From assembly GCA_031372705.1 (NCBI GenBank), contig JANMLV010000097.1:8316-72315 (forward strand): a stretch of 64,000 nucleotides of DNA. Reading direction: 5' to 3'. Position numbers and translations under genes: made by a program. Every line of letters begins with the position of its first letter. Within the stretch, counting starts at the first letter, position 1. Positions 1 through 64,000 of this stretch are shown here, piece after piece. The notes under the pieces were generated by a model. The model was not told where the DNA came from, ran no database searches, and was given only the letters and a program-made list of their open reading frames with translations. This DNA comes from Bacteroidota bacterium (GTDB lineage Bacteria; Bacteroidota; Bacteroidia; Chitinophagales; BACL12).

Positions 1-93
1 ATAATTACCCCAGTGTGGGTTAATAATTTCATGTGACAGGTAATTCCAATACCCGGAAAACGAATCAATTATTATTTGAAGATATTTATTCAT
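1..93 (-). CDS. Hypothetical protein, first 31 codons only (gene runs off the left edge)
   Basis: Open minus-strand frame from ATG (93) to the window edge: MNKYLQIIIDSFSGYWNYLSHEIINPHWGNY. Co-oriented with and directly downstream of the rhodanese/TauE genes. Absent from the ORF track because it is truncated. Confidence 0.3.
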   Translation of the reverse strand, partial: MNKYLQIIIDSFSGYWNYLSHEIINPHWGNY

Positions 94-172
94 GTTCAAA
101 TTAATAGGTTGCCGGCAAAATTAGCCGGTGATAATAGAACCTTGGGTTATGTATATCACACAAACCTTTACA

Positions 173-715
173 TTATTCGTAAACTTTTTCGCCTTTTTTT
201 AACCAAATACCCCATTTGGGAGAATATGCATGCACTTTATTGGTTGCTGCTGCATTGCTATCGTAAATGGGCAAACCTTGATTTACCCATTCAAAAATGC
301 CACCGTATAAGTTTGTCGAATTTTTGAATCCTGCAATTTTTAACTTTTCAGTAATTTTTTCAGAGCGATAACCAACCGAACAATAAACTACAACTTTAGC
401 ATCTCGACTTACGCTATCGAGCCGCGATATATTAAAATCATCATAGCCAATCCAAATTGCATTTTTAATATGACTAACATTATACTCAGCTTTTTCGCGT
501 GCATCTAAATAAACTAAATTAGAATCTGCAGGAATATCAGCTATACCCATTTCCGGAACATTATGTGCCAGCAATGTTGATAGCATCAGGTCAAAACTTT
601 TACTTTCTACATGAGCTTGGGCCTGTACATTTTTGATTGTCACAAAAAGTGATACAACCAAAATCAAGATTGCAACAATTATCATTTTTTTACTCATTTT
701 ATAACGAGATTTCAC
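173..715 (-). CDS. Secreted rhodanese-like sulfurtransferase domain protein
   Basis: N-terminal hydrophobic signal segment. Rhodanese-type active-site loop CSVGYRS followed by GGIFEW near the C-terminus. Confidence 0.8.
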   Translation of the reverse strand: MKSRYKMSKKMIIVAILILVVSLFVTIKNVQAQAHVESKSFDLMLSTLLAHNVPEMGIADIPADSNLVYLDAREKAEYNVSHIKNAIWIGYDDFNISRLDSVSRDAKVVVYCSVGYRSEKITEKLKIAGFKNSTNLYGGIFEWVNQGLPIYDSNAAATNKVHAYSPKWGIWLKKGEKVYE

Positions 716-727
716 CTATAGGATACA

Positions 728-1531
728 TTATATTTCAAGAAATAATTCCTCAATAATAATAAAAATGCCCATCAATAAAACAAACCACCCAAAAGCGCCT
801 TTTAATTTGTTACCGTTCACAAATTTACTCAACCAAGAGCCAAAAAGTATGCCTGTAATGGTGAGCGCCGAAAATGTTAACATAAAAGTCCAATCAATAT
901 GCTGTCCTGCCTGAATATCGCCCGCAAAACCCACCATCGATTTTATGGCAATAATTAATAAAGATGTGCCAATTGCCATTCGCATTGGCAATTTCGCAAA
1001 AACCACCAGTGCAGGAATTATAAGAAAGCCGCCACCTGCACCAACCAGTCCTGTTAAGGTTCCAATTACTATACCTTCGGTGATAATCATCGGATAATTA
1101 AAATGTAACTTTTCGTCATAAACAGGGTCTGCAATTTTGCGCTGACGAATCATGCTTATGGATGCAACAATCATAATAACCGCAAAAAACAACAATAAAC
1201 CAATATCTTTAGTTACGGCAAGGTTACCAATTTGAAATAAATTATCGGGAATTGCTTTCAATAAAAATGTTCTGGTTAAATAAACAGCAATTAAACTGGG
1301 GATGGAAAAAATGATAGCCGTTTTGTAACTAATTGTTTTCCTCCGCATATTAGGAATTGCGCCAATTAATGCTGTAAGTCCAACAATAAATAACGAATAG
1401 GCCGTGCTGAGTTCAGCTTCTATGTGAAATAAATAATACAGAACCGGAACAGTAAGAATACTACCTCCTGCTCCGAATAAACCGAGGGTTAATCCAACAA
1501 TTATAGCGCCTAAATAACCGAATACTTCCAT
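728..1531 (-). CDS. TauE/SafE (TSUP) family sulfite/anion exporter
   Basis: About 8 TM segments with duplicated GxGGG motifs (GLFGAGGSILTVP and GLVGAGGGFLIIPAL). Adjacency to a rhodanese gene is typical. Confidence 0.8.
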   Translation of the reverse strand: MEVFGYLGAIIVGLTLGLFGAGGSILTVPVLYYLFHIEAELSTAYSLFIVGLTALIGAIPNMRRKTISYKTAIIFSIPSLIAVYLTRTFLLKAIPDNLFQIGNLAVTKDIGLLLFFAVIMIVASISMIRQRKIADPVYDEKLHFNYPMIITEGIVIGTLTGLVGAGGGFLIIPALVVFAKLPMRMAIGTSLLIIAIKSMVGFAGDIQAGQHIDWTFMLTFSALTITGILFGSWLSKFVNGNKLKGAFGWFVLLMGIFIIIEELFLEI

Positions 1532-1564
1532 AAAAAAACCGCTTCGGCTTGGTGCCGAAGCGGT
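1532..1564 (-). terminator. Intrinsic terminator after the POT transporter pair
   Basis: 11-bp perfect stem ACCGCTTCGGC / GCCGAAGCGGT (1538-1548 and 1554-1564). On the minus strand it is followed by a T-run that runs straight into the TauE ATG. Confidence 0.6.
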
Positions 1565-1627
1565 GTAAAAATAGGATTATTATTTATAGTGCCGAGTAAC
1601 TTTTGTTACATCCACCCATTTTACTAA

Positions 1628-3157
1628 TTACCTTGTTGCTCCCATTAATCTTTTAATAACCGGCGACAAAGCCAAAAGTGCCACACCCGCAACAACGGCA
1701 TATAGAGCAAGTTGCTCGTAACCATTGGTATAACCAACCAGTTTTTCATAAGCAGTTGCATTATTGTCGGCAGCACTCATGCCTGCACCAAGTAATCCTG
1801 CAGCATATTGCCCGTAAGCACTTGCTAAGAACCACATACCCATCATTAAACCCTGCATTGGTTGAGGCGATAATTTTGTCATTAGCGACAAGCCGATTGG
1901 CGACAAGCACAATTCACCAAATGTAATAATGAAGTAACCTAAAGTGAATATTTCTAAAGAAGTTAAGCCTGTTTGCGTGTCGGCGAATTTAATGGTATAA
2001 TAAAATACATAAAACGCTGCAGCAAGTAACAAAAATCCTAATCCGAATTTAGCCCCTGCATTTGGTTCCTTCTTTCTTTTCGCAAGCCAAATCCATACTA
2101 ATCCGAGTAGCGGAGCAAACACAATAACAAATAATGAGTTTGCCGAGTTATTTACCACATTTGGATTAATTGGAATGCCAAACAATGAATTCTTTAAATT
2201 ATTAAAAGCAAACAACGATAATGAACCACCGCTTTGCTCAAAAAATGCCCAGAAGAAAATAGAAAACACGATAAATATTAATGCCGCAGTTAATTTTTTT
2301 CTGGCAACATTATCATATTTGCGCATTTCGAATAATACATACAGTAAAGCAGCAGGTCCAACAATATACATAACCATGTCGGTATAGTTGCTATTCTTTA
2401 CCAAGATTAAAATAAGTGGAATCGTAATTAATGAACCGACATAAGTTGCAATTTCATACATACGCTTTTTTGAAGCCGGCATGGCAATACTTAATGGCGA
2501 TAAACCAATTGGCCCCATTGTTTTTTGTGTAAACCAAAAAGTAATAATACTGATGGTCATCACCACACCAACTAAGCCGAATGCAATACTCCAAGAAACA
2601 TTTAAACCAAACCATACCATTATGATACCACCCATGAACGCACCCAAATTTATACCTGCATAAAACAAGCTGAAACCCGCGTCGCGCCTTGAATCGCCAT
2701 CTTTATACAATTGCCCCACCATTGTCGAAATATTGGGTTTAAAGAACCCGGTTCCTATAATTGAAAAGCAAATACCGATATAGAAAAATTCTTCGGGCGA
2801 AATAGCGATAATAAATCCGCCGGCAATCATCATTAATGCCCCCCAGAAAAGCGACTTTCTGAAACCAAGAATTTTATCGGCGAATAAACCACCAATAAAA
2901 GTAAATGCATAAACAAAAGCTTGAATGGCACCGTATTGTAAATTGGCAGCTTTATCGGTTAATCCTAATTGGCTCGCCATAAAAACTGTTAACATACCGC
3001 GCATTCCATAAAAGCAGAAACGCTCCCACATTTCAACAGTAAATAAATACCATAATTGCTTAGGGTATTTTCCTGTAAATGACTGAATTTTTTCCAATTC
3101 AGGGTCCACCGGTGTTGGATGTTGTGCTTTTAATATTTCATCAATTGGTTCACTCAT
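1628..3157 (-). CDS. Proton-dependent oligopeptide transporter (POT/PTR2 family)
   Basis: MFS topology with the POT signature ExxERFxYYG region (TVEMWERFCFYGMRGML) and FKPNISTMVGQLY. Confidence 0.85.
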   Translation of the reverse strand: MSEPIDEILKAQHPTPVDPELEKIQSFTGKYPKQLWYLFTVEMWERFCFYGMRGMLTVFMASQLGLTDKAANLQYGAIQAFVYAFTFIGGLFADKILGFRKSLFWGALMMIAGGFIIAISPEEFFYIGICFSIIGTGFFKPNISTMVGQLYKDGDSRRDAGFSLFYAGINLGAFMGGIIMVWFGLNVSWSIAFGLVGVVMTISIITFWFTQKTMGPIGLSPLSIAMPASKKRMYEIATYVGSLITIPLILILVKNSNYTDMVMYIVGPAALLYVLFEMRKYDNVARKKLTAALIFIVFSIFFWAFFEQSGGSLSLFAFNNLKNSLFGIPINPNVVNNSANSLFVIVFAPLLGLVWIWLAKRKKEPNAGAKFGLGFLLLAAAFYVFYYTIKFADTQTGLTSLEIFTLGYFIITFGELCLSPIGLSLMTKLSPQPMQGLMMGMWFLASAYGQYAAGLLGAGMSAADNNATAYEKLVGYTNGYEQLALYAVVAGVALLALSPVIKRLMGATR

Positions 3158-3184
3158 AAAATAGTATTTGCTGTTAAGATTAAA

Positions 3185-4921
3185 TTAATTCACTCCTTTT
3201 TCCTTCATCACCCCATTGAGCCATTTTAACAATGCAAAAAGCATAGCTGCGGCAAGCATTACCAGAATGAAATTGGTAAAGAAAAATCCGCCTTTATTAT
3301 CAGTTGCTTCGAAATTACTTGACAAAATTCCGGCCAATTTATTTCCTACTGATGTAGAGAGGAAAAATCCACCCATCATTAAAGCTGTTAAACGCGGTGG
3401 CGATAATTTACTTACTAATGATAGACCCATTGGCGATAAACATAATTCACCAATAGTAATAACACCATAAGTGGCTATTAACCATAAGCTGCTTGCTTTG
3501 TCGTTGGCAATATCTACAGACTTAACTGCAAGTACCATTACCAATGCACTCAATGCTGTAATAACTAAGCCGATTGCAATTTTTGTTGGCGTGCTGGGTT
3601 CTCTGCCCTTTTTGCGCATGAATCCAAAAACACCTACAACAAGTGGTGTAAGTAATACAACCCAGAACGGATTTATTGATTGATATAATTCAGTAGAAAA
3701 CAACTTCAAATCGCCGCCGGGAGCAGGTCTGTTTTCTTCAGGTAAATTTTCGAAATACCGGTGTGAAGCACTGCGAATGGCTATCTCATCGGAAATAGCT
3801 TTTGCGCCATCTTCATTACCTGCTGCGGTTAGTGAATCACGCGTAGCTCCAAGTCCGCCCAAATAATTTTCGAAAGTGGCTTCATCATATTCAACTGAAG
3901 GATGATAATTAACAGTTTGCGCCATACCTATTCCTTCTGCCACATTGGCAACACCGTCGCTCATTTTGCGATGTGAATATTCTTCAGCCCAAACAGTAAG
4001 TGCATCACCATTTTGATGGAATACTGCCCAGAAAATTACAATACAAGCATACACACTTAACAAGGCTGCAATTGGTCGTCTATCTTCTTTATCGGAAGAA
4101 AACATTAAGTATAAGAAAAATGCAACAACCGGAACGCATCCAAAAATAAATGCATCGTTGGTATCTGTTCCTAATATATTACCATCAAGATTGTCGGGAC
4201 CTGTTACGCCATTTATAAAATAACCTAATAAACCGAATCCAAACATTGGCAACAAAACTGCTCCCAAAATTTTACCGGTTGATAGGTCGCCCGGTTTTAC
4301 AGGTTTTAATACATCAGCTTCTTTTATATGTTTTGTTCCTGCTGCAAATATTATCAAACCAATTATCATACCGATACCTGCGGCGGCAAATGCAAATCCC
4401 CAACCGTAGTTGATGCGCATAAATGCTGCTACGAAGTTGCAAAGAAATGCACCTACGTTAATACCCATGTAAAAAATGTTATAACCGGCGTCTTTGTTTG
4501 CTTTATATTTATCATCGTTATACAAATTACCAACCATGGTAGAAATATTCGGTTTGAAGAAACCATTACCTAAAATGATAAGTAGCAACGATATAAAAAA
4601 CGCGTTCTCGTTGTGAATCGAAAGTCCCAAATACCCTGCAGCCATTAATGAGCCGCCAATAAATATGGATCTTCGGTAACCGAGAATCCTATCAGCAAGC
4701 AAACCGCCAATAAATGGTGTTAAATAAACAAGGCCGATGTAGGTACCGTAGATATCAGACTTTTTTTGTCCAGTAAAGCCCATTCCCCCGTTTTCCCATG
4801 CATCAATCATGTACAACGAAAAAATACCGAGCATTAAATAATAACCGAAACGTTCCCACATTTCGGTGAAAAAGAGCACATATAGCCCTTTTGGATGTAA
4901 TGGTGAGGTTGGTTGACTCAT
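3185..4921 (-). CDS. Proton-dependent oligopeptide transporter (POT/PTR2 family), long-loop paralog
   Basis: FTEMWERFGYYLMLG and FKPNISTMVGNLY motifs. Carries an extra central soluble insert relative to the downstream paralog. Confidence 0.85.
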   Translation of the reverse strand: MSQPTSPLHPKGLYVLFFTEMWERFGYYLMLGIFSLYMIDAWENGGMGFTGQKKSDIYGTYIGLVYLTPFIGGLLADRILGYRRSIFIGGSLMAAGYLGLSIHNENAFFISLLLIILGNGFFKPNISTMVGNLYNDDKYKANKDAGYNIFYMGINVGAFLCNFVAAFMRINYGWGFAFAAAGIGMIIGLIIFAAGTKHIKEADVLKPVKPGDLSTGKILGAVLLPMFGFGLLGYFINGVTGPDNLDGNILGTDTNDAFIFGCVPVVAFFLYLMFSSDKEDRRPIAALLSVYACIVIFWAVFHQNGDALTVWAEEYSHRKMSDGVANVAEGIGMAQTVNYHPSVEYDEATFENYLGGLGATRDSLTAAGNEDGAKAISDEIAIRSASHRYFENLPEENRPAPGGDLKLFSTELYQSINPFWVVLLTPLVVGVFGFMRKKGREPSTPTKIAIGLVITALSALVMVLAVKSVDIANDKASSLWLIATYGVITIGELCLSPMGLSLVSKLSPPRLTALMMGGFFLSTSVGNKLAGILSSNFEATDNKGGFFFTNFILVMLAAAMLFALLKWLNGVMKEKGVN

Positions 4922-5166
4922 GCGTATCCCTTTTTTTGGTGCTTAAAGATAAAAAGGTTTTACAAAGCACCTAATCTATGTCTCTCAATTCTTTGTTAGC
5001 AACGCCCTAAAAGGGCTGAGGTTTTGCGCCGAGATGACATTTAGTGCAAATGGTAACAAGCTGCATTTAGTGACCGCATGGTGTCAAAACCCTTTAAATT
5101 CAAGCCATTCAACGATTGGCAATCATCATAAAAACGCCACTATTTGCGGTAAGTACAGGTTTAGAG

Positions 5167-5174
5167 TACCTTTG
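5167..5174 (+). promoter_or_regulatory. Bacteroidota-type -7 promoter box for trmB
   Basis: TACCTTTG followed by CAC, matching TAnnTTTG, 27 nt upstream of the GTG start. Confidence 0.5.
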
Positions 5175-5200
5175 CACCCAATTTAAAACAAAATTTTAAG

Positions 5201-5890
5201 GTGAGAAAAAGTAAGCTACAGCGATTTGCGGAGTTGAACACGTTTCCAAATGTGTTGCAGAATTTTAATTTTTTGCAACCTATTGTAGTTAATCACGAAA
5301 ACAAACCCGTTGACCCGAAAGGCAAATGGAATAGTGATATTTTTAAAAACAACAATCCTGTAGTTTTAGAACTTGCTTGCGGAAAAGGAGAATACACCTG
5401 TGAAATGGCAATAGCCGACCCAAGCAGCAATTATATTGGAGTTGACATTAAGGGTAACAGGATGCACCGTGGAGCGAAACGCGCTATGGTAGAAAACATT
5501 GCTAATGCATTTTTTTTGCGCACCGATATTAATATTATTGCAACCTATTTTGCAGAAAATGAAGTAAGCGAAATTTGGATAACATTTCCTGACCCGCATC
5601 TCAAAAAAGGAAAAGAACAAAAGCGATTAAGCAGTGAACGATTTTTATCTTTTTATAAAAAGATTTTAAAACCAGGTGGTATAATTAACCTGAAAACGGA
5701 TGACCCTACTTTATATACATTTACTTTAGAAACTGTAGCTGAAGGAGATAATACTTTATTATATGCAGATGATGATATTTATAGCAAACCGTTAGTTCAT
5801 CCATTTTTAGAGATTAAAACGTATTACGAGAAAATGCATTTAGCGGGGAATAAAACCATTAAATATGTGCGGTTTAAAATTGGGAAGTAA
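5201..5890 (+). CDS. trmB: tRNA (guanine46-N7)-methyltransferase
   Basis: SAM-binding LELACGKGEY and the TrmB-typical WITFPDPHLKK...KRL motif. Confidence 0.85.
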   Translation: MRKSKLQRFAELNTFPNVLQNFNFLQPIVVNHENKPVDPKGKWNSDIFKNNNPVVLELACGKGEYTCEMAIADPSSNYIGVDIKGNRMHRGAKRAMVENIANAFFLRTDINIIATYFAENEVSEIWITFPDPHLKKGKEQKRLSSERFLSFYKKILKPGGIINLKTDDPTLYTFTLETVAEGDNTLLYADDDIYSKPLVHPFLEIKTYYEKMHLAGNKTIKYVRFKIGK

Positions 5891-5984
5891 GTTGCTATTT
5901 TCTCATACGCTGCTTATGAAACGCTAATGTTTCAGGCATTCCGGCACAGGCGAATGATATCTTGCTACCTTGTTTTGTTTTAAT

Positions 5985-6536
5985 TTAATTAGTTATTGAC
6001 TCCAACAATTCCGCTATCGCATCGAAGGATTTTATGCCGACTTCTTGTTCGGGAGAGCCTTTTAATTGGATGGCATTAATTGCAGTAATATCTATATTCG
6101 TTTCTGTAGATTCACTAAGGTCGAAAATATATTTTTCGTTGGAATTAATTAAAGATTCTTTTTCGGCGAATGGAATTATATAAAACAGCACTTCATTTAA
6201 TATAACATTCGGTTTTAATGTGCGTGCTATTATGGGGAGATTAAATTTTTGTGCAGTAGGAATAATTTGTTCAACAAAATCGCTATCCACTTCAATAACA
6301 TCCGGTTCAAAAAATTGAATAATATTATTGATGTTGTCTATATCTTGGTTGGCAAATTCTGCAACAATTTGAGGACCTGTAATCCAGCCTTTAATAGCGA
6401 GTGCATTTTGGGGAGATATATAATTTGGGGATTGCGGGTCGAAGCAAAATCCGATATAATTTACATCAAAAGCGGCAAAAAAACGTGCGTCAGTAAGATT
6501 GGTGATGGAACCTGCTTTTACAATTTTATTTAACAT
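5985..6536 (-). CDS. Phosphoribosylanthranilate isomerase (TrpF)-like protein, divergent and orphan
   Basis: The N-terminus KAGSITNLTDA...YIGFCFDPQSPNYISP resembles TrpF K(I/V)CGIT..DA...GAD.IGFVF...SPR.V. The Cys position is not conserved, and no other trp genes are nearby. Confidence 0.5.
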   Translation of the reverse strand: MLNKIVKAGSITNLTDARFFAAFDVNYIGFCFDPQSPNYISPQNALAIKGWITGPQIVAEFANQDIDNINNIIQFFEPDVIEVDSDFVEQIIPTAQKFNLPIIARTLKPNVILNEVLFYIIPFAEKESLINSNEKYIFDLSESTETNIDITAINAIQLKGSPEQEVGIKSFDAIAELLESITN

Positions 6537-6595
6537 GCTGCAATTTTCGGGAGGATTTATCAGATTTTTACGATAAAATCGAATTAATTTGCACT

Positions 6596-6973
6596 ATGGC
6601 TTCAAAATATGCGCCCGAAACATTTTTTGATCAGGTTTGGCAAGTGGTTAGGCTTATTCCGAAAGGAAGGGTGACTAATTATGGCAGTATTGCCAAATAC
6701 TTGGGAACAGGTTTGAGTTCAAGGATGGTTGGCTGGGCTATGAATGCCAGTCATCATGCAAAACCTAAAGTTCCGGCACACCGTGTAGTAAACAGGAATG
6801 GACTGCTTACAGGAAAAGCACATTTTAATCCACCTGAAAAAATGGTTGAGCTATTAGAAAAAGAAGGCGTTAAGATTAAAAACGACCAAGTTGTTGATTA
6901 CAAGTTGCTTTATTGGGATCCGGTTATTGAGCTTGGCGATCCGGATGTTCCGGGGCCGGGAGAGTTAGGGTGA
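6596..6973 (+). CDS. MGMT-family DNA-binding protein, alkyltransferase-like (ATL, no acceptor cysteine)
   Basis: The Ogt/Ada C-terminal domain pattern (GRVTNYGSIAK...VPAHRVVN) has PAHRV in place of the catalytic PCHRV. Confidence 0.75.
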   Translation: MASKYAPETFFDQVWQVVRLIPKGRVTNYGSIAKYLGTGLSSRMVGWAMNASHHAKPKVPAHRVVNRNGLLTGKAHFNPPEKMVELLEKEGVKIKNDQVVDYKLLYWDPVIELGDPDVPGPGELG

Positions 6974-6974
6974 A

Positions 6975-7735
6975 TTGTATTTTTTTCACGCGGAGAGAGG
7001 GAGAAATGCAAATGTGTTAATGTGCAAATGTACCAATGTGCAAATGTGCAAATGAAACAGCCGGCAATCCGATTCAAAAAATCATATGTTTTAATACATG
7101 CAATTTATGATCATTTTTTTCACGCGGAGAGAAGGTGAAATGCAAATTTGTTAATGTGCAAATGTGCAAATGAAACAGCCGGCAATCCGTTCAAAAACTC
7201 ATCTGTTATAATACGTGCAATTTATGGTCATTTTTTTCACGCGGAGAGAAGGAGAAATGCAAATGAATTAATGTGCAAATGTACCAATGTGCAAATGTGC
7301 AAATGAAACAGCCGGCAATCCGTTCAAAAAATCATCTGTTATAATACGTTCAATCTGTGTTTATTTATTCACGCGGAGAGAGGGAGAAATGCGAATGTGT
7401 TAATGTACAAATGTGCAAATGTGCAAATGAAACAGCCGGCAATCCGATTCAAAAAGTCATCTGTTATAATACGTTCAATCTGTGTCTATTTATTCACGCG
7501 GAGATAGGGAGAAATGCAGAACGTGGAGGGGTAAAAAGGTGGAGAAATGCAAATGTGTTAATGTGCAAATGTACCAATGTGCAAATGAAACAGCCGGCAA
7601 TCCGTTCAAAAACTCATCTGTTATAATACGTACAATTTATGGTCATTTTTTTCACGCGGAGAGAAGGAGAAATGTAGAGGTTTATGGTAGGGGGATGGGG
7701 AAAATGCGATATACGAAACTTGGCTGCCATTGAAT
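6975..7735. repeat. Tandem array of six 117-158 bp non-coding units with internal phased 8-mers
   Basis: The anchor TCACGCGGAGA recurs at 6986, 7120, 7237, 7369, 7494 and 7652. Every unit shares a GGAG-rich block, ATGTGCAA/ATGTACCA 8-mers, AATGAAACAGCCGGCAATCCG and TCATCTGTTATAATACG. Confidence 0.9.
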
Positions 7736-7783
7736 TATTATTAATAGGACAAAATTAATTTTACCTAAGTGAAAATTAATAAC

Positions 7784-7791
7784 TATATTTG
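7784..7791 (+). promoter_or_regulatory. -7 promoter box upstream of the lysA leader
   Basis: TATATTTG followed by CAC, an exact TAnnTTTGCAC match, identical to the rpsT box on the other strand. Confidence 0.55.
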
Positions 7792-7796
7792 CACCC

Positions 7797-7913
7797 ATGG
7801 AATTCAACTATAAACATAAATCTGCTAAGAAACGCATCCGGAATCGGTATGCTTAGCATATTTTATGTTTAAATAAAATATACAAGGCTTACCGAATTGG
7901 TAAGCCTTTTTTT
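7797..7913 (+). promoter_or_regulatory. Candidate lysA leader/attenuator or small RNA
   Basis: Contains a 19-codon mini-ORF (7797-7856, MEFNYKHKSAKKRIRNRYA). Two mutually exclusive stems are possible: 7812-7829 with 7852-7870, or 7858-7866 with 7873-7881. These are followed by an intrinsic terminator 45 nt before the lysA ATG. Confidence 0.4.
7884..7913 (+). terminator. Intrinsic terminator
   Basis: Perfect 10-bp stem AAGGCTTACC / GGTAAGCCTT with loop GAATT, followed by TTTTT. Confidence 0.75.
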
Positions 7914-7957
7914 ATTGTCATAATTTAAACTAAATAGCATCAAAAAACAAATCAAAT

Positions 7958-9187
7958 ATGAACAACATTAACCAGCTGCTGCGCGCTGCAGCCGAATTTG
8001 GAACACCATTGTATGTGTACAATGAAGATACAATGACAAATAAATATGAAACACTGAAAAGTGCATTTTCAAACATCCCTGTAAAAATAAAATACGCCTG
8101 TAAAGCACTAACTAATATGCAGGTTTTAAAGCACTTCAAGGCATTAGGTGCAGGACTCGATGCTGTTGCCATTGAAGAAGTTCAACTTGGATTAATAGCC
8201 GGTTTTTTACCGGAAGAAATACTTTTTACTCCCAACGGTGTAAGCATGCAAGAAATAAACGAAGCAGTGCAACTTGGCGTAGTTATTAATATCGACAACA
8301 TCAGCATTTTAGAACAATTTGGCAACCAATATCACAATACAGTTCCTTGTTGCATAAGACTAAACCCACATATTGAAGCCGGTGGGCATCATCATATTCA
8401 AACCGGACATATTGATAGTAAATTCGGAATTTCAATTTATCAACTTCGACATGTTTTACGGATTATTAAAGCACATGATATGAATGTTATCGGACTACAC
8501 ATGCATACCGGATCTGACATTTTAAACAGTAATGCATTTTTGCAAGGAGCCGATATTTTATTTGAAAGTGCATCGCAATTTACGGACATCCAATTCTTAG
8601 ATTTCGGCAGCGGCTTCAAAGTTCCGTATAAAGAAGATGATGTTGCCACCGATGTAGTGGAATTAGGTATTAAACTAACAGAAAAATATAATGATTACTT
8701 TGGTAACGCCGAAAATAAACCTGAAATATGGTTTGAGCCAGGAAAATTTTTAGTGAGCGAAGCAGGAACATTGTTGGTTCAAGTAAATGTAATCAAACCA
8801 ACTATGGCTACTGTTTTTGCCGGTGTAAACAGCGGACAGAATCACCTTATCAGGCCTATGTTTTACGATGCTTGGCACGATATCGTTAACATCAGTAATC
8901 CAAATGGCATTAAAAGAATTTATACTGTTGTAGGTTATATTTGTGAAACAGACACATTTGGCCGCGATCGTAAACTGAGCGAAACTAAAGAAGGTGATAT
9001 CCTCGCCATTAAAAATGCGGGTGCTTACGGTTATTCAATGAGTAACAATTATAATAGTAGACTCCGTCCTGCTGAAGTGCTCATCAACAATAACAATAAA
9101 ATGCAATTAATTCGCAAGAGAGAAACTTTAGAAGATTTATTGCGCAACCAAATAAATATTGAAGCAGAAATTAATATTTACGGCTAA
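7958..9187 (+). CDS. lysA: Diaminopimelate decarboxylase
   Basis: Fold-III PLP decarboxylase pattern (FGTPLYVY, YACKA, HMHTGS, GAYGYSMS) and a length typical of LysA. Confidence 0.9.
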   Translation: MNNINQLLRAAAEFGTPLYVYNEDTMTNKYETLKSAFSNIPVKIKYACKALTNMQVLKHFKALGAGLDAVAIEEVQLGLIAGFLPEEILFTPNGVSMQEINEAVQLGVVINIDNISILEQFGNQYHNTVPCCIRLNPHIEAGGHHHIQTGHIDSKFGISIYQLRHVLRIIKAHDMNVIGLHMHTGSDILNSNAFLQGADILFESASQFTDIQFLDFGSGFKVPYKEDDVATDVVELGIKLTEKYNDYFGNAENKPEIWFEPGKFLVSEAGTLLVQVNVIKPTMATVFAGVNSGQNHLIRPMFYDAWHDIVNISNPNGIKRIYTVVGYICETDTFGRDRKLSETKEGDILAIKNAGAYGYSMSNNYNSRLRPAEVLINNNNKMQLIRKRETLEDLLRNQINIEAEINIYG

Positions 9188-9189
9188 TA

Positions 9190-9831
9190 TTATTCATTCA
9201 AAAACGGATTTTCCCGGCGTTCCTCGCCAATGGTTGTTGGCTGCATGTGGCCTGCATAAACTTTAGTATCATCCGGCAATGGCATTAACTTATCATTGAT
9301 AGATTGCATTAAAGTGGCATAATTGCCTCCGGGAAGATCCGTTCTGCCAATTGAACGACGAAAAAGCACATCACCACTGACTATAAATTTGTCGTTCCTA
9401 TTATAAAAACAAATGCTGGCAGGCGAATGCCCGGGTGCGAAAATCACTTCTAAAGTCGTTTTACCAAATTCCACAACTTCGCCTTCCTCAACAAATATTT
9501 CTGGCTCCGGTGATTTTTTGTAGTGCATACCCATTGTTGGCGCATAGTTTACCACTTCATGTAATACCGGTATCTCTCCTTTGTGCATTAAAAGTGGCAC
9601 ATTCCATGTATCGGCAACAAATTTGTTCCCCAAAACATGGTCAATATGACAATGTGTATTAATCAGATATTTGGGTTTTAGTCCTTTTTTTGTAATAAAA
9701 TCGCTCAACTCCTCTTGTTCCTCCTTACTGTAACAACCGGGGTCAATTACAACGCATTCGCCGGTTTCATCGTATATTATATAAGTATTTTCGTAAAAAG
9801 GGTTAAAAGTAAAGCTAACAATATGGGCCAT
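9190..9831 (-). CDS. MBL-fold metallo-hydrolase (glyoxalase II-like)
   Basis: THCHIDHVLG metal-binding motif, about 210 aa. Confidence 0.85.
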   Translation of the reverse strand: MAHIVSFTFNPFYENTYIIYDETGECVVIDPGCYSKEEQEELSDFITKKGLKPKYLINTHCHIDHVLGNKFVADTWNVPLLMHKGEIPVLHEVVNYAPTMGMHYKKSPEPEIFVEEGEVVEFGKTTLEVIFAPGHSPASICFYNRNDKFIVSGDVLFRRSIGRTDLPGGNYATLMQSINDKLMPLPDDTKVYAGHMQPTTIGEERRENPFLNE

Positions 9832-9880
9832 GAGATAAACGTTATTTTGTAAAATTTTGTTGAATACTTGAACTTTATGG

Positions 9881-9888
9881 CAAAACTA
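9881..9888 (-). promoter_or_regulatory. Possible -7 box for the MBL hydrolase gene
   Basis: The plus strand reads CAAAACTA, which is TAGTTTTG on the minus strand, about 50 nt upstream of the ATG at 9831. Confidence 0.35.
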
Positions 9889-9920
9889 CGTATTTTGCAT
9901 TGGTGATGTCGCTTAATGGT

Positions 9921-12900
9921 ATGAAAGATAAAGGATTTTTTTTGCTGTCGATTGTCGTTTTTTCGATACTGCTCCTACTGGGCCAATTTTCCTATGGACA
10001 AGGGACACAAGTTCAATTCGGTCAAAATCGTGTTCAGTACAAAGAATTTACATGGCAATTTTATGAAGGCGACCATTTTTTAGTTTATTTCAGTCAAGGT
10101 GGACAAAATTTAGGCAAGTTTACGGCTCAAATTGCCGAATCTGATTTGGTGCAAATTGAAGATTTACTCGACTATAAATTAAGCTCAAAACCGGAAATAA
10201 TTGTTTACAATAATATCTCCGATTATAACCAAAGTAATTTTGCAATTGGCAAAGAAGAGCAATATAACATTGGCGGACAAACAAAAATTATTGGGAATAA
10301 AATATTTATTTATTTCGATGGCAACCATCAGCATTTAAGAAAACAAATTCGGGAAGGAGTTGGAAAAGTTTTAATAAACTCAATGATTTACGGTGGCAAC
10401 TTACAAGAAATTGTACAAAATGCGGTGCTGCTAAATTTACCTGAATGGTTTACAGAAGGCTTAGTTTCATACATTGGTGAAGAATGGAATACCGAATTAG
10501 ATAATCAGTTGCGCGAAGGTGTTATGAGCGGCCGGTACGAAAAGTTTAATAAGCTAACCGGCGAGGATGCGCGTTTTGCCGGACATGCACTTTGGTATTA
10601 TATTGCTGAAAGCTATGGCGAAGCTACCATTCCGAATTTGTTGTATCTAATACGAATTAATCGCTCACTCGAAAATGGTTTCATTTTTGTTTTGGGCACC
10701 GGCGTAAATGGCACAATTGATGAATGGTACAAACACTTCCTAATCAAATACCAAAAAGAAGCAGTTGGAAAAATTAAACCTAGTACCGAAAATATCATAC
10801 CGAGAAAAACAAAGAAAAACGCACAATATCATGAATTAGCTTTAAGTCCGGATGGAAAAAATATTGCCTACGCAATAGATGACCACGGAAAATTTAAAGT
10901 ATTTATCCAAGAAATCGGCTCAAAAGAAACCGACAAAATAAAGAAAGGCGGATTAAAAACCAGAACCTTAGCTACTGACCTAAGTAATCCTTTAGTGTGC
11001 TGGAGCCCTGACGGCAAAAAGTTAGCAATCGTTTATGAAAAGCGATATAAAAATTTTATCACAACTTACGATACTGATAAAAAAGAAAAAGAAACTAAAG
11101 AACTTTCACGCTTTCAAAAAATTTTAGATGTAAGTTTTGCTAAAACAAATAGCAGACTCATCATGAGTGTGATGAATAACGGTCAAAGCGATATTTACAT
11201 GTATCATTTGTTGAACGACCGTGTTGAACAACTCACTAACGACTATTTCGATGACTTAAATCCCGGATATGTGCAATTAAATAATGGTTACGAAGGAATT
11301 ATTTTCGCATCAAATCGTGAAAAAGATTCATTGTACAACACCAGAACAGTAGATTCAATTTTACCGGTTGGCAACATGGATCTTTATTTCTACGATTACA
11401 TACACAAATCAAAAAAACTGGTTAAGGTTACGCATACCAAAAAAATCAGCGAAACAGCACCTTTGCAATTCGACGAAAAACATTTTGCCTATTTAAGCGA
11501 TCAAAACGGCATTATTAATAGGTTTGCAGGATATCTCGACAGTCTTTATGACCATACTGATACGTTGGTGTATTATCCTGACTCTATAGTTACAAATCCC
11601 CTATATGATTATACTGATTTAACCACATGGCCCAAATTTGACTCCATGTTGCTTGCCGATATCTATCGCGATACAGCTTATGTATTTCCGGTAACCAACT
11701 ATGCAGGAAATATTATTGAGCATGATGTAAATTGGAAAACAGGAAAAATTTCCGAAGTATTTCAACAAGGAAAAGATAAAGTGTTTTTTATTACCAACGC
11801 ACCGGGTGATATGAGTGCAATAAAAAACAATACGCTTGATAATACCACCTTTAGAAATTTCATCAACTTAAAAAAGAAAGACGACGAATTAGTTACCACA
11901 ATTAATAATACTGATTCAGTTACTCAAGTTAAAACACAAACCATTATTACCAGCACCGATACTATTAAAAAGGAAATTGACGAAGGCATGTTTTTCCAAA
12001 CAGATTTCCCGGAACCTGAACCGGAGCTGACAGAAGTAAACGAAGACCCTGTTGCACTTGGCCAATCAAGAAACCCTGAGCAGGAAAATATTAATACCGG
12101 AAAAAAATTCCGTTCATCGCGCATTGTTCCTTATCGACTTAAATTTAGTAGCGAGTTTGTAACCAGTCAACTCGACAATAGTTTGTTTATAAACAAATAT
12201 GAAAGCTTTAATACAACCGGTGGCGTATATCAAACGCCAAACCTTGGTGCATTATTTACAGTAAGTATTAGCGACTTATTTGAAGATTATCGTTACACAG
12301 GCGGAATAAGATTCCCGACATCATTCTCGGGCGGCGAATATTATTTGTCGTACGATGATTTAAAACACCGATTAGACAAAAAGCTAACTTGGTATTACCA
12401 AAGTGAAAATGCGCAATATACATTCCAACCAACATGGTATCCATTAGTAGATGCAGGAATTAAATCAAATATTGTTGAAGGAAGTTTAAAATATCCGATT
12501 GATGTTATAAGAAGTATAAGAGGAAGTCTTTCTTACCGTGGTGAAAAAGTTGTTTTTCTTGCTAATGATACTTTTAGTTTAAACTTACCGAACTATAAAG
12601 AAGATTGGCTTTCTATGAAGTTAGAATATGTGCATGATAATACTTATCAGGTAATGACTAACATATTAAATGGCATGCGCTACAAAGTGTGGTTTGAAAT
12701 TCATAAGCAATTTGAAGTTAATGCAGACCAGGGATTAAAAGTGAGTATCAATGATGGTTACATGGGCGTGTTTGGATTTGATTTCCGTCATTATCAAAAA
12801 ATTCATCGTCAACTAACCTGGGCAAATCGCGTTGCCGGTGGTACTTCATTTGGGTCACAAAAATTAATTTATTATTTAGGTGGTGTCGATAGTTGGATTG

Positions 12901-13364
12901 CTCCGGTATTTAATCAAGATGTTGAAATTAATCAGGAAGCAGGATATGCATTCCAAACATTAGCAACAAATTTGCGTGGCTACGATCAAAATGCCAGAAA
13001 TGGTAATGGATATGCAGTTTTCAATTCTGAATTACGATTACCGATTTTTTCATATCTCTTTAATAAACCGTTGCGCTCCGAATTTTTACGCAATTTTCAA
13101 GTTGTTGGATTTTATGATATTGGAACCGCTTGGGAAGGCGCATCACCATTCGAGGAAGACAATCCGTATACCGAATCTGAAATTTCGCAACAACCTATTA
13201 CCGTAAATGTAAATTATTACCGCGACCCTGTAGTTATGGGAACAGGAGTTGGAATACGCACTACGCTGTTTGGATATTTTATCAGAGTAGACAGAGCACA
13301 ACCACTTGATGCAAGCGGATTGGGTGACCCACGCTGGTATTTTTCATTAAGTTTAGATTTCTAA
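9921..13364 (+). CDS. Large outer-membrane protein: N-terminal domain, TolB-like PD40 beta-propeller repeats and a C-terminal beta-barrel
   Basis: Signal peptide MKDKGFFLLSIVVFSILLLLGQFSYGQ. PD40-like LSPDGKNIAY and WSPDGKKLAI. Acidic/Pro linker, then an alternating beta-strand region ending in ...YFSLSLDF (terminal Phe). The ORF track starts at TTG 9900; ATG 9906 or 9921 is more likely. Confidence 0.6.
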   Translation: MKDKGFFLLSIVVFSILLLLGQFSYGQGTQVQFGQNRVQYKEFTWQFYEGDHFLVYFSQGGQNLGKFTAQIAESDLVQIEDLLDYKLSSKPEIIVYNNISDYNQSNFAIGKEEQYNIGGQTKIIGNKIFIYFDGNHQHLRKQIREGVGKVLINSMIYGGNLQEIVQNAVLLNLPEWFTEGLVSYIGEEWNTELDNQLREGVMSGRYEKFNKLTGEDARFAGHALWYYIAESYGEATIPNLLYLIRINRSLENGFIFVLGTGVNGTIDEWYKHFLIKYQKEAVGKIKPSTENIIPRKTKKNAQYHELALSPDGKNIAYAIDDHGKFKVFIQEIGSKETDKIKKGGLKTRTLATDLSNPLVCWSPDGKKLAIVYEKRYKNFITTYDTDKKEKETKELSRFQKILDVSFAKTNSRLIMSVMNNGQSDIYMYHLLNDRVEQLTNDYFDDLNPGYVQLNNGYEGIIFASNREKDSLYNTRTVDSILPVGNMDLYFYDYIHKSKKLVKVTHTKKISETAPLQFDEKHFAYLSDQNGIINRFAGYLDSLYDHTDTLVYYPDSIVTNPLYDYTDLTTWPKFDSMLLADIYRDTAYVFPVTNYAGNIIEHDVNWKTGKISEVFQQGKDKVFFITNAPGDMSAIKNNTLDNTTFRNFINLKKKDDELVTTINNTDSVTQVKTQTIITSTDTIKKEIDEGMFFQTDFPEPEPELTEVNEDPVALGQSRNPEQENINTGKKFRSSRIVPYRLKFSSEFVTSQLDNSLFINKYESFNTTGGVYQTPNLGALFTVSISDLFEDYRYTGGIRFPTSFSGGEYYLSYDDLKHRLDKKLTWYYQSENAQYTFQPTWYPLVDAGIKSNIVEGSLKYPIDVIRSIRGSLSYRGEKVVFLANDTFSLNLPNYKEDWLSMKLEYVHDNTYQVMTNILNGMRYKVWFEIHKQFEVNADQGLKVSINDGYMGVFGFDFRHYQKIHRQLTWANRVAGGTSFGSQKLIYYLGGVDSWIAPVFNQDVEINQEAGYAFQTLATNLRGYDQNARNGNGYAVFNSELRLPIFSYLFNKPLRSEFLRNFQVVGFYDIGTAWEGASPFEEDNPYTESEISQQPITVNVNYYRDPVVMGTGVGIRTTLFGYFIRVDRAQPLDASGLGDPRWYFSLSLDF

Positions 13365-13399
13365 ATTTTATTATTAATTCATATTAATTGCAGGTTGCG

Positions 13400-13407
13400 T
13401 AATTTTG
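13400..13407 (+). promoter_or_regulatory. -7 promoter box abutting the EamA start
   Basis: TAATTTTG followed by CACT and then GTG at 13412, so the transcript may be leaderless. Confidence 0.4.
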
Positions 13408-13411
13408 CACT

Positions 13412-14314
13412 GTGAAGGCTTCGCTCAAAGCACATTTATTTATTCTTGGTGCAAACATTATTTATGGCGTTAATTATGCCATTGGAAAAACTGCATTGCA
13501 ATATTTCGACCCATTTGGAATCGTTTTGATGCGCGTAACAGGAGCTGTTATTATTTTTACACTTCTGTATTATATCTCCGGTCGCGAAAAAATTGCACCC
13601 GGCGACCACAAGAAATTATTAATTGCATCGCTGTTCGGCGTGGTAATTAATCAACTCATGTTTTTTAAAGGGCTAAGCTTAACTTCTGAAATACACTCCG
13701 CACTCATTATGATTGCTACGCCGTTAATTGTATTAATAATGGCATGGATAATTTTGAAAGATAAAATAACCTGGTTAAAATCAGGCGGAATTATTATTGG
13801 AGCAATTGGTGTTGCCATGCTCATTTCATCAGGTGCAGCAGATGCATCATCACCTTCAAGTATTATTGGTGATTTATGTATTACCATCAACGCAACATCA
13901 TATGCCATATTCCTTATCATTGCTAAACCATTAATGGCTAAATACTCGCCCTATACCATTGCCAGATGGATATTTACTTATGGAATTATATTTGTGTTAC
14001 CATTTGGCATTCAATCGGTAATAGGTATTGAATGGCAGGGTATTCCTTCAATTGCGTTTTGGGCACTCGGTTTCGTAATTCTTGGCGCAACCGTGCTCGC
14101 TTATTTGTTTAATATTTTAGGCTTAAACTATGGCTCACCGGCTTTAGTAAGCATTTACATCTATACACAACCCGTAATTGCTACTATCATCGCTATTGCT
14201 CTAGGAAGCGATACCATTACCTTTAGTAAAGTAATTTCTGCCATTCTAGTTTTTGCAGGAGTAGCATTGGTAAGTTTTACCGGAACTAAAAAACCTTTGA
14301 ATACAACAGTATAA
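13412..14314 (+). CDS. EamA/DMT family transporter
   Basis: 10-TM duplicated EamA topology. The N-terminus LKAHLFILGANIIYGVNY is typical of the family. Confidence 0.8.
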   Translation: MKASLKAHLFILGANIIYGVNYAIGKTALQYFDPFGIVLMRVTGAVIIFTLLYYISGREKIAPGDHKKLLIASLFGVVINQLMFFKGLSLTSEIHSALIMIATPLIVLIMAWIILKDKITWLKSGGIIIGAIGVAMLISSGAADASSPSSIIGDLCITINATSYAIFLIIAKPLMAKYSPYTIARWIFTYGIIFVLPFGIQSVIGIEWQGIPSIAFWALGFVILGATVLAYLFNILGLNYGSPALVSIYIYTQPVIATIIAIALGSDTITFSKVISAILVFAGVALVSFTGTKKPLNTTV

Positions 14315-14317
14315 TTG

Positions 14318-14325
14318 TATTTTTG
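14318..14325 (+). promoter_or_regulatory. -7 promoter box for yicC-gmk
   Basis: TATTTTTG lies 17 nt upstream of ATG 14342 and inside the longer TTG-initiated ORF of the track. Confidence 0.45.
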
Positions 14326-14341
14326 CGGTAAATTAGTTTGT

Positions 14342-15214
14342 ATGATTATTTCAATGACAGGTTATGGACGCAGTACTTTTACCCTTGCCGGTAAAAACAT
14401 TGTGTTAGAAATGAAGACGTTAAACAGTAAATCCTTCGATTTAAATCTCCGAATTGCCCCTTTATTCAAAGAATATGAAATCGAAATCCGCAACCTCTTA
14501 AACAAGGCAATCATGCGCGGAAAAACGGACTGCACTTTAGGTTACGAATTAGCTGATGATAAAGGTGGTGAAATAAACCCAACAGCAGTTAAAGAATATT
14601 ATCGCCAGCTTAAAAGCATTGCAAACGATTTAAGTGTTGATGACAGCAGAATATTCGATTTAGTTTTCAGGCTGCCGAATGTTACCACAACTTCAACTGA
14701 AAGCTTAAGTGAAGAACAATGGAATGAAGTAAGCCTTCAAATTGAACGCGCAGCAAATCAACTCAATAAATTCAGAGCCGATGAAGGTGCAAACTTGCAA
14801 AAAGATCTTGTTATTCGAGTTCAGTTAATGTTAGAAGCACTTAAAGAAGTTGAAGATCTTGACCCTTCAAGAATGGAACAACAACGCACTAAAATGTTTT
14901 CCGATTTACAAAATTATATGGGCGGTGAAGACATTGATAAAAACAGATTCGAACAAGAGCTGATTTTTTATCTTGAAAAAATGGATATCACCGAAGAAGT
15001 AACCAGACTGCGCTCTCATTGCAATTACTTTATGGAAACAATGAATGACAATACAAATGAAAAAGGCAAGAAGCTCGGATTTATTTGTCAGGAAATGAAT
15101 CGTGAAATAAATACAATTGGCTCAAAATCATATCATGCCGAAATGCAACGCAAAGTAGTTGTTATGAAAGATGAATTAGAAAAAATGAAAGAACAACTTA
15201 ATAATGTTTTATAA
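14342..15214 (+). CDS. yicC: YicC/YloC family protein (stress-induced, endoribonuclease family)
   Basis: Canonical N-terminus (MIIS)MTGYGR and C-terminal EMNREINTIGSK motif. The start is trimmed from 14315. Confidence 0.85.
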   Translation: MIISMTGYGRSTFTLAGKNIVLEMKTLNSKSFDLNLRIAPLFKEYEIEIRNLLNKAIMRGKTDCTLGYELADDKGGEINPTAVKEYYRQLKSIANDLSVDDSRIFDLVFRLPNVTTTSTESLSEEQWNEVSLQIERAANQLNKFRADEGANLQKDLVIRVQLMLEALKEVEDLDPSRMEQQRTKMFSDLQNYMGGEDIDKNRFEQELIFYLEKMDITEEVTRLRSHCNYFMETMNDNTNEKGKKLGFICQEMNREINTIGSKSYHAEMQRKVVVMKDELEKMKEQLNNVL

Positions 15215-15780
15215 TGCAGGGTAAACTTGTAATTGTAACAGCTCCGTCAGGTGCAGGAAAAACTACAATAGTTAAACATTTATTGGCAGCAGAACCAAAT
15301 TTAGTTTTCTCTGTTTCGGCTACCACACGTCCAATCCGCAATATGGAGGTTGATGGTAAAGATTATTATTTTTTAACCATGGAAACTTTTCAACAAAAAG
15401 TAGAAGCAGATGCTTTTGTTGAATGGGAAGAAGTTTATCCCGGTAAATGTTACGGTACACTTAAAAGTGAAGTTGAGCGCATCTGGAATTCCGGAAAACA
15501 TGTAATTTTTGATGTTGATGTTAAAGGCGCTTTAGCATTAAAAAACAAGTATCCTGAACACACAATTTCAATATTTATAAAACCACCTTCGCTCGAAATT
15601 CTTGTTGAACGATTAAAAAATCGCAATACGGAAACACCCGAAACACTTGCAATAAGAACCGAGCGAATGAAATACGAACTCACCTTTGCTCGGTATTTCG
15701 ACCATGTAATTGTTAATGATAATTTAGACACAGCTAAACGGGAAGCACAAACCTTGGTGCATAATTTTTTGTTGCCGTAA
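15214..15780 (+). CDS. gmk: Guanylate kinase
   Basis: P-loop APSGAGKTT with a TTRP...E..G.DY.F pattern. TAATG overlap with yicC. Confidence 0.9.
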   Translation: MQGKLVIVTAPSGAGKTTIVKHLLAAEPNLVFSVSATTRPIRNMEVDGKDYYFLTMETFQQKVEADAFVEWEEVYPGKCYGTLKSEVERIWNSGKHVIFDVDVKGALALKNKYPEHTISIFIKPPSLEILVERLKNRNTETPETLAIRTERMKYELTFARYFDHVIVNDNLDTAKREAQTLVHNFLLP

Positions 15781-15826
15781 CAGGAAAGAACCGATTTTTC
15801 TTTACATTTACAGCACAACAGCAAGC

Positions 15827-16207
15827 ATGGTTACTTCAATCACACAAGGAGTTAAGGTTAGCGTTGAAACATTTTTTCAACCGGATTATTCGCGTAAAGG
15901 CGAATTTGTGTTCGCTTACAGAATAACAATTGAAAACAAAAGCGAGTTTACCGTTCAGCTAATGCGCAGACACTGGCGTATTTATGATGGCATTGGCGTT
16001 TGGCGCGATGTTGAAGGTGAAGGCGTTGTAGGAGAAACACCCATTATGGAACCCGGGCATTTACATCAATACGTTTCAGGCTGCCATCTTATAGCTCCAA
16101 TGGGCAAAATGAAAGGCACTTACCTCATGCTCAGAACCGGCGATGGCAACTATTTTGATGTTATTATTCCTGAATTTCAAATGATTGCACCATTCTTGTT
16201 AAACTAA
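15827..16207 (+). CDS. apaG: ApaG (DUF525) protein
   Basis: FAYRITIEN...V.L..RHW.I.DG......V.GEGVVGE.P...PG pattern. Confidence 0.85.
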   Translation: MVTSITQGVKVSVETFFQPDYSRKGEFVFAYRITIENKSEFTVQLMRRHWRIYDGIGVWRDVEGEGVVGETPIMEPGHLHQYVSGCHLIAPMGKMKGTYLMLRTGDGNYFDVIIPEFQMIAPFLLN

Positions 16208-16209
16208 TT

Positions 16210-17268
16210 TCAGTCTTCAGGATTGTATCCCGACATTTTCAAAAATCTCAAGGCATCCATTTCATAAAACAGTGTTAGGAGGTCCGTTTCAGGATTTTCT
16301 TTCATGTATGACCTAACAATTTGCCAACCGGCCCAGGCTGCAACCCTTCCCGGTGCTGCATCCGGCATCCCTACCGAAGTAGGAGCTTCATCCAAATATC
16401 TGCGATGGTCGTCGGTACGCTTCGAAAATAATAACTCCTCTCCTGCTAAAAACTTCCATATTTCTGCTTCATTAGCATCACACCACTCAATTTGAGCATC
16501 GGAATATCCCATTTTTATTGAATCAGGCATATTGGGCAACACGCAATCCAAGTAATAAAGCATCTTGCCTTCCCTCAACATGGCATCCAACAAGCTAAGC
16601 TCCATCCCGGGAACCGGAATGCTACCGTCCATTAAACTGCGCATTACATTTAAAGCAATAAATGGTCTGTCGAAGCGAAAAGTAAGATACAATGGCATGT
16701 TATTCTCGAAATTACCATAATAGGCAAAGTTTTGTCCCATATACATATCAAGCTCAATACCCATTGTTTCATCATCAAAAAGCGTTTGATATACAAAAGG
16801 CCCGGTATAGGTATACAATTGCGGTAGTGCACTATCAGGGAAGTAATACTTAAAATACCGGTATGCAGTTGAAATTTCCGCTTCTACATCATCCATTTTG
16901 GCATACACTAACTTTATGGTATCATTTAATCTGCTCATCCATTCATTGCCTAATGTATTTGAAAATAACGAGTCATAAACATCATATTCGGCAGTAGTAT
17001 CATCTACCGAAAGTCCCCAAAAATTGCGATAATAAGCCGCAAACACTTCGGGATGCGCCGCTTCAATTTTCGCGAAAACCGATTTGTAATTGGTCGCATT
17101 AGCCTCCGACATCATCGTTTCGAGTCGCAAAATAGAAACTTCCTGCTCCGGAATGTCTGAAATATCAGGGTGCGGATTGTCGTTTTTGTTCCCGCAACCG
17201 GCCACCACAAACCATGTAAACGAAATCATGCAAAGAATTACAAAAAATAACTTATGTTTGTGCACCAT
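16210..17268 (-). CDS. gldB: Gliding motility lipoprotein GldB-like
   Basis: Lipobox (VVAGCG), size about 350 aa. Adjacent to nadE as I recall for the Flavobacterium gldB locus. The assignment rests on memory of the family, not on a search. Confidence 0.5.
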   Translation of the reverse strand: MVHKHKLFFVILCMISFTWFVVAGCGNKNDNPHPDISDIPEQEVSILRLETMMSEANATNYKSVFAKIEAAHPEVFAAYYRNFWGLSVDDTTAEYDVYDSLFSNTLGNEWMSRLNDTIKLVYAKMDDVEAEISTAYRYFKYYFPDSALPQLYTYTGPFVYQTLFDDETMGIELDMYMGQNFAYYGNFENNMPLYLTFRFDRPFIALNVMRSLMDGSIPVPGMELSLLDAMLREGKMLYYLDCVLPNMPDSIKMGYSDAQIEWCDANEAEIWKFLAGEELLFSKRTDDHRRYLDEAPTSVGMPDAAPGRVAAWAGWQIVRSYMKENPETDLLTLFYEMDALRFLKMSGYNPED

Positions 17269-17283
17269 GTAAAATATTTAAAT

Positions 17284-17291
17284 CAAATGTA
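17284..17291 (-). promoter_or_regulatory. Possible -7 box for gldB
   Basis: The plus strand reads CAAATGTA, which is TACATTTG on the minus strand, 16 nt upstream of the ATG at 17268. Confidence 0.4.
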
Positions 17292-17304
17292 AAACTAATA
17301 AGCT

Positions 17305-17973
17305 ATGAAGAAAATTATATTATCAAGCCTGTTTTTTTGCGCAATACTTACAACATTGCACGCTCAGGAATTTAGATTTGGCCTTACCGCTTCTCCGGTT
17401 TTCGACTGGTCGAAGGTAGATGGCGGATTATATGAAGGCGAAGGTACTAAAGCCGGTTTTCAATATGGACTACTTTTAGACCAAACTATTGGCAGTGTTG
17501 AACGCTATGCTTTTTCAACCGGTGTCATTATTAATTATGCTAACGTTGGTGTTTCTTTTACTGATACAGCTACAGATATTAAAGCAACTTGGACTGCCAG
17601 AACTCAATACATAGAAATACCGTTAACTGTGCGTCTCAGAACCAATGAAATTAATTATTTCAGCTATTATGGACAATTTGGATTAACACCGGGTTTTTGC
17701 ATCAAATCACGTGGCGACTTAGTAATTAATGATGTCTCTATAGCCGATGATGTAAATCTAAGAGAAACCGATAATTTGACAGGTTCTCAATATCAACTTT
17801 TCAATATTAGCCTTACACTTGGCGTTGGAACAGAATACTCTATTGCAGAAAATACTAATCTCATTGCAGGAATCTTTTTCCAAAACGGATTTGCCAATTT
17901 CATTGATGACGATGTTGATGATAATAACGCGTACCTTAAACAACTTGGTATAAGACTTGGAGTGTTGTTCTGA
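17305..17973 (+). CDS. Small outer-membrane beta-barrel protein (PorT/OMP_b-brl_2-like)
   Basis: Signal peptide ending in HAQ, alternating amphipathic strands, and a terminal ...GIRLGVLF. Confidence 0.7.
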   Translation: MKKIILSSLFFCAILTTLHAQEFRFGLTASPVFDWSKVDGGLYEGEGTKAGFQYGLLLDQTIGSVERYAFSTGVIINYANVGVSFTDTATDIKATWTARTQYIEIPLTVRLRTNEINYFSYYGQFGLTPGFCIKSRGDLVINDVSIADDVNLRETDNLTGSQYQLFNISLTLGVGTEYSIAENTNLIAGIFFQNGFANFIDDDVDDNNAYLKQLGIRLGVLF

Positions 17974-18002
17974 GACCGGATAACAAAATAAAAAATTAAC
18001 TT

Positions 18003-18033
18003 TGTCACGCTCAATAGGCGTGACATTTTTTTT
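18003..18033 (+). terminator. Intrinsic terminator ending at the nadE start codon
   Basis: Stem TGTCACGC / GCGTGACA followed by eight T, which run directly into ATG 18034. Confidence 0.65.
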
Positions 18034-19689
18034 ATGAAGATAGCATTAGCCCAAATAAACGTTCACATCGGCAATTTTGAATCTAATTTCAATAAAATTG
18101 CACACTATATTCAGGAAGCTGAAAATCGCAAAGCTGATATTATTCTTTTTCCTGAATTAAGTGTTTGTGGATACCCACCAAGAGATTTTCTCGACTTTGA
18201 TGATTTTGTAGATAAATGCTATGAAGTAATCGAAAAAATTAAACCATTAACAAAACACATTGCAGTTGTTGTCGGCTCACCAAGTCGCAACCCGAAAATT
18301 GAAGGAAAAGATTTACACAACTCTGCTTTCTTTATTTATGAAGGTGAGATAAAGCATATCGTTAATAAGGCATTATTACCTACGTATGATATATTTGATG
18401 AGTACAGATATTTTGAGCCGGCAACCGAATTTCAAAATATAATATTTAAAGGCCGCAAAATTGCTTTAACTGTTTGTGAAGATTTATGGAACGTGGGCAA
18501 CGATAACCCGATGTACAAAGCGTGCCCAATGGATGTGCTCATTAAAGATAAAATTCAACCCGAAGTAATGTTGAATATATCTGCATCACCATTCGATTAT
18601 GACCATGCAGAAGGACGCATTGCAACTTTAAAAGCAAATACTGCCAAATATAAAATCCCGGTATTTTATGTAAATCATTGCGGAGCACAAACCGATTTAA
18701 TTTTTGATGGTGGCAGTATTATTGTTAATGCCAATTCAGTTGTATTTGATGAAATGATTTATTTTGAAGAAGCGCTGCAAGTGTATGATTTAGATGAAGT
18801 AATTGCATCAGCACAAACACAAATAGTTGACAAGGTTCAACCCAAAGAAAAAATTGAATTAATATATCGCGCATTAGTTACGGGCATTAAAAATTACTTT
18901 GAAAAATTAGGATTTAAAAAAGCAATTTTAGGATTAAGCGGTGGTATCGACTCAGCACTTACAGCCGTGTTGGCGGCAGAAGCATTAGGTAAAGAAAACG
19001 TTTGGGGTTTACTTATGCCATCGCAATACTCTACCGGGCACTCTGTAACAGATGCACTGGAACTGGCAAAAAATATTGGTATTAAACACGATACTATCGC
19101 CATTAAAAACATGTACGACACAGTGTTGCATGAATTAACACCTTTATTTGACGGTAAATCATTCGACGTAACCGAAGAAAATATTCAAGCTCGATTACGT
19201 GGCTTAACCTTAATGGCAATGTGCAATAAGCATGGATACATTTTATTAAACACTACTAATAAAAGTGAAGCCGCTGTTGGCTATGGTACATTATATGGCG
19301 ATTTATGCGGCGGTTTAGCTGTGCTTGCCGATGTATATAAAACGGAAGTATATAAAATGGTTGCTTATATCAATCGCGATAAAGAAATTATTCCGCAACA
19401 CATCATTACAAAAGCACCAAGTGCCGAATTACGCCCGGGTCAAAAAGACCAAGACTCATTGCCACCTTATGATATTTTAGATAGCATTTTATTTCAGTAT
19501 ATAGAATTGTCGCAAAGTCCACAAGACATCCTTGCGCTTGGTTTCGACGAAACAACGGTGCGCCGCACATTAAAAATGGTGAATAGCAATGAATGGAAAA
19601 GATTTCAATTTCCGCCTGTTTTAAGAGTTTCACCTAAAGCTTTTGGTGTTGGCCGACGTATGCCGATTGAAGGAAAATATTTATCGTAA
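18034..19689 (+). CDS. nadE: Glutamine-dependent NAD+ synthetase
   Basis: N-terminal CN-hydrolase (nitrilase) domain plus a PP-loop GLSGGIDS synthetase domain. Confidence 0.9.
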   Translation: MKIALAQINVHIGNFESNFNKIAHYIQEAENRKADIILFPELSVCGYPPRDFLDFDDFVDKCYEVIEKIKPLTKHIAVVVGSPSRNPKIEGKDLHNSAFFIYEGEIKHIVNKALLPTYDIFDEYRYFEPATEFQNIIFKGRKIALTVCEDLWNVGNDNPMYKACPMDVLIKDKIQPEVMLNISASPFDYDHAEGRIATLKANTAKYKIPVFYVNHCGAQTDLIFDGGSIIVNANSVVFDEMIYFEEALQVYDLDEVIASAQTQIVDKVQPKEKIELIYRALVTGIKNYFEKLGFKKAILGLSGGIDSALTAVLAAEALGKENVWGLLMPSQYSTGHSVTDALELAKNIGIKHDTIAIKNMYDTVLHELTPLFDGKSFDVTEENIQARLRGLTLMAMCNKHGYILLNTTNKSEAAVGYGTLYGDLCGGLAVLADVYKTEVYKMVAYINRDKEIIPQHIITKAPSAELRPGQKDQDSLPPYDILDSILFQYIELSQSPQDILALGFDETTVRRTLKMVNSNEWKRFQFPPVLRVSPKAFGVGRRMPIEGKYLS

Positions 19690-19705
19690 TTTAAATTATT
19701 GGTAT

Positions 19706-22015
19706 ATGACGTTTCACGAACCTAAAAAGAAAACACCATTGTTGGGAATAGTTATCTTGGGCATTTTTATTGCGCTTGCTCTGGCTTTATTTTTCTCCTT
19801 AAAAACTTGTAAGAGCACAGGCTTCTTGCGCTCTGCAAAAAGCAGTGATGCCAATTACCTTTACCAAGTATATCCGGCATCTTATAATGGCACCGAATAT
19901 TTTATCAGCCTTGAAGGTGTTTTTAAAACTTCCATCTATGAACGAAAAGGTGGAATTACTATGAGGAGCGGCTCAACCGAATTGCGTTTAACGTTGCATA
20001 ATTTGGCAACCGGCGAATTGGTGGCTCGTGAAGTAATTGGAAATTATCCGGAAGAATATTCAGGTATAATTGGTGCAAAAAACAATATTTTTTGGATGTA
20101 CAATTCGGAAAACGGAATTCATGGTAGAAAAATACCGGAATTAGATATCGCTATAACTCAAGCAGATTTAATTACTGCAAATTCCGAATTAAGCGAAGGG
20201 TTGGCAATGACGCAAAATAACCTTTCCAATATAAACGAATTATACGCTTTCGACAGAGAGCATAATGCATTAATGCTCACCACAATATCAGGTAAAAATA
20301 TTTGGATTGATGGCACCACATTTAAAACAATTGAAGCGCCTGTTGCTTATTTAACAAAAAGCAATTACAATGACATTATAAACAATACAATTAAACAGGC
20401 ACAAGCAGGTCAAACAATTAATATCAATCAAATTACAGATCAAATTATACAAGCTACAACCGGAATTGGCAATGTATTTGAATTTAATCACTTGGCAAAT
20501 CAAATTGTTGCATTCGATAGCTGCACCTATCAATTAAACGGCAAAACTATAAGAACAATCACGAAAACAGATTGCCCACAACCTATTCCAAGCAGCAACC
20601 AAAGTGCATTAGGAACACAATACATTGAACCTAATATTTTAAGTGCCCCAAATCCGGAAAACATGAGTGCTGTTAATCCGCTATTTATCTATCCTGAAAT
20701 GAGTATAATCATGCATGCTAAAACTATGGGCGATAAATCAGAGTTATTAATTAGCGGAATTAACAATAAAACATTAAATAAAATATTTACAATTCCTTCG
20801 GGGATTATCATGAGCAATCACAGAGTATCCTACAATATAAATGCTGCTTTTGGTGTTGAAGATACTTTGTGGCTTGGAATCGACAATCAGTTATTCAGCA
20901 TAAATATTAAAACCGGAAAATTAATCTGGAAAAAAGTTATTGCCAAAAACGACTACAATGCAAAGCTATTAGCCGTAGGCGAAGCAAGCCAAAATGGCAA
21001 GCGCTTTATTATTGTTGCAAACAGTTATTTTACGGTTTTAAATAAACAGGGTATTTTTATTAATGGCAGAACCGACTACCAACAAATGGTTTTGGATGCC
21101 GCAACAGGAAAAATATTAAAACAAACCGAGGTTAACAATTCAAAACCGGAAACACTTCCTTGTTATTTAGGCATGATTAACGATCAGGCTTGGTTTTACA
21201 GTAGTGAATTAGGTTTGCACTCAAGGTTATTACCAAATTTAGCAATACAAGAAAATAATTTTTCTCAAATACTTAAATCAGGAAACATTACCTCACCTAT
21301 AGTAAAAACAACTGGCTATGATAAAGCCTTGGAGGAGAAATACATAGCAATAGATACACGTAAAAAAATATACTATTTTACAACCGAAAATGGATTGCAT
21401 TATGCTTACGACCTATCTAGCAAAAAAGTAAGTGAAATTAATGCGCCTGACGATAAATTATATGAAAATTTAAAATTGCAAAACAAATCGCTAAATAATT
21501 ATTACCAAAATCCCTACCATTCGTCGCCTAATGAAATTAGGCTAATTGATGGCGATAAACTAAAAATAGAAAATACAAATGGGATTCGCAAGTTGACGCA
21601 TATTGCTGCAATAAAGGAGGCGGACATTCAAGTTACAACCGGAGGCAATCAATTTATAGAAGGACAATTTTTAATAAATAGCATTAGCCTTAACAAAGAT
21701 ATTTATTATACCGACGAACGCTACAATCCGGTTAGCACAAACAATAAAGTACCTTTGTGTTATATCTTGCACAAAAACAAAATAGCTCCCGATGCGCATC
21801 GAATTATAAGTAAGTATAATTACGAGTCAGAAAAAACAGTTTGGCAATTCGATGCCACTGCTATGTTGGGAGTTGATGGAGAAATTACACGAATTTACAC
21901 ACGTAAATCAAGTCTGGTAATTATTTTTAAAACCCATCCCGACTTAGATGATAATTTCACTTGCGCATCACTAAATGCAGATACCGGAAAATTAGAATGG
22001 GTATATACGTTTTAA
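19706..22015 (+). CDS. Membrane-anchored hypothetical protein (769 aa) with an internal two-fold duplication
   Basis: The N-terminal TM segment is LLGIVILGIFIALALALFFSL. The repeated module is ATGE(L/I)...W(M/F)Y(N/S)SE(N/L)G(I/L)H(G/S)R..P(E/N)L. The start is trimmed from 19643, which overlaps nadE. Confidence 0.6.
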   Translation: MTFHEPKKKTPLLGIVILGIFIALALALFFSLKTCKSTGFLRSAKSSDANYLYQVYPASYNGTEYFISLEGVFKTSIYERKGGITMRSGSTELRLTLHNLATGELVAREVIGNYPEEYSGIIGAKNNIFWMYNSENGIHGRKIPELDIAITQADLITANSELSEGLAMTQNNLSNINELYAFDREHNALMLTTISGKNIWIDGTTFKTIEAPVAYLTKSNYNDIINNTIKQAQAGQTININQITDQIIQATTGIGNVFEFNHLANQIVAFDSCTYQLNGKTIRTITKTDCPQPIPSSNQSALGTQYIEPNILSAPNPENMSAVNPLFIYPEMSIIMHAKTMGDKSELLISGINNKTLNKIFTIPSGIIMSNHRVSYNINAAFGVEDTLWLGIDNQLFSINIKTGKLIWKKVIAKNDYNAKLLAVGEASQNGKRFIIVANSYFTVLNKQGIFINGRTDYQQMVLDAATGKILKQTEVNNSKPETLPCYLGMINDQAWFYSSELGLHSRLLPNLAIQENNFSQILKSGNITSPIVKTTGYDKALEEKYIAIDTRKKIYYFTTENGLHYAYDLSSKKVSEINAPDDKLYENLKLQNKSLNNYYQNPYHSSPNEIRLIDGDKLKIENTNGIRKLTHIAAIKEADIQVTTGGNQFIEGQFLINSISLNKDIYYTDERYNPVSTNNKVPLCYILHKNKIAPDAHRIISKYNYESEKTVWQFDATAMLGVDGEITRIYTRKSSLVIIFKTHPDLDDNFTCASLNADTGKLEWVYTF

Positions 22016-22021
22016 CGATAG

Positions 22022-23575
22022 TTATTCAACATGAATTTCTTCATCAGATTTATCGAAGAAACGATATTCTGTATATTGGAAGTCGTTGCTGCTCATAACA
22101 TTTATTTTCTGCTTATATTCAAAATACCATTTCCATTGAATACTGCGGAAGAATAAACCGCGCTTGATAAATGCCTCAACAAAAGGATGCACCACCAATT
22201 TTATGTTTTTCTGATTTTGATTTGTAACCAGATACTTAATCTTACGTTCAATATCATCAATCAATAAAACACTAGCTTCAATTTTTCCTGTTCCATTGCA
22301 TGAAGGACAAACTTCAGTTGTAATAATACTAACTTCAGGCTTAACACGCTGACGAGTAATTTGTGCCAGTCCGAATTTAGATACCGGTAAAATAGTATGT
22401 TTCGCTCTGTCGCCGGCCATTGCATCGCGCAGCGCATTAAACACAGCCTTTTTATTATCCGGATGTTTCATATCGATAAAATCGATTATAATAATCCCAC
22501 CCAAATCGCGCAAACGCAATTGACGAGCAATTTCCTTTGCAGCTTCAACATTTACTGAAACAGCATTTTGCTCTTGATCGCCTTTAACGGCTGTTTTATT
22601 TCCGCTGTTAACATCAATAACATGCAATGCTTCGGTATGCTCAACAATTAAATAAGCGCCGCTGTCCATATTAACAGTTCTACCAAACAGCGATTTAATT
22701 TGTTTGGTAACACCATATTGATCGAAAACTGATTTCCCTGTATTGTGAAGGGTAACCATTTTTTCGGAACCCGGACTAATCTTTTTAATGTATTCTTTTA
22801 CCTCGTTGGCAATTGCAGGTTCATTAACCACAACATTATTAAATGAATCATTCAATACATCACGGAGCAAGGTATTAGTTTTGCGCGTTTCGCTGTAAAC
22901 TATTTGTGGTGCTTGAAGTAATTGCAATCGTTTGGTTATTTCAGCCCATTGTGCAATCAGATCCTTCATATCGTCTTGCAATTGCTGGGTAGCAACACCA
23001 TCGGCAACTGTTCTTATTATCACCCCAAAACCTTTTGGGCGCAATTGCTCAATCAATCCTTGTAACCGCTTACGCTCTGTAGCTGAAGCAATCTTGCGAG
23101 ATACGCCTACAACTTCATTAAAAGGAGTTAACACCAAATATCTGCCTGCGAGTGAAATTTCACAACTCAAGCGAGGACCTTTAGTTTGAATTGGTTCTTT
23201 AATTATTTGAACCAGTATATGCTGACTCTTGGCAACAACATTGTTTATTTTGCCGGTTTTTACAATTTCGGGCTCTTTAACAAAGTTGTCCATACGCTGA
23301 GGATGACCTTCCTGAGCGGCTTTCGAATATTTATAAATAGAGCGGAAATGTGGATTCAGGTCTGAGTAATGCAAAAACGCATCGCGCTCAAACCCAACAT
23401 CAACAAAACAGGCATTTAACCCGGGTGTAATTTTTTTAACACGGCCGAGGTACAGGTCGCCCACATTGAAGCGGCTACTCTGAGAGTCACGATGAATCTC
23501 AACGAGTTGTTTATCTTCTAATAATGCAATCTCAGCTCCCGTAGGAGTTGAATTAATAATAAGTTCCCTTTCCAA
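22022..23575 (-). CDS. rng: Ribonuclease E/G family (RNase G)
   Basis: S1 domain GDLYLGRVKKITPGLNACFVDVG and an RNase E/G catalytic core (DVNSG, IIIIDFIDM). Confidence 0.85.
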   Translation of the reverse strand: MERELIINSTPTGAEIALLEDKQLVEIHRDSQSSRFNVGDLYLGRVKKITPGLNACFVDVGFERDAFLHYSDLNPHFRSIYKYSKAAQEGHPQRMDNFVKEPEIVKTGKINNVVAKSQHILVQIIKEPIQTKGPRLSCEISLAGRYLVLTPFNEVVGVSRKIASATERKRLQGLIEQLRPKGFGVIIRTVADGVATQQLQDDMKDLIAQWAEITKRLQLLQAPQIVYSETRKTNTLLRDVLNDSFNNVVVNEPAIANEVKEYIKKISPGSEKMVTLHNTGKSVFDQYGVTKQIKSLFGRTVNMDSGAYLIVEHTEALHVIDVNSGNKTAVKGDQEQNAVSVNVEAAKEIARQLRLRDLGGIIIIDFIDMKHPDNKKAVFNALRDAMAGDRAKHTILPVSKFGLAQITRQRVKPEVSIITTEVCPSCNGTGKIEASVLLIDDIERKIKYLVTNQNQKNIKLVVHPFVEAFIKRGLFFRSIQWKWYFEYKQKINVMSSNDFQYTEYRFFDKSDEEIHVE

Positions 23576-23677
23576 AATAAATACGGATTTTCTCCCTTTA
23601 TGGAATTAAATTAATTTGTTTGCGCGAGCAAACCGGTTGAGGTTGGAAAATATAAAGGGCGGAAAAGATGCCAGTTC

Positions 23678-23767
23678 TTATTTCTTTTTATGGCGATTCT
23701 TTCTCAGGCGTTTTTTACGCTTGTGAGTGGCCATTTTATGTCTTTTACGTTTCTTACCTGATGGCAT
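23678..23767 (-). CDS. 29-aa highly basic peptide, likely ribosomal protein bS22-like
   Basis: ATG...TAA encodes MPSGKKRKRHKMATHKRKKRLRKNRHKKK. It is below the ORF-track size cutoff and sits in an otherwise empty 206-bp gap between rng and the TPR gene. Confidence 0.6.
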   Translation of the reverse strand: MPSGKKRKRHKMATHKRKKRLRKNRHKKK

Positions 23768-23781
23768 ACTAAGTGATTTTT

Positions 23782-24570
23782 TTAATGATTTAAATTATGT
23801 ATCTCACTTCGCACCTGATTCACAATCATCGAATCGGTGGTCATTGATTTTAGTTTTTCTAGCTCCAAAACGGCTGCAGCAGTATCTGTTAATCCAAGAT
23901 AAGTCTGCGCCTTCATGTAACGAGCCTGCAAATTTAGGGAATCTTTTTGTAAAACACTGTCAAATCGCTCCAAAGCTTTATCCAATTGTCCGCTCATAAC
24001 CGAAAAACGACCCAATTCAAGGTTCACTTTAATATTATCAGGATGTGATGAATCTATCTCTCTAAGCATCATAATGCCCTCCATTGGTGCATTTGTGCCC
24101 GAAACCAACACTGTTGCCAAGCCAATTTTTGCATCCAAATCGCCGGGCTGTAATTTTTCGGCCTCCTCAAAACAATATCTTGCGCCATAAACAACATTTA
24201 CGCGCATATCTTCCAATTGCTCAAAATCGATAAGTGAGCTCAATGCCGTTCCCGCGCGCATATAATTATCATAGGTAGGCTCATTGTCGGCAATCTGGCG
24301 CAAATAATCTGCCCCAATTGAAGGTTGCCCCAAGGCCAACCACATATCAGAAAGTTGTTGTAATAATACTGATTTCGACTTTGCTTCAGCGTGCTGCATA
24401 TCTTCTTGCAATTGCACTAAAGTTTCAGCATTTTCGTATTTGAGGGAATCTATTAACAATTCGCGTTGCTTGTCAAAAGCACTAACTTTCGGGGGTTTGT
24501 TGGTAAATCCAAAAAAAATTATGACAATTAAGGCCACAGCCAATCCAACAGCAATTACAATACTTTTCAC
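23782..24570 (-). CDS. Membrane-anchored TPR-repeat protein
   Basis: N-terminal TM helix followed by TPR-like helical repeats. Overlaps the upstream HU-like gene by 1 nt. Confidence 0.6.
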   Translation of the reverse strand: MKSIVIAVGLAVALIVIIFFGFTNKPPKVSAFDKQRELLIDSLKYENAETLVQLQEDMQHAEAKSKSVLLQQLSDMWLALGQPSIGADYLRQIADNEPTYDNYMRAGTALSSLIDFEQLEDMRVNVVYGARYCFEEAEKLQPGDLDAKIGLATVLVSGTNAPMEGIMMLREIDSSHPDNIKVNLELGRFSVMSGQLDKALERFDSVLQKDSLNLQARYMKAQTYLGLTDTAAAVLELEKLKSMTTDSMIVNQVRSEIHNLNH

Positions 24571-24872
24571 TATTTCGAGTTAATTTTTAATTTTTTTCCC
24601 GTTTTTACTCTATCTAAAAACACTTTTGCAGGCTTAAATGCCGGAATTCGCTGTTCCGGAATCTCAATAGCTATGTTCTTTTTAATAATACGGCCAATCT
24701 TTTTCTTGCGTGTTTTCACTACAAAACTTCCAAAACCACGAACATAAACGTTGTTGCCTTCAGCCATCGATTCTCTAATCTCTTTACAGAAGGCTTCAAC
24801 TACAACCATAACGTCTACTTTTTCAAGACCGGTTTTCTCCGTTATTCTATTTACTATATCTGCTTTTCTCAT
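24570..24872 (-). CDS. HU/IHF family DNA-binding protein (IHF-beta-like)
   Basis: V..RGFGSF.V..R pattern and an arm region with Pro (IPAFKP). Confidence 0.8.
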   Translation of the reverse strand: MRKADIVNRITEKTGLEKVDVMVVVEAFCKEIRESMAEGNNVYVRGFGSFVVKTRKKKIGRIIKKNIAIEIPEQRIPAFKPAKVFLDRVKTGKKLKINSK

Positions 24873-24975
24873 AAGGAATTCGTTTTAGTTTGATAATCAG
24901 CACTTTAAACAGCAAAATTCGGCATTTTATTTTAATTACCTTACAATTTTTAACAGTTTGTATTATTGTGCTCGA

Positions 24976-26034
24976 ATGCAAAAGTATTTTACACAAAAAC
25001 TGTTCCGCTGGTACTCCTCAAACAAACGTAATTTACCATGGCTTGGTTCAAACAACCCCTATTTGGTATGGCTGAGTGAGGTAATTCTGCAGCAGACTAG
25101 GGTTGAACAGGGTTTGGACTACTTTCTCAAATTCAAGAAAAAATATCCAACAGTAAAAAAACTTGCCAATGCCAATGCTGATGAAGTGATGAAAATGTGG
25201 GAAGGTTTGGGGTATTATTCCCGTGCACGCAACATGCATTCCACAGCTAAAGTGGTTGATAATGAGCTAAATGGAGTTTTCCCTGACAACTATAACGACC
25301 TGCTTAAACTCAAAGGAGTTGGTAAATACACAGCACATGCCATACTTGCCTATGCATTTAAACAGCCATTTGCTGTAGTTGATGGTAACGTGCTTAGAAT
25401 ATTAGCGCGCTTTTATGGTATGCACGAGCCTGTGGACACTCCCAATGGGAAAGCAATAATTCAGGCAAAAGCCGATAGCCTTTTAGACAAAACCGCTCCC
25501 GACCTATTTAACCAGGCAATGATGGATTTTGGATCGCTTGTTTGTAAACCCAAAAACCCGGATTGCCCTAATTGTCCGGTAAATGGAAGATGTATTGCCT
25601 TTAAAGAGGAACAACAAGCAAACTATCCTATTAAATCGAAAAAAGTTAAACAGCAAACCCGATATTTCCATTTTCTGGTAATTACTGACACGCGAAGCGT
25701 AATACTGGTGCAAAGAACTGAAAAAGACATCTGGAAAAACTTGTTCCAGTTTCCATTAATTATTACTGAAAAAAGTGCTGAGCTTCCTGAAATTATATCA
25801 ACTCCCGGATTTCATGCTCTAAATCTGAAGAACCAAATTCGTATAGTTGAATCGCACATATATAAACAGCAACTTACGCATCAAAAATTATTTTGCAAAT
25901 TTTATATTTTTGAACTTGACAATTTAAAAAACACCGGTGTTCCCAATGCATTAACAGTAGGTTTTAGCCAATTAAAGAAATATGCATTTCCGGGTGTAAT
26001 TCGCGATTTTTTAAAAAATAATGACTATTTTTAG
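24976..26034 (+). CDS. mutY: A/G-specific adenine DNA glycosylase
   Basis: HhH-GPD domain, 4Fe-4S cluster loop CKPKNPDCPNCPVNGRC and a C-terminal NUDIX-like domain. The start is trimmed from 24958. Confidence 0.85.
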   Translation: MQKYFTQKLFRWYSSNKRNLPWLGSNNPYLVWLSEVILQQTRVEQGLDYFLKFKKKYPTVKKLANANADEVMKMWEGLGYYSRARNMHSTAKVVDNELNGVFPDNYNDLLKLKGVGKYTAHAILAYAFKQPFAVVDGNVLRILARFYGMHEPVDTPNGKAIIQAKADSLLDKTAPDLFNQAMMDFGSLVCKPKNPDCPNCPVNGRCIAFKEEQQANYPIKSKKVKQQTRYFHFLVITDTRSVILVQRTEKDIWKNLFQFPLIITEKSAELPEIISTPGFHALNLKNQIRIVESHIYKQQLTHQKLFCKFYIFELDNLKNTGVPNALTVGFSQLKKYAFPGVIRDFLKNNDYF

Positions 26035-26066
26035 TGTTCAAAGATTTTTAGACAACACATAATATT

Positions 26067-26507
26067 ATGAGCGGAGTAAACAAAGTAATTCTCATAGGCA
26101 ATTTAGGCAAAGACCCTGATTTGAGAACTTTCGAAGGTGGTAATGTTGTGGCTAATTTCACTTTGGCTACAACAGAAGTTTATCGCGACAAAACAGGAAA
26201 TAAAGTTGAACAAACCGAGTGGCATAATATTGCTATGTGGGGCAAATTGGCGGAGATTGCAGGCAAAATTTTGCGAAAAGGCGCTAAAGTATATGTTGAA
26301 GGACGAATTAAAAACCGTAGCTGGGAAGACCGAGAAGGTCATAAAAAACACGTGACCGAAATTGTTGCAGAAAACTTCACACTGCTAGGCCCGCGCCCCG
26401 GCAACACAACCGCCGGTGGAACACATTCTTCGGCCGACTACGACATGTCGCATTCGCAACCGGAAAATGAAAAAAACAGGTTAGAAGACAATGGACTTCC
26501 ATTCTAA
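26067..26507 (+). CDS. ssb: Single-stranded DNA-binding protein
   Basis: OB-fold N-terminus MSGVNKVILIGNLGKDPDLR and an acidic tail ending DNGLPF. Confidence 0.9.
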   Translation: MSGVNKVILIGNLGKDPDLRTFEGGNVVANFTLATTEVYRDKTGNKVEQTEWHNIAMWGKLAEIAGKILRKGAKVYVEGRIKNRSWEDREGHKKHVTEIVAENFTLLGPRPGNTTAGGTHSSADYDMSHSQPENEKNRLEDNGLPF

Positions 26508-26548
26508 TTTAACAGGTAATAATTCACTAAATATTATTCAATTAACTA

Positions 26549-26578
26549 ACTTGCAATCTCAAAATTGCAAGTTTTTTC
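26549..26578 (+). terminator. Intrinsic terminator after ssb
   Basis: Stem ACTTGCAAT / ATTGCAAGT with loop CTCAAA, followed by a T-run. Confidence 0.7.
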
Positions 26579-26602
26579 ATTTTTACGCGTTATCTATTTT
26601 AA

Positions 26603-27199
26603 ATGACTACTATTTTCAGAATTTGTGTGTTGCTATTTATTGCTGCATTTTTTGTTGCATGCGAAACCGATAATACACCTAGGCCAAACGGTTATCCAAA
26701 AATTAATTACCCTGAATCAAAAAACAAAGTTAATTATAACGACGCCGATTGTCCTTATACTTTTATGTTACCCGATTACTATAGAATTGATAAAAATATT
26801 ACCTTCTTTAATCAAGTTCCTGACGACCCTTGTTGGATGAATTTAGTTTGTGAAGATTTAAATGCAACTATTTATTTCAGCTATAAGCAATTACAAGAAA
26901 ATATTACTGTGCAAAAAATGATTGAAGATGCCTACAAACTCACTTACAAGCACAGCAGCAGAGCCGATTTCATAGAACCGCAAGAAATTGAAAATCAATA
27001 CGGCGTTAAAGGTCTTATTTATTTTGTAGGTGGCGATGCAGCAAGTAATTTTCAATTTTTTGTTACCGATACTACTACAAATTTTGTTAGAGGAGCACTC
27101 TACTTTAACTCTCCACCAAATGCAGATTCACTAAAACCCGTAATTCAATTTATGGTAAATGATATTGAAGGCATGTTGGAGACTTGGCAGTGGCGGTAG
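26603..27199 (+). CDS. gldD: Gliding motility lipoprotein GldD-like
   Basis: Lipobox (FFVAC) followed by PRPNGYPKINYPE, which matches my recollection of the GldD N-terminus. Located next to ssb and mutY as in Flavobacterium. Confidence 0.6.
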   Translation: MTTIFRICVLLFIAAFFVACETDNTPRPNGYPKINYPESKNKVNYNDADCPYTFMLPDYYRIDKNITFFNQVPDDPCWMNLVCEDLNATIYFSYKQLQENITVQKMIEDAYKLTYKHSSRADFIEPQEIENQYGVKGLIYFVGGDAASNFQFFVTDTTTNFVRGALYFNSPPNADSLKPVIQFMVNDIEGMLETWQWR

Positions 27200-27434
27200 C
27201 TAATGTGCTGATGTGCAAATGTACCGATGTACCAATTAAACAGCCAATGAACAGCCGGAGCAGCCGAATTAATGTGCTGATGTGACGATGTGCTGATGTG
27301 CTGATTGAACAGCCGGAGCAGCCAATGTGTAAATGTACCAATGAAACAGCCGATTAATGTGCTGATGTGCTAATTAGCTAATTTGCTAATTGGCTAATTA
27401 GCTAATTAGCAAATCGTCACATTAGCACATTTGC
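27200..27434. repeat. Second locus of the 8-bp-phased repeat family
   Basis: Modules of TAATGTGC/TGATGTGC/AAATGTAC 8-mers end in (A)ACAGCCGG. These are followed by ten consecutive in-phase 8-mers (27355-27434), including five TAATTAGC-type units. Confidence 0.85.
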
Positions 27435-29584
27435 TCACGACCTTATATCTTTACTCCGTGGGAATACTCAACTTAAACACCCCGCTTACCTATTTAAAAG
27501 GAGTTGGCGAAGCAAGAGCCGAATTGCTTCGCAAAGAACTAAATCTGGATAATTGTCTGGACTTATTACAATTTTTTCCTTACCGTTATATCGACCGAAC
27601 CGATTTTAAAACTATTGATGAAGTAATTAAAATCGCACTGCAAACCGACGACCAAAAAGATGTTCAATTAAAAGGCAAATTAAAAAACATTCAAGTTGTT
27701 GGCACTAAAAGAGCTAAACGCTTAACTGCAACTTTAGAAGATGGAACAGGCAGTATCGACCTAGTTTGGTTTAACGGAATTAGCTGGTTGCAAAAAACAT
27801 TAAAACCGGATATACAATATCTCGTGTTTGGGAAGCCTTATTTCTTTAATAGCAACTTAAATATTACCCACCCTGAAATTGAAGATGCTGCTACCAGCGA
27901 GTTTTTAGTAAGCGGAAAAATACAGCCCATGTATCCCGGCACCGAAAAACTAAAGGCCCGAGGAATTAACAGCAAAGCCGTTGGCAGATATACACATTAT
28001 TTAATAGATCAGCTTGATGATAAAGAATTGTATGAAATACTACCGACTTCCATTTTGGAAAAATACAAACTTATTTCCAGGTTCGAAGCATATAAACAAA
28101 TTCATTATCCCGATTCTGATTTACATTTACAACATGCAATTAGAAGATTAAAATTTGAAGAATTATTCATCGATCAAATTAAATTACTGCGCGTTAAACA
28201 ATATCGCAATAGCACAAGTATTGGGTTTATATTAAAAAATATCGACGATATTTTTACACCGTTTTATAACCACCATTTACCGTTTGAATTAACCAATGCA
28301 CAAAAACGTGTAGTAAAAGAAATTCGCAAAGATGTTTTAAGTGGCAGGCAAATGAATAGATTGCTGCAAGGAGATGTTGGTAGCGGGAAAACTGTTGTTG
28401 CTTTACTTACCATGTTAATGGGAATTGACAATAATTTTCAAAGTTGCTTAATGGCACCTACCGAAATATTGGCGCAACAACATTATACAGGTATAAAAGA
28501 ATTACTTGAGCCCCTAAATCTGCGTGTTGAATTATTAACCGGTAGTGTAAAAGGGGAAAAGCGCAAAGTAATTTTTGAAGATTTAGATAACGGCAAAATT
28601 CATATTTTAATTGGAACCCATGCATTAATTGAAGACACGGTCAAATTTAATAATCTGGGCTGTGTAGTTATTGATGAGCAGCACCGATTTGGAGTGGAGC
28701 AACGCGCTAAACTGTGGACTAAAAATAATATCGCACCACATATTTTAGTAATGACGGCAACACCAATTCCTCGCACACTTGCCATGACTTACTATGGCGA
28801 TTTAGATGTGAGTGTTATTGATGAATTACCTCCGGGCCGAAAACAAATTAAAACTGTGCATCGCAAAGAAAGTGAGCGATTACATGTATTCGGTTTTCTG
28901 AAAGAACAAATTCAAGAAGGCCGACAGGTTTTTGTTATTTATCCGTTAATTGAAGAAAGTGAGAAATTAGATTTGAATAATTTAATGGATGGAGTTAAAG
29001 CATTTGAACGTTCGTTTCCGCGTCCACAATATCACATTAGTATTATGCATGGTAAAATGCGGCCTGCCGATAAGGATTTTGAAATGCAGCGATTTCTGAA
29101 AAACGAAACACAAATTATGGTTTCAACAACCGTAATTGAAGTTGGCGTAAATGTTCCAAATGCAACAGTAATGATTATTGAAAATGCTGAGCGATTTGGA
29201 TTAGCGCAACTGCATCAATTGCGCGGTCGGGTTGGACGTGGGGCACATCAATCTTTTTGTATTTTAATGACCGGCGATAAATTAAATAACGATGCGCGCA
29301 CACGCATTCAAACCATGATTCAAACTAACGATGGTTTTAAAATATCGGAAGTAGATATGCAATTGCGCGGTCCGGGAGAAATTGAAGGCACGCGACAAAG
29401 TGGAGCTCCACAATTTAAAATTGCCAATATTCAAACCGACGAGCATATTATGCGAGCAGCCCGTACCTCGGCAGAAAACCTACTTAACGATGACGCACAA
29501 TTTGAAAAAGGCGAAAATCAGCCCCTAAAAAAATATCTTTCCGAACAAAAATGGAAAATAAAGCAGTGGGGCAAAGTTTCTTGA
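27431..29584 (+). CDS. recG: ATP-dependent DNA helicase RecG
   Basis: Wedge/OB domain and helicase motifs GDVGSGKT, DEQHRFG and QLRGRVGRG. The TTG start lies inside the repeat; GTG 27458 is an alternative. Confidence 0.9.
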   Translation: MLTTLYLYSVGILNLNTPLTYLKGVGEARAELLRKELNLDNCLDLLQFFPYRYIDRTDFKTIDEVIKIALQTDDQKDVQLKGKLKNIQVVGTKRAKRLTATLEDGTGSIDLVWFNGISWLQKTLKPDIQYLVFGKPYFFNSNLNITHPEIEDAATSEFLVSGKIQPMYPGTEKLKARGINSKAVGRYTHYLIDQLDDKELYEILPTSILEKYKLISRFEAYKQIHYPDSDLHLQHAIRRLKFEELFIDQIKLLRVKQYRNSTSIGFILKNIDDIFTPFYNHHLPFELTNAQKRVVKEIRKDVLSGRQMNRLLQGDVGSGKTVVALLTMLMGIDNNFQSCLMAPTEILAQQHYTGIKELLEPLNLRVELLTGSVKGEKRKVIFEDLDNGKIHILIGTHALIEDTVKFNNLGCVVIDEQHRFGVEQRAKLWTKNNIAPHILVMTATPIPRTLAMTYYGDLDVSVIDELPPGRKQIKTVHRKESERLHVFGFLKEQIQEGRQVFVIYPLIEESEKLDLNNLMDGVKAFERSFPRPQYHISIMHGKMRPADKDFEMQRFLKNETQIMVSTTVIEVGVNVPNATVMIIENAERFGLAQLHQLRGRVGRGAHQSFCILMTGDKLNNDARTRIQTMIQTNDGFKISEVDMQLRGPGEIEGTRQSGAPQFKIANIQTDEHIMRAARTSAENLLNDDAQFEKGENQPLKKYLSEQKWKIKQWGKVS

Positions 29585-29743
29585 AAATATTTTTTCTGTA
29601 AAAAGTGCCGAAAATACCTCGATTTTACATCAAAACAGCCCAAAACCCTTGAATATTAAGGGTTTCAGCCTCGAAATGTGTATAAAGTGTTGAAAATACA
29701 GGGGTTCCAAGGAATTAGTATTTTGAAATGCCCGTAAACACTG

Positions 29744-29751
29744 TATTTTTG
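29744..29751 (+). promoter_or_regulatory. -7 promoter box for the HU gene
   Basis: TATTTTTG lies 43 nt upstream of ATG 29794. Confidence 0.45.
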
Positions 29752-29793
29752 GGACTACAAAACTTATTTAATTAACTAATAAAACAAATTACA

Positions 29794-30063
29794 ATGAACA
29801 AAGGCGAATTAATCGACGCAATGGCAGCCGACACAGGCTTAACCAAAACACAATCAACTGCTTGTTTAGACAGCATGATGACTGCAATCCGTAAGGCATT
29901 AAAAAAAGGTGACAAAGTTACTTTAGTAGGTTTCGGTACTTACTCAGTAAGCAAACGTGCTGCAAGAACAGGCCGTAACCCACAAACAGGTAAAGCAATT
30001 AAAATTGCTGCTAAAAATGTGGTAAAATTCAAAGCAGGTAAAGAATTATCTGAAGCTGTTTAA
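29794..30063 (+). CDS. HU family DNA-binding protein
   Basis: MNKGELI...GFGTF.V..RAAR.GRNP.TG pattern, 89 aa. Confidence 0.9.
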   Translation: MNKGELIDAMAADTGLTKTQSTACLDSMMTAIRKALKKGDKVTLVGFGTYSVSKRAARTGRNPQTGKAIKIAAKNVVKFKAGKELSEAV

Positions 30064-30076
30064 AAAAACATTTTTG

Positions 30077-30112
30077 AAAAAAAAAGCAGGACAATGTCCT
30101 GCTTTTTTTTTG
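30077..30112. terminator. Bidirectional intrinsic terminator (HU gene on plus, ABC exporter on minus)
   Basis: Stem AGCAGGAC / GTCCTGCT flanked by an A-run (30077-30084) and a T-run (30104-30111). Confidence 0.8.
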
Positions 30113-30116
30113 GCTA

Positions 30117-31889
30117 TTATTGAGCTAATGTTTTTACAAATTGCATGTCATACAACTGTTTGTAATATCCATTTAATTCCAGCAACTCCCCATGGGTTCC
30201 AATTTCTTTTACTTCACCTTTATCTAATACCAGAATTTGATCGGCACGTTGGATGGTGCTCAATCGATGTGCAATAATAATTGAAGTTCTATCTGCAATT
30301 AAATTTTCTATGGCATATTGAATTACTTGTTCCGTTTCCGAATCTACAGAACTGGTTGCTTCATCTAAAATCAATATGTCAGGATTAAATACCAGTGCCC
30401 GTATAAATGAAATCAACTGTCGCTGCCCCAGCGATAAAGTAGCACCACGCTCCATTACATTATAATCATAATTGCCCGGCAACTTCATAATAAAATCGTG
30501 AGCGCCAAGCATTTTTGAAGCGGCTATCACATTTTCTTTGGAAACACTATCATCTCTAAGCGAAATATTTTCGTAAATGCTGCCGCTAAATAAAAAAACA
30601 TCCTGCAATACCATACCGGTTCGTTTTCGCAATGCAGATAATTCATATGCCTTCACCGGCATATCATCTATTAAGATTTCACCCTTTTGTATTTCGTAGA
30701 AGCGACTTAAAATATTAATAATGGAAGTCTTTCCTGCTCCCGTTGCTCCAACAATTGCGAGTGTTTTTCCGGGTTCAATAGTAAAATTCACATCTTTTAA
30801 AACCCAATCTGTATCTCTGTAAGCAAGCCAAACATGTTTCAGTTCAATTTTACCGTTCAAATTAACAGGTGCAAGCGTTCCTTTATTTTCGATATGTTCA
30901 TCGGTGTCTAATATTTTAAATATACGATCGCTTGAAACAACGCCCATTTGAAGTGTATTAAACTTATCTGCCAGCAATCGCAATGGTCTGAATAAAATGG
31001 TGAGGTAAAGTATAAATGCATTTATATCACCTAATGAAGCTCTTCCTTCTAATACACTGTGAGCGCCACGCCAAACCATTAATGCCGTTGCAAAAGCAAT
31101 AATTATTTCTACCACGGGAAAAAATACCGAATAATACCAAACAGAACGAACTTGTGCTTTGCGATGGTCTTTATTAATAAGTTTAAAACTTTCGTATTCT
31201 TTATCTTCAGCATTAAACATTTGCACAATCTTCATTCCTGTAATACGTTCTTGCAAAAATGAATTCAACTTCGCAACCGCCGTTCGAACTTCCTGAAATG
31301 TGTGCTTTATGCCTTCCTTAAAAATGTAGGTAGCATAAATAATTAACGGAAAACTTATTAAACTTAACAAAGTAAGCTGCCAATTTGTAATAAACATAAA
31401 GGTGATTACAAAAATTATCGTGAGTAAATCAGCAATAATTTGAATTGCACCTTCTGTAAAAACGGAATTAATAGTTTCTAGGTCATTTATTGTTCTTGTT
31501 GTAGAAATACCAACAGGTGTATTATTAAAATAAGTTAGTCTCAATCCAACAATATGATTAAAAACCTTAACGCGCAAATTCTTTATTACACTTTGTCCCA
31601 ACCAATTGGTTATGTAAAGGAAAAAATATTTGCAAATAGATTCTGCAAATAATACGAAAAGCGAAATAATTGAAATTATAATTAATCCATTAAAATTGTT
31701 ACCTAATATATAGGTATCTACAGTAACTCCCACTAAGAATGGCCTAAGCGGCGTGAGTAATGATAAAGTAATAGCTAAAATCGATGAAGTATAAAACTGC
31801 CGCCTGAACGGACCGGCATAACTCATCAGCCTCCTGAATATTTTATAATCGGAGCCGGTAAATAATTTCTCTTTTTTGGGTGTTGCCAA
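30117..31889 (-). CDS. ABC transporter, fused permease/ATPase (MsbA-like exporter)
   Basis: Six-TM domain, Walker A GATGAGKTS, signature LSLGQRQ and Walker B ILILDEATS. Confidence 0.85.
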   Translation of the reverse strand: MATPKKEKLFTGSDYKIFRRLMSYAGPFRRQFYTSSILAITLSLLTPLRPFLVGVTVDTYILGNNFNGLIIISIISLFVLFAESICKYFFLYITNWLGQSVIKNLRVKVFNHIVGLRLTYFNNTPVGISTTRTINDLETINSVFTEGAIQIIADLLTIIFVITFMFITNWQLTLLSLISFPLIIYATYIFKEGIKHTFQEVRTAVAKLNSFLQERITGMKIVQMFNAEDKEYESFKLINKDHRKAQVRSVWYYSVFFPVVEIIIAFATALMVWRGAHSVLEGRASLGDINAFILYLTILFRPLRLLADKFNTLQMGVVSSDRIFKILDTDEHIENKGTLAPVNLNGKIELKHVWLAYRDTDWVLKDVNFTIEPGKTLAIVGATGAGKTSIINILSRFYEIQKGEILIDDMPVKAYELSALRKRTGMVLQDVFLFSGSIYENISLRDDSVSKENVIAASKMLGAHDFIMKLPGNYDYNVMERGATLSLGQRQLISFIRALVFNPDILILDEATSSVDSETEQVIQYAIENLIADRTSIIIAHRLSTIQRADQILVLDKGEVKEIGTHGELLELNGYYKQLYDMQFVKTLAQ

Positions 31890-31971
31890 ACGTTATTATT
31901 ACAATTTATGCTGCAGCAAAGTTCAGTCATTTTTTTGGCATAGTTCAGTAGATGCGCAATATCTTAAATAA

Positions 31972-33165
31972 TTATTGCAACTCGCCAATGGCGTTAAAGG
32001 CCATCAAGCCCATGCCTACAATCATTGCATCCTCATCAATATTAAATGTTGGCGTATGTATATTTGATGTAATTCCTTTAGCAGGATTACCCGTTCCGAG
32101 GCGATAAAAACAAGCCGGAACCTTTTGCGAGTAAAACGAAAAGTCTTCAGCCCCCATCCTTGGTGTGGTTATTAATACTTTATCTGCACCTAAATATTTT
32201 ACGGCTCTATCAAAAGTGCGACGTGTTAAGGCTTCGTCGTTAACCAACGAAGGATATCCTTTTGCTATATTTAATTCAATAGTTCCGCCAAATGCTTCAA
32301 CCGTGTTTCGTGCTATTCTTTCTATTAATACATGTGCTTCGGCGCGCACCTTTTCATCCATTGCACGAAATGTGCCTTCAATATAAACTTCATCCGGAAT
32401 TACGTTTGTGGCACCATTGGCAATTACTTTACCAAATGTTAAAACTGTTGGTTGAAACGGCGACATATTTCTACTTACCACTTGTTGCAATGCAACCAAC
32501 ATTTGTGCTGCCATCATTACCGGGTCTTTTGCATCGTGTGGATATGCACCATGACCACCCTTTCCTTTTACGGTAATATAAATTTCATCAGTACTTGCAA
32601 GCATATTGCCATAACAAAACGCTACGGTACCCACTTCAAATGGCGTGAATACATGTTGTGCTAAAATGGCTTCCACATCAGGGTTCTGAAGCACACCTTC
32701 GCTAATCATCATTGCAGCGCCACCGGGTAATTTTTCTTCTGATGGTTGAAAAATGAGTTTTACACTTCCTTCAAATTGTTCGCGCAACTGAAATAAAATT
32801 TTTCCTGCGCCTAACAAACATGACGTATGTACATCATGTCCGCAAGCATGCATTACACCTGTATTTACAGATGTATAATCCAATTTATTTAATTCCGTAA
32901 TTGGCAGCGCATCCATATCAGCACGCAAAGCAATTGTTTTTTTGGAGGGATTTCTACCTTCAATAATAGCAACTATTCCTGTTTCAGCAATGTTATGCTT
33001 AAAAGGTATGCCAAATGATGTTAATTTTTGATGAATAAATTTAGCAGTTTCAAATTCTTGAAACGACAATTCGGGATGCTGATGAAGATGTCTTCTGCAA
33101 GCCCTTATTTCTTCGAAATATTCATTAGATAATTGCTTAATTTGTTCCGCGATATTTTCCATCAT
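31972..33165 (-). CDS. M20/M40 family amidohydrolase (N-acyl-amino acid hydrolase-like)
   Basis: HACGHDVH metal-binding motif and an overall ILR1/hippuricase-like pattern. Confidence 0.8.
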   Translation of the reverse strand: MMENIAEQIKQLSNEYFEEIRACRRHLHQHPELSFQEFETAKFIHQKLTSFGIPFKHNIAETGIVAIIEGRNPSKKTIALRADMDALPITELNKLDYTSVNTGVMHACGHDVHTSCLLGAGKILFQLREQFEGSVKLIFQPSEEKLPGGAAMMISEGVLQNPDVEAILAQHVFTPFEVGTVAFCYGNMLASTDEIYITVKGKGGHGAYPHDAKDPVMMAAQMLVALQQVVSRNMSPFQPTVLTFGKVIANGATNVIPDEVYIEGTFRAMDEKVRAEAHVLIERIARNTVEAFGGTIELNIAKGYPSLVNDEALTRRTFDRAVKYLGADKVLITTPRMGAEDFSFYSQKVPACFYRLGTGNPAKGITSNIHTPTFNIDEDAMIVGMGLMAFNAIGELQ

Positions 33166-33563
33166 TGTTCCGTAATGTTAATTAGGTCTTTCACTATTAA
33201 AGCATTGGGGAAATCAACAAGTAAAATTTGTAAATCGCGATTTGCATCAAATCTATTGGTGTAGTTTCCAATGCGTAACTTGTAATTCGGCGCCTCAAAC
33301 ACAATAGTTGCTCGAAACGAATCATATTGTTTTAAAAATGAAGCCTTTTCATCTTTTGCTGTAACTAAACTATTTGTTGCCATCAATTGAATTCTGTAAC
33401 CGGGCAACTCGCCATGTTCTTTATTAAATGCAACATGTTGTTCAATTAATTGCGCCGCACCTGCATAATCGTTAATTACCACATTGTCTATTTGGCCAAA
33501 AGTTGCCGAAGCAGCAAATAATATGATGATTACAAGTAGGTTACGCATAAGCATTGTTGGCAC
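33162..33563 (-). CDS. SPOR domain protein
   Basis: Signal peptide plus a C-terminal SPOR-like YRIQL...A......YKLRIGN....A pattern. Overlaps the M20 gene by 4 nt. Confidence 0.7.
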   Translation of the reverse strand: MPTMLMRNLLVIIILFAASATFGQIDNVVINDYAGAAQLIEQHVAFNKEHGELPGYRIQLMATNSLVTAKDEKASFLKQYDSFRATIVFEAPNYKLRIGNYTNRFDANRDLQILLVDFPNALIVKDLINITEQ

Positions 33564-33633
33564 TAAAGTAATAATAATTATTGATTATCTGACTAAACGG
33601 TTCAACAGGCACAATTGGTATTGGCTGCACTTT

Positions 33634-34290
33634 TTACCCCAACATTTCGACACTCTTCGATGCGCCGATTCTGTTGGCTCCTGCATTTATCAATGCAATG
33701 GCCGCATCTTTTGTGCGTATGCCGCCGGAAGCTTTAATCTTGATACTTGGATGTAATAGTTCGCGCAAAGTGACAATTGTTTCTTCATCAGCACCTGCAC
33801 CGTTTACGCCTGTTGATGTTTTTAGATAGTCAATTTTTAAATCGTTGGCAATTTTGCAAATAAGTTCAAGTTCTACTTCCGACATTAATCCGGTTTCAGC
33901 AATAAGCTTGAAAATTTTATTTTCACGTTTAACTAAACGATAAATGGTATCAATCTCATTTTCAACTGTATCCCAATCATTATTTTTAACAGCTGCAATA
34001 TTAATCACCATATCTAAATGATCGGCACCGCGATTAATTGCGTCTTCAGCTTCTTCAAACTTACTTATTAATGAATTATATCCATAAGGAAATCCTACTA
34101 CTGTTACGATATCAATTCCTGAATCTTGCAATAATTCGACCGGTGTTTCCAAAAAGTACGAAGGCACACAAACACCTGCAAATTGGTATTTAAGTGCTTC
34201 GTTGCAAATTTTTTCTACCTCTGCAATTGTTGCATCAGGTTTAAGTATAGTATGCTCTATGTATGTATTGAGCAAAATGTTTGATTGCAT
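33634..34290 (-). CDS. deoC: Deoxyribose-phosphate aldolase
   Basis: Schiff-base region DYLKTSTG and KASGGIRT. Confidence 0.85.
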   Translation of the reverse strand: MQSNILLNTYIEHTILKPDATIAEVEKICNEALKYQFAGVCVPSYFLETPVELLQDSGIDIVTVVGFPYGYNSLISKFEEAEDAINRGADHLDMVINIAAVKNNDWDTVENEIDTIYRLVKRENKIFKLIAETGLMSEVELELICKIANDLKIDYLKTSTGVNGAGADEETIVTLRELLHPSIKIKASGGIRTKDAAIALINAGANRIGASKSVEMLG

Positions 34291-34322
34291 AAAATAAATT
34301 AATCCCTTTTTCGGATTGTGAA

Positions 34323-37300
34323 TTACTCTTCTTTACCGTGACAATTTTTATATTTCTTTCCGGACCCGCAAGGGCAAGCATCATTTCTTCCCACTTTTTT
34401 CTCTACGCGAATTGGTTCCACTGCTTTGCGCTCAGGTTGTGCAACTTGTCGCTGCCCGCCGTCACCTGCAGGAGCTGCCGCATCTTCGCGTGTTTCCTTC
34501 ATTTGACTCATATCGGTTCTGCGCTGAGGAACTGCGGTGCGCACTTCATCTGCACTTCTAATAGGCACATAACCTTTAAATAAAAATGAAACTATTTCTT
34601 TATTTAATTCACTAAGCATTTTCTTAAACATTTCAAATGCTTCGAATTTGTAAATTAAGAGTGGATCTTTTTGTTCGTAAACTGCTCCTTGTACCGACTG
34701 CTTCAAATCATCCATATTGCGTAAATGATCCTTCCAATGGTCGTCGATTACAATTAAGCTAATCATACGCTCAATTGAATAATTAATTTCCGACCCTTCA
34801 GTTTCCATTGCCTTGGTTAAATTAACTGTTACATTAATTCCCTTTCTGCCATCAGTAAATGGAACAATTACATTTTCTAAAGTTTCACCTCTCGATGCAT
34901 GTAAATCTTTAACCAGCGGATAAACCTTAGTTAATAATGCTTGTGATTTGCGTTTGTAAAACGCTTGTGCATTTTCATATAAATCACGCACAATATCATC
35001 AATCTTTCCATTCTCAAAATCTTTCTGAGCAATTTCCGGTTCCATGCTTAAATAACGAATTACATCTAATGTAAAGGCTTCATAGTCTTTATCATTGTGG
35101 TGTGTATTTACAATTTCATCACATAAATCGTAAATCGTATTATTTAAATCTATAGTTAAACGCTCACCTGATAATGCGTGATTTCTTTTTTGATACACCA
35201 GTGAACGCTGATTATTCATAACGTCGTCGTACTCTAACAAACGTTTACGAATACCAAAGTTATTCTCTTCCACTTTTTTCTGTGCGCGTTCAATAGATTT
35301 AGTAATCATACGATGCTGAATTACTTCACCTTCTTTATAGCCCATGGTATCCATAACCTTTGCAATTCTTTCGCTTCCGAATAAACGCATTAAGTTATCT
35401 TCCAACGACACATAAAATTCACTTGAACCTGGGTAACCTTTACGCCCTGAACGACCGCGCAACTGTCTGTCGACACGACGTGAATCGTGACGCTCCGTTC
35501 CTATAATTGCCAATCCGCCTGCAGCAACAACGCCAACTCCTAATTTAATATCCGTTCCACGACCGGCCATGTTCGTAGCAATTGTTACACTTCCCGCTTT
35601 ACCGGCTTCAGCAACAATTTCCGCTTCGCGCTGATGTTGCTTTGCGTTTAATACATTATGCTTTACACCTTTTAATTGTAGCATCCTGCTTAATAATTCA
35701 CTCACCTCTACCGATGTAGTACCAACTAAAACAGGTCTGCCATCTTTTACTAATTGTTGAATGCGGTCAATAACAGCAAGATATTTTTCTTTACGTGTTT
35801 TAAATACGTAATCTTCAATATCATTTCTAACAATTGGTCTATTAGTTGGAATTGCAGAAACATCTAATTTGTAAATTTCCCAAAGCTCACCTGCTTCTGT
35901 TTCGGCAGTTCCTGTCATACCGCATAATTTATGAAACATGCGGAAATAATTCTGCAAAGTAATTGTTGCATAAGTTTGTGTAAGTGCTTCAACTTTTACA
36001 TTTTCTTTTGCTTCAATTGCTTGATGCAAACCATCACTATATCTTCTTCCTTCTAATATACGACCGGTTTGTTCATCAACAATTTTTACTTTGCTATCCA
36101 TTACTACATACTCAACGTCTTTTTCGAATAATGTATATGCTTTTAATAATTGCTGCACCGAGTGAATACGCTCACTCTTAATTGTAAAATCTTGCATCAA
36201 TTGGTCTTTTGATGCCACTTTATCTTCTTTGCTCGCTAACGAACGTTCAATTTCTGCAATCTGCGCGCCTACATCCGGGATAATAAAAAAGTGAGGATCA
36301 TCACCACCTTCAGTAATGAGTTCAATGCCTTTATCGGTAAGGTCAACACTATTACTCTTTTCTTCAATAACAAAATATAAATCTTTATCAATTTCAGGCA
36401 TGCGCTTATTATGTTCTGAAATATAAACACCTTCTGTATCTACCAATAAAGTTCTTACGCCCTCCTCGCTCAATAATTTAATTAACGAATTATTTTTAGG
36501 CAATGAGCGATGTGCTTTTAGTAAATGTATGCCAGCTTCTTTGTTTTTATTCGCCTCAATCATGCGCTTAGCATCAGTAAGGTTTTGCGTAAACACTCTT
36601 TTTTGTGCTTCAATTAATTTGCTGATACGCGGTTTTAAAACATTATACATTTCTGCATCACCACCTTTTGGAACGGGGCCCGAAATAATTAATGGTGTTC
36701 TGGCATCATCAATTAATACGGAGTCAACCTCATCCACCATTCCATAATGATGTTTGCGCTGCACTTTTTCTTCAACAGTGCGCACCATGTTGTCGCGTAA
36801 ATAATCAAAACCAAATTCGTTATTCGTTCCGTAAGTAATATCAGCCATGTATGCATTTCTGCGTTCAGGTGAATTTGGTTGATACAAATCGATACAATCT
36901 ACTCTTAACCCAAGGAAATTAAAAATAGGCGCATTCCATTCCGCATCGCGTCGAGCTAAATAATTATTAACGGTTACTATATGTATTCCTTCTCCTGCTA
37001 ATGCATTTAAATATGCAGGCAATGTTGCAACTAGCGTTTTACCTTCTCCTGTTGCCATTTCCGAAATTTTACCGGAATGCAAAACATAACCACCAATAAG
37101 TTGCACATCATAATGCACCATATTCCATTTAATTGGCACACCGGCTGCTTCCCATTCATTGCTATAAATAGCCTGATTGCCCGAAATGGTAACGAATGCG
37201 TGATTTACAGATAAATCGCGATCCATTTGTGTTGCTGTTGATACAATTTTTTCGTTATCGGTAAAGCGATGTGCCGTTTCTTTCATTACGGCAAAAGCCT

Positions 37301-37640
37301 CCGGAAGTATAATTTCGAGCACTTCCTCTATCTTTTTATCGCGGTCTTTCCGAAGTGCATCAATCTGCTTGTATATATCATCTTTGCGATCTACATCGGT
37401 TAGCAAGGGATCATCGCCTTCCACTTTCAAGGCCTCAATTTCAGCATCTATTCCGGCCAAATGTTCTTTAATTCGCTGCTTAAACTCAACTGTTTTATTG
37501 CGTAGTTGATCGTTCGACAATGATGGCAGTTTAGCATATTCTGCTTTTACTTGCTCAACAATCGGCATTATAGCCTTTACATCTTTCTCGTATTTATTGC
37601 CTCCAAATAACTTTGAAAGCACGCTTGATATTAAACTCAT
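34323..37640 (-). CDS. secA: Preprotein translocase ATPase SecA
   Basis: DEAD-like motor motifs ([39 protein letters not shown]) and a C-terminal zinc finger [14 protein letters not shown]. Confidence 0.95.
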   Translation of the reverse strand: [1105 protein letters not shown]

Positions 37641-37700
37641 ATATATATTTCCTCAATTAAAAGAATACACATTCGCAAAATTCGTTCCGTGCATTTGCCG

Positions 37701-37708
37701 CAAAGATA
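37701..37708 (-). promoter_or_regulatory. Possible -7 box for secA
   Basis: The plus strand reads CAAAGATA, which is TATCTTTG on the minus strand, about 60 nt upstream of the ATG at 37640. Confidence 0.4.
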
Positions 37709-37813
37709 AGGATTGCAGCGGCTAGCGGTATATTTTATTGCAGCATTTGCCCTAAAAACGCTGAAAATAGCCGCAAATGTTCATTTGTATTAGCTTTACA
37801 ACGATTTTCATCC

Positions 37814-40291
37814 ATGTCGTATCCAGTAAAAGATATTGTTGCCATACTCAACTGCCGGGGACAAATTGTCAGCCCGAATGCAATTATTGAGCATTTATTG
37901 ACAGATTCGCGCAACATCACTTTTGGCGAACAATCGCTTTTTATTGCCATTTCGGGCAAGCAGCACGATGGCCACCTTTACCTAGAGGATGCCTACAAAG
38001 GAGGTGTGCGTTCATTCTTGGTCGAAAAAATGCCCTTACTTGCCCATCCCGATGCCAATTATCTCCTCGCTGACAACAGTTTAAGCGCATTACAGGCCTT
38101 AGCTGCCCACCACAGGAGCAATTTTAACATTCCGGTTATCGGAATTACAGGCAGCAACGGTAAAACTATAGTGAAAGAATGGCTAAACCACTTGTTAAAA
38201 ATCGATTTCGACATTATTAGGAGCCCAAAAAGCTATAATTCTCAATTAGGAGTGCCGCTAAGTGTTTGGGAGATGGACAAACAACACGAAATGGCCATTT
38301 TTGAAGCCGGAATCTCATTGCCCGGCGAAATGGAACTGTTGGAAAAAATTATTCGTCCAACCTTAGGCATAATCACTAATATATTAAATGCTCATAATGA
38401 AGGATTTCTCGATAAAAAGCAAAAAACTGCTGAGAAATTGAAATTATTCGTGGCAGCCCAAACCATTATTTATTGCAAAGATCAATATGACATTAATACC
38501 TTATTACAAAATAATAGTAATGTATGTTCTTGGTCTACAAATATGGATAGCAATGCAGATGTTGTTGTAAGTGATATTGAGCAGCTTTCCGACAAAACAT
38601 TATTTACAATTTTATATGGCAACAATCCTTATCATTTTGCCATTCCGTTTGCTGATGACGCTTCGCTGGAAAATGCCATTCATGCCATTGTAACGGCAAT
38701 ATATTTATTGGACAGCAAACAACAACTTAACGACGAATCCATCGAAAGAATTACAACGCAGGCACAAGAATTACCTGTTGTAAGTATGCGTTTAGAATTA
38801 AAAAAAGGAATTAACAATTGCACATTAATTAACGATGCTTACAGTGCCGATATCGCATCGTTAGAAATTGCTTTGCGATTTATGCATCATCATGCCGATG
38901 GCTTAAATAAAACAGTTGTAATAAGTGATTTCGATGAAAGTGGTGAAAAAGAACCGGATTTATATGCACGTGTTGCTGAATTATTAAAGGCACATGGTGT
39001 TAAAACTATTATAGGTATTGGTACTGCATTAATAAATAATCAAGAAATATTTAAGTCGTTTACAACGCATCTTTTTCCCGATACCGATTCTTGTTTGAGT
39101 CAATTTAACAGATACCAATTTGAAAATGAAATTATACTTATAAAAGGGGCACGACGTTTTCAGCTGGAAAAAATCGGGAACCAATTAACATTAAAAACGC
39201 ATGGCACAGTACTGCGAATAAATTTGAATAATCTGGCGCATAATTTAAATATGTATCGCAGCTTGTTAAATCCCGGCGTTAAAACAATGGCAATGGTAAA
39301 GGCATTTAGTTATGGCAGCGGACAAGCTGAAATAGCAAGGCTTTTAGCCAATCAGCGTGTTAATTATTTAGCAGTTGCTTATGCCGATGAAGGCGCAGAT
39401 TTGCGGCGACAAGGCATACGTTTACCCATTATGGTAATGAATCCCGAACCGGAAACATTTGACCAACTGAAGCAGTTTCACTTAGAACCGGAAATTTACA
39501 GTATCGATATTTTAAATACATTTATTCGAACAATTGGAAATTCGACAGCAACCATACATCTTAAAATTGATACCGGTATGCATCGACTTGGTTTCGAATT
39601 AAAAGATATTGATAGTTTATTAAATATTTTAAACAATAATAAGCATATTCATATTGCAAGTATATTTTCACATCTTGCAGGAGCCGATGAAATAAAACAC
39701 GATACATTTTCACAGGAACAAATTACATTATTTCAAAACATAGCTGATACTATTATTAATTCGTTGGGCTATCAACCGTTGCGACATATTTTAAATTCAC
39801 CCGGAATTAGCCGATTTAAAAATGCGCAATTCGATATGGTGCGTTTAGGTATTGGATTATATGGCGTTGACCCATCAACTGTGTTGCAAAATAAATTAAT
39901 GCCTGTAGGTGCTTTACAAACTAACATTGCACAAATTCACGATGTAAAAGCCGGCGAAAGTGTTGGGTACAGCCGCTCTTTTATTGCCGATAAAAATATG
40001 CGCATTGCAACCATTAATATTGGTTACGCAGATGGATTTTCACGAAGAATGAGTAATGGTGTCGGCAAAGTTTGGATTAACGGAAAATCGGCTCCCGTAA
40101 TTGGTCGTGTTTGCATGGATATGAGTATGATAGATATCAGTACAATTCCAAATATTAAAATTGGCGATCAAGTTGAAGTATTTGGCGAACATATTGACAT
40201 ATCCGCTTACGCTTCACTTCAAGAAACAATTCCCTATGAAGTAATGACAGGCATTTCTCAACGCGTGAAACGAGTTTACGAATTGGAGTAA
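37814..40291 (+). CDS. Bifunctional MurF-like UDP-MurNAc-peptide ligase / alanine racemase fusion
   Basis: The N-terminal Mur ligase domain has GITGSNGKT. The C-terminal half has alanine racemase motifs (AMVKAFSYGSG with the PLP lysine context, VGYS, RVCMDM). Confidence 0.85.
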   Translation: MSYPVKDIVAILNCRGQIVSPNAIIEHLLTDSRNITFGEQSLFIAISGKQHDGHLYLEDAYKGGVRSFLVEKMPLLAHPDANYLLADNSLSALQALAAHHRSNFNIPVIGITGSNGKTIVKEWLNHLLKIDFDIIRSPKSYNSQLGVPLSVWEMDKQHEMAIFEAGISLPGEMELLEKIIRPTLGIITNILNAHNEGFLDKKQKTAEKLKLFVAAQTIIYCKDQYDINTLLQNNSNVCSWSTNMDSNADVVVSDIEQLSDKTLFTILYGNNPYHFAIPFADDASLENAIHAIVTAIYLLDSKQQLNDESIERITTQAQELPVVSMRLELKKGINNCTLINDAYSADIASLEIALRFMHHHADGLNKTVVISDFDESGEKEPDLYARVAELLKAHGVKTIIGIGTALINNQEIFKSFTTHLFPDTDSCLSQFNRYQFENEIILIKGARRFQLEKIGNQLTLKTHGTVLRINLNNLAHNLNMYRSLLNPGVKTMAMVKAFSYGSGQAEIARLLANQRVNYLAVAYADEGADLRRQGIRLPIMVMNPEPETFDQLKQFHLEPEIYSIDILNTFIRTIGNSTATIHLKIDTGMHRLGFELKDIDSLLNILNNNKHIHIASIFSHLAGADEIKHDTFSQEQITLFQNIADTIINSLGYQPLRHILNSPGISRFKNAQFDMVRLGIGLYGVDPSTVLQNKLMPVGALQTNIAQIHDVKAGESVGYSRSFIADKNMRIATINIGYADGFSRRMSNGVGKVWINGKSAPVIGRVCMDMSMIDISTIPNIKIGDQVEVFGEHIDISAYASLQETIPYEVMTGISQRVKRVYELE

Positions 40292-40554
40292 ATGTAAATC
40301 GACGGACTGTTGGGTATTTGGACACCCACATTAACCGCTTCAAGCGTCAGCGCAAAGTAAAATATTTGATTTTAGACCGTTGCTGCGCACAAAAGGAGTT
40401 AAAATTTGTTTCTAGGTCGATATAAATGTCACATTTTGACTAAAATTCCCTATTTTTAAGTGGGCATAGTATCGAAAATCGCCAAATTTTGTCGTTTTTG
40501 TTTCCGACTTAAAGCAGTTTCTTTACCATGCACACCCCATAATTAACCAAAATC

Positions 40555-43500
40555 GTGAATCTGCGCGTTACTAAAATATTGCTCCTCCTTACAATGTCGC
40601 TTGCGACGTTTTGGCCGAATTCGGTTGCGGCACAAGAGCAATCTGTGCAGTATGCACAACCAATAAAATTTATAGAAAATAAAAATCAATGGGCCGATAA
40701 TATACTTTATCGCACAGAAGCAGGCTATTCAAAAATTTATTTGGAGCAACATAAAATCACATTTGATTTAGTAAACGCTGACGACATGCATGCAATTGAA
40801 CATCCGCATGCGGCCTCAGAAAAAAGCGATGGTACAATTCGGCATCATGCCTATAGCATGATATTCGATGGCGCAAACCCGAACGTTAAACTTACCCGCG
40901 ATAAACAGAGTCGTGAATATTATAATTATTTACATGGTAACGATGCCAACAAATGGGTATCGTATGTATATGGATTTGGTGAAGTACGTTATAAACAATT
41001 ATACACCGGTATCGATTTAAAATTATACAGCTCAGGTGAAAATATTAAATATGATTTTATTGTTCGTCCGGGTGCCGATATAGGTCAAATTAAAATTAAA
41101 TACGAAGGCACCGACGGGCTTGAATTAAAAGATGGCAATTTAATTGTAAATAATTCTGTTAATACGATAACAGAATCAAAGCCCTATGCCTATCAATATA
41201 AAAATGGCGTTTTAGTTGCTATTAATTGTGAATATGTTTTAACCAACAATATTGTTTCATATACATTTCCTGATGGTTATAATAAAAACTTGGAATTATA
41301 TATTGACCCATTACTAGTTTTTTGTTCTTACACCGGCTCTGCCTCTGACAACTGGGGATACACTGCAACTAACGATGATGACGGCAATTTATTTGGCGGT
41401 GGAATTGTTTTCGGATTCGGGTATCCAACTACGGTTGGTGCATTTGCCACAACGTATCAGGGAGGTGAAGAAGATATAGGCATTTCTAAATTCAGCGCTG
41501 ATGGTAGCAGTTTAATTTACAGCACCTATTTAGGTGGCAATAATAGCGAATTGCCGCATAGTATGATTGCCAATGCAGCCGGTGAATTAATTATTATGGG
41601 CACTACGGGTTCATTAGATTTTCCTGTTACGGCAACAGCTTACGACGATACTTACAATGGTGGACCATTTACACTTGTTGATGGCTTTATTAATTTTTCG
41701 AACGGTGCCGATATATTTGTTTCTAAACTTTCTGCCGATGGTGCTTCTATGATTGGCACAACATTTATTGGTGGTTCAGGGCTCGACGGTATGAATATGG
41801 CCGGCGGATTTTCTACATTTTATAATTATGGTGATTTTGCACGCGGTGAAGTAATGATTGATGATGCAGATAATATTTATGTTGCCAGTTGCACCAATTC
41901 TTCAAATTTCCCTACAACACCCGGCGCATTTCAAACAACATTATCGGGCGATCAAGAAGGGGTTATATTTAAATTAAATTCCGATTTATCTACTTTAATT
42001 TGGAGTTCATTTATTGGTGGAGATCAGGAAGATGGCGCATATTCAATTAAATTAAATTCAGATAACGAACCAATTGTGGGTGGAGGAACAGCAAGTAATG
42101 ATTTCCCAACAACACCCGGAACTTGGCATTCAACTTATGTTGGCGGTGTATGCGATGGCTGGGTTGCACGAATTGCAGCAGATGGTTCATCTATAATTAC
42201 CGGCACTTATGTGGGAACAACTAGTTATGACCAAGTGTTTTTTGTAGAAATTGATGACGATGATAATATTTATTTCACCGGACAAACTAAAGGAACCTAC
42301 ACCGTTACACCCGGTGTATATTCTGAAACGGGAGGGAAACAATTTATCACAAAAATAAATCCTGATTTAACTTCTGTTACATGGTCAACTATTTTTGGAT
42401 CCGGTGCGTCGGCAATTAATATTTCACCAAGTGCGTTTTTAGTTGATGAATGTGAAAATGTTTATGTTTCCGGTTGGGGCGGCTCAGTTAATCAACTGCA
42501 TAATTTCGCAACCGGAGTTACATCAGGAATGACTGTTACACCTGATGCATTGCAGGCAACTACAGATGGCAGTGATTTTTATTTCTTTGTATTATCAAAA
42601 AATGCCATCGACCTTTTATTCGCAAGTTTCTTTGGGGGTGGAAGTACACAAGAACACGTTGATGGCGGAACTAGCCGCTTCGATAAAGAAGGAGCAATAT
42701 ACCAAGCAGTGTGCGCAGGTTGCGGAGGAAGTGATGCATTTCCAACAACTGCCGGTGCATACAGCGAAACAAACGGCAGTTTTAATTGTAATCTCGGCGT
42801 AATTAAAATTAGTTTCAACCTTGCCGGAATTTATGCAGCAGCCATTGCTGAACCATCACTTATTGGTTGTGCTCCCTTTGATGTTGTATTCGATAATACC
42901 AGCACCGGAGCAGTTGATTATATTTGGGATTTTGGTGATGGCAGTCCAACCACTACTGCATTTGAACCTTCACATACATATATTAACGAAGGCATTTACG
43001 AAGTAATGTTAGTTGCTATCGATTCCAATTCTTGTAACCTTGCCGATACTGCTTATTTATCGGTTACCGTTTTAAGTGATAGTATTAGTGCTGAATTTAA
43101 TTATACTTCAATAGAAAGTTGTGATAGTTTATTTACAACATTCAGTTTAATTAGCACATTTTCACCTACAACAACTTATACTTGGAATTTTGGCGATGGC
43201 ACCACTTCAACATTATCAAATCCATCGCACGCCTATTTAACGCCGGGTGAATATACAGTGAGTTTAATAATTGAAGACCCGGGAAGTTGCAATGGAATTG
43301 ACACCTTCGAATTAACAATTACTTATTTATTTGAATTCAACGAAGGATTCGAATTTGAAGCACTTGGATGCCTTCCAATAGAAGCAACATTTACGGCAAA
43401 TTATGTTGGTGAAAGTTCTTTAACTTGGGATTTTGGTGATGGAACTTCCGACACCGGCGCTGCAACAAGTCATGTTTATGATATTGCAGGCACTTATAAC

Positions 43501-44082
43501 GTTTCATTAATTGCCGAAAATTGCGGCGTATTAGATACCGTAACTATTCCTGTAATTATCGACGATTTGCCTATCTCATATTTCGATGACGACCCGTATT
43601 ATATTATTGCAGATACTTGGGTTGGATTTACCAATTTAAGTGAAAATGCAGTAACTTATCTATGGGAATTTAGCGATGGCGGAACCACAACTGCTGTAAA
43701 TGGCGCACATGTTTTTGAAGAATTAGGCAACTATGAAGTTTGCTTAACTGCATATAATTACAATGGTTGCCCTGATACCTATTGCCGAACCGTGCAAGCT
43801 GAAGATGCCGGTGTTATTGATATCCCCACCGCTTTTACACCTGATGGTGATGGCGTTAACGACGTGCTTTATGTAAAAGGATTCGGCATTGATGATATGC
43901 AATTATTAATTTTTAATCGTTGGGGAGAATTAGTTTTTGAAACAAGCGATTATCGTATTGGATGGGATGGCACTTACAGAGGTAAATTACAACCTATGGA
44001 AGTGTATGTTTATTCATTAACGGGCAGCTTTGCAGATAATGTTTTAATCGAGAAAAAAGGAAATATTACTTTATTGCGATGA
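40555..44082 (+). CDS. Large T9SS cargo protein: beta-propeller (SBBP-like) repeats, PKD domains and a type B (gliding-associated) C-terminal domain
   Basis: Signal peptide. Repeated FPTTPGAFQ / GG..D.A motifs. Five W(D/N/E)FGDG PKD-like cores (one diverged to WEFSDG). C-terminal IPTAFTPDGDGVNDVLYVKG...IFNRWGELVFE...GWDG. Confidence 0.8.
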   Translation: MNLRVTKILLLLTMSLATFWPNSVAAQEQSVQYAQPIKFIENKNQWADNILYRTEAGYSKIYLEQHKITFDLVNADDMHAIEHPHAASEKSDGTIRHHAYSMIFDGANPNVKLTRDKQSREYYNYLHGNDANKWVSYVYGFGEVRYKQLYTGIDLKLYSSGENIKYDFIVRPGADIGQIKIKYEGTDGLELKDGNLIVNNSVNTITESKPYAYQYKNGVLVAINCEYVLTNNIVSYTFPDGYNKNLELYIDPLLVFCSYTGSASDNWGYTATNDDDGNLFGGGIVFGFGYPTTVGAFATTYQGGEEDIGISKFSADGSSLIYSTYLGGNNSELPHSMIANAAGELIIMGTTGSLDFPVTATAYDDTYNGGPFTLVDGFINFSNGADIFVSKLSADGASMIGTTFIGGSGLDGMNMAGGFSTFYNYGDFARGEVMIDDADNIYVASCTNSSNFPTTPGAFQTTLSGDQEGVIFKLNSDLSTLIWSSFIGGDQEDGAYSIKLNSDNEPIVGGGTASNDFPTTPGTWHSTYVGGVCDGWVARIAADGSSIITGTYVGTTSYDQVFFVEIDDDDNIYFTGQTKGTYTVTPGVYSETGGKQFITKINPDLTSVTWSTIFGSGASAINISPSAFLVDECENVYVSGWGGSVNQLHNFATGVTSGMTVTPDALQATTDGSDFYFFVLSKNAIDLLFASFFGGGSTQEHVDGGTSRFDKEGAIYQAVCAGCGGSDAFPTTAGAYSETNGSFNCNLGVIKISFNLAGIYAAAIAEPSLIGCAPFDVVFDNTSTGAVDYIWDFGDGSPTTTAFEPSHTYINEGIYEVMLVAIDSNSCNLADTAYLSVTVLSDSISAEFNYTSIESCDSLFTTFSLISTFSPTTTYTWNFGDGTTSTLSNPSHAYLTPGEYTVSLIIEDPGSCNGIDTFELTITYLFEFNEGFEFEALGCLPIEATFTANYVGESSLTWDFGDGTSDTGAATSHVYDIAGTYNVSLIAENCGVLDTVTIPVIIDDLPISYFDDDPYYIIADTWVGFTNLSENAVTYLWEFSDGGTTTAVNGAHVFEELGNYEVCLTAYNYNGCPDTYCRTVQAEDAGVIDIPTAFTPDGDGVNDVLYVKGFGIDDMQLLIFNRWGELVFETSDYRIGWDGTYRGKLQPMEVYVYSLTGSFADNVLIEKKGNITLLR

Positions 44083-45083
44083 ACAAATTTATCTCCATAT
44101 TATTTTGTTTGATTTGTTCGCAAATAATAAAAGCGCAAGATGTTCATTTTTCGCAATTTTTTGCTGCGCCTTTAATTACAAATCCTGCTAATACAGGAAA
44201 TTTTGACGGAAGCGTAAGAGTAGGATTAAATTACCGCGATCAATGGGGTTCTGTTACTGTTCCTTACAGAACTTTTTCTGCTTATGCCGATGCGGGCATT
44301 CAACCCAAAAAAGCATCAAACAGATTTGGAATTGGCGTTTATGCTTTTAACGACCAAGCGGGTGACGGCGTTTTAAATACGAATAAAATCTTTTTATCAT
44401 CTGCTTATCATATCGGCTATAACGACAATTCTGCATGGCGTTTGGCATTAGGTTTAACAGGTGGTTTTGTGCAAAAAACCGTAGATATTAATAAACTAAC
44501 CTTCGACAGTCAATGGAACGATTTTGAATTTGATGAAGGACTTTCCAACAATGAATTACCAACTACAGATTTATTGGAATATGTAGATATTGGTGCAGGT
44601 GCATTATTAACCATAATGCCTTATGAAGGTGAACGATATATAGTCGGATTTTCGGCTCAACATATTAACGAGCCTCAAGAATCTTTTTTTGATAACAACA
44701 ATACGGTTGGTATAAAATACACTGCCACTGCAGGTGGTTTTTTTGCAGCAGGAGGCATCGCTTCATTTCAACCACAATTATACGTTTCAACACAAAATAG
44801 TGCTTTAGAAATTGTTGCAGGCACTAATGTGAGCATACCAATGAATGCAGAAGACAATCCCTATAATTCAGTTTTTGTTGGTGGATGGTATCGTGTTCAA
44901 GATGCTTTTTGGATTGTAGGAGGTGCACAAATAGATAAGTTAACATTTAGCATGAGTTACGATTTAAATTTATCGAGACTGCGCACTGCAAGTAATACGA
45001 TGGGTGGATTTGAATTAGCGCTAGCTTACATATTTGGCAGCAAAACAAAAAAAGACCCGCTAAAATGTCCGGCTTATCAATAA
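44079..45083 (+). CDS. PorP/SprF family type IX secretion system membrane protein
   Basis: N-terminus AQDVHFSQFFAAPLITNPANTG and a beta-barrel size of about 330 aa. ATGA overlap with the upstream cargo gene. Confidence 0.85.
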   Translation: MNKFISILFCLICSQIIKAQDVHFSQFFAAPLITNPANTGNFDGSVRVGLNYRDQWGSVTVPYRTFSAYADAGIQPKKASNRFGIGVYAFNDQAGDGVLNTNKIFLSSAYHIGYNDNSAWRLALGLTGGFVQKTVDINKLTFDSQWNDFEFDEGLSNNELPTTDLLEYVDIGAGALLTIMPYEGERYIVGFSAQHINEPQESFFDNNNTVGIKYTATAGGFFAAGGIASFQPQLYVSTQNSALEIVAGTNVSIPMNAEDNPYNSVFVGGWYRVQDAFWIVGGAQIDKLTFSMSYDLNLSRLRTASNTMGGFELALAYIFGSKTKKDPLKCPAYQ

Positions 45084-45086
45084 TAT

Positions 45087-46610
45087 TTAATATTGCGCCA
45101 TTGTTTTCATCAATTGTTTAGAAATGGTAAGATGAAAAGCAGTGCCTCTTCCGGCTTTAGATTCTACCCAAATTTCACCGCCATGACGTTCAACAATTTT
45201 CTTACAAATTGCGAGACCAATTCCGGTTCCGCTATATTCTTCTAATGTATGTAAGCGTTGGAAAATAACAAAAATGCGTTGGAAGTATTCTTGGCTGATA
45301 CCAATTCCGTTATCTCTGAAAACCAATTCCCATTTATCTTTTAAATCATTTATGGAGATTACAATTTCGGGCTTTCGTTTTTTTGCTTTAAACTTGATTG
45401 CATTATCAATTAAATTCTGAAATACTTGCGTTAGTTGAATTCTATTGCCATAAACCATAGGTAAATTTTCGGCAATTACCAATGCATCATTCGATTCAAT
45501 CTTATCTTTTAATACACGGCTTACCGTATTAAATATTTCGTTCAAATCTATTTTTTCATACCCTGTATTAAGTCTATTTATACGGCTGTATTCCAATAAA
45601 TCATGAATAAGCGATTGCATGCGCTTTGCACCATCAACAACAAAACCCATAAATTGCTGCGCATCTTCATCAAGTTGAGTTGTATAGCGCCGCTCCAAAA
45701 TTTGTATAAAACTAGTTATGGTGCGCAATGGCTCCTGTAAATCGTGAGAGGCAACATAGGCAAAATGCTCTAGCTCCTGATTAATTTGTGTGAGCTCATT
45801 ATTTTTTTGTTCGAGCGCTTGTTCTGTAATTTTTTTCTTCTCAATATTCTCTACAATGGCAACGGTAATTACAGCATCATCTATATGACTCATAACAGAT
45901 ACTACCGCTTTTCCCCAAAAAGAAATCCCATTTTTGCGCAAGTATTTTATCTCAGTTATATAATGATTAATCTCCTTTGCATAAATGCGCTCCATCCATT
46001 TACGCGAATTATCTGTATCTGCCTGATGAGTAAATTCAAGCACGTTTTTCCCTTTAAGCTCTTCCTCAGTGTAGCCAAGCATTTCAGCAAAAACAGGATT
46101 AACATCTACAATTATTCCCGGACTCTTTGAAATAAGAATTCCCATTGGTGAACTTTCGTAAACTGCCCTGAATTTTTCTTCGCTTTCTACCAGAGCCTTT
46201 TCACTGTTCTTGATATTTTTCTCCTGCTCTTTTATCCTGGTTATATCTCTCCCAATAGCATAAATTTGATTCTTTATTAGATCGGCTTTCGCATCATAAG
46301 AAACGGTTCGCAATTCGCCATCTTTATTTCTTACGCGAATTTGATAATTTGTCATTTCCGACTTCCCCGATTTTATTTCCTCAACTGCCTTGCGCAATTC
46401 AGGCAAATCTTCTTCAAGAATTAAATCCCAACCACCGTTTCCTGCAAACAATTCTTCACGGGTATATCCGGTAATTTTTTCATAGGCATGATTAAAATCT
46501 AAAATTTGTCCGTTAATGTCGGTAATGAGCATAGCATCAACAGAAATTCGAAAAAACAATTCGAAATCTGCCGGATGTGGCGGTCTGTGAGATATTAAAG
46601 GATTACTCAT
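45087..46610 (-). CDS. PAS-domain sensor histidine kinase (two PAS, HisKA, HATPase)
   Basis: H-box ASHDLQEPLR, N-box QVFQNLIDNAIKF and G-box GTGIGLAICKKIVERHGG. Confidence 0.85.
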   Translation of the reverse strand: MSNPLISHRPPHPADFELFFRISVDAMLITDINGQILDFNHAYEKITGYTREELFAGNGGWDLILEEDLPELRKAVEEIKSGKSEMTNYQIRVRNKDGELRTVSYDAKADLIKNQIYAIGRDITRIKEQEKNIKNSEKALVESEEKFRAVYESSPMGILISKSPGIIVDVNPVFAEMLGYTEEELKGKNVLEFTHQADTDNSRKWMERIYAKEINHYITEIKYLRKNGISFWGKAVVSVMSHIDDAVITVAIVENIEKKKITEQALEQKNNELTQINQELEHFAYVASHDLQEPLRTITSFIQILERRYTTQLDEDAQQFMGFVVDGAKRMQSLIHDLLEYSRINRLNTGYEKIDLNEIFNTVSRVLKDKIESNDALVIAENLPMVYGNRIQLTQVFQNLIDNAIKFKAKKRKPEIVISINDLKDKWELVFRDNGIGISQEYFQRIFVIFQRLHTLEEYSGTGIGLAICKKIVERHGGEIWVESKAGRGTAFHLTISKQLMKTMAQY

Positions 46611-46694
46611 TTCTTAGAAACTCCGCTTGCTATTTATTGTATATCAATCAGGAGTAGATAATGTAAATGTACTATAAATATGTCAAATATTCAG

Positions 46695-47606
46695 CTATTC
46701 GCCAATTGTTACCGGTGGCTTAACCGGGCCGCCAAATTTTCGTTGAATAAAAGGATTAACAAAAACAACCAGCAAAATGAGTATGGTTCCAACATAAAAA
46801 CCCGGCTCCAAATGCTCGTTCTCATTAAAAAACACGATTGCCATTATTATTCCGTAAACAGGTTCTAAATTCAATGTAATTGATGCGGTGAATACACTGA
46901 TATGTCGCATACTATACAACGACAAGGTAAATGGCACAACGGTGCATAATCCGGCAAATAAAATTAAATTTACGATATCAATACTCGAAGGAATTAATTG
47001 TAGATTTTCTTGGGTGGAAATATAAAATGGCATAATTGCGGTAAGCAATAAAAACCCGGTTCCAATTTCAATAAATGTGATATTTAATGGCGCTGTTTTA
47101 CCAATCATTTTTTTATTAAACAGCGAAAACAAGGTCGCAAAAAATGTAGATAATAATCCTAAAATAATGCCGTTGGTATAATCGCCCGAAAAGCGGAAGA
47201 CTAAATATATTGCGGGAATTACGAGCACCGCCAAAATTAACTCATACCAAATAAATTTCTTTTTAAACAACAGTGGTTCAAACACTGCCACAAAAAATGA
47301 AGTGGTTGCTAAACAAGTAAGTGCTACAGAAATATTTGCAGCTTTTATAGAGCCATAAAATGTAATCCAGTGACAAGTTACCAGCACGCCAATTCCGGTT
47401 AATTGTAATACTGTTTTTTTATCAATTTGCCGAATGGTTCTCCATAATGCCGGAATAGCCAGCATAATTAAAGCTGTTATGCCCATTCGGTACCATACCA
47501 ACACTGTTTCTTGCAGCGGAATTATTTTACCGAACACAGCAGTAAATCCCCACAAAAAAACACAGAGATGATAAACGAGATAAGCCTTTTTATATTCCGG
47601 GTCCAT
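46695..47606 (-). CDS. EamA/DMT family transporter
   Basis: 10-TM duplicated topology, about 300 aa. Confidence 0.75.
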   Translation of the reverse strand: MDPEYKKAYLVYHLCVFLWGFTAVFGKIIPLQETVLVWYRMGITALIMLAIPALWRTIRQIDKKTVLQLTGIGVLVTCHWITFYGSIKAANISVALTCLATTSFFVAVFEPLLFKKKFIWYELILAVLVIPAIYLVFRFSGDYTNGIILGLLSTFFATLFSLFNKKMIGKTAPLNITFIEIGTGFLLLTAIMPFYISTQENLQLIPSSIDIVNLILFAGLCTVVPFTLSLYSMRHISVFTASITLNLEPVYGIIMAIVFFNENEHLEPGFYVGTILILLVVFVNPFIQRKFGGPVKPPVTIGE

Positions 47607-47615
47607 GCGGCAAAA

Positions 47616-48314
47616 TTAAATAATTCCGCCGTCGGCAAAGCTATAATAATCTTTATCGCCAATAATTACATGGTCTAAAACATTTATTTCCAGCAATGTT
47701 GCAGCCGTTTTCAGCTTTTTGGTGATAGAAATATCTGCTTCACTCGGCTGCAAATTTCCTGATGGATGATTGTGCACCAAAATCAGCGACGACGATAATT
47801 TCATTAATGCGCTTCTCAAAATAATTTTCATATCCACCACCGTTCCGGCAACGCCACCGATGCTGATTTTTTCTTTATCGATAATGCGATTACCTTTATT
47901 GAGATGTAACACCCAAAATTCTTCATACGGTAAATCGGATATCAACGGATAAATAATATCGAATATGTCGCGACTTGTTTTTATTTGCGTTTTAATTTCT
48001 GCTTCGGCTAAGTTGCGCCTTCGACCAAATTCCAGCGCCGCAATTAAGGTGAGTGCCTTAACCGGTCCAACTCCCGAAAATTGGGTAAAGTCAGGTACGC
48101 TTAGCCTACCTAATGCATTTAAATCGTTTTTATAGTGTAATAAGATGCGCTGTGCGAGTTCCACTGCTGTTTCCTTAGTGCTTCCACTCCCAATAAGAAT
48201 GGCCATTAATTCGGCATTAGTTAAACTTTGGCGACCTTTTAATTGCAACTTTTCACGCGGGCGATCTTCCTCAGCCAGTTGCTTTAGCGTAAATCCTGTA
48301 TTTCCTTCCATCAC
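47616..48314 (-). CDS. radC: RadC-family JAB/MPN domain protein
   Basis: HhH region (LSNAELMAILIGSG) and JAMM motif HNHPSG...S..D. GTG start at 48314 or ATG at 48311. Confidence 0.85.
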   Translation of the reverse strand: MMEGNTGFTLKQLAEEDRPREKLQLKGRQSLTNAELMAILIGSGSTKETAVELAQRILLHYKNDLNALGRLSVPDFTQFSGVGPVKALTLIAALEFGRRRNLAEAEIKTQIKTSRDIFDIIYPLISDLPYEEFWVLHLNKGNRIIDKEKISIGGVAGTVVDMKIILRSALMKLSSSLILVHNHPSGNLQPSEADISITKKLKTAATLLEINVLDHVIIGDKDYYSFADGGII

Positions 48315-48332
48315 ATTTCCTCCTCACAGGCC

Positions 48333-48370
48333 AAAAATAAAAAAAACCTGATAGTTTGCACTATCAGGTT
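48333..48370 (-). terminator. Intrinsic terminator after rpsT
   Basis: 10-bp stem AACCTGATAG / CTATCAGGTT. On the minus strand it is followed by TTTTTTTTATTTTTGG. Confidence 0.7.
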
Positions 48371-48391
48371 TACAATATCTTGAGATATTAA

Positions 48392-48652
48392 TTACTTCAC
48401 TTCAGCTACAGCAGCTGCAGGACGCATTAACGCTGACTTAATATTCGCAGCTTTATTTTTGTGAATTACGTTTCTTTTTGCAAGTTTATCGATCATTGAC
48501 ACTACTGTAGGAAGCATTTTTTCAGCTTCTGCTGGTTCAGCAGCTCTTAGCTTACGAATAGCGTTACGGGTTGTTTTACCATAGTAACGGTTTGCTTCAT
48601 TGCGTTTCTCAGATTGACGAATCGATTTTTTCGCGGCTTTATGATGTGCCAT
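48392..48652 (-). CDS. rpsT: 30S ribosomal protein S20
   Basis: [17 protein letters not shown]... is a canonical bS20 N-terminus, 86 aa. Confidence 0.9.
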
Positions 48653-48678
48653 ACTATTATCTTAGTTTTTAAATTGGA

Positions 48679-48689
48679 GTGCAAATATA
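48679..48689 (-). promoter_or_regulatory. -7 promoter box for rpsT
   Basis: The minus strand reads TATATTTGCAC, about 30 nt upstream of the ATG at 48652. Confidence 0.55.
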
Positions 48690-48803
48690 CGGCGTATTAC
48701 CAAAAAACCAAAGAAATAACTTACATATTTTGACAAATCACCCAATATGCTTGCACTTTTTGCCTTAAACATCATTAAAAGCCTCACCTGTTAAGCATTA
48801 CAG

Positions 48804-50951
<2,148 letters not shown>

Positions 50952-51132
50952 TTAGCGACAAAGATATTGGAAATTTCGTTTAGACATCAATTTTACTGTT
51001 TTAAAGTGCAAAATGAATTGCCCCATCAGCGTCTTCATTTCAAAGAAGCTCCCGCATGGTGAATTTGTTCATTAAAATAAATTATCTCAGCGAGACCCTG
51101 ATGAATGGCAGGCTATTTCAGGAGGAGACACC

Positions 51133-52650
51133 TTACAATATCACAATTTTTTTTATGCCTATTGGTTGATTATTGTTATAAACTGTTAATATATACACTC
51201 CTGAATTAATGTTATTTCTAGAAAATCCAAAACGTTTCGTATTATTTGTTTCTGCAATTTCCCTGTTTGAAATTGATTGCTGATAGATAAATTTACCTGT
51301 AATATCAGTAATTAAAATGCTCATTGAGCCCATGTTAGTAATTCCAGTTATTTGGATAATTGCTTCATCAACTACCGGATTAGGGTAAATTAAAATATTT
51401 GATTCTGTATAGGGCATTTCCATCACTCCTATTATTAATGTATCGCAACCGGGGACTAAACATCCTAAGCTATCAAATTTTATAGCCCAAAAATTTTGAT
51501 CCTCACTTGTGGTCTCACTGAAACCGGCACCAACTCCAATAAATCCACCATCTGGCGTTAAGGCAAGATCGTTAATTCGATCATTGAAGTAATCTGCCGT
51601 TGCGGTGTAATACCTTTCCCAATAAGGAACGCCACCACTACTTATTTTACTTACGATTCCAACATAGTGAGAACTATAATTAGATGCATAATAACCCATA
51701 ACAATAAAATCTCCATTAGGAAGCTCTTTAGCTAAGCCAGGATACAATTCTTGATGAGATAGAGTGTCAATATCTATTAGGGATTCATATTTCCAAACCA
51801 CTTCACCATATTTATCAGTTTTAAAAACATAACTTTGATATGGAGGGCTAGGAAAATAAGCACCTGGCCCATACATACCTCCATCATTTGACTTTAACCC
51901 ATAAAATAAATAGTCTGTATGAAATGTTGTTGAAGATGTTTCAATGCCGGCTGAATCAATAATACGGTAATGATAGCCCTCAGGTAAAATGGGGCTGTCA
52001 GAATTAATTACATATACAGAGTCATTTGAACCAATACTAAAATTAGTAGGATTTAATTCATTATTAGTTCCATAACGTTTAATCCATATCAATTCACCTT
52101 CACTATTTAATTTGACAAAGTGAAAACCATATGAATCATTTGAATCCCAACCCGAATATAAAAGATTTCCATCACTAAACTCTTTTACCTGAAGCCCATA
52201 AATGTGGCCATCAAAACCATACCTTTTTAGAAATATTGTATCTCCGGTTGCCGGATCAATTTTTAATAAATACATCTCTGATTCTATTAATGTCTGCCTT
52301 GGACCACTAAATAAAACATTGCCATCTTGTGTAAGTATTGCAGACTGATTTTCACAGTAATAACTCACTCCGGAATCACCTAATACATTTTGCCAAACTA
52401 CATTGCCTTCAAGGTCTATTTTAGTGAACTTTAATTTTTCATCAAAATAATCGCCAACTTCATAACCCCATCCATTTCCAATTAACACATAGCCATCTTC
52501 TAATACTATGACACTTATCCCAACATCGTCACCCTCATTAAAATCAATTGTTTTGTTAAAGGTTACTTGGCTATCCAAATTATTATACACGAGCACTATT
52601 ATCAATGATAATATTACCCGTGTTCTCAAACATTTATTGATAATTTTCAC
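51133..52650 (-). CDS. Secreted repeat (beta-propeller-like) protein with a T9SS type A C-terminal sorting domain
   Basis: Signal peptide and repeated G..(V/I)W..(Y/R)G modules. The C-terminus ILIYPNPVVDEAIIQI...GVYILTVYNNNQPIGIKKIVIL is typical of Por_Secre_tail. Confidence 0.7.
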   Translation of the reverse strand: MKIINKCLRTRVILSLIIVLVYNNLDSQVTFNKTIDFNEGDDVGISVIVLEDGYVLIGNGWGYEVGDYFDEKLKFTKIDLEGNVVWQNVLGDSGVSYYCENQSAILTQDGNVLFSGPRQTLIESEMYLLKIDPATGDTIFLKRYGFDGHIYGLQVKEFSDGNLLYSGWDSNDSYGFHFVKLNSEGELIWIKRYGTNNELNPTNFSIGSNDSVYVINSDSPILPEGYHYRIIDSAGIETSSTTFHTDYLFYGLKSNDGGMYGPGAYFPSPPYQSYVFKTDKYGEVVWKYESLIDIDTLSHQELYPGLAKELPNGDFIVMGYYASNYSSHYVGIVSKISSGGVPYWERYYTATADYFNDRINDLALTPDGGFIGVGAGFSETTSEDQNFWAIKFDSLGCLVPGCDTLIIGVMEMPYTESNILIYPNPVVDEAIIQITGITNMGSMSILITDITGKFIYQQSISNREIAETNNTKRFGFSRNNINSGVYILTVYNNNQPIGIKKIVIL

Positions 52651-52706
52651 TGCTTAACAATTTTAAATGAATCAACTACTTTACTTAGGCTGAATTAACA
52701 ACCCAA

Positions 52707-52940
52707 CTAAACCAACAATTTATCTATCGCCTCCGCCAATTTTCTATCCTTTTCGGTAACAACATTTCCCGCATCATGTGTAGTTAAATTAATGGTAACT
52801 GTATTGTACACATTACTCCAATTTGGATGGTGATTTTGTTTTTCGGCTATAAAGGCAACGCGGGTCATAAATGCGAATGCATCTATAAAATTGGCGAATT
52901 TGAATGTTTGGGTGAGGGTGTTATTTTCTTCTTTCCACAT
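52707..52940 (-). CDS. phhB: 4a-hydroxytetrahydrobiopterin dehydratase
   Basis: The [21 protein letters not shown] pattern is characteristic of PCD/DCoH. Confidence 0.85.
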
Positions 52941-53096
52941 AGAACTGATTTTGAGTTAAAGATAAGCGGTAGTTTGCTATTATGACCTATTTTGGTTGCA
53001 AATCGACTAGCACAACTTTTGAATACTAATGTTCCACTACATAGGCTTAGTGAGCGATCTGCCTTTATTAAAGCTTAAAATTTCAAACTATTTGGT

Positions 53097-53104
53097 TAAA
53101 TTTG
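53097..53104 (+). promoter_or_regulatory. -7 promoter box for the 675-aa secreted protein
   Basis: TAAATTTG lies 15 nt upstream of ATG 53119 and inside the longer track ORF. Confidence 0.45.
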
Positions 53105-53118
53105 CTAAAACCCACAAT

Positions 53119-55146
53119 ATGAACACACCTTTCAAAAAGCTTTTGGAGTATTCTGCTCAAGCAGGTGCCTTTTTAATATTACCAACAAGTGCAGGTGCAC
53201 AGGTAATTTATCACAATATTGACCCCGACTCAGTTTTTGAGAATGATGGAAATATTCAAATTGACTTTAATGCAGATGGCGTTAATGATTTAGATTTCTC
53301 AGCGTTTTTCGAATATGATTGGACGTTCTGGACTGATGGAACTGAAGCATGGTGGGGAGATTTATCTGTAATCATTTCAAACTTTAGTGCTGTGATTTCA
53401 AATATGCCATATCCAGATTCATATGGCGCATTAGATTTAATGGAAGGATTTTCGATAAATAATTCGGCAAATTGGAATCTATGGGACACTATAAAACTTA
53501 TAGACTATAATAGTTATGATTCCTATATTTATGCTTATAGTGCATATAATAATTGGAACGGCAGTAATAAATATCTAGGCGTAAAATTTCTTATTAGTGG
53601 CGAGGAACATTATGGATGGGTGCGACTTAGCATAACAAATGATGGAACCGATGAAGGGTTGAAGCATTATACTGTCGCTGTGCAAGACTACGCATATGAG
53701 GCAATGCCGGGCGTGCCTCTTGTAATTACAAACCAAACATCCTCTATTGCCGAACACGTATTTATTTCTGATGATTATGATTTCCAAAACGCATCAGACT
53801 TTACAGTGGAATTCGAAAAAAGTGAATTTGAATCGACTGTTAGTGCTTACCGCATATTTATTTACCCATATTCCTACTTAGATCCAACACCCCCATCTCT
53901 GGCTTTTTGGGAAACACTACCTCCTGAACGTTTTTTTGATGTGTTACCGATAGGAGCGCCTTCCTATTCTGTTTCATTACCCGCTGCAATGTTCGATATT
54001 AACGGGAATCCGATTTTAACCGGATACCCGTCTTATTATAAAGCAATTATTGTTTCAATAGCGGATGGGGCTATGGTGACACAAAACAATGTTTCAGTTC
54101 CTAGTAACCCGATATTAAATAGTCTCACTATTGTAGGAAAACCATATTATGTGCACATCACTGAGTCCGGCAACAACTGTGATATTACGGATTTCGATGT
54201 TACCTTTCATAAGCCAAATGACGAAACGGGAATTGCTGAATACCGAGTATATATTTTAAATGATTTACAACCATCAGCTTCGGGCGAGGATGTGCGCTTT
54301 TATGAGAGTATTATTCCAAATGGGAGTACAACTTATTTTGTTTCCCCCAGCGCTGATAAATTAATTTTTGAGGATAGTGTGCCAATACTTTTTCATAATT
54401 ATTATACAGAAATTTTGGTTATTGCTGACGGCATTGAAGCTACCTATTCCAATTCTGTGTCGACCCGTTATTATGAATCATCATACTATGGAAATATTTA
54501 TGGAGAAGAGGCTCAATTTTATTGCGAACAATATAACCATATGCCTGTAATTTCCTTCATAGATTTCACTAAAACACCTGCAGATATCCGAGTGCAATTT
54601 AATGGGCCATCTAAAATATTTAAAGTAGATGAATACAGGATTTATATTGTTCCGGAAGCCGATACTGCTGACTTTACACCGGAGATAGCTAAAAATATTC
54701 CTGAGGCTAATTACATGCTCATAAATCCACCGGTTACTGATTTAGATGTGGTATTGCCTGCTAATTTGCCTGATATTTATGGTAATCTAGTTGCTGCTGA
54801 TAAACGCTATGCAGTTATGATTGCACTTATTGAAAATGCATCATTACCAAAAATTTCTGTGTCATTTGCGTCTGAAACATTCAACCTATTAAGTGATGAA
54901 GGGAATATCGCACTGCCTTACTCTTATATTTATGAAAATAATTTGTATGTAATGAGTAATGGTAATTTTCCATATTTGCTTAATTTGTATAACATGGCCG
55001 GGGAAAAAGTTTTGTCATATGAAATAACAACCACATTTACTATCATAGAACTTAATGATATAGCTAAAGGAATTTATATAATAAAAGCTACCCCAACAGA
55101 AGAAATGCCCACAAAAAAAATATTTGTGGGACATTCTGATTACTAA
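53119..55146 (+). CDS. Secreted hypothetical protein with three internal repeat modules and a T9SS type A-like C-terminal domain
   Basis: The signal peptide ends in SAGAQ. Modules are anchored by SAYRIFIYP, AEYRVYILN and DEYRIYIVP. The C-terminal beta-sandwich-like tail is LLNLYNMAGEKV...GIYIIKA...KKIFV. The start is trimmed from 53029. Confidence 0.6.
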   Translation: MNTPFKKLLEYSAQAGAFLILPTSAGAQVIYHNIDPDSVFENDGNIQIDFNADGVNDLDFSAFFEYDWTFWTDGTEAWWGDLSVIISNFSAVISNMPYPDSYGALDLMEGFSINNSANWNLWDTIKLIDYNSYDSYIYAYSAYNNWNGSNKYLGVKFLISGEEHYGWVRLSITNDGTDEGLKHYTVAVQDYAYEAMPGVPLVITNQTSSIAEHVFISDDYDFQNASDFTVEFEKSEFESTVSAYRIFIYPYSYLDPTPPSLAFWETLPPERFFDVLPIGAPSYSVSLPAAMFDINGNPILTGYPSYYKAIIVSIADGAMVTQNNVSVPSNPILNSLTIVGKPYYVHITESGNNCDITDFDVTFHKPNDETGIAEYRVYILNDLQPSASGEDVRFYESIIPNGSTTYFVSPSADKLIFEDSVPILFHNYYTEILVIADGIEATYSNSVSTRYYESSYYGNIYGEEAQFYCEQYNHMPVISFIDFTKTPADIRVQFNGPSKIFKVDEYRIYIVPEADTADFTPEIAKNIPEANYMLINPPVTDLDVVLPANLPDIYGNLVAADKRYAVMIALIENASLPKISVSFASETFNLLSDEGNIALPYSYIYENNLYVMSNGNFPYLLNLYNMAGEKVLSYEITTTFTIIELNDIAKGIYIIKATPTEEMPTKKIFVGHSDY

Positions 55147-55183
55147 AATGTTGTAGTAACTATTTTAAATCTGATTATTAAAT

Positions 55184-56611
55184 TTATTGAATCACACTAA
55201 TTTTTAACGTGTTGGTTCTTGCCATTTCTTTTACAGGCATGGTACCTAAATTTATTACCACATCATCTTTTTTAAGATAGCCGATTTCTGCGAGGTGTTG
55301 TTGTACTTCTTTAAAGGTATTATTAGTGCCGCGCATACCGTCGTAATAAAATGCTTCAACGCCCCACAATAAATTTAGAATATTTACTACTTCGGGATTA
55401 TTGGTGAATACATAAATTTTTGCTTTCGGTCGACAACTGGAAACCATAAATGCGGTGTAACCTGTTTTTGTCATTCCCATTATTGCGGCAGCGTGAACTT
55501 CGCCTGCAATATTGCATGCATTAAAACAAATGGCATCGCTTAAATATGTTTTCGAATTTTTATCAGGTTGGTGGCGACGGTTGTAAACTATTTCTTCTTT
55601 TTCGGCTTGTTCAACAATGCGCACCATGGTGCTGATAACTTTTACGGGATATTTTCCGGCTGCAGTTTCGGCACTAAGCATTACGGCATCTGCGCCATCT
55701 AAAACCGCATTGGCAACATCTGTTACTTCAGCTCGGGTTGGATGTGCATTTTCTATCATGCTTTCCATCATTTGCGTGGCAATAATTACCGGTGTGGTTT
55801 TTTCGAGACAACGGCGGCACAAATCTTTTTGAGTGAACGGCACTAATTCAACAGGCATTTCAACGCCCAAATCGCCGCGCGCTACCATAATGGCATCAGT
55901 GGCATCGATAATGGCATCGATATTTTTTAAGGCTTCCGGTTTTTCAATTTTTGCAATTACCATGGCATGGTGTCCGTGGTGACGAATAATATTTTTCAAA
56001 TGAATAATATCATCTGCCTTGCGCACAAACGAAAGGGCAATCCAGTTGGCGCCTTCATTTAATGCAAATAACAAATCGGCATGGTCTTTTTCAGTGAGCG
56101 ATGGTATGCTTACTTGTGTATCGGGGAGATTTACTCCTTTCTTAGATGAAATTGGTCCTCCGAAAATAACCTTGGTAACTACATGATCGTGCTGATTGGT
56201 TTCCAGTACTTTCAATTCTATTTTACCGTCATCTATTAATATTGTTTCGCCGGGACGCACATCGCTTGGGAATTTGGGATAAGTGATGTAGGCTCTTTTA
56301 TTATCGCCGATTAGCGGATGCGTTGTAAATTCAAAAATATCGCCTTCTTTTAACACCGTTAGCGGAAGTACTTCTCCCAATCTGATTTTAGGGCCTTGCA
56401 AATCGGCTAAAATACTTACATGTGTGTTTAATTCTTTGTTAACTTGTTTAATCAGGGCAATGGTTTGCTTATGGATTTCGTGTGTGCCATGCGAAAAATT
56501 CAATCTAAATACATCAACGCCTGCATGAATAAGCTTGGTAATCATTTGATGGTTGCTGCTAACAGGGCCTAGTGTAGCAATAATTTTGGTTTTATTTCCT
56601 CCTCGTTTCAT
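55184..56611 (-). CDS. pyk: Pyruvate kinase
   Basis: TKIIATLGP, FRLNFSHG, MVARGDLGVE and ATQMLESM-like motifs. Confidence 0.9.
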   Translation of the reverse strand: MKRGGNKTKIIATLGPVSSNHQMITKLIHAGVDVFRLNFSHGTHEIHKQTIALIKQVNKELNTHVSILADLQGPKIRLGEVLPLTVLKEGDIFEFTTHPLIGDNKRAYITYPKFPSDVRPGETILIDDGKIELKVLETNQHDHVVTKVIFGGPISSKKGVNLPDTQVSIPSLTEKDHADLLFALNEGANWIALSFVRKADDIIHLKNIIRHHGHHAMVIAKIEKPEALKNIDAIIDATDAIMVARGDLGVEMPVELVPFTQKDLCRRCLEKTTPVIIATQMMESMIENAHPTRAEVTDVANAVLDGADAVMLSAETAAGKYPVKVISTMVRIVEQAEKEEIVYNRRHQPDKNSKTYLSDAICFNACNIAGEVHAAAIMGMTKTGYTAFMVSSCRPKAKIYVFTNNPEVVNILNLLWGVEAFYYDGMRGTNNTFKEVQQHLAEIGYLKKDDVVINLGTMPVKEMARTNTLKISVIQ

Positions 56612-56644
56612 TTTGCTTGGTATAATTTATTTTTGAGTATGCTT

Positions 56645-57085
56645 TTATTGTTTTTTGGAATTATTGTCAAAGATGAGGTTGTTTTTCGACTTCAACGATT
56701 CAGGGTCAATAATAACTGCGGCCTGAATTTGTTCAATATCTTTTATTTTTTTTAAAATTTCTTGTTTGCGGGGAAGGTAGTATGCTCCCTTAATTATGAG
56801 GAGGTAGTCTAATTCTTTCAATTCGGGTATTAAACAGGTGGGTCCTTGCTTGTTCTGAATGATGTGAAACATAGACATGGTAAGCATTTCCTCGTAATCG
56901 AACTTTGCAAATCCGGTTTGAATTCTGTTCACCGGATCGATTTGAACCAAATCGTCGGTTTTTGCGAGCTGTTTATGCAGCGCATTGTTCACAAACCACG
57001 CCATACGGTAGTCTTGGAGGGGTGTTGCTATTCCGATGAGGACAAAATTGAACTCCGGGTCTATTTTAAGTTTTCGCTTCGCCAC
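56645..57085 (-). CDS. IPExxxVDY family protein (function unknown)
   Basis: Contains IPELKELDY, which matches the family signature with V replaced by L. About 146 aa, sitting between pyk and acpP as I recall for Bacteroidota. Confidence 0.6.
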
Positions 57086-57163
57086 TGTTCATAAAATGTG
57101 GCCATAAAGGTAAGATACAACTATTATATCTCTGCACATTTGCACAATCCATATACATTCATT

Positions 57164-57171
57164 TATCTTTG
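57164..57171 (+). promoter_or_regulatory. -7 promoter box for acpP-fabF-rnc
   Basis: TATCTTTG followed by CAC. An upstream TTTG (57139-57142) within CACATTTGCAC sits at roughly -33. Confidence 0.55.
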
Positions 57172-57225
57172 CACTTTATTTTTAAACAATTCCTCCCTCG
57201 ACGGGGAGTATTAAAACCTAAAACA

Positions 57226-57462
57226 ATGTCAGAAATTGCAGAAAAAGTAAAAAAGATCATTATCGACAAGCTTGGTGTTGACGAGAGCGAAGTAGTTCCG
57301 GAAGCCAGCTTTACCAATGATTTAGGAGCTGATTCACTAGACACAGTAGAGTTAATCATGGAATTTGAAAAGGAATTCAGTATTTCTATTCCTGACGAAC
57401 AGGCTGAAGGCATTACCACAGTTGGTGACGCTATTGCTTACCTGGAAGAACACGTTAAGTAA
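57226..57462 (+). CDS. acpP: Acyl carrier protein
   Basis: [16 protein letters not shown] phosphopantetheine site, 78 aa. The start is trimmed from 57169. Confidence 0.95.
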
Positions 57463-57476
57463 TTTTTTTCCATCTC

Positions 57477-58730
57477 ATGGCATCAAGAAGAGTTGTAGTA
57501 ACCGGTTTAGGGGCATTGACCCCCCTGGGCAACTCTGTACCTGCTTATTGGGAGGGGTTGGTAGCCGGCAAGAGCGGTGCTGATTTTATCACGCGCTTTG
57601 ACGCTACCAACTTCAAAACCCGATTTGCATGCGAGGTTAAAAACTTCGATCCTACCAGCGTTATCGACAAAAAAGAGGTGCGCCGTATGGATCCGTTTCT
57701 TCATTATGCTATTGCAGCTGTTGAAGAAGCCGTGCAGGATGCAGGTATTAAAAGCGACGAGGTTAATGTTGACCGCGTTGGTGTTATCTGGGCCAGTGGC
57801 ATTGGTGGTATAAAAACTTTTGAAGAAGAAGTTTTTGCTTTTGCCAAAGGCGACGGAACACCGAGGTTTAATCCGTTCTTTATTCCAAAAATGATTAGCG
57901 ACATCGCCGCAGGCATGATTTCTATCAGATATGGATTCAGAGGCGTAAACTTCGCTACGGTTTCTGCTTGTGCATCATCTACTCACTCTATCATTATTGC
58001 AGCCGACTGTATCAGGTTAGGCCGCGCCGATATTGTGATTTCAGGTGGTTCTGAAGCATCTGTCACCGCCCCGGGCGTTGGTGGATTTAATGCCATGAAA
58101 GCCTTAAGTGAACGCAACGACTCACCTCAAACTGCCTCTCGCCCTTTCGATGTAGATCGCGATGGCTTTGTGCTTGGTGAAGGTGCCGGTGCGCTTATTT
58201 TGGAAGAATATGAACACGCTGTTAAACGCGGTGCAACTATTTATGCAGAATATATGGGTGGTGGCATGAGTGCCGATGCCTATCATATGACTGCTCCGCA
58301 TCCGGATGGTTTAGGTGCTCAATTGGTTATGAAAGACGCTTTCAGAGATGCAGGAATGCAATTTGAAGAACTCGATTACATCAATGTACACGGAACATCC
58401 ACTCCAATTGGCGACCCACAGGAAATAAAGGCCATTCAAACCGTTTTTGGTGAGCATGCTTACAAAATGAACATCAGCTCAACCAAATCCATGACAGGTC
58501 ACCTACTTGGCGCAGCGGGCGCTATAGAGGCTATTGCAAGTATTCTTGCACTGAATAATGGTATTATTCCTCCTACAATTAACCATTTTACAGACGACCC
58601 TGTATTTGATACAAGACTCAATTTAACGTTCAATAAAGCGCAAAAGCGCGAATTAAACGCCGTACTAAGCAATACCTTCGGTTTCGGTGGACATAATGCT
58701 TCAGTGATATTTAAAAAATTGAGTAGCTAA
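57477..58730 (+). CDS. fabF: Beta-ketoacyl-ACP synthase II
   Basis: Active-site ACASS, HGTSTP and GHLLGAAG motifs. Confidence 0.95.
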   Translation: MASRRVVVTGLGALTPLGNSVPAYWEGLVAGKSGADFITRFDATNFKTRFACEVKNFDPTSVIDKKEVRRMDPFLHYAIAAVEEAVQDAGIKSDEVNVDRVGVIWASGIGGIKTFEEEVFAFAKGDGTPRFNPFFIPKMISDIAAGMISIRYGFRGVNFATVSACASSTHSIIIAADCIRLGRADIVISGGSEASVTAPGVGGFNAMKALSERNDSPQTASRPFDVDRDGFVLGEGAGALILEEYEHAVKRGATIYAEYMGGGMSADAYHMTAPHPDGLGAQLVMKDAFRDAGMQFEELDYINVHGTSTPIGDPQEIKAIQTVFGEHAYKMNISSTKSMTGHLLGAAGAIEAIASILALNNGIIPPTINHFTDDPVFDTRLNLTFNKAQKRELNAVLSNTFGFGGHNASVIFKKLSS

Positions 58731-58734
58731 TTGC

Positions 58735-59460
58735 TTGCTGTCAGAACTTCGCAAATTTTATAACTGTAATCTGGGACCCGAACAGGTCTTTTGCCGGAAG
58801 CTGAAAAGTATTACCGGATTGTCGCCCATTAATTTTAATGTTTACAAACTTGCTTTCCAGCATAGTTCTATCCATAATTCGGTGCATTCGAACAACGAAC
58901 GCTTAGAATTATTGGGCGATGCTGTAATAGATTTAGTAATTGCCGATTTCCTCTTTAAAAAATATCCCTACAAAACAGAAGGATTTTTAACCGAAATGCG
59001 CAGTAAAATTGTGAGTAGAGAGCAATTAAATCGCGTTGCATTAAAAATCGGGCTCGGCGAAATGATGCAAATAAGAAAAGGCGGCACCGACCTCACTAAA
59101 AGCAATGTGTTGGGCAACGCCCTAGAAGCCTTAGTGGGAGCCATTTATGTGGATTCAGGTTATATAAGTGCCAGTCAGTTTTTTATGCACAAAATATTAA
59201 TTCCTCATTACGAAATTGCCGATTTAGAAAGTTTAGTAATTAATTTCAAGAGTAAAATTATTGAGTGGGCGCAAAAAAATGGTCGCGATATTAAATTCGA
59301 CCTTATTGAAGAGCACGAATTAAAAGGCAAGCGCATGTATAAAATGGGATTATATCTCGACACCGAATTAATTGCGGAGGATATTGACTACAGTAAAAAG
59401 CGCGCTGAACAAAAAGCAAGTGAAATCGGTTGCAGGAAATTAGGCTTGCACGAGGCATAA
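58735..59460 (+). CDS. rnc: Ribonuclease III
   Basis: Signature ERLELLGDAV plus a C-terminal dsRBD. TTG start, no in-frame ATG nearby. Confidence 0.9.
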   Translation: MLSELRKFYNCNLGPEQVFCRKLKSITGLSPINFNVYKLAFQHSSIHNSVHSNNERLELLGDAVIDLVIADFLFKKYPYKTEGFLTEMRSKIVSREQLNRVALKIGLGEMMQIRKGGTDLTKSNVLGNALEALVGAIYVDSGYISASQFFMHKILIPHYEIADLESLVINFKSKIIEWAQKNGRDIKFDLIEEHELKGKRMYKMGLYLDTELIAEDIDYSKKRAEQKASEIGCRKLGLHEA

Positions 59461-59488
59461 AAAAACTCCCCGGCTATTAACCGGAGAG
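59459..59488 (-). terminator. Probable intrinsic terminator after tonB
   Basis: Stem CTCCCCGG / CCGGAGAG with one mismatch. On the minus strand it is followed by seven T that overlap the rnc stop codon. Confidence 0.5.
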
Positions 59489-59511
59489 CATGAACCCTGC
59501 GTTTTAAATAA

Positions 59512-60312
59512 TTAATTATTTGCTAATTCAAATTTTATAGGGATGGTAGTTTTTACCCTAACGGCAACACCATTTTGTTTGCCGGGAAACCATTTTGGCA
59601 TGGATTCAACGGCGCGCATTGCTTCTTCATCGCAACCGGAACCAATACCGCGTATTAATTCTACGTTGGAGATAGTGCCGTCAGTATTAATTACAAAACC
59701 AACATATACTGTTCCTTCAGTTCCAATTGATTTCGCATAACTTGGATAACGAACCTGTTTTTGAATCCATCTCTGCATGGCTAAATAACCACCGTTAAAT
59801 TCAGGCATTTGGTCTACAAAAATTTTAATTTCATCTTTTTTGATGTCCGGTTTTAATTCCACTTTTGGTTGATCAATTATTGGAACGTCAACTTTTGGGC
59901 CTTCGGTTGTTTTGTCGCTGATTTCTTTGCCTTTTAAGTCATCAATAGTTGGTGCTTTATCGTCGGTTACTAATTTATCTTCTTTTGCAATAAACTCAGT
60001 ATAAGCCTGAGTTGCTTGATGTACCACTTCTTGAACCGGTGGTTTAGGCAGTTCAACTTTAGGTAATTCAGGCGCAAAATCTACTTTGTCAAGCTTGACA
60101 ATGATAATTGGTTTTTCTTCTACCGCTTCTATTTTTTTGTCGGTTAAGCTGTAAGCAGAAAATGCCGAGGTTAATAAAACGGCAATCAATAACGCACCTT
60201 TAAGGTTGCGAGATGAATCTTTGCGCAATTGATAAGCACCGTAAGCCTTGTTGCGGTTCTCGAAAATAATATCATCAATAGATGATTGGAGATAGCTGTT
60301 TGAATTTTTCAT
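59512..60312 (-). CDS. tonB: Energy transducer TonB
   Basis: N-terminal anchor, Pro/Lys/Glu-rich spacer (PELPKVELPKPPVQE) and a TonB C-terminal domain (GTVYVGFVINTDGTISNVELIRG). The start is trimmed from 60363. Confidence 0.8.
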   Translation of the reverse strand: MKNSNSYLQSSIDDIIFENRNKAYGAYQLRKDSSRNLKGALLIAVLLTSAFSAYSLTDKKIEAVEEKPIIIVKLDKVDFAPELPKVELPKPPVQEVVHQATQAYTEFIAKEDKLVTDDKAPTIDDLKGKEISDKTTEGPKVDVPIIDQPKVELKPDIKKDEIKIFVDQMPEFNGGYLAMQRWIQKQVRYPSYAKSIGTEGTVYVGFVINTDGTISNVELIRGIGSGCDEEAMRAVESMPKWFPGKQNGVAVRVKTTIPIKFELANN

Positions 60313-60367
60313 AGCAGTGAATTTTAAATTGTGATGAAAGTGTAAACCTTTTTCCATAAGCACTTCA

Positions 60368-60895
60368 TTATTTATTTTTTTGGAGTATGTTCAGTTGAAC
60401 TTTTTCATCATCGGTTAATTCTTGAATGGCATAAGTAGGCACATTGGTAATTACCATTTCGTCTAACAGGCTCACCATATCGTTGTAATCGGCTTTATCG
60501 GTAAGTTTAATAATACAAATAAGGCCATTTTCTGCATCTACCAATCGTTGTTCCTTTATTCGATTGTACAATAGTTCACGAATGCCTGTATGCGCATAAT
60601 TGCTTGGTTTCATCTCTTCTGTTTGCAGGCCGTTGTAATAAAATAATTGGTCATTGGCATCTGCAATTAATGTAATTGTTCGGCTGTCGCCCACTGCAGT
60701 TTGCGGACCGGTATTCTCGGGCATGAGCAATTCTATAGCCGTATTATTTTGCAACACGGTAGTCAGCATAAAAAATGAAATCAGTAAAAATGCCAAATCG
60801 ACCATTGGTGTGAGGTCAACAAACAAAGATTTTCGGGTTGAACGGCCATTGTGCTTAGCAACAGTTGCCGAACGGTTGTTTTCCATTTGTGCCAT
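60368..60895 (-). CDS. exbD: ExbD/TolR family biopolymer transport protein
   Basis: LTPMVDLAFLLISFFM TM segment plus a periplasmic domain. The start is trimmed from 60940. Confidence 0.8.
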   Translation of the reverse strand: MAQMENNRSATVAKHNGRSTRKSLFVDLTPMVDLAFLLISFFMLTTVLQNNTAIELLMPENTGPQTAVGDSRTITLIADANDQLFYYNGLQTEEMKPSNYAHTGIRELLYNRIKEQRLVDAENGLICIIKLTDKADYNDMVSLLDEMVITNVPTYAIQELTDDEKVQLNILQKNK

Positions 60896-60997
60896 AACAA
60901 TAAGTTTTACTGCTATGATGTTTAAAACGGAAAATTCCATAAGGAGTTATACCAAAAAACACAATGTGAGAAAACCATGACAGAGCGCAATGCAAGA

Positions 60998-61041
60998 AGC
61001 CTTGATTAGCTTGTCGAACAATCGACAAATTAATCAAGGCT
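60998..61041. other. Long two-tier hairpin between the HlyD-family gene and exbD
   Basis: Outer 11-bp stem AGCCTTGATTA / TAATCAAGGCT encloses an inner 7-bp stem TTGTCGA / TCGACAA with loop ACAA. No clear U-tract on the minus strand. Confidence 0.5.
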
Positions 61042-61079
61042 TTGAGGTTTTAATTAAATTAAAATGTGCGTAGGAAATA

Positions 61080-62384
61080 TTATTTATCCCCCGGCTTTTT
61101 TCCCTCTTCCTTTTCATCTTCCACTTTCACCATATCGCCGGCCTTAAGCACGTTGTTAATGGTATTGTATGGTCCACTGATTATAGTTTGGCCATCGGAT
61201 AAACCTTCTTTTATTTCAATATAATTATCATCTTGTAAACCCGAAACAACAATTACTTCTTTTGCTTTATCGCCATCCATGATGTAAACAATTTCATTTG
61301 TTTTTTTATCAGCTTTATTGCTTGTAGTATCTTCTCGCGTTGTAATTGCTTGAATTGGAATTGATAATACCTTGCGTGCAATATCAGTTTTAATTTCAAC
61401 CGTTGCACTCATGCCCGGATAAAAAGGATATTTGCTTCCAGCTTTTGCTAATAAATCGGCATACGATTCAGGCAATAAATAAATTTTTACTTTAAAGTTT
61501 GTTGCTTGATCGGAAACAGCACTTAAAATACTTCCGCTGCCGGCAGTGTTGGCAATTTGAAAAACAACACCTTTAAATGTGCGGTTCATATATGCATCCA
61601 CTTCAATATCTGCTGTATCGCCAACATCGATGCGCAATACATCGTTTTCGCTAACATCAACCTGAATTTCCATTTGTGTTAAATCGGCAATGCTCATTAA
61701 TTGGTCGCCGGTCATTTGAATGGTACCCAAAACTTTTTCACCCTTCTTTTTATTTAATCCCACAACGGTTCCTGCTGCCGGCGAATAAATAGATGTGCGC
61801 TTAAAATTGTTGCGCATTTCTTTTAACATGGCTTCACTGCTTTTAACAGTGTATTCCATAGCTGTTACACTTTCTTGTGCAATTTCATATTCTGCTTTTG
61901 ATGTTTGAAAAGCTAATTGCGACTGCTCAAATTCCATTTGAGAAATAACTTTATCTTTTAATAATTGCGAGCTTCTATCGAATGCAATTTTAGCGTTATC
62001 GTATTGCAATTTTGATTGTAACACACGCGCTCTGGCACTTGATAATTGCGCTTTGGTATTATCTAATCCTGCTTGTGCTTGTTCAACTTGCGTTTCATAT
62101 AAATCGGGATTAATACGCATTAATAAATCGCCTTCCTTAACCTTATCACCTTCGCGAACAGGTAAATCTACAATCTCTCCTGAAATTTCGGCAGCAATAC
62201 TTACTTGTGTTACGGGATATATTTTTCCGCTTGCGGTTACCGTTTCAATAATATCTCTTTTAACAACTGAATCGGTTGTTACGGCAATTTTAGCGCCGCC
62301 GTTAAACCAACCTTGCTTATTTCCAATAAGGATAACAACAATAAAAATTGCAACAATAACACCTAATATTTTTAATGCACGCAT
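61080..62384 (-). CDS. Efflux transporter periplasmic adaptor (HlyD/MacA/MFP family)
   Basis: N-terminal anchor, lipoyl-like and long coiled-coil hairpin segments, then a beta-barrel domain. Confidence 0.85.
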   Translation of the reverse strand: MRALKILGVIVAIFIVVILIGNKQGWFNGGAKIAVTTDSVVKRDIIETVTASGKIYPVTQVSIAAEISGEIVDLPVREGDKVKEGDLLMRINPDLYETQVEQAQAGLDNTKAQLSSARARVLQSKLQYDNAKIAFDRSSQLLKDKVISQMEFEQSQLAFQTSKAEYEIAQESVTAMEYTVKSSEAMLKEMRNNFKRTSIYSPAAGTVVGLNKKKGEKVLGTIQMTGDQLMSIADLTQMEIQVDVSENDVLRIDVGDTADIEVDAYMNRTFKGVVFQIANTAGSGSILSAVSDQATNFKVKIYLLPESYADLLAKAGSKYPFYPGMSATVEIKTDIARKVLSIPIQAITTREDTTSNKADKKTNEIVYIMDGDKAKEVIVVSGLQDDNYIEIKEGLSDGQTIISGPYNTINNVLKAGDMVKVEDEKEEGKKPGDK

Positions 62385-62395
62385 AATAATTCTAT

Positions 62396-63736
62396 TTAAA
62401 ATTCTAATGGTTTGTCTAGGTAATAATCAATAATTTTCGATTTGAATATCAAATCGTATTTGGTTTGCACTAATGTGGATTCTGCTTGTGCTTTTGTATT
62501 AATTGCATTGGTATAATCGAACGATGATGCCGTTCCCATATTAAATTTTTTCTCTGCAAATTCAAATGCATTGGTTGCTGCTTCAAAACTTTTTTCTGCT
62601 GCCGCATAAGATGCCATGGCTGCTTTTAAATCGTTAATTGCTTGCGTTACGTTTTGGCGCATGGTATTAATGGCAATTTGTTGATTTAATTGGGTGTTGA
62701 TATAAGCAAGATTTGCATTCTCTTTATTAATTAAAACTGTTCCGTTATTAAAAATGGGAATTTGCAACGAAACGCCAACTACCTCACTTAAGTTGTTATT
62801 TATTTGTGTGCCATAAGGCTCTGATTCTGTTATGAATGGTGGATAAATGGCATTGGAGTAATTTGTTCCAACTTGACCTATTAAACTCAATGTTGGCAAT
62901 GCTCCTGCAGCGGCAATTTTTTTGGCATACTCATCGCTTTGCAATTGATAACCGAATTTTTTTATGCTCGCTCTATTTTCAATTGCGTAATTAGCAACTG
63001 TAAGTGCATCGGGAACGGGAGCATATAATATTTTATCGAGTTGATTAATATCCGGAAATGCAATTGATATATTTTCTGAAACATCTAATTGCAATAATAA
63101 TTTTAAATCGAGCTTAGTTTTATCGAGTTGATTTGCAGCTTGGATTTGCGCCAATTGGTCTTGAGCTAATTGCGCTTCTAAGGTTAATAAATTGCCTTCA
63201 GGTATGCTTCCTGCTTGTGCCAATTTTTGCGAATTGTTTAATTGCACTTCAGTGGTGTTAATTTTTTGTCCTGCAATTTTCACTTGTTCCTCTGCAAACA
63301 TCACAGCGAGGTAGGCAACAATAACTTGAAATTGGACATTCTCAACTACCTCCTTATAATTCATTCCCGATACTTCTAAATCGGTTTTGCTTTTTTGAAT
63401 GGTATTATAAATGCTGCCGCCGCTAAATAAACTTAAGGTAGAGGTTGCTTGATATCCATTGGTTTGGAAACTATTAGAAAGCGGCAAGTTGGTAACCGGG
63501 TCGATGGTATAACCGAAGTTCCAAAAATACGATGAACCTGCATTTAGGTTTGGCAATAAAAGCAACTTACTCTGATTAGCCGCTTTTGCCGAAAACTCGA
63601 CTCCGGCTTCTACCTGCTTTAAGGTAAGGTTATTATCGGTGGCAATGGTAATACATTCCTGTAAGGTAAGTGTCTTCTGCGCTAAAAGCATTCCTTGAAC
63701 ACCAAATAATATTGCAATGATGAATAATTTTTTCAT
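62396..63736 (-). CDS. TolC family outer-membrane efflux protein
   Basis: Signal peptide and duplicated OEP repeats with long coiled-coil segments, about 445 aa. Confidence 0.85.
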   Translation of the reverse strand: MKKLFIIAILFGVQGMLLAQKTLTLQECITIATDNNLTLKQVEAGVEFSAKAANQSKLLLLPNLNAGSSYFWNFGYTIDPVTNLPLSNSFQTNGYQATSTLSLFSGGSIYNTIQKSKTDLEVSGMNYKEVVENVQFQVIVAYLAVMFAEEQVKIAGQKINTTEVQLNNSQKLAQAGSIPEGNLLTLEAQLAQDQLAQIQAANQLDKTKLDLKLLLQLDVSENISIAFPDINQLDKILYAPVPDALTVANYAIENRASIKKFGYQLQSDEYAKKIAAAGALPTLSLIGQVGTNYSNAIYPPFITESEPYGTQINNNLSEVVGVSLQIPIFNNGTVLINKENANLAYINTQLNQQIAINTMRQNVTQAINDLKAAMASYAAAEKSFEAATNAFEFAEKKFNMGTASSFDYTNAINTKAQAESTLVQTKYDLIFKSKIIDYYLDKPLEF

Positions 63737-63919
63737 GACGGGCTAAAATTACCTCAATTTTGACGAGTGGGTTAAAGTTTTAGATAAATTAAGACATTTT
63801 AAGGATTAATGGAGCAAATAGGATAAAAGTTACAGCTTTACTGACGCTTTTCATTCAATGTTAAGCGATTATGAATTGATAAATTCGGCAAATTTGGATG
63901 AAGCAGTTAACTTTACGGC

Positions 63920-64000
63920 ATGGGAATAATCACGGATCCGGATGGTTTTTTTATGGATGAGGCCTTAAAAATGGCAGAAAAGGCATTGCAGGAAGACGAG
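63920..64000 (+). CDS. tadA: tRNA adenosine(34) deaminase TadA-like, N-terminal fragment
   Basis: The open frame ...FFMDEALKMAEKALQEDE resembles the usual FM..AL..A..A....E start of TadA-type deaminases. Truncated by the window edge; the start is ATG 63920 or 63953. Confidence 0.45.
   Translation, partial: MGIITDPDGFFMDEALKMAEKALQEDE

Follow-up and report, generated by a model that had tools for sequence, protein, structure and literature searches.

What kind of sequence is the block of head-to-tail repeats that separates an ATL-type gene from lysA in this Bacteroidota genome, a regulatory device or repeat DNA? The window analysed here, meaning the whole 64-kb stretch of DNA, allows the array to be dissected unit by unit and set beside related genomes. 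For the array behind ATL alone, the evidence speaks for fast-evolving repeat DNA rather than a conserved regulatory device. We consider the array to be a lineage-specific, VNTR-like non-coding cluster within a mosaic repeat family that is dispersed between the genes of Chitinophagales, with a probability of about 0.55.

We confirm that the array is a real tandem repeat. It comprises five full units of 117-158 bp and a 24-nt stub of a sixth (window 6979-7675). An exact search reproduced all six anchor positions and five spacings given in an earlier note on this DNA: TCACGCGGAGA occurs at 6986, 7120, 7237, 7369, 7494, and 7652, spaced by 134, 117, 132, 125, and 158, and has no further site in the window at 0-1 mismatch. 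That note counted six copies. Five of these are full units, while the sixth consists of its first 24 nt (7652-7675) and gives way to a G-rich segment. The array had also been placed 2 nt past the ATL stop codon; in relatives, native sequence extends through TGAATTGTATT, so the start lies 6 nt past the stop, at about 6979. Tandem Repeats Finder (TRF) returned periods of 117 and 158 bp with a nested 8-bp period, and the phased 8-mer pattern matches 25 times in the window, where 0.67 matches are expected. The features are as follows.

6596..6973, + strand: ATL-type gene, an ORF matching Pfam PF01035 (E 3e-22); the array follows its stop codon
6979..7119, + strand: unit 1, with a T-run, the head TCACGCGGAGAGAGGGAGAAATGC, five 8-mers, AATGAAACAGCCGGCAATCCG, and a type-A tail with a degenerate TGTTTTAAT
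7120..7236, + strand: unit 2, 117 bp, with three 8-mers and a type-A tail 99% identical to that of unit 5
7237..7368, + strand: unit 3, 132 bp, with five 8-mers and a type-B tail (...TTCAATCTGTGTTTATTTAT)
7369..7493, + strand: unit 4, 125 bp, with four 8-mers and a type-B tail 96% identical to that of unit 3
7494..7651, + strand: unit 5, 158 bp, with four 8-mers and a type-A tail
within 7494..7651, + strand: unit 5 head insert of 33 nt, purine-rich, repeating GGAGAAATGC, duplication-like
7652..7675, + strand: truncated unit 6, head alone, TCACGCGGAGAGAAGGAGAAATGT
7676..7735, + strand: G-rich end segment, GGTAGGGGGATGGGGAAAA...
7760..7925, + strand: lysA leader region, the right-hand neighbour of the array and outside it
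7783-7790, + strand: lysA promoter-like -7 box TATATTTG
7798-7857, + strand: Lys-rich mini-ORF in the lysA leader
7884-7908, + strand: intrinsic terminator in the lysA leader; the 7760..7925 region also holds alternative hairpins
7958..9187, + strand: lysA, diaminopimelate decarboxylase

Every unit combines four modules in mosaic fashion, namely a head rich in purines (TCACGCGGAGA...GGAGAAATG), three to five phased 8-mers (ATGTGCAA/ATGTACCA), a AATGAAACAGCCGG block, and a tail of ~55 nt that is private to the array behind ATL. The module types distinguished in the array were head, 8-mer, AACAGCCGG, and tail. The 8-mers keep strictly to their 8-bp phase; ATG is invariant, and only positions 5, 7, and 8 vary. 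Unit lengths differ by whole 8-mers, by a 1-nt CCGATTC/CCGTTC indel, and by the 33-nt insert in unit 5; the unit comparison thus agrees with the length variation described earlier. Tails are 84-99% identical (99% for units 2 and 5, 96% for units 3 and 4, and about 90% for unit 1). The motif TGTTATAAT stands at 7204, 7337, 7462, and 7619, as had been reported. Judged by eye, the G-rich end segment resembles GATGGGGGTTGGGGTGGG, the closing segment of two mosaics in related genomes (L003 and L019). The array flanks resemble neither the unit nor each other; an origin of the array from duplicated flanking DNA was rejected on this dissimilarity.

The array lies between ATL and lysA. The ATL-type gene is DNA-repair-like; its product has the MGMT DNA-binding domain with PAHRV in place of the PCHRV active site, and its homologues are 110-132 aa long. 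A promoter, leader, and terminator separate the array from lysA, and this leader region is kept in relatives L021-L027. GC skew follows gene orientation here and gives no replication direction.

The array sits exactly where gene order differs from that of every relative examined. This raises the question of whether the assembly fused one array of the family, lying behind ATL, with another that lies before lysA, or miscounted the units. We compared the window with an independent assembly, the Logan short-read assembly of SRR20217172. It stops at window position 7029 and resumes at 7645, where contig L049 begins, with identical sequence on both sides. This identity confirms the two array junctions only; the array interior, the unit count, and the continuity of ATL with lysA come from the contig that holds the window. 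Short-read contigs from this organism thus break within the array at both ends, and the neighbors of ATL and of lysA differ in every relative examined; both points would fit a false join. However, both junction sequences are exact in the independent assembly, the units differ enough to be resolved (in tail identity and in unequal 8-mer counts), and the genes next to ATL and lysA vary among the relatives themselves. An assembly artefact is therefore quite improbable. Even with a wrong join, tandem units of this kind would remain at both gene ends.

The array is not conserved at orthologous positions. The earlier note had proposed looking for it in relatives, and we found no counterpart: it is missing downstream of ATL in the closest relatives, those with 88%-identity ATL, and upstream of lysA in more distant ones, with 84% and 77% LysA identity. 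Our searches found no second strain carrying this array. This absence at the ATL 3' end and upstream of lysA argues against a conserved 3'-UTR regulatory RNA. A relative with 93% LysA identity carries instead a tandem array of a 63-nt unit at the same position upstream of lysA, and this unit includes a small hairpin, CACCTCGCTGAGGT. The 63-nt unit and the array unit have only TGTTATAATA in common, a score reached by 15 of 500 shuffles, so homology between the two is not claimed. In the close relatives L028-L031, an 8-mer block or a solo head occurs at other nearby gene ends.

The array does not stand by itself: three of its four modules (head, 8-mers, and AATGAAACAGCCGG) belong to a dispersed repeat family and recur at a second site in the window:

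27199..27437, + strand: second mosaic of the same family, starting 0-4 nt past the stop codon of a GldD-like gene

This mosaic carries ATGTGCTG/ATGTACCA 8-mers, AACAGCCG blocks, and GCTAATTA repeats, and contig L050 of the independent assembly ends inside it. Its last ~80 nt form a long hairpin (-38.7 kcal/mol, z -7.5). Array modules thus occupy two sites in the 64-kb window. The same three modules occur independently of one another in the intergenic DNA of related Chitinophagales MAGs and Terrimonas. A genome scan returned 19 loci, mostly from two Chitinophagales/Bacteroidota MAGs and Terrimonas, and within the mosaics of relatives the head module sits in a conserved element of ~110 nt. One mosaic locus, L012, belongs to the cultivable relative Terrimonas ferruginea. 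The exact head pattern had 0 matches in JGI metagenomes; a looser pattern had 14 loci, about half of which are true family members. Neither pattern matched any viral contig, and no match came from phage genomes. Neither the complete unit nor its ~55-nt tail turned up at any other place in the window or among the related sequences compared.

Mosaics of this family show a strong polarity. Their usual starting point is a stop codon or terminator, or a site 0-60 nt past it, and at about 12 of 14 independent loci they run in the same direction as the gene upstream, the other 2 being exceptions. This polarity hints at selection or a directed insertion mechanism, and not at neutral junk. In relatives the mosaics often lie past an intrinsic terminator, so transcript membership is not a property of the family. 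Two orthologous mosaic loci (L003 and L019) share flanks and differ in module number. The endings of the 8-mers also differ by genome: AA and CA predominate here, TG and CG in the MAGs, and GTAA and GAAA forms in Terrimonas. Judging from these letters, the genome-specific variants suggest active spread or homogenisation.

We found no sign that the array is coding or forms a structured RNA. Its earlier description as non-coding is borne out, since no reading frame is kept open consistently across the units; ORFs of up to 89 aa cross units, in frames that differ between them. A coding array was rejected because the ORF frames are not common to the units. Following the suggestion of an Rfam search, we scanned the whole window at gathering thresholds and found no match to the array, which falls in no Rfam family. 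At E<=10 on 6800-8000, the sole match over the array was a sub-threshold snoR03 at 7010-7155 (21.3 bits against a gathering score of 80, E 7.2), and the other matches fall at the lysA leader terminator. Folds of single units were not better than shuffled on either strand (z -0.25 to +1.65), and neither was the ~110-nt head module of relatives, whose distinct copies are too few for covariation. A structured non-coding RNA was rejected because it has no gathering-threshold Rfam match and no excess folding energy.

Function at the RNA level might take another form: the array, as a long ATL 3' UTR, could act as a protein or ribosome sponge through GGA or Shine-Dalgarno (SD)-like tracts, or the units could be tandem NsiR1-like small-RNA genes, each with a TGTTATAAT promoter of its own. 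Terminator prediction found no terminator-like site from the ATL stop to 7884, in keeping with the earlier observation that none separates ATL from the array, so passive read-through is possible. The + strand of the array holds 15 GGA, about twice the window density, which matches the rough count of 15 made before; this motif count would be the one support for a GGA-based long 3' UTR. Bacteroidota ribosomes use SD pairing little, and AAGGAG and GGAGG tracts are unusual in this phylum. TGTTATAAT is a perfect E. coli-type extended -10, present in four of the five units. However, the housekeeping promoters of Bacteroidota use TAnnTTTG and not TATAAT, and no such box occurs on the + strand of the units, which have neither a full sigma-70-type promoter nor an internal terminator. 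GGA binders of the CsrA type are, to our knowledge, atypical of this phylum. Together with the absence of a stable or conserved fold, the absence of the array in relatives, and the position of their mosaics past terminators, these points make an RNA-level function very improbable. Bacteroidota promoters on the minus strand were also considered and rejected: TACATTTG boxes, 18 nt from a TTTG, occur in three of the five units only, arise from ATGTACCA 8-mers, and are not conserved.

The modules might instead be non-autonomous elements of REP/BIME type, spread by a Y1 transposase (RAYT or IS200/IS605-like) acting on ssDNA and reiterated in tandem. REP clusters reiterated in tandem with flanking DNA have been described, and CGTC-tagged REPs have been reported in Bacteroidetes (PMC3733652). 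The mosaics of the MAG relatives, and even single 8-mers, contain a palindrome of 14 nt, TCCGCCnnnGGCGGA, that often follows CGTC. The long hairpin of the second mosaic is REPIN-like, and strand-specific transposition of ssDNA would fit the orientation bias. Furthermore, in one sample of the 93% LysA relative (L021), which has the 63-nt hairpin array upstream of lysA, a RAYT-like Y1_Tnp gene is flanked by inverted copies of the 63-nt unit, although that unit shares only the short match noted above with the array unit. The homologues of this RAYT are all <=64% identical and are uninformative on flanks. The array units themselves contain no palindrome, their internal inverted repeats being only 10-12 nt and A/T-rich. 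The 64-kb window has no TCCGCC hairpin, tblastn found no Y1 transposase in it or in the related loci compared, and no RAYT was seen with flanking 8-mer modules. We regard a REP/BIME-type origin as unlikely. Such an origin bears on the spread of the family, and does not conflict with the array being a VNTR-like cluster of that family.

The array resembles the BIME and REPIN-RAYT systems of E. coli and Pseudomonas in forming intergenic, lineage-specific mosaics of short modules, sometimes in tandem with flanking DNA (PMC3733652, PMC6006769), and a RAYT-like gene and repeat arrays occur at the same genomic position in a close relative. It differs from them in that its units have neither the defining imperfect palindrome of 20-40 nt nor a GTAG or CGTC tag, and in that no RAYT was linked to its family in the sequences compared. 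As had been judged earlier, the array fits neither CRISPR nor a classical REP, and neither a MITE nor an IS end: it has no unique spacers, no inverted termini, and a folding z of ~0. CRISPR was rejected because the 117-158-bp unit recurs as a whole, with copies 84-99% identical, and not as short repeats of 24-48 nt between unique spacers; a MITE or IS end was rejected because inverted termini are missing both in the units and at the array ends.

The strict phase of the 8-mers, with its fixed ATG and its variation confined to three positions, raises the possibility that the runs are binding sites (iterons) for a protein that polymerises in 8-bp register, ribbon-helix-helix (RHH)-like, so that the array would be a dense loading site. 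Among RHH proteins, MetJ recognises tandem metboxes of 8 bp, ParG occupies boxes in parH at a spacing of 8 bp, and the sites of the omega repressor are heptads of 7 bp. On Ligilactobacillus salivarius megaplasmids, seven tandem 8-mers very similar to those of the array (ATGTATAA/ATGTGCAA/ATGTGTAA) stand directly upstream of an operon encoding a ParA-like AAA ATPase and DUF5388, and the region upstream of a par operon is the usual place of a type Ib partition centromere/operator. Nine 8-mer copies also occur in an intergenic region of the Bacillus plasmid pBTBD59S1. However, these plasmid matches may be due to chance, given unit sharing of ~1e-3 to 1e-2 per array pair and 7.3 Gb searched. No par, rep, or RHH gene adjoins the array, whose neighbors are ATL and lysA, and no candidate binding protein was found. 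Arrays of this kind occur scattered at ordinary gene ends, with contents that differ from one orthologous locus to the next. An iteron function is therefore improbable. A plasmid iteron or partition-centromere array in the strict sense was rejected: the 8-mers are phased, but par or rep does not neighbor them, and parA adjacency was seen only on unrelated plasmids. The likeness to the arrays bound by MetJ, ParG, and omega thus lies in strictly phased 7-8-bp direct repeats. The difference is that the present array has no adjacent cognate gene and is one of many dispersed at chromosomal gene ends.

Several other repeat classes share features with the array. The STRR heptamers of heterocystous cyanobacteria, reportedly described by Mazel et al. 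in 1990, are in general likewise tandem units of 7-8 nt, dispersed between genes, lineage-specific, and of no known function; they differ in their 7-nt period and, as far as is generally known, are not reported within larger, tandemly amplified composite units. A close parallel in layout is offered by the mycobacterial MIRU-VNTR loci of Supply et al. 1997, as described in PMC3184786 and PMC12548453. Both consist of non-coding head-to-tail units of 40-100+ bp that are intergenic, oriented with the flanking genes, and abut gene ends; both are lacking at the orthologous sites of relatives, and MIRU loci, like the mosaics of the present family, are many. The variable copy number of MIRU loci has a counterpart in the orthologous mosaics L003 and L019, with their different module numbers. 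Short ORFs in MIRUs, however, overlap the stop and start codons of adjacent genes and give translational coupling, whereas the array has no consistent ORF and is kept apart from lysA by the promoter, leader, and terminator. MIRUs are also dispersed as whole units, whereas here sub-modules alone are found elsewhere, and they have no 8-bp sub-repeat. The BOX elements of Streptococcus pneumoniae (boxA-(boxB)n-boxC) are similarly modular and intergenic, with a variable internal tandem module between conserved ends, and are transcribed with neighboring genes (PMC3184786). They differ in that their ends are inverted repeats with a stable fold and MITE-like mobility, and in being single dispersed elements with a boxB of 45 bp, against 8 bp here (PMC3184786).

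We propose that the array arose in several steps from members of its repeat family. Repeat modules would have landed just past the ATL stop, possibly in the rearrangement that joined ATL to lysA. Unequal recombination or gene conversion might then have multiplied the composite unit head-to-tail; the A-A-B-B-A order of tails along units 1-5, with pairs 96-99% identical, is consistent with such amplification. The runs of 8-mers may grow and shrink by slipped-strand mispairing. Because no terminator was predicted between ATL and the array, the array is probably carried passively on ATL read-through transcripts, and it probably has no sequence-specific cellular role.

Some observations count against this account. 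Family polarity is marked (~12 co-oriented loci against 2), the 8-mer variants are specific to each genome, and an absence of function is not something that letters alone can show.

The 8-bp-phased mosaics might be read more widely as genome-wide polar cis-elements of Chitinophagales, either loading arrays for a dedicated DNA- or RNA-binding protein with an 8-nt register or the footprint of a non-autonomous mobile element not described before. Such an element could have targeted TRAT(G)-type sites, located at stop codons or terminators, always inserting in one orientation, regenerating its target and so generating head-to-tail arrays. Protein loading or a mobile element would explain the stop-codon adjacency, the co-orientation, and the genome-specific 8-mers, which neutral slippage does not. 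We put this wider reading forward tentatively, as a rather unlikely one. Strict polarity at gene 3' ends, together with SD-like tracts in a phylum that mostly avoids SD sequences, could point to a new insertion mechanism or binding protein.

If the family reading is correct, dispersed and modular intergenic repeats with an 8-bp phase form a class in Chitinophagales that has apparently not been described before. We found no prior record of these repeats in Rfam, in the literature searched by repeat sequences, or in phage and viral contigs, and literature searches by 8-mer strings and for Chitinophagaceae repeat families returned nothing relevant. Repeats of this kind mark synteny breakpoints and are a source of rearrangements. 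Their variation from one orthologous locus to another could make them useful as VNTRs for typing strains of uncultured Bacteroidota. They also break short-read assemblies, and several metagenomic contigs end or begin inside such arrays.

The array consists of head-to-tail composite units, each joining a purine-rich head, a run of phased 8-mers, a conserved block, and a tail. The features of the window discussed below are as follows.

1866-1929 and 3399-3462; 2991-3034 and 4821-4864, minus strand: in-register stretches, 77-82% identical, of the adjacent genes 1628-3157 and 3185-4921
6596-6973, plus strand: ATL-type gene
7783-7790: Bacteroidota-type -7 box TATATTTG, lysA leader
7798-7857: mini-ORF MEFNYKHKSAKKRIRNRYA, lysA leader
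7884-7908: intrinsic terminator, lysA leader, 50 nt ahead of the lysA ATG
7958-9187, plus strand: lysA
27199-27437: second mosaic (an intergenic block of mixed modules) with the same 8-mers and AACAGCCG motifs, flanked by GldD-like and recG-like genes

The array was correctly observed and well described in the earlier note. The anchor TCACGCGGAGA occurs at all six claimed positions (6986, 7120, 7237, 7369, 7494, and 7652) and at no other window site with 0-1 mismatch. Five complete units (134, 117, 132, 125, and 158 bp) emerge when the copies are aligned and each is divided into its head, 8-mers, and tail, whereas the supposed sixth copy is a 24-nt head alone, followed by a G-rich segment. The array had been placed 2 nt after the ATL stop codon; native sequence runs on through TGAATTGTATT in comparison with an 88% relative (by ATL identity), so the start lies at ~6979. 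Tandem Repeats Finder detects an 8-bp period nested inside 117- and 158-bp periods, and the phased 8-mer pattern has 25 matches versus 0.67 expected, far above chance. As proposed, whole 8-mer steps (runs of 25, 33, or 41 nt) underlie the differences in unit length, together with a purine-rich 33-nt insert, carried by unit 5, in which GGAGAAATGC recurs. These changes in 8-mer number fit slipped-strand mispairing. Units also differ by a 1-nt indel (CCGATTC vs CCGTTC), and they have no reading frame in common, in agreement with the claim that the array is noncoding.

Tails fall into two types. Identity is 99% between the tails of units 2 and 5 and 96% between those of units 3 and 4; the unit 1 tail is ~90% identical to the former pair and 84% to the latter. 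The order along the array, A-A-B-B-A, is what recent gene conversion or unequal crossing-over would be expected to leave.

Both array junctions are real. In the Logan assembly of run SRR20217172, the ATL contig ends at window 7029 and the lysA contig starts at 7645, each identical in sequence to the window. This support covers the junctions rather than the interior, the copy number, or the linkage of ATL to lysA; we consider a mis-join or a wrong copy number within the interior improbable.

We do not assign the array to REP, MITE, CRISPR, or any Rfam family. Its inverted repeats are merely 10-12 nt and A/T-rich, so there is no REP-like palindrome or MITE-like terminus, and it has no unique spacers and is thus not a CRISPR, as the earlier note had judged. 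Because neither flank is related to the unit, local duplication of native DNA was rejected. Searches of phage genomes and viral contigs returned nothing similar. Across the entire window, the Rfam search suggested previously gave no match at gathering thresholds. With the cutoff relaxed to E<=10 on 6800-8000, matches fall at the lysA leader terminator, except for one snoR03 match at 7010-7155 in the array, which stays below threshold (21.3 bits, E 7.2; gathering score 80). Folds of single units, on both strands, are no better than shuffled sequence (z -0.25 to +1.65). A 3'-UTR sponge or sRNA array might be read from the 15 GGA motifs (plus strand), the SD-like tracts, and TGTTATAAT at four positions, counts that bear out those first reported. 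However, such an RNA-level function is highly improbable, as the array lacks a fold, a unit terminator, a Bacteroidota-type promoter, and conservation.

The array unit is a mosaic, built from modules that also exist separately. The second mosaic begins 0-4 nt past the stop codon of the GldD-like gene, and its distal ~80 nt (27355-27437) form a long palindrome built from 8-mers (hairpin -38.7 kcal/mol, z -7.5). A scan with ATGTRCMAATGAAACAGCCG, using one genome per species, found 19 loci. Two MAGs, Chitinophagales AMR_MDS_5528 and Bacteroidetes Rand_18-Q3-R56-63_BAT3C.178, account for most of them, along with Terrimonas ferruginea. At these loci, 8-mers such as ATGTACCG, ATGTGCTG, and ATGTACCA fill intergenic DNA, mixed with AATGAAACAGCCGG, SD-like GGAGGTGGAATGG blocks, small palindromes (TCCGCCnnnGGCGGA and GTCAACCCACGTGTTGAC), and GCTAATTA runs. 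The unit head, made up of TTTCACGCGGAGA and a purine tract, has a matching module in those genomes (0/500 shuffles reach the score). This module is part of a conserved ~110-nt element within 8-mer mosaics, and its orientation there is opposite to that of the 8-mers. The ~55-nt tail (TTCAAAAAnTCATCTGTTATAATACG...) has no other occurrence in the window or the related sequences compared.

The 14-nt palindrome TCCGCCnnnGGCGGA lies inside single 8-mers in related MAGs (loci L003, L008, L010, L013, L018, L035, and others; e.g., ATGTG/TCCGCCGCGGCGGA/TGCTG), an arrangement resembling insertion of a tiny hairpin element into 8-mer runs. Its Terrimonas counterpart is TCCCGCTTTTAGCGGGA, and neither type occurs in the window.

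Among nonredundant loci, ~12 independent ones have 8-mer blocks pointing the same way as the upstream gene, with 2 exceptions. At those ~12 loci, blocks start 0-60 nt past the upstream stop codon or directly after the gene's intrinsic terminator, and at several the stop codon lies within the block's first TRATG. Orthologous loci L003 and L019 have both flanks in common and differ in module number and order. The mosaics could themselves be a polar cis-element or a mobile system, a reading to which we give little credence.

The array is not conserved. Its synteny with ATL, a check put forward earlier, does not hold in the 88% relatives, where convergent genes follow ATL after ~50 nt with no array between. 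There, an 8-mer block begins at the stop codon of the adjacent gene (183 aa), and trmB is closely followed by a solo head module. Upstream of lysA, the 84% and 77% relatives (by LysA identity) have only a leader region of 190-380 nt, with htpG or a LytTR regulator ahead of it. In the 93% LysA relative, every contig (six metagenomes) begins inside a different tandem array, which lies ~400 nt ahead of the lysA leader (L021 1-1140 and the starts of L022-L026), with a 63-nt unit containing ...GTGTTAYAATAATGTCACCTCGCTGAGGTTGGTGTGGAG... and the hairpin CACCTCGCTGAGGT. We claim no homology with this unit because only TGTTATAATA is common to both (15/500 shuffles reach the score). Since the array is missing or replaced in relatives, it is derived and lineage-specific, at a synteny breakpoint that is a repeat hot spot.

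The ATL protein and its closest relatives among P0121-P0153 carry a variable 10-20-aa C-terminal extension (DPxxPxP...), which the 110-115-aa majority of homologues lack. Its last ~6 residues are GPGELG, versus KKRK/KKK ends in the 88% relatives, suggesting that the 3' end of the gene is itself unstable beside the repeat.

In one sample of the 93% relative (L021), inverted copies of the 63-nt unit lie on both sides of a Y1_Tnp gene (Pfam E 9e-25). The transposase (156 aa; DHMH and YIKNQEEHH motifs) falls in subclass 1.2 of PMC6006769, described there as generally without typical flanking structures. This RAYT-linked array at the same site, the CGTC-adjacent palindromes within relatives' mosaics (cf. 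PMC3733652), and the hairpin of the second mosaic are consistent with REP/BIME-type spread of the family by a Y1 transposase. We nevertheless regard such spread as unlikely, given that array units have no palindrome and that no Y1 gene in the window or the related loci could be tied to the repeat family.

We favor, with a probability of roughly 55%, a VNTR-like cluster within a dispersed mosaic repeat family. Modules would have been deposited behind the ATL stop codon, perhaps in a rearrangement joining ATL to lysA, and the composite unit then amplified by recombination, with 8-mer runs growing and shrinking through slippage. No terminator-like site was found from the ATL stop codon (6973) to the lysA leader terminator at 7884, extending the claim that none separates ATL from the array, which probably rides passively on ATL read-through transcripts. 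It probably has no dedicated function; the array is most likely fast-evolving repeat DNA, not a conserved regulatory element.

We place the array among dispersed intergenic mosaic/minisatellite repeats. MIRU-VNTRs are closest in working, being tandem, intergenic, gene-oriented, and missing at relatives' orthologous sites (PMC3184786, PMC12548453), but the array lacks their coupling ORFs and whole-unit dispersal. It shares a modular build with BIMEs and BOX elements, without the palindromes of the former or the inverted ends of the latter, and its 8-mer runs recall cyanobacterial STRR heptamers. A literature search by 8-mer strings found no paper containing them. Notable features of the family are its strict polarity at gene 3' ends, its 8-nt register, and its SD-like tracts in Bacteroidota.

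The 8-mer runs are also candidate protein-binding iterons. Their strict 8-bp register resembles RHH operator/centromere arrays, and near-identical 8-mers occur on plasmids: on L. salivarius megaplasmids they immediately precede a parA-like operon, and a Bacillus plasmid has them too. Yet this match could have arisen by chance, and the array has no cognate gene nearby, making such a role quite unlikely. The plasmid 8-mers (ATGTATAA/ATGTGCAA/ATGTGTAA; 7-9 copies, almost identical to those of the window) come immediately before an operon for a ParA-like AAA ATPase and DUF5388 in L. salivarius plasmid NZ_CP114507.1 (L052, 1200-1265), and are intergenic beside an SD and a small unannotated ORF in Bacillus plasmid pBTBD59S1 (L051, 1490-1560). 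They are likely partition or operator iterons, and their likeness to Chitinophagales 8-mers may be coincidental.

The lysA leader (7760-7925) is predicted to be a Lys-codon leader-peptide attenuator. It contains alternative, overlapping inverted repeats. Rfam gave it no family match, and a weak Phe_leader match spans the terminator only. The leader peptide and terminator are kept in relatives (MEFNFKHKSAKKRIRNRYA in L021-L026, VQFNAKHKSSKKCYRKR in L027). Elsewhere in the window, the adjacent minus-strand genes 1628-3157 and 3185-4921 are tandem paralogues, unrelated to the array.
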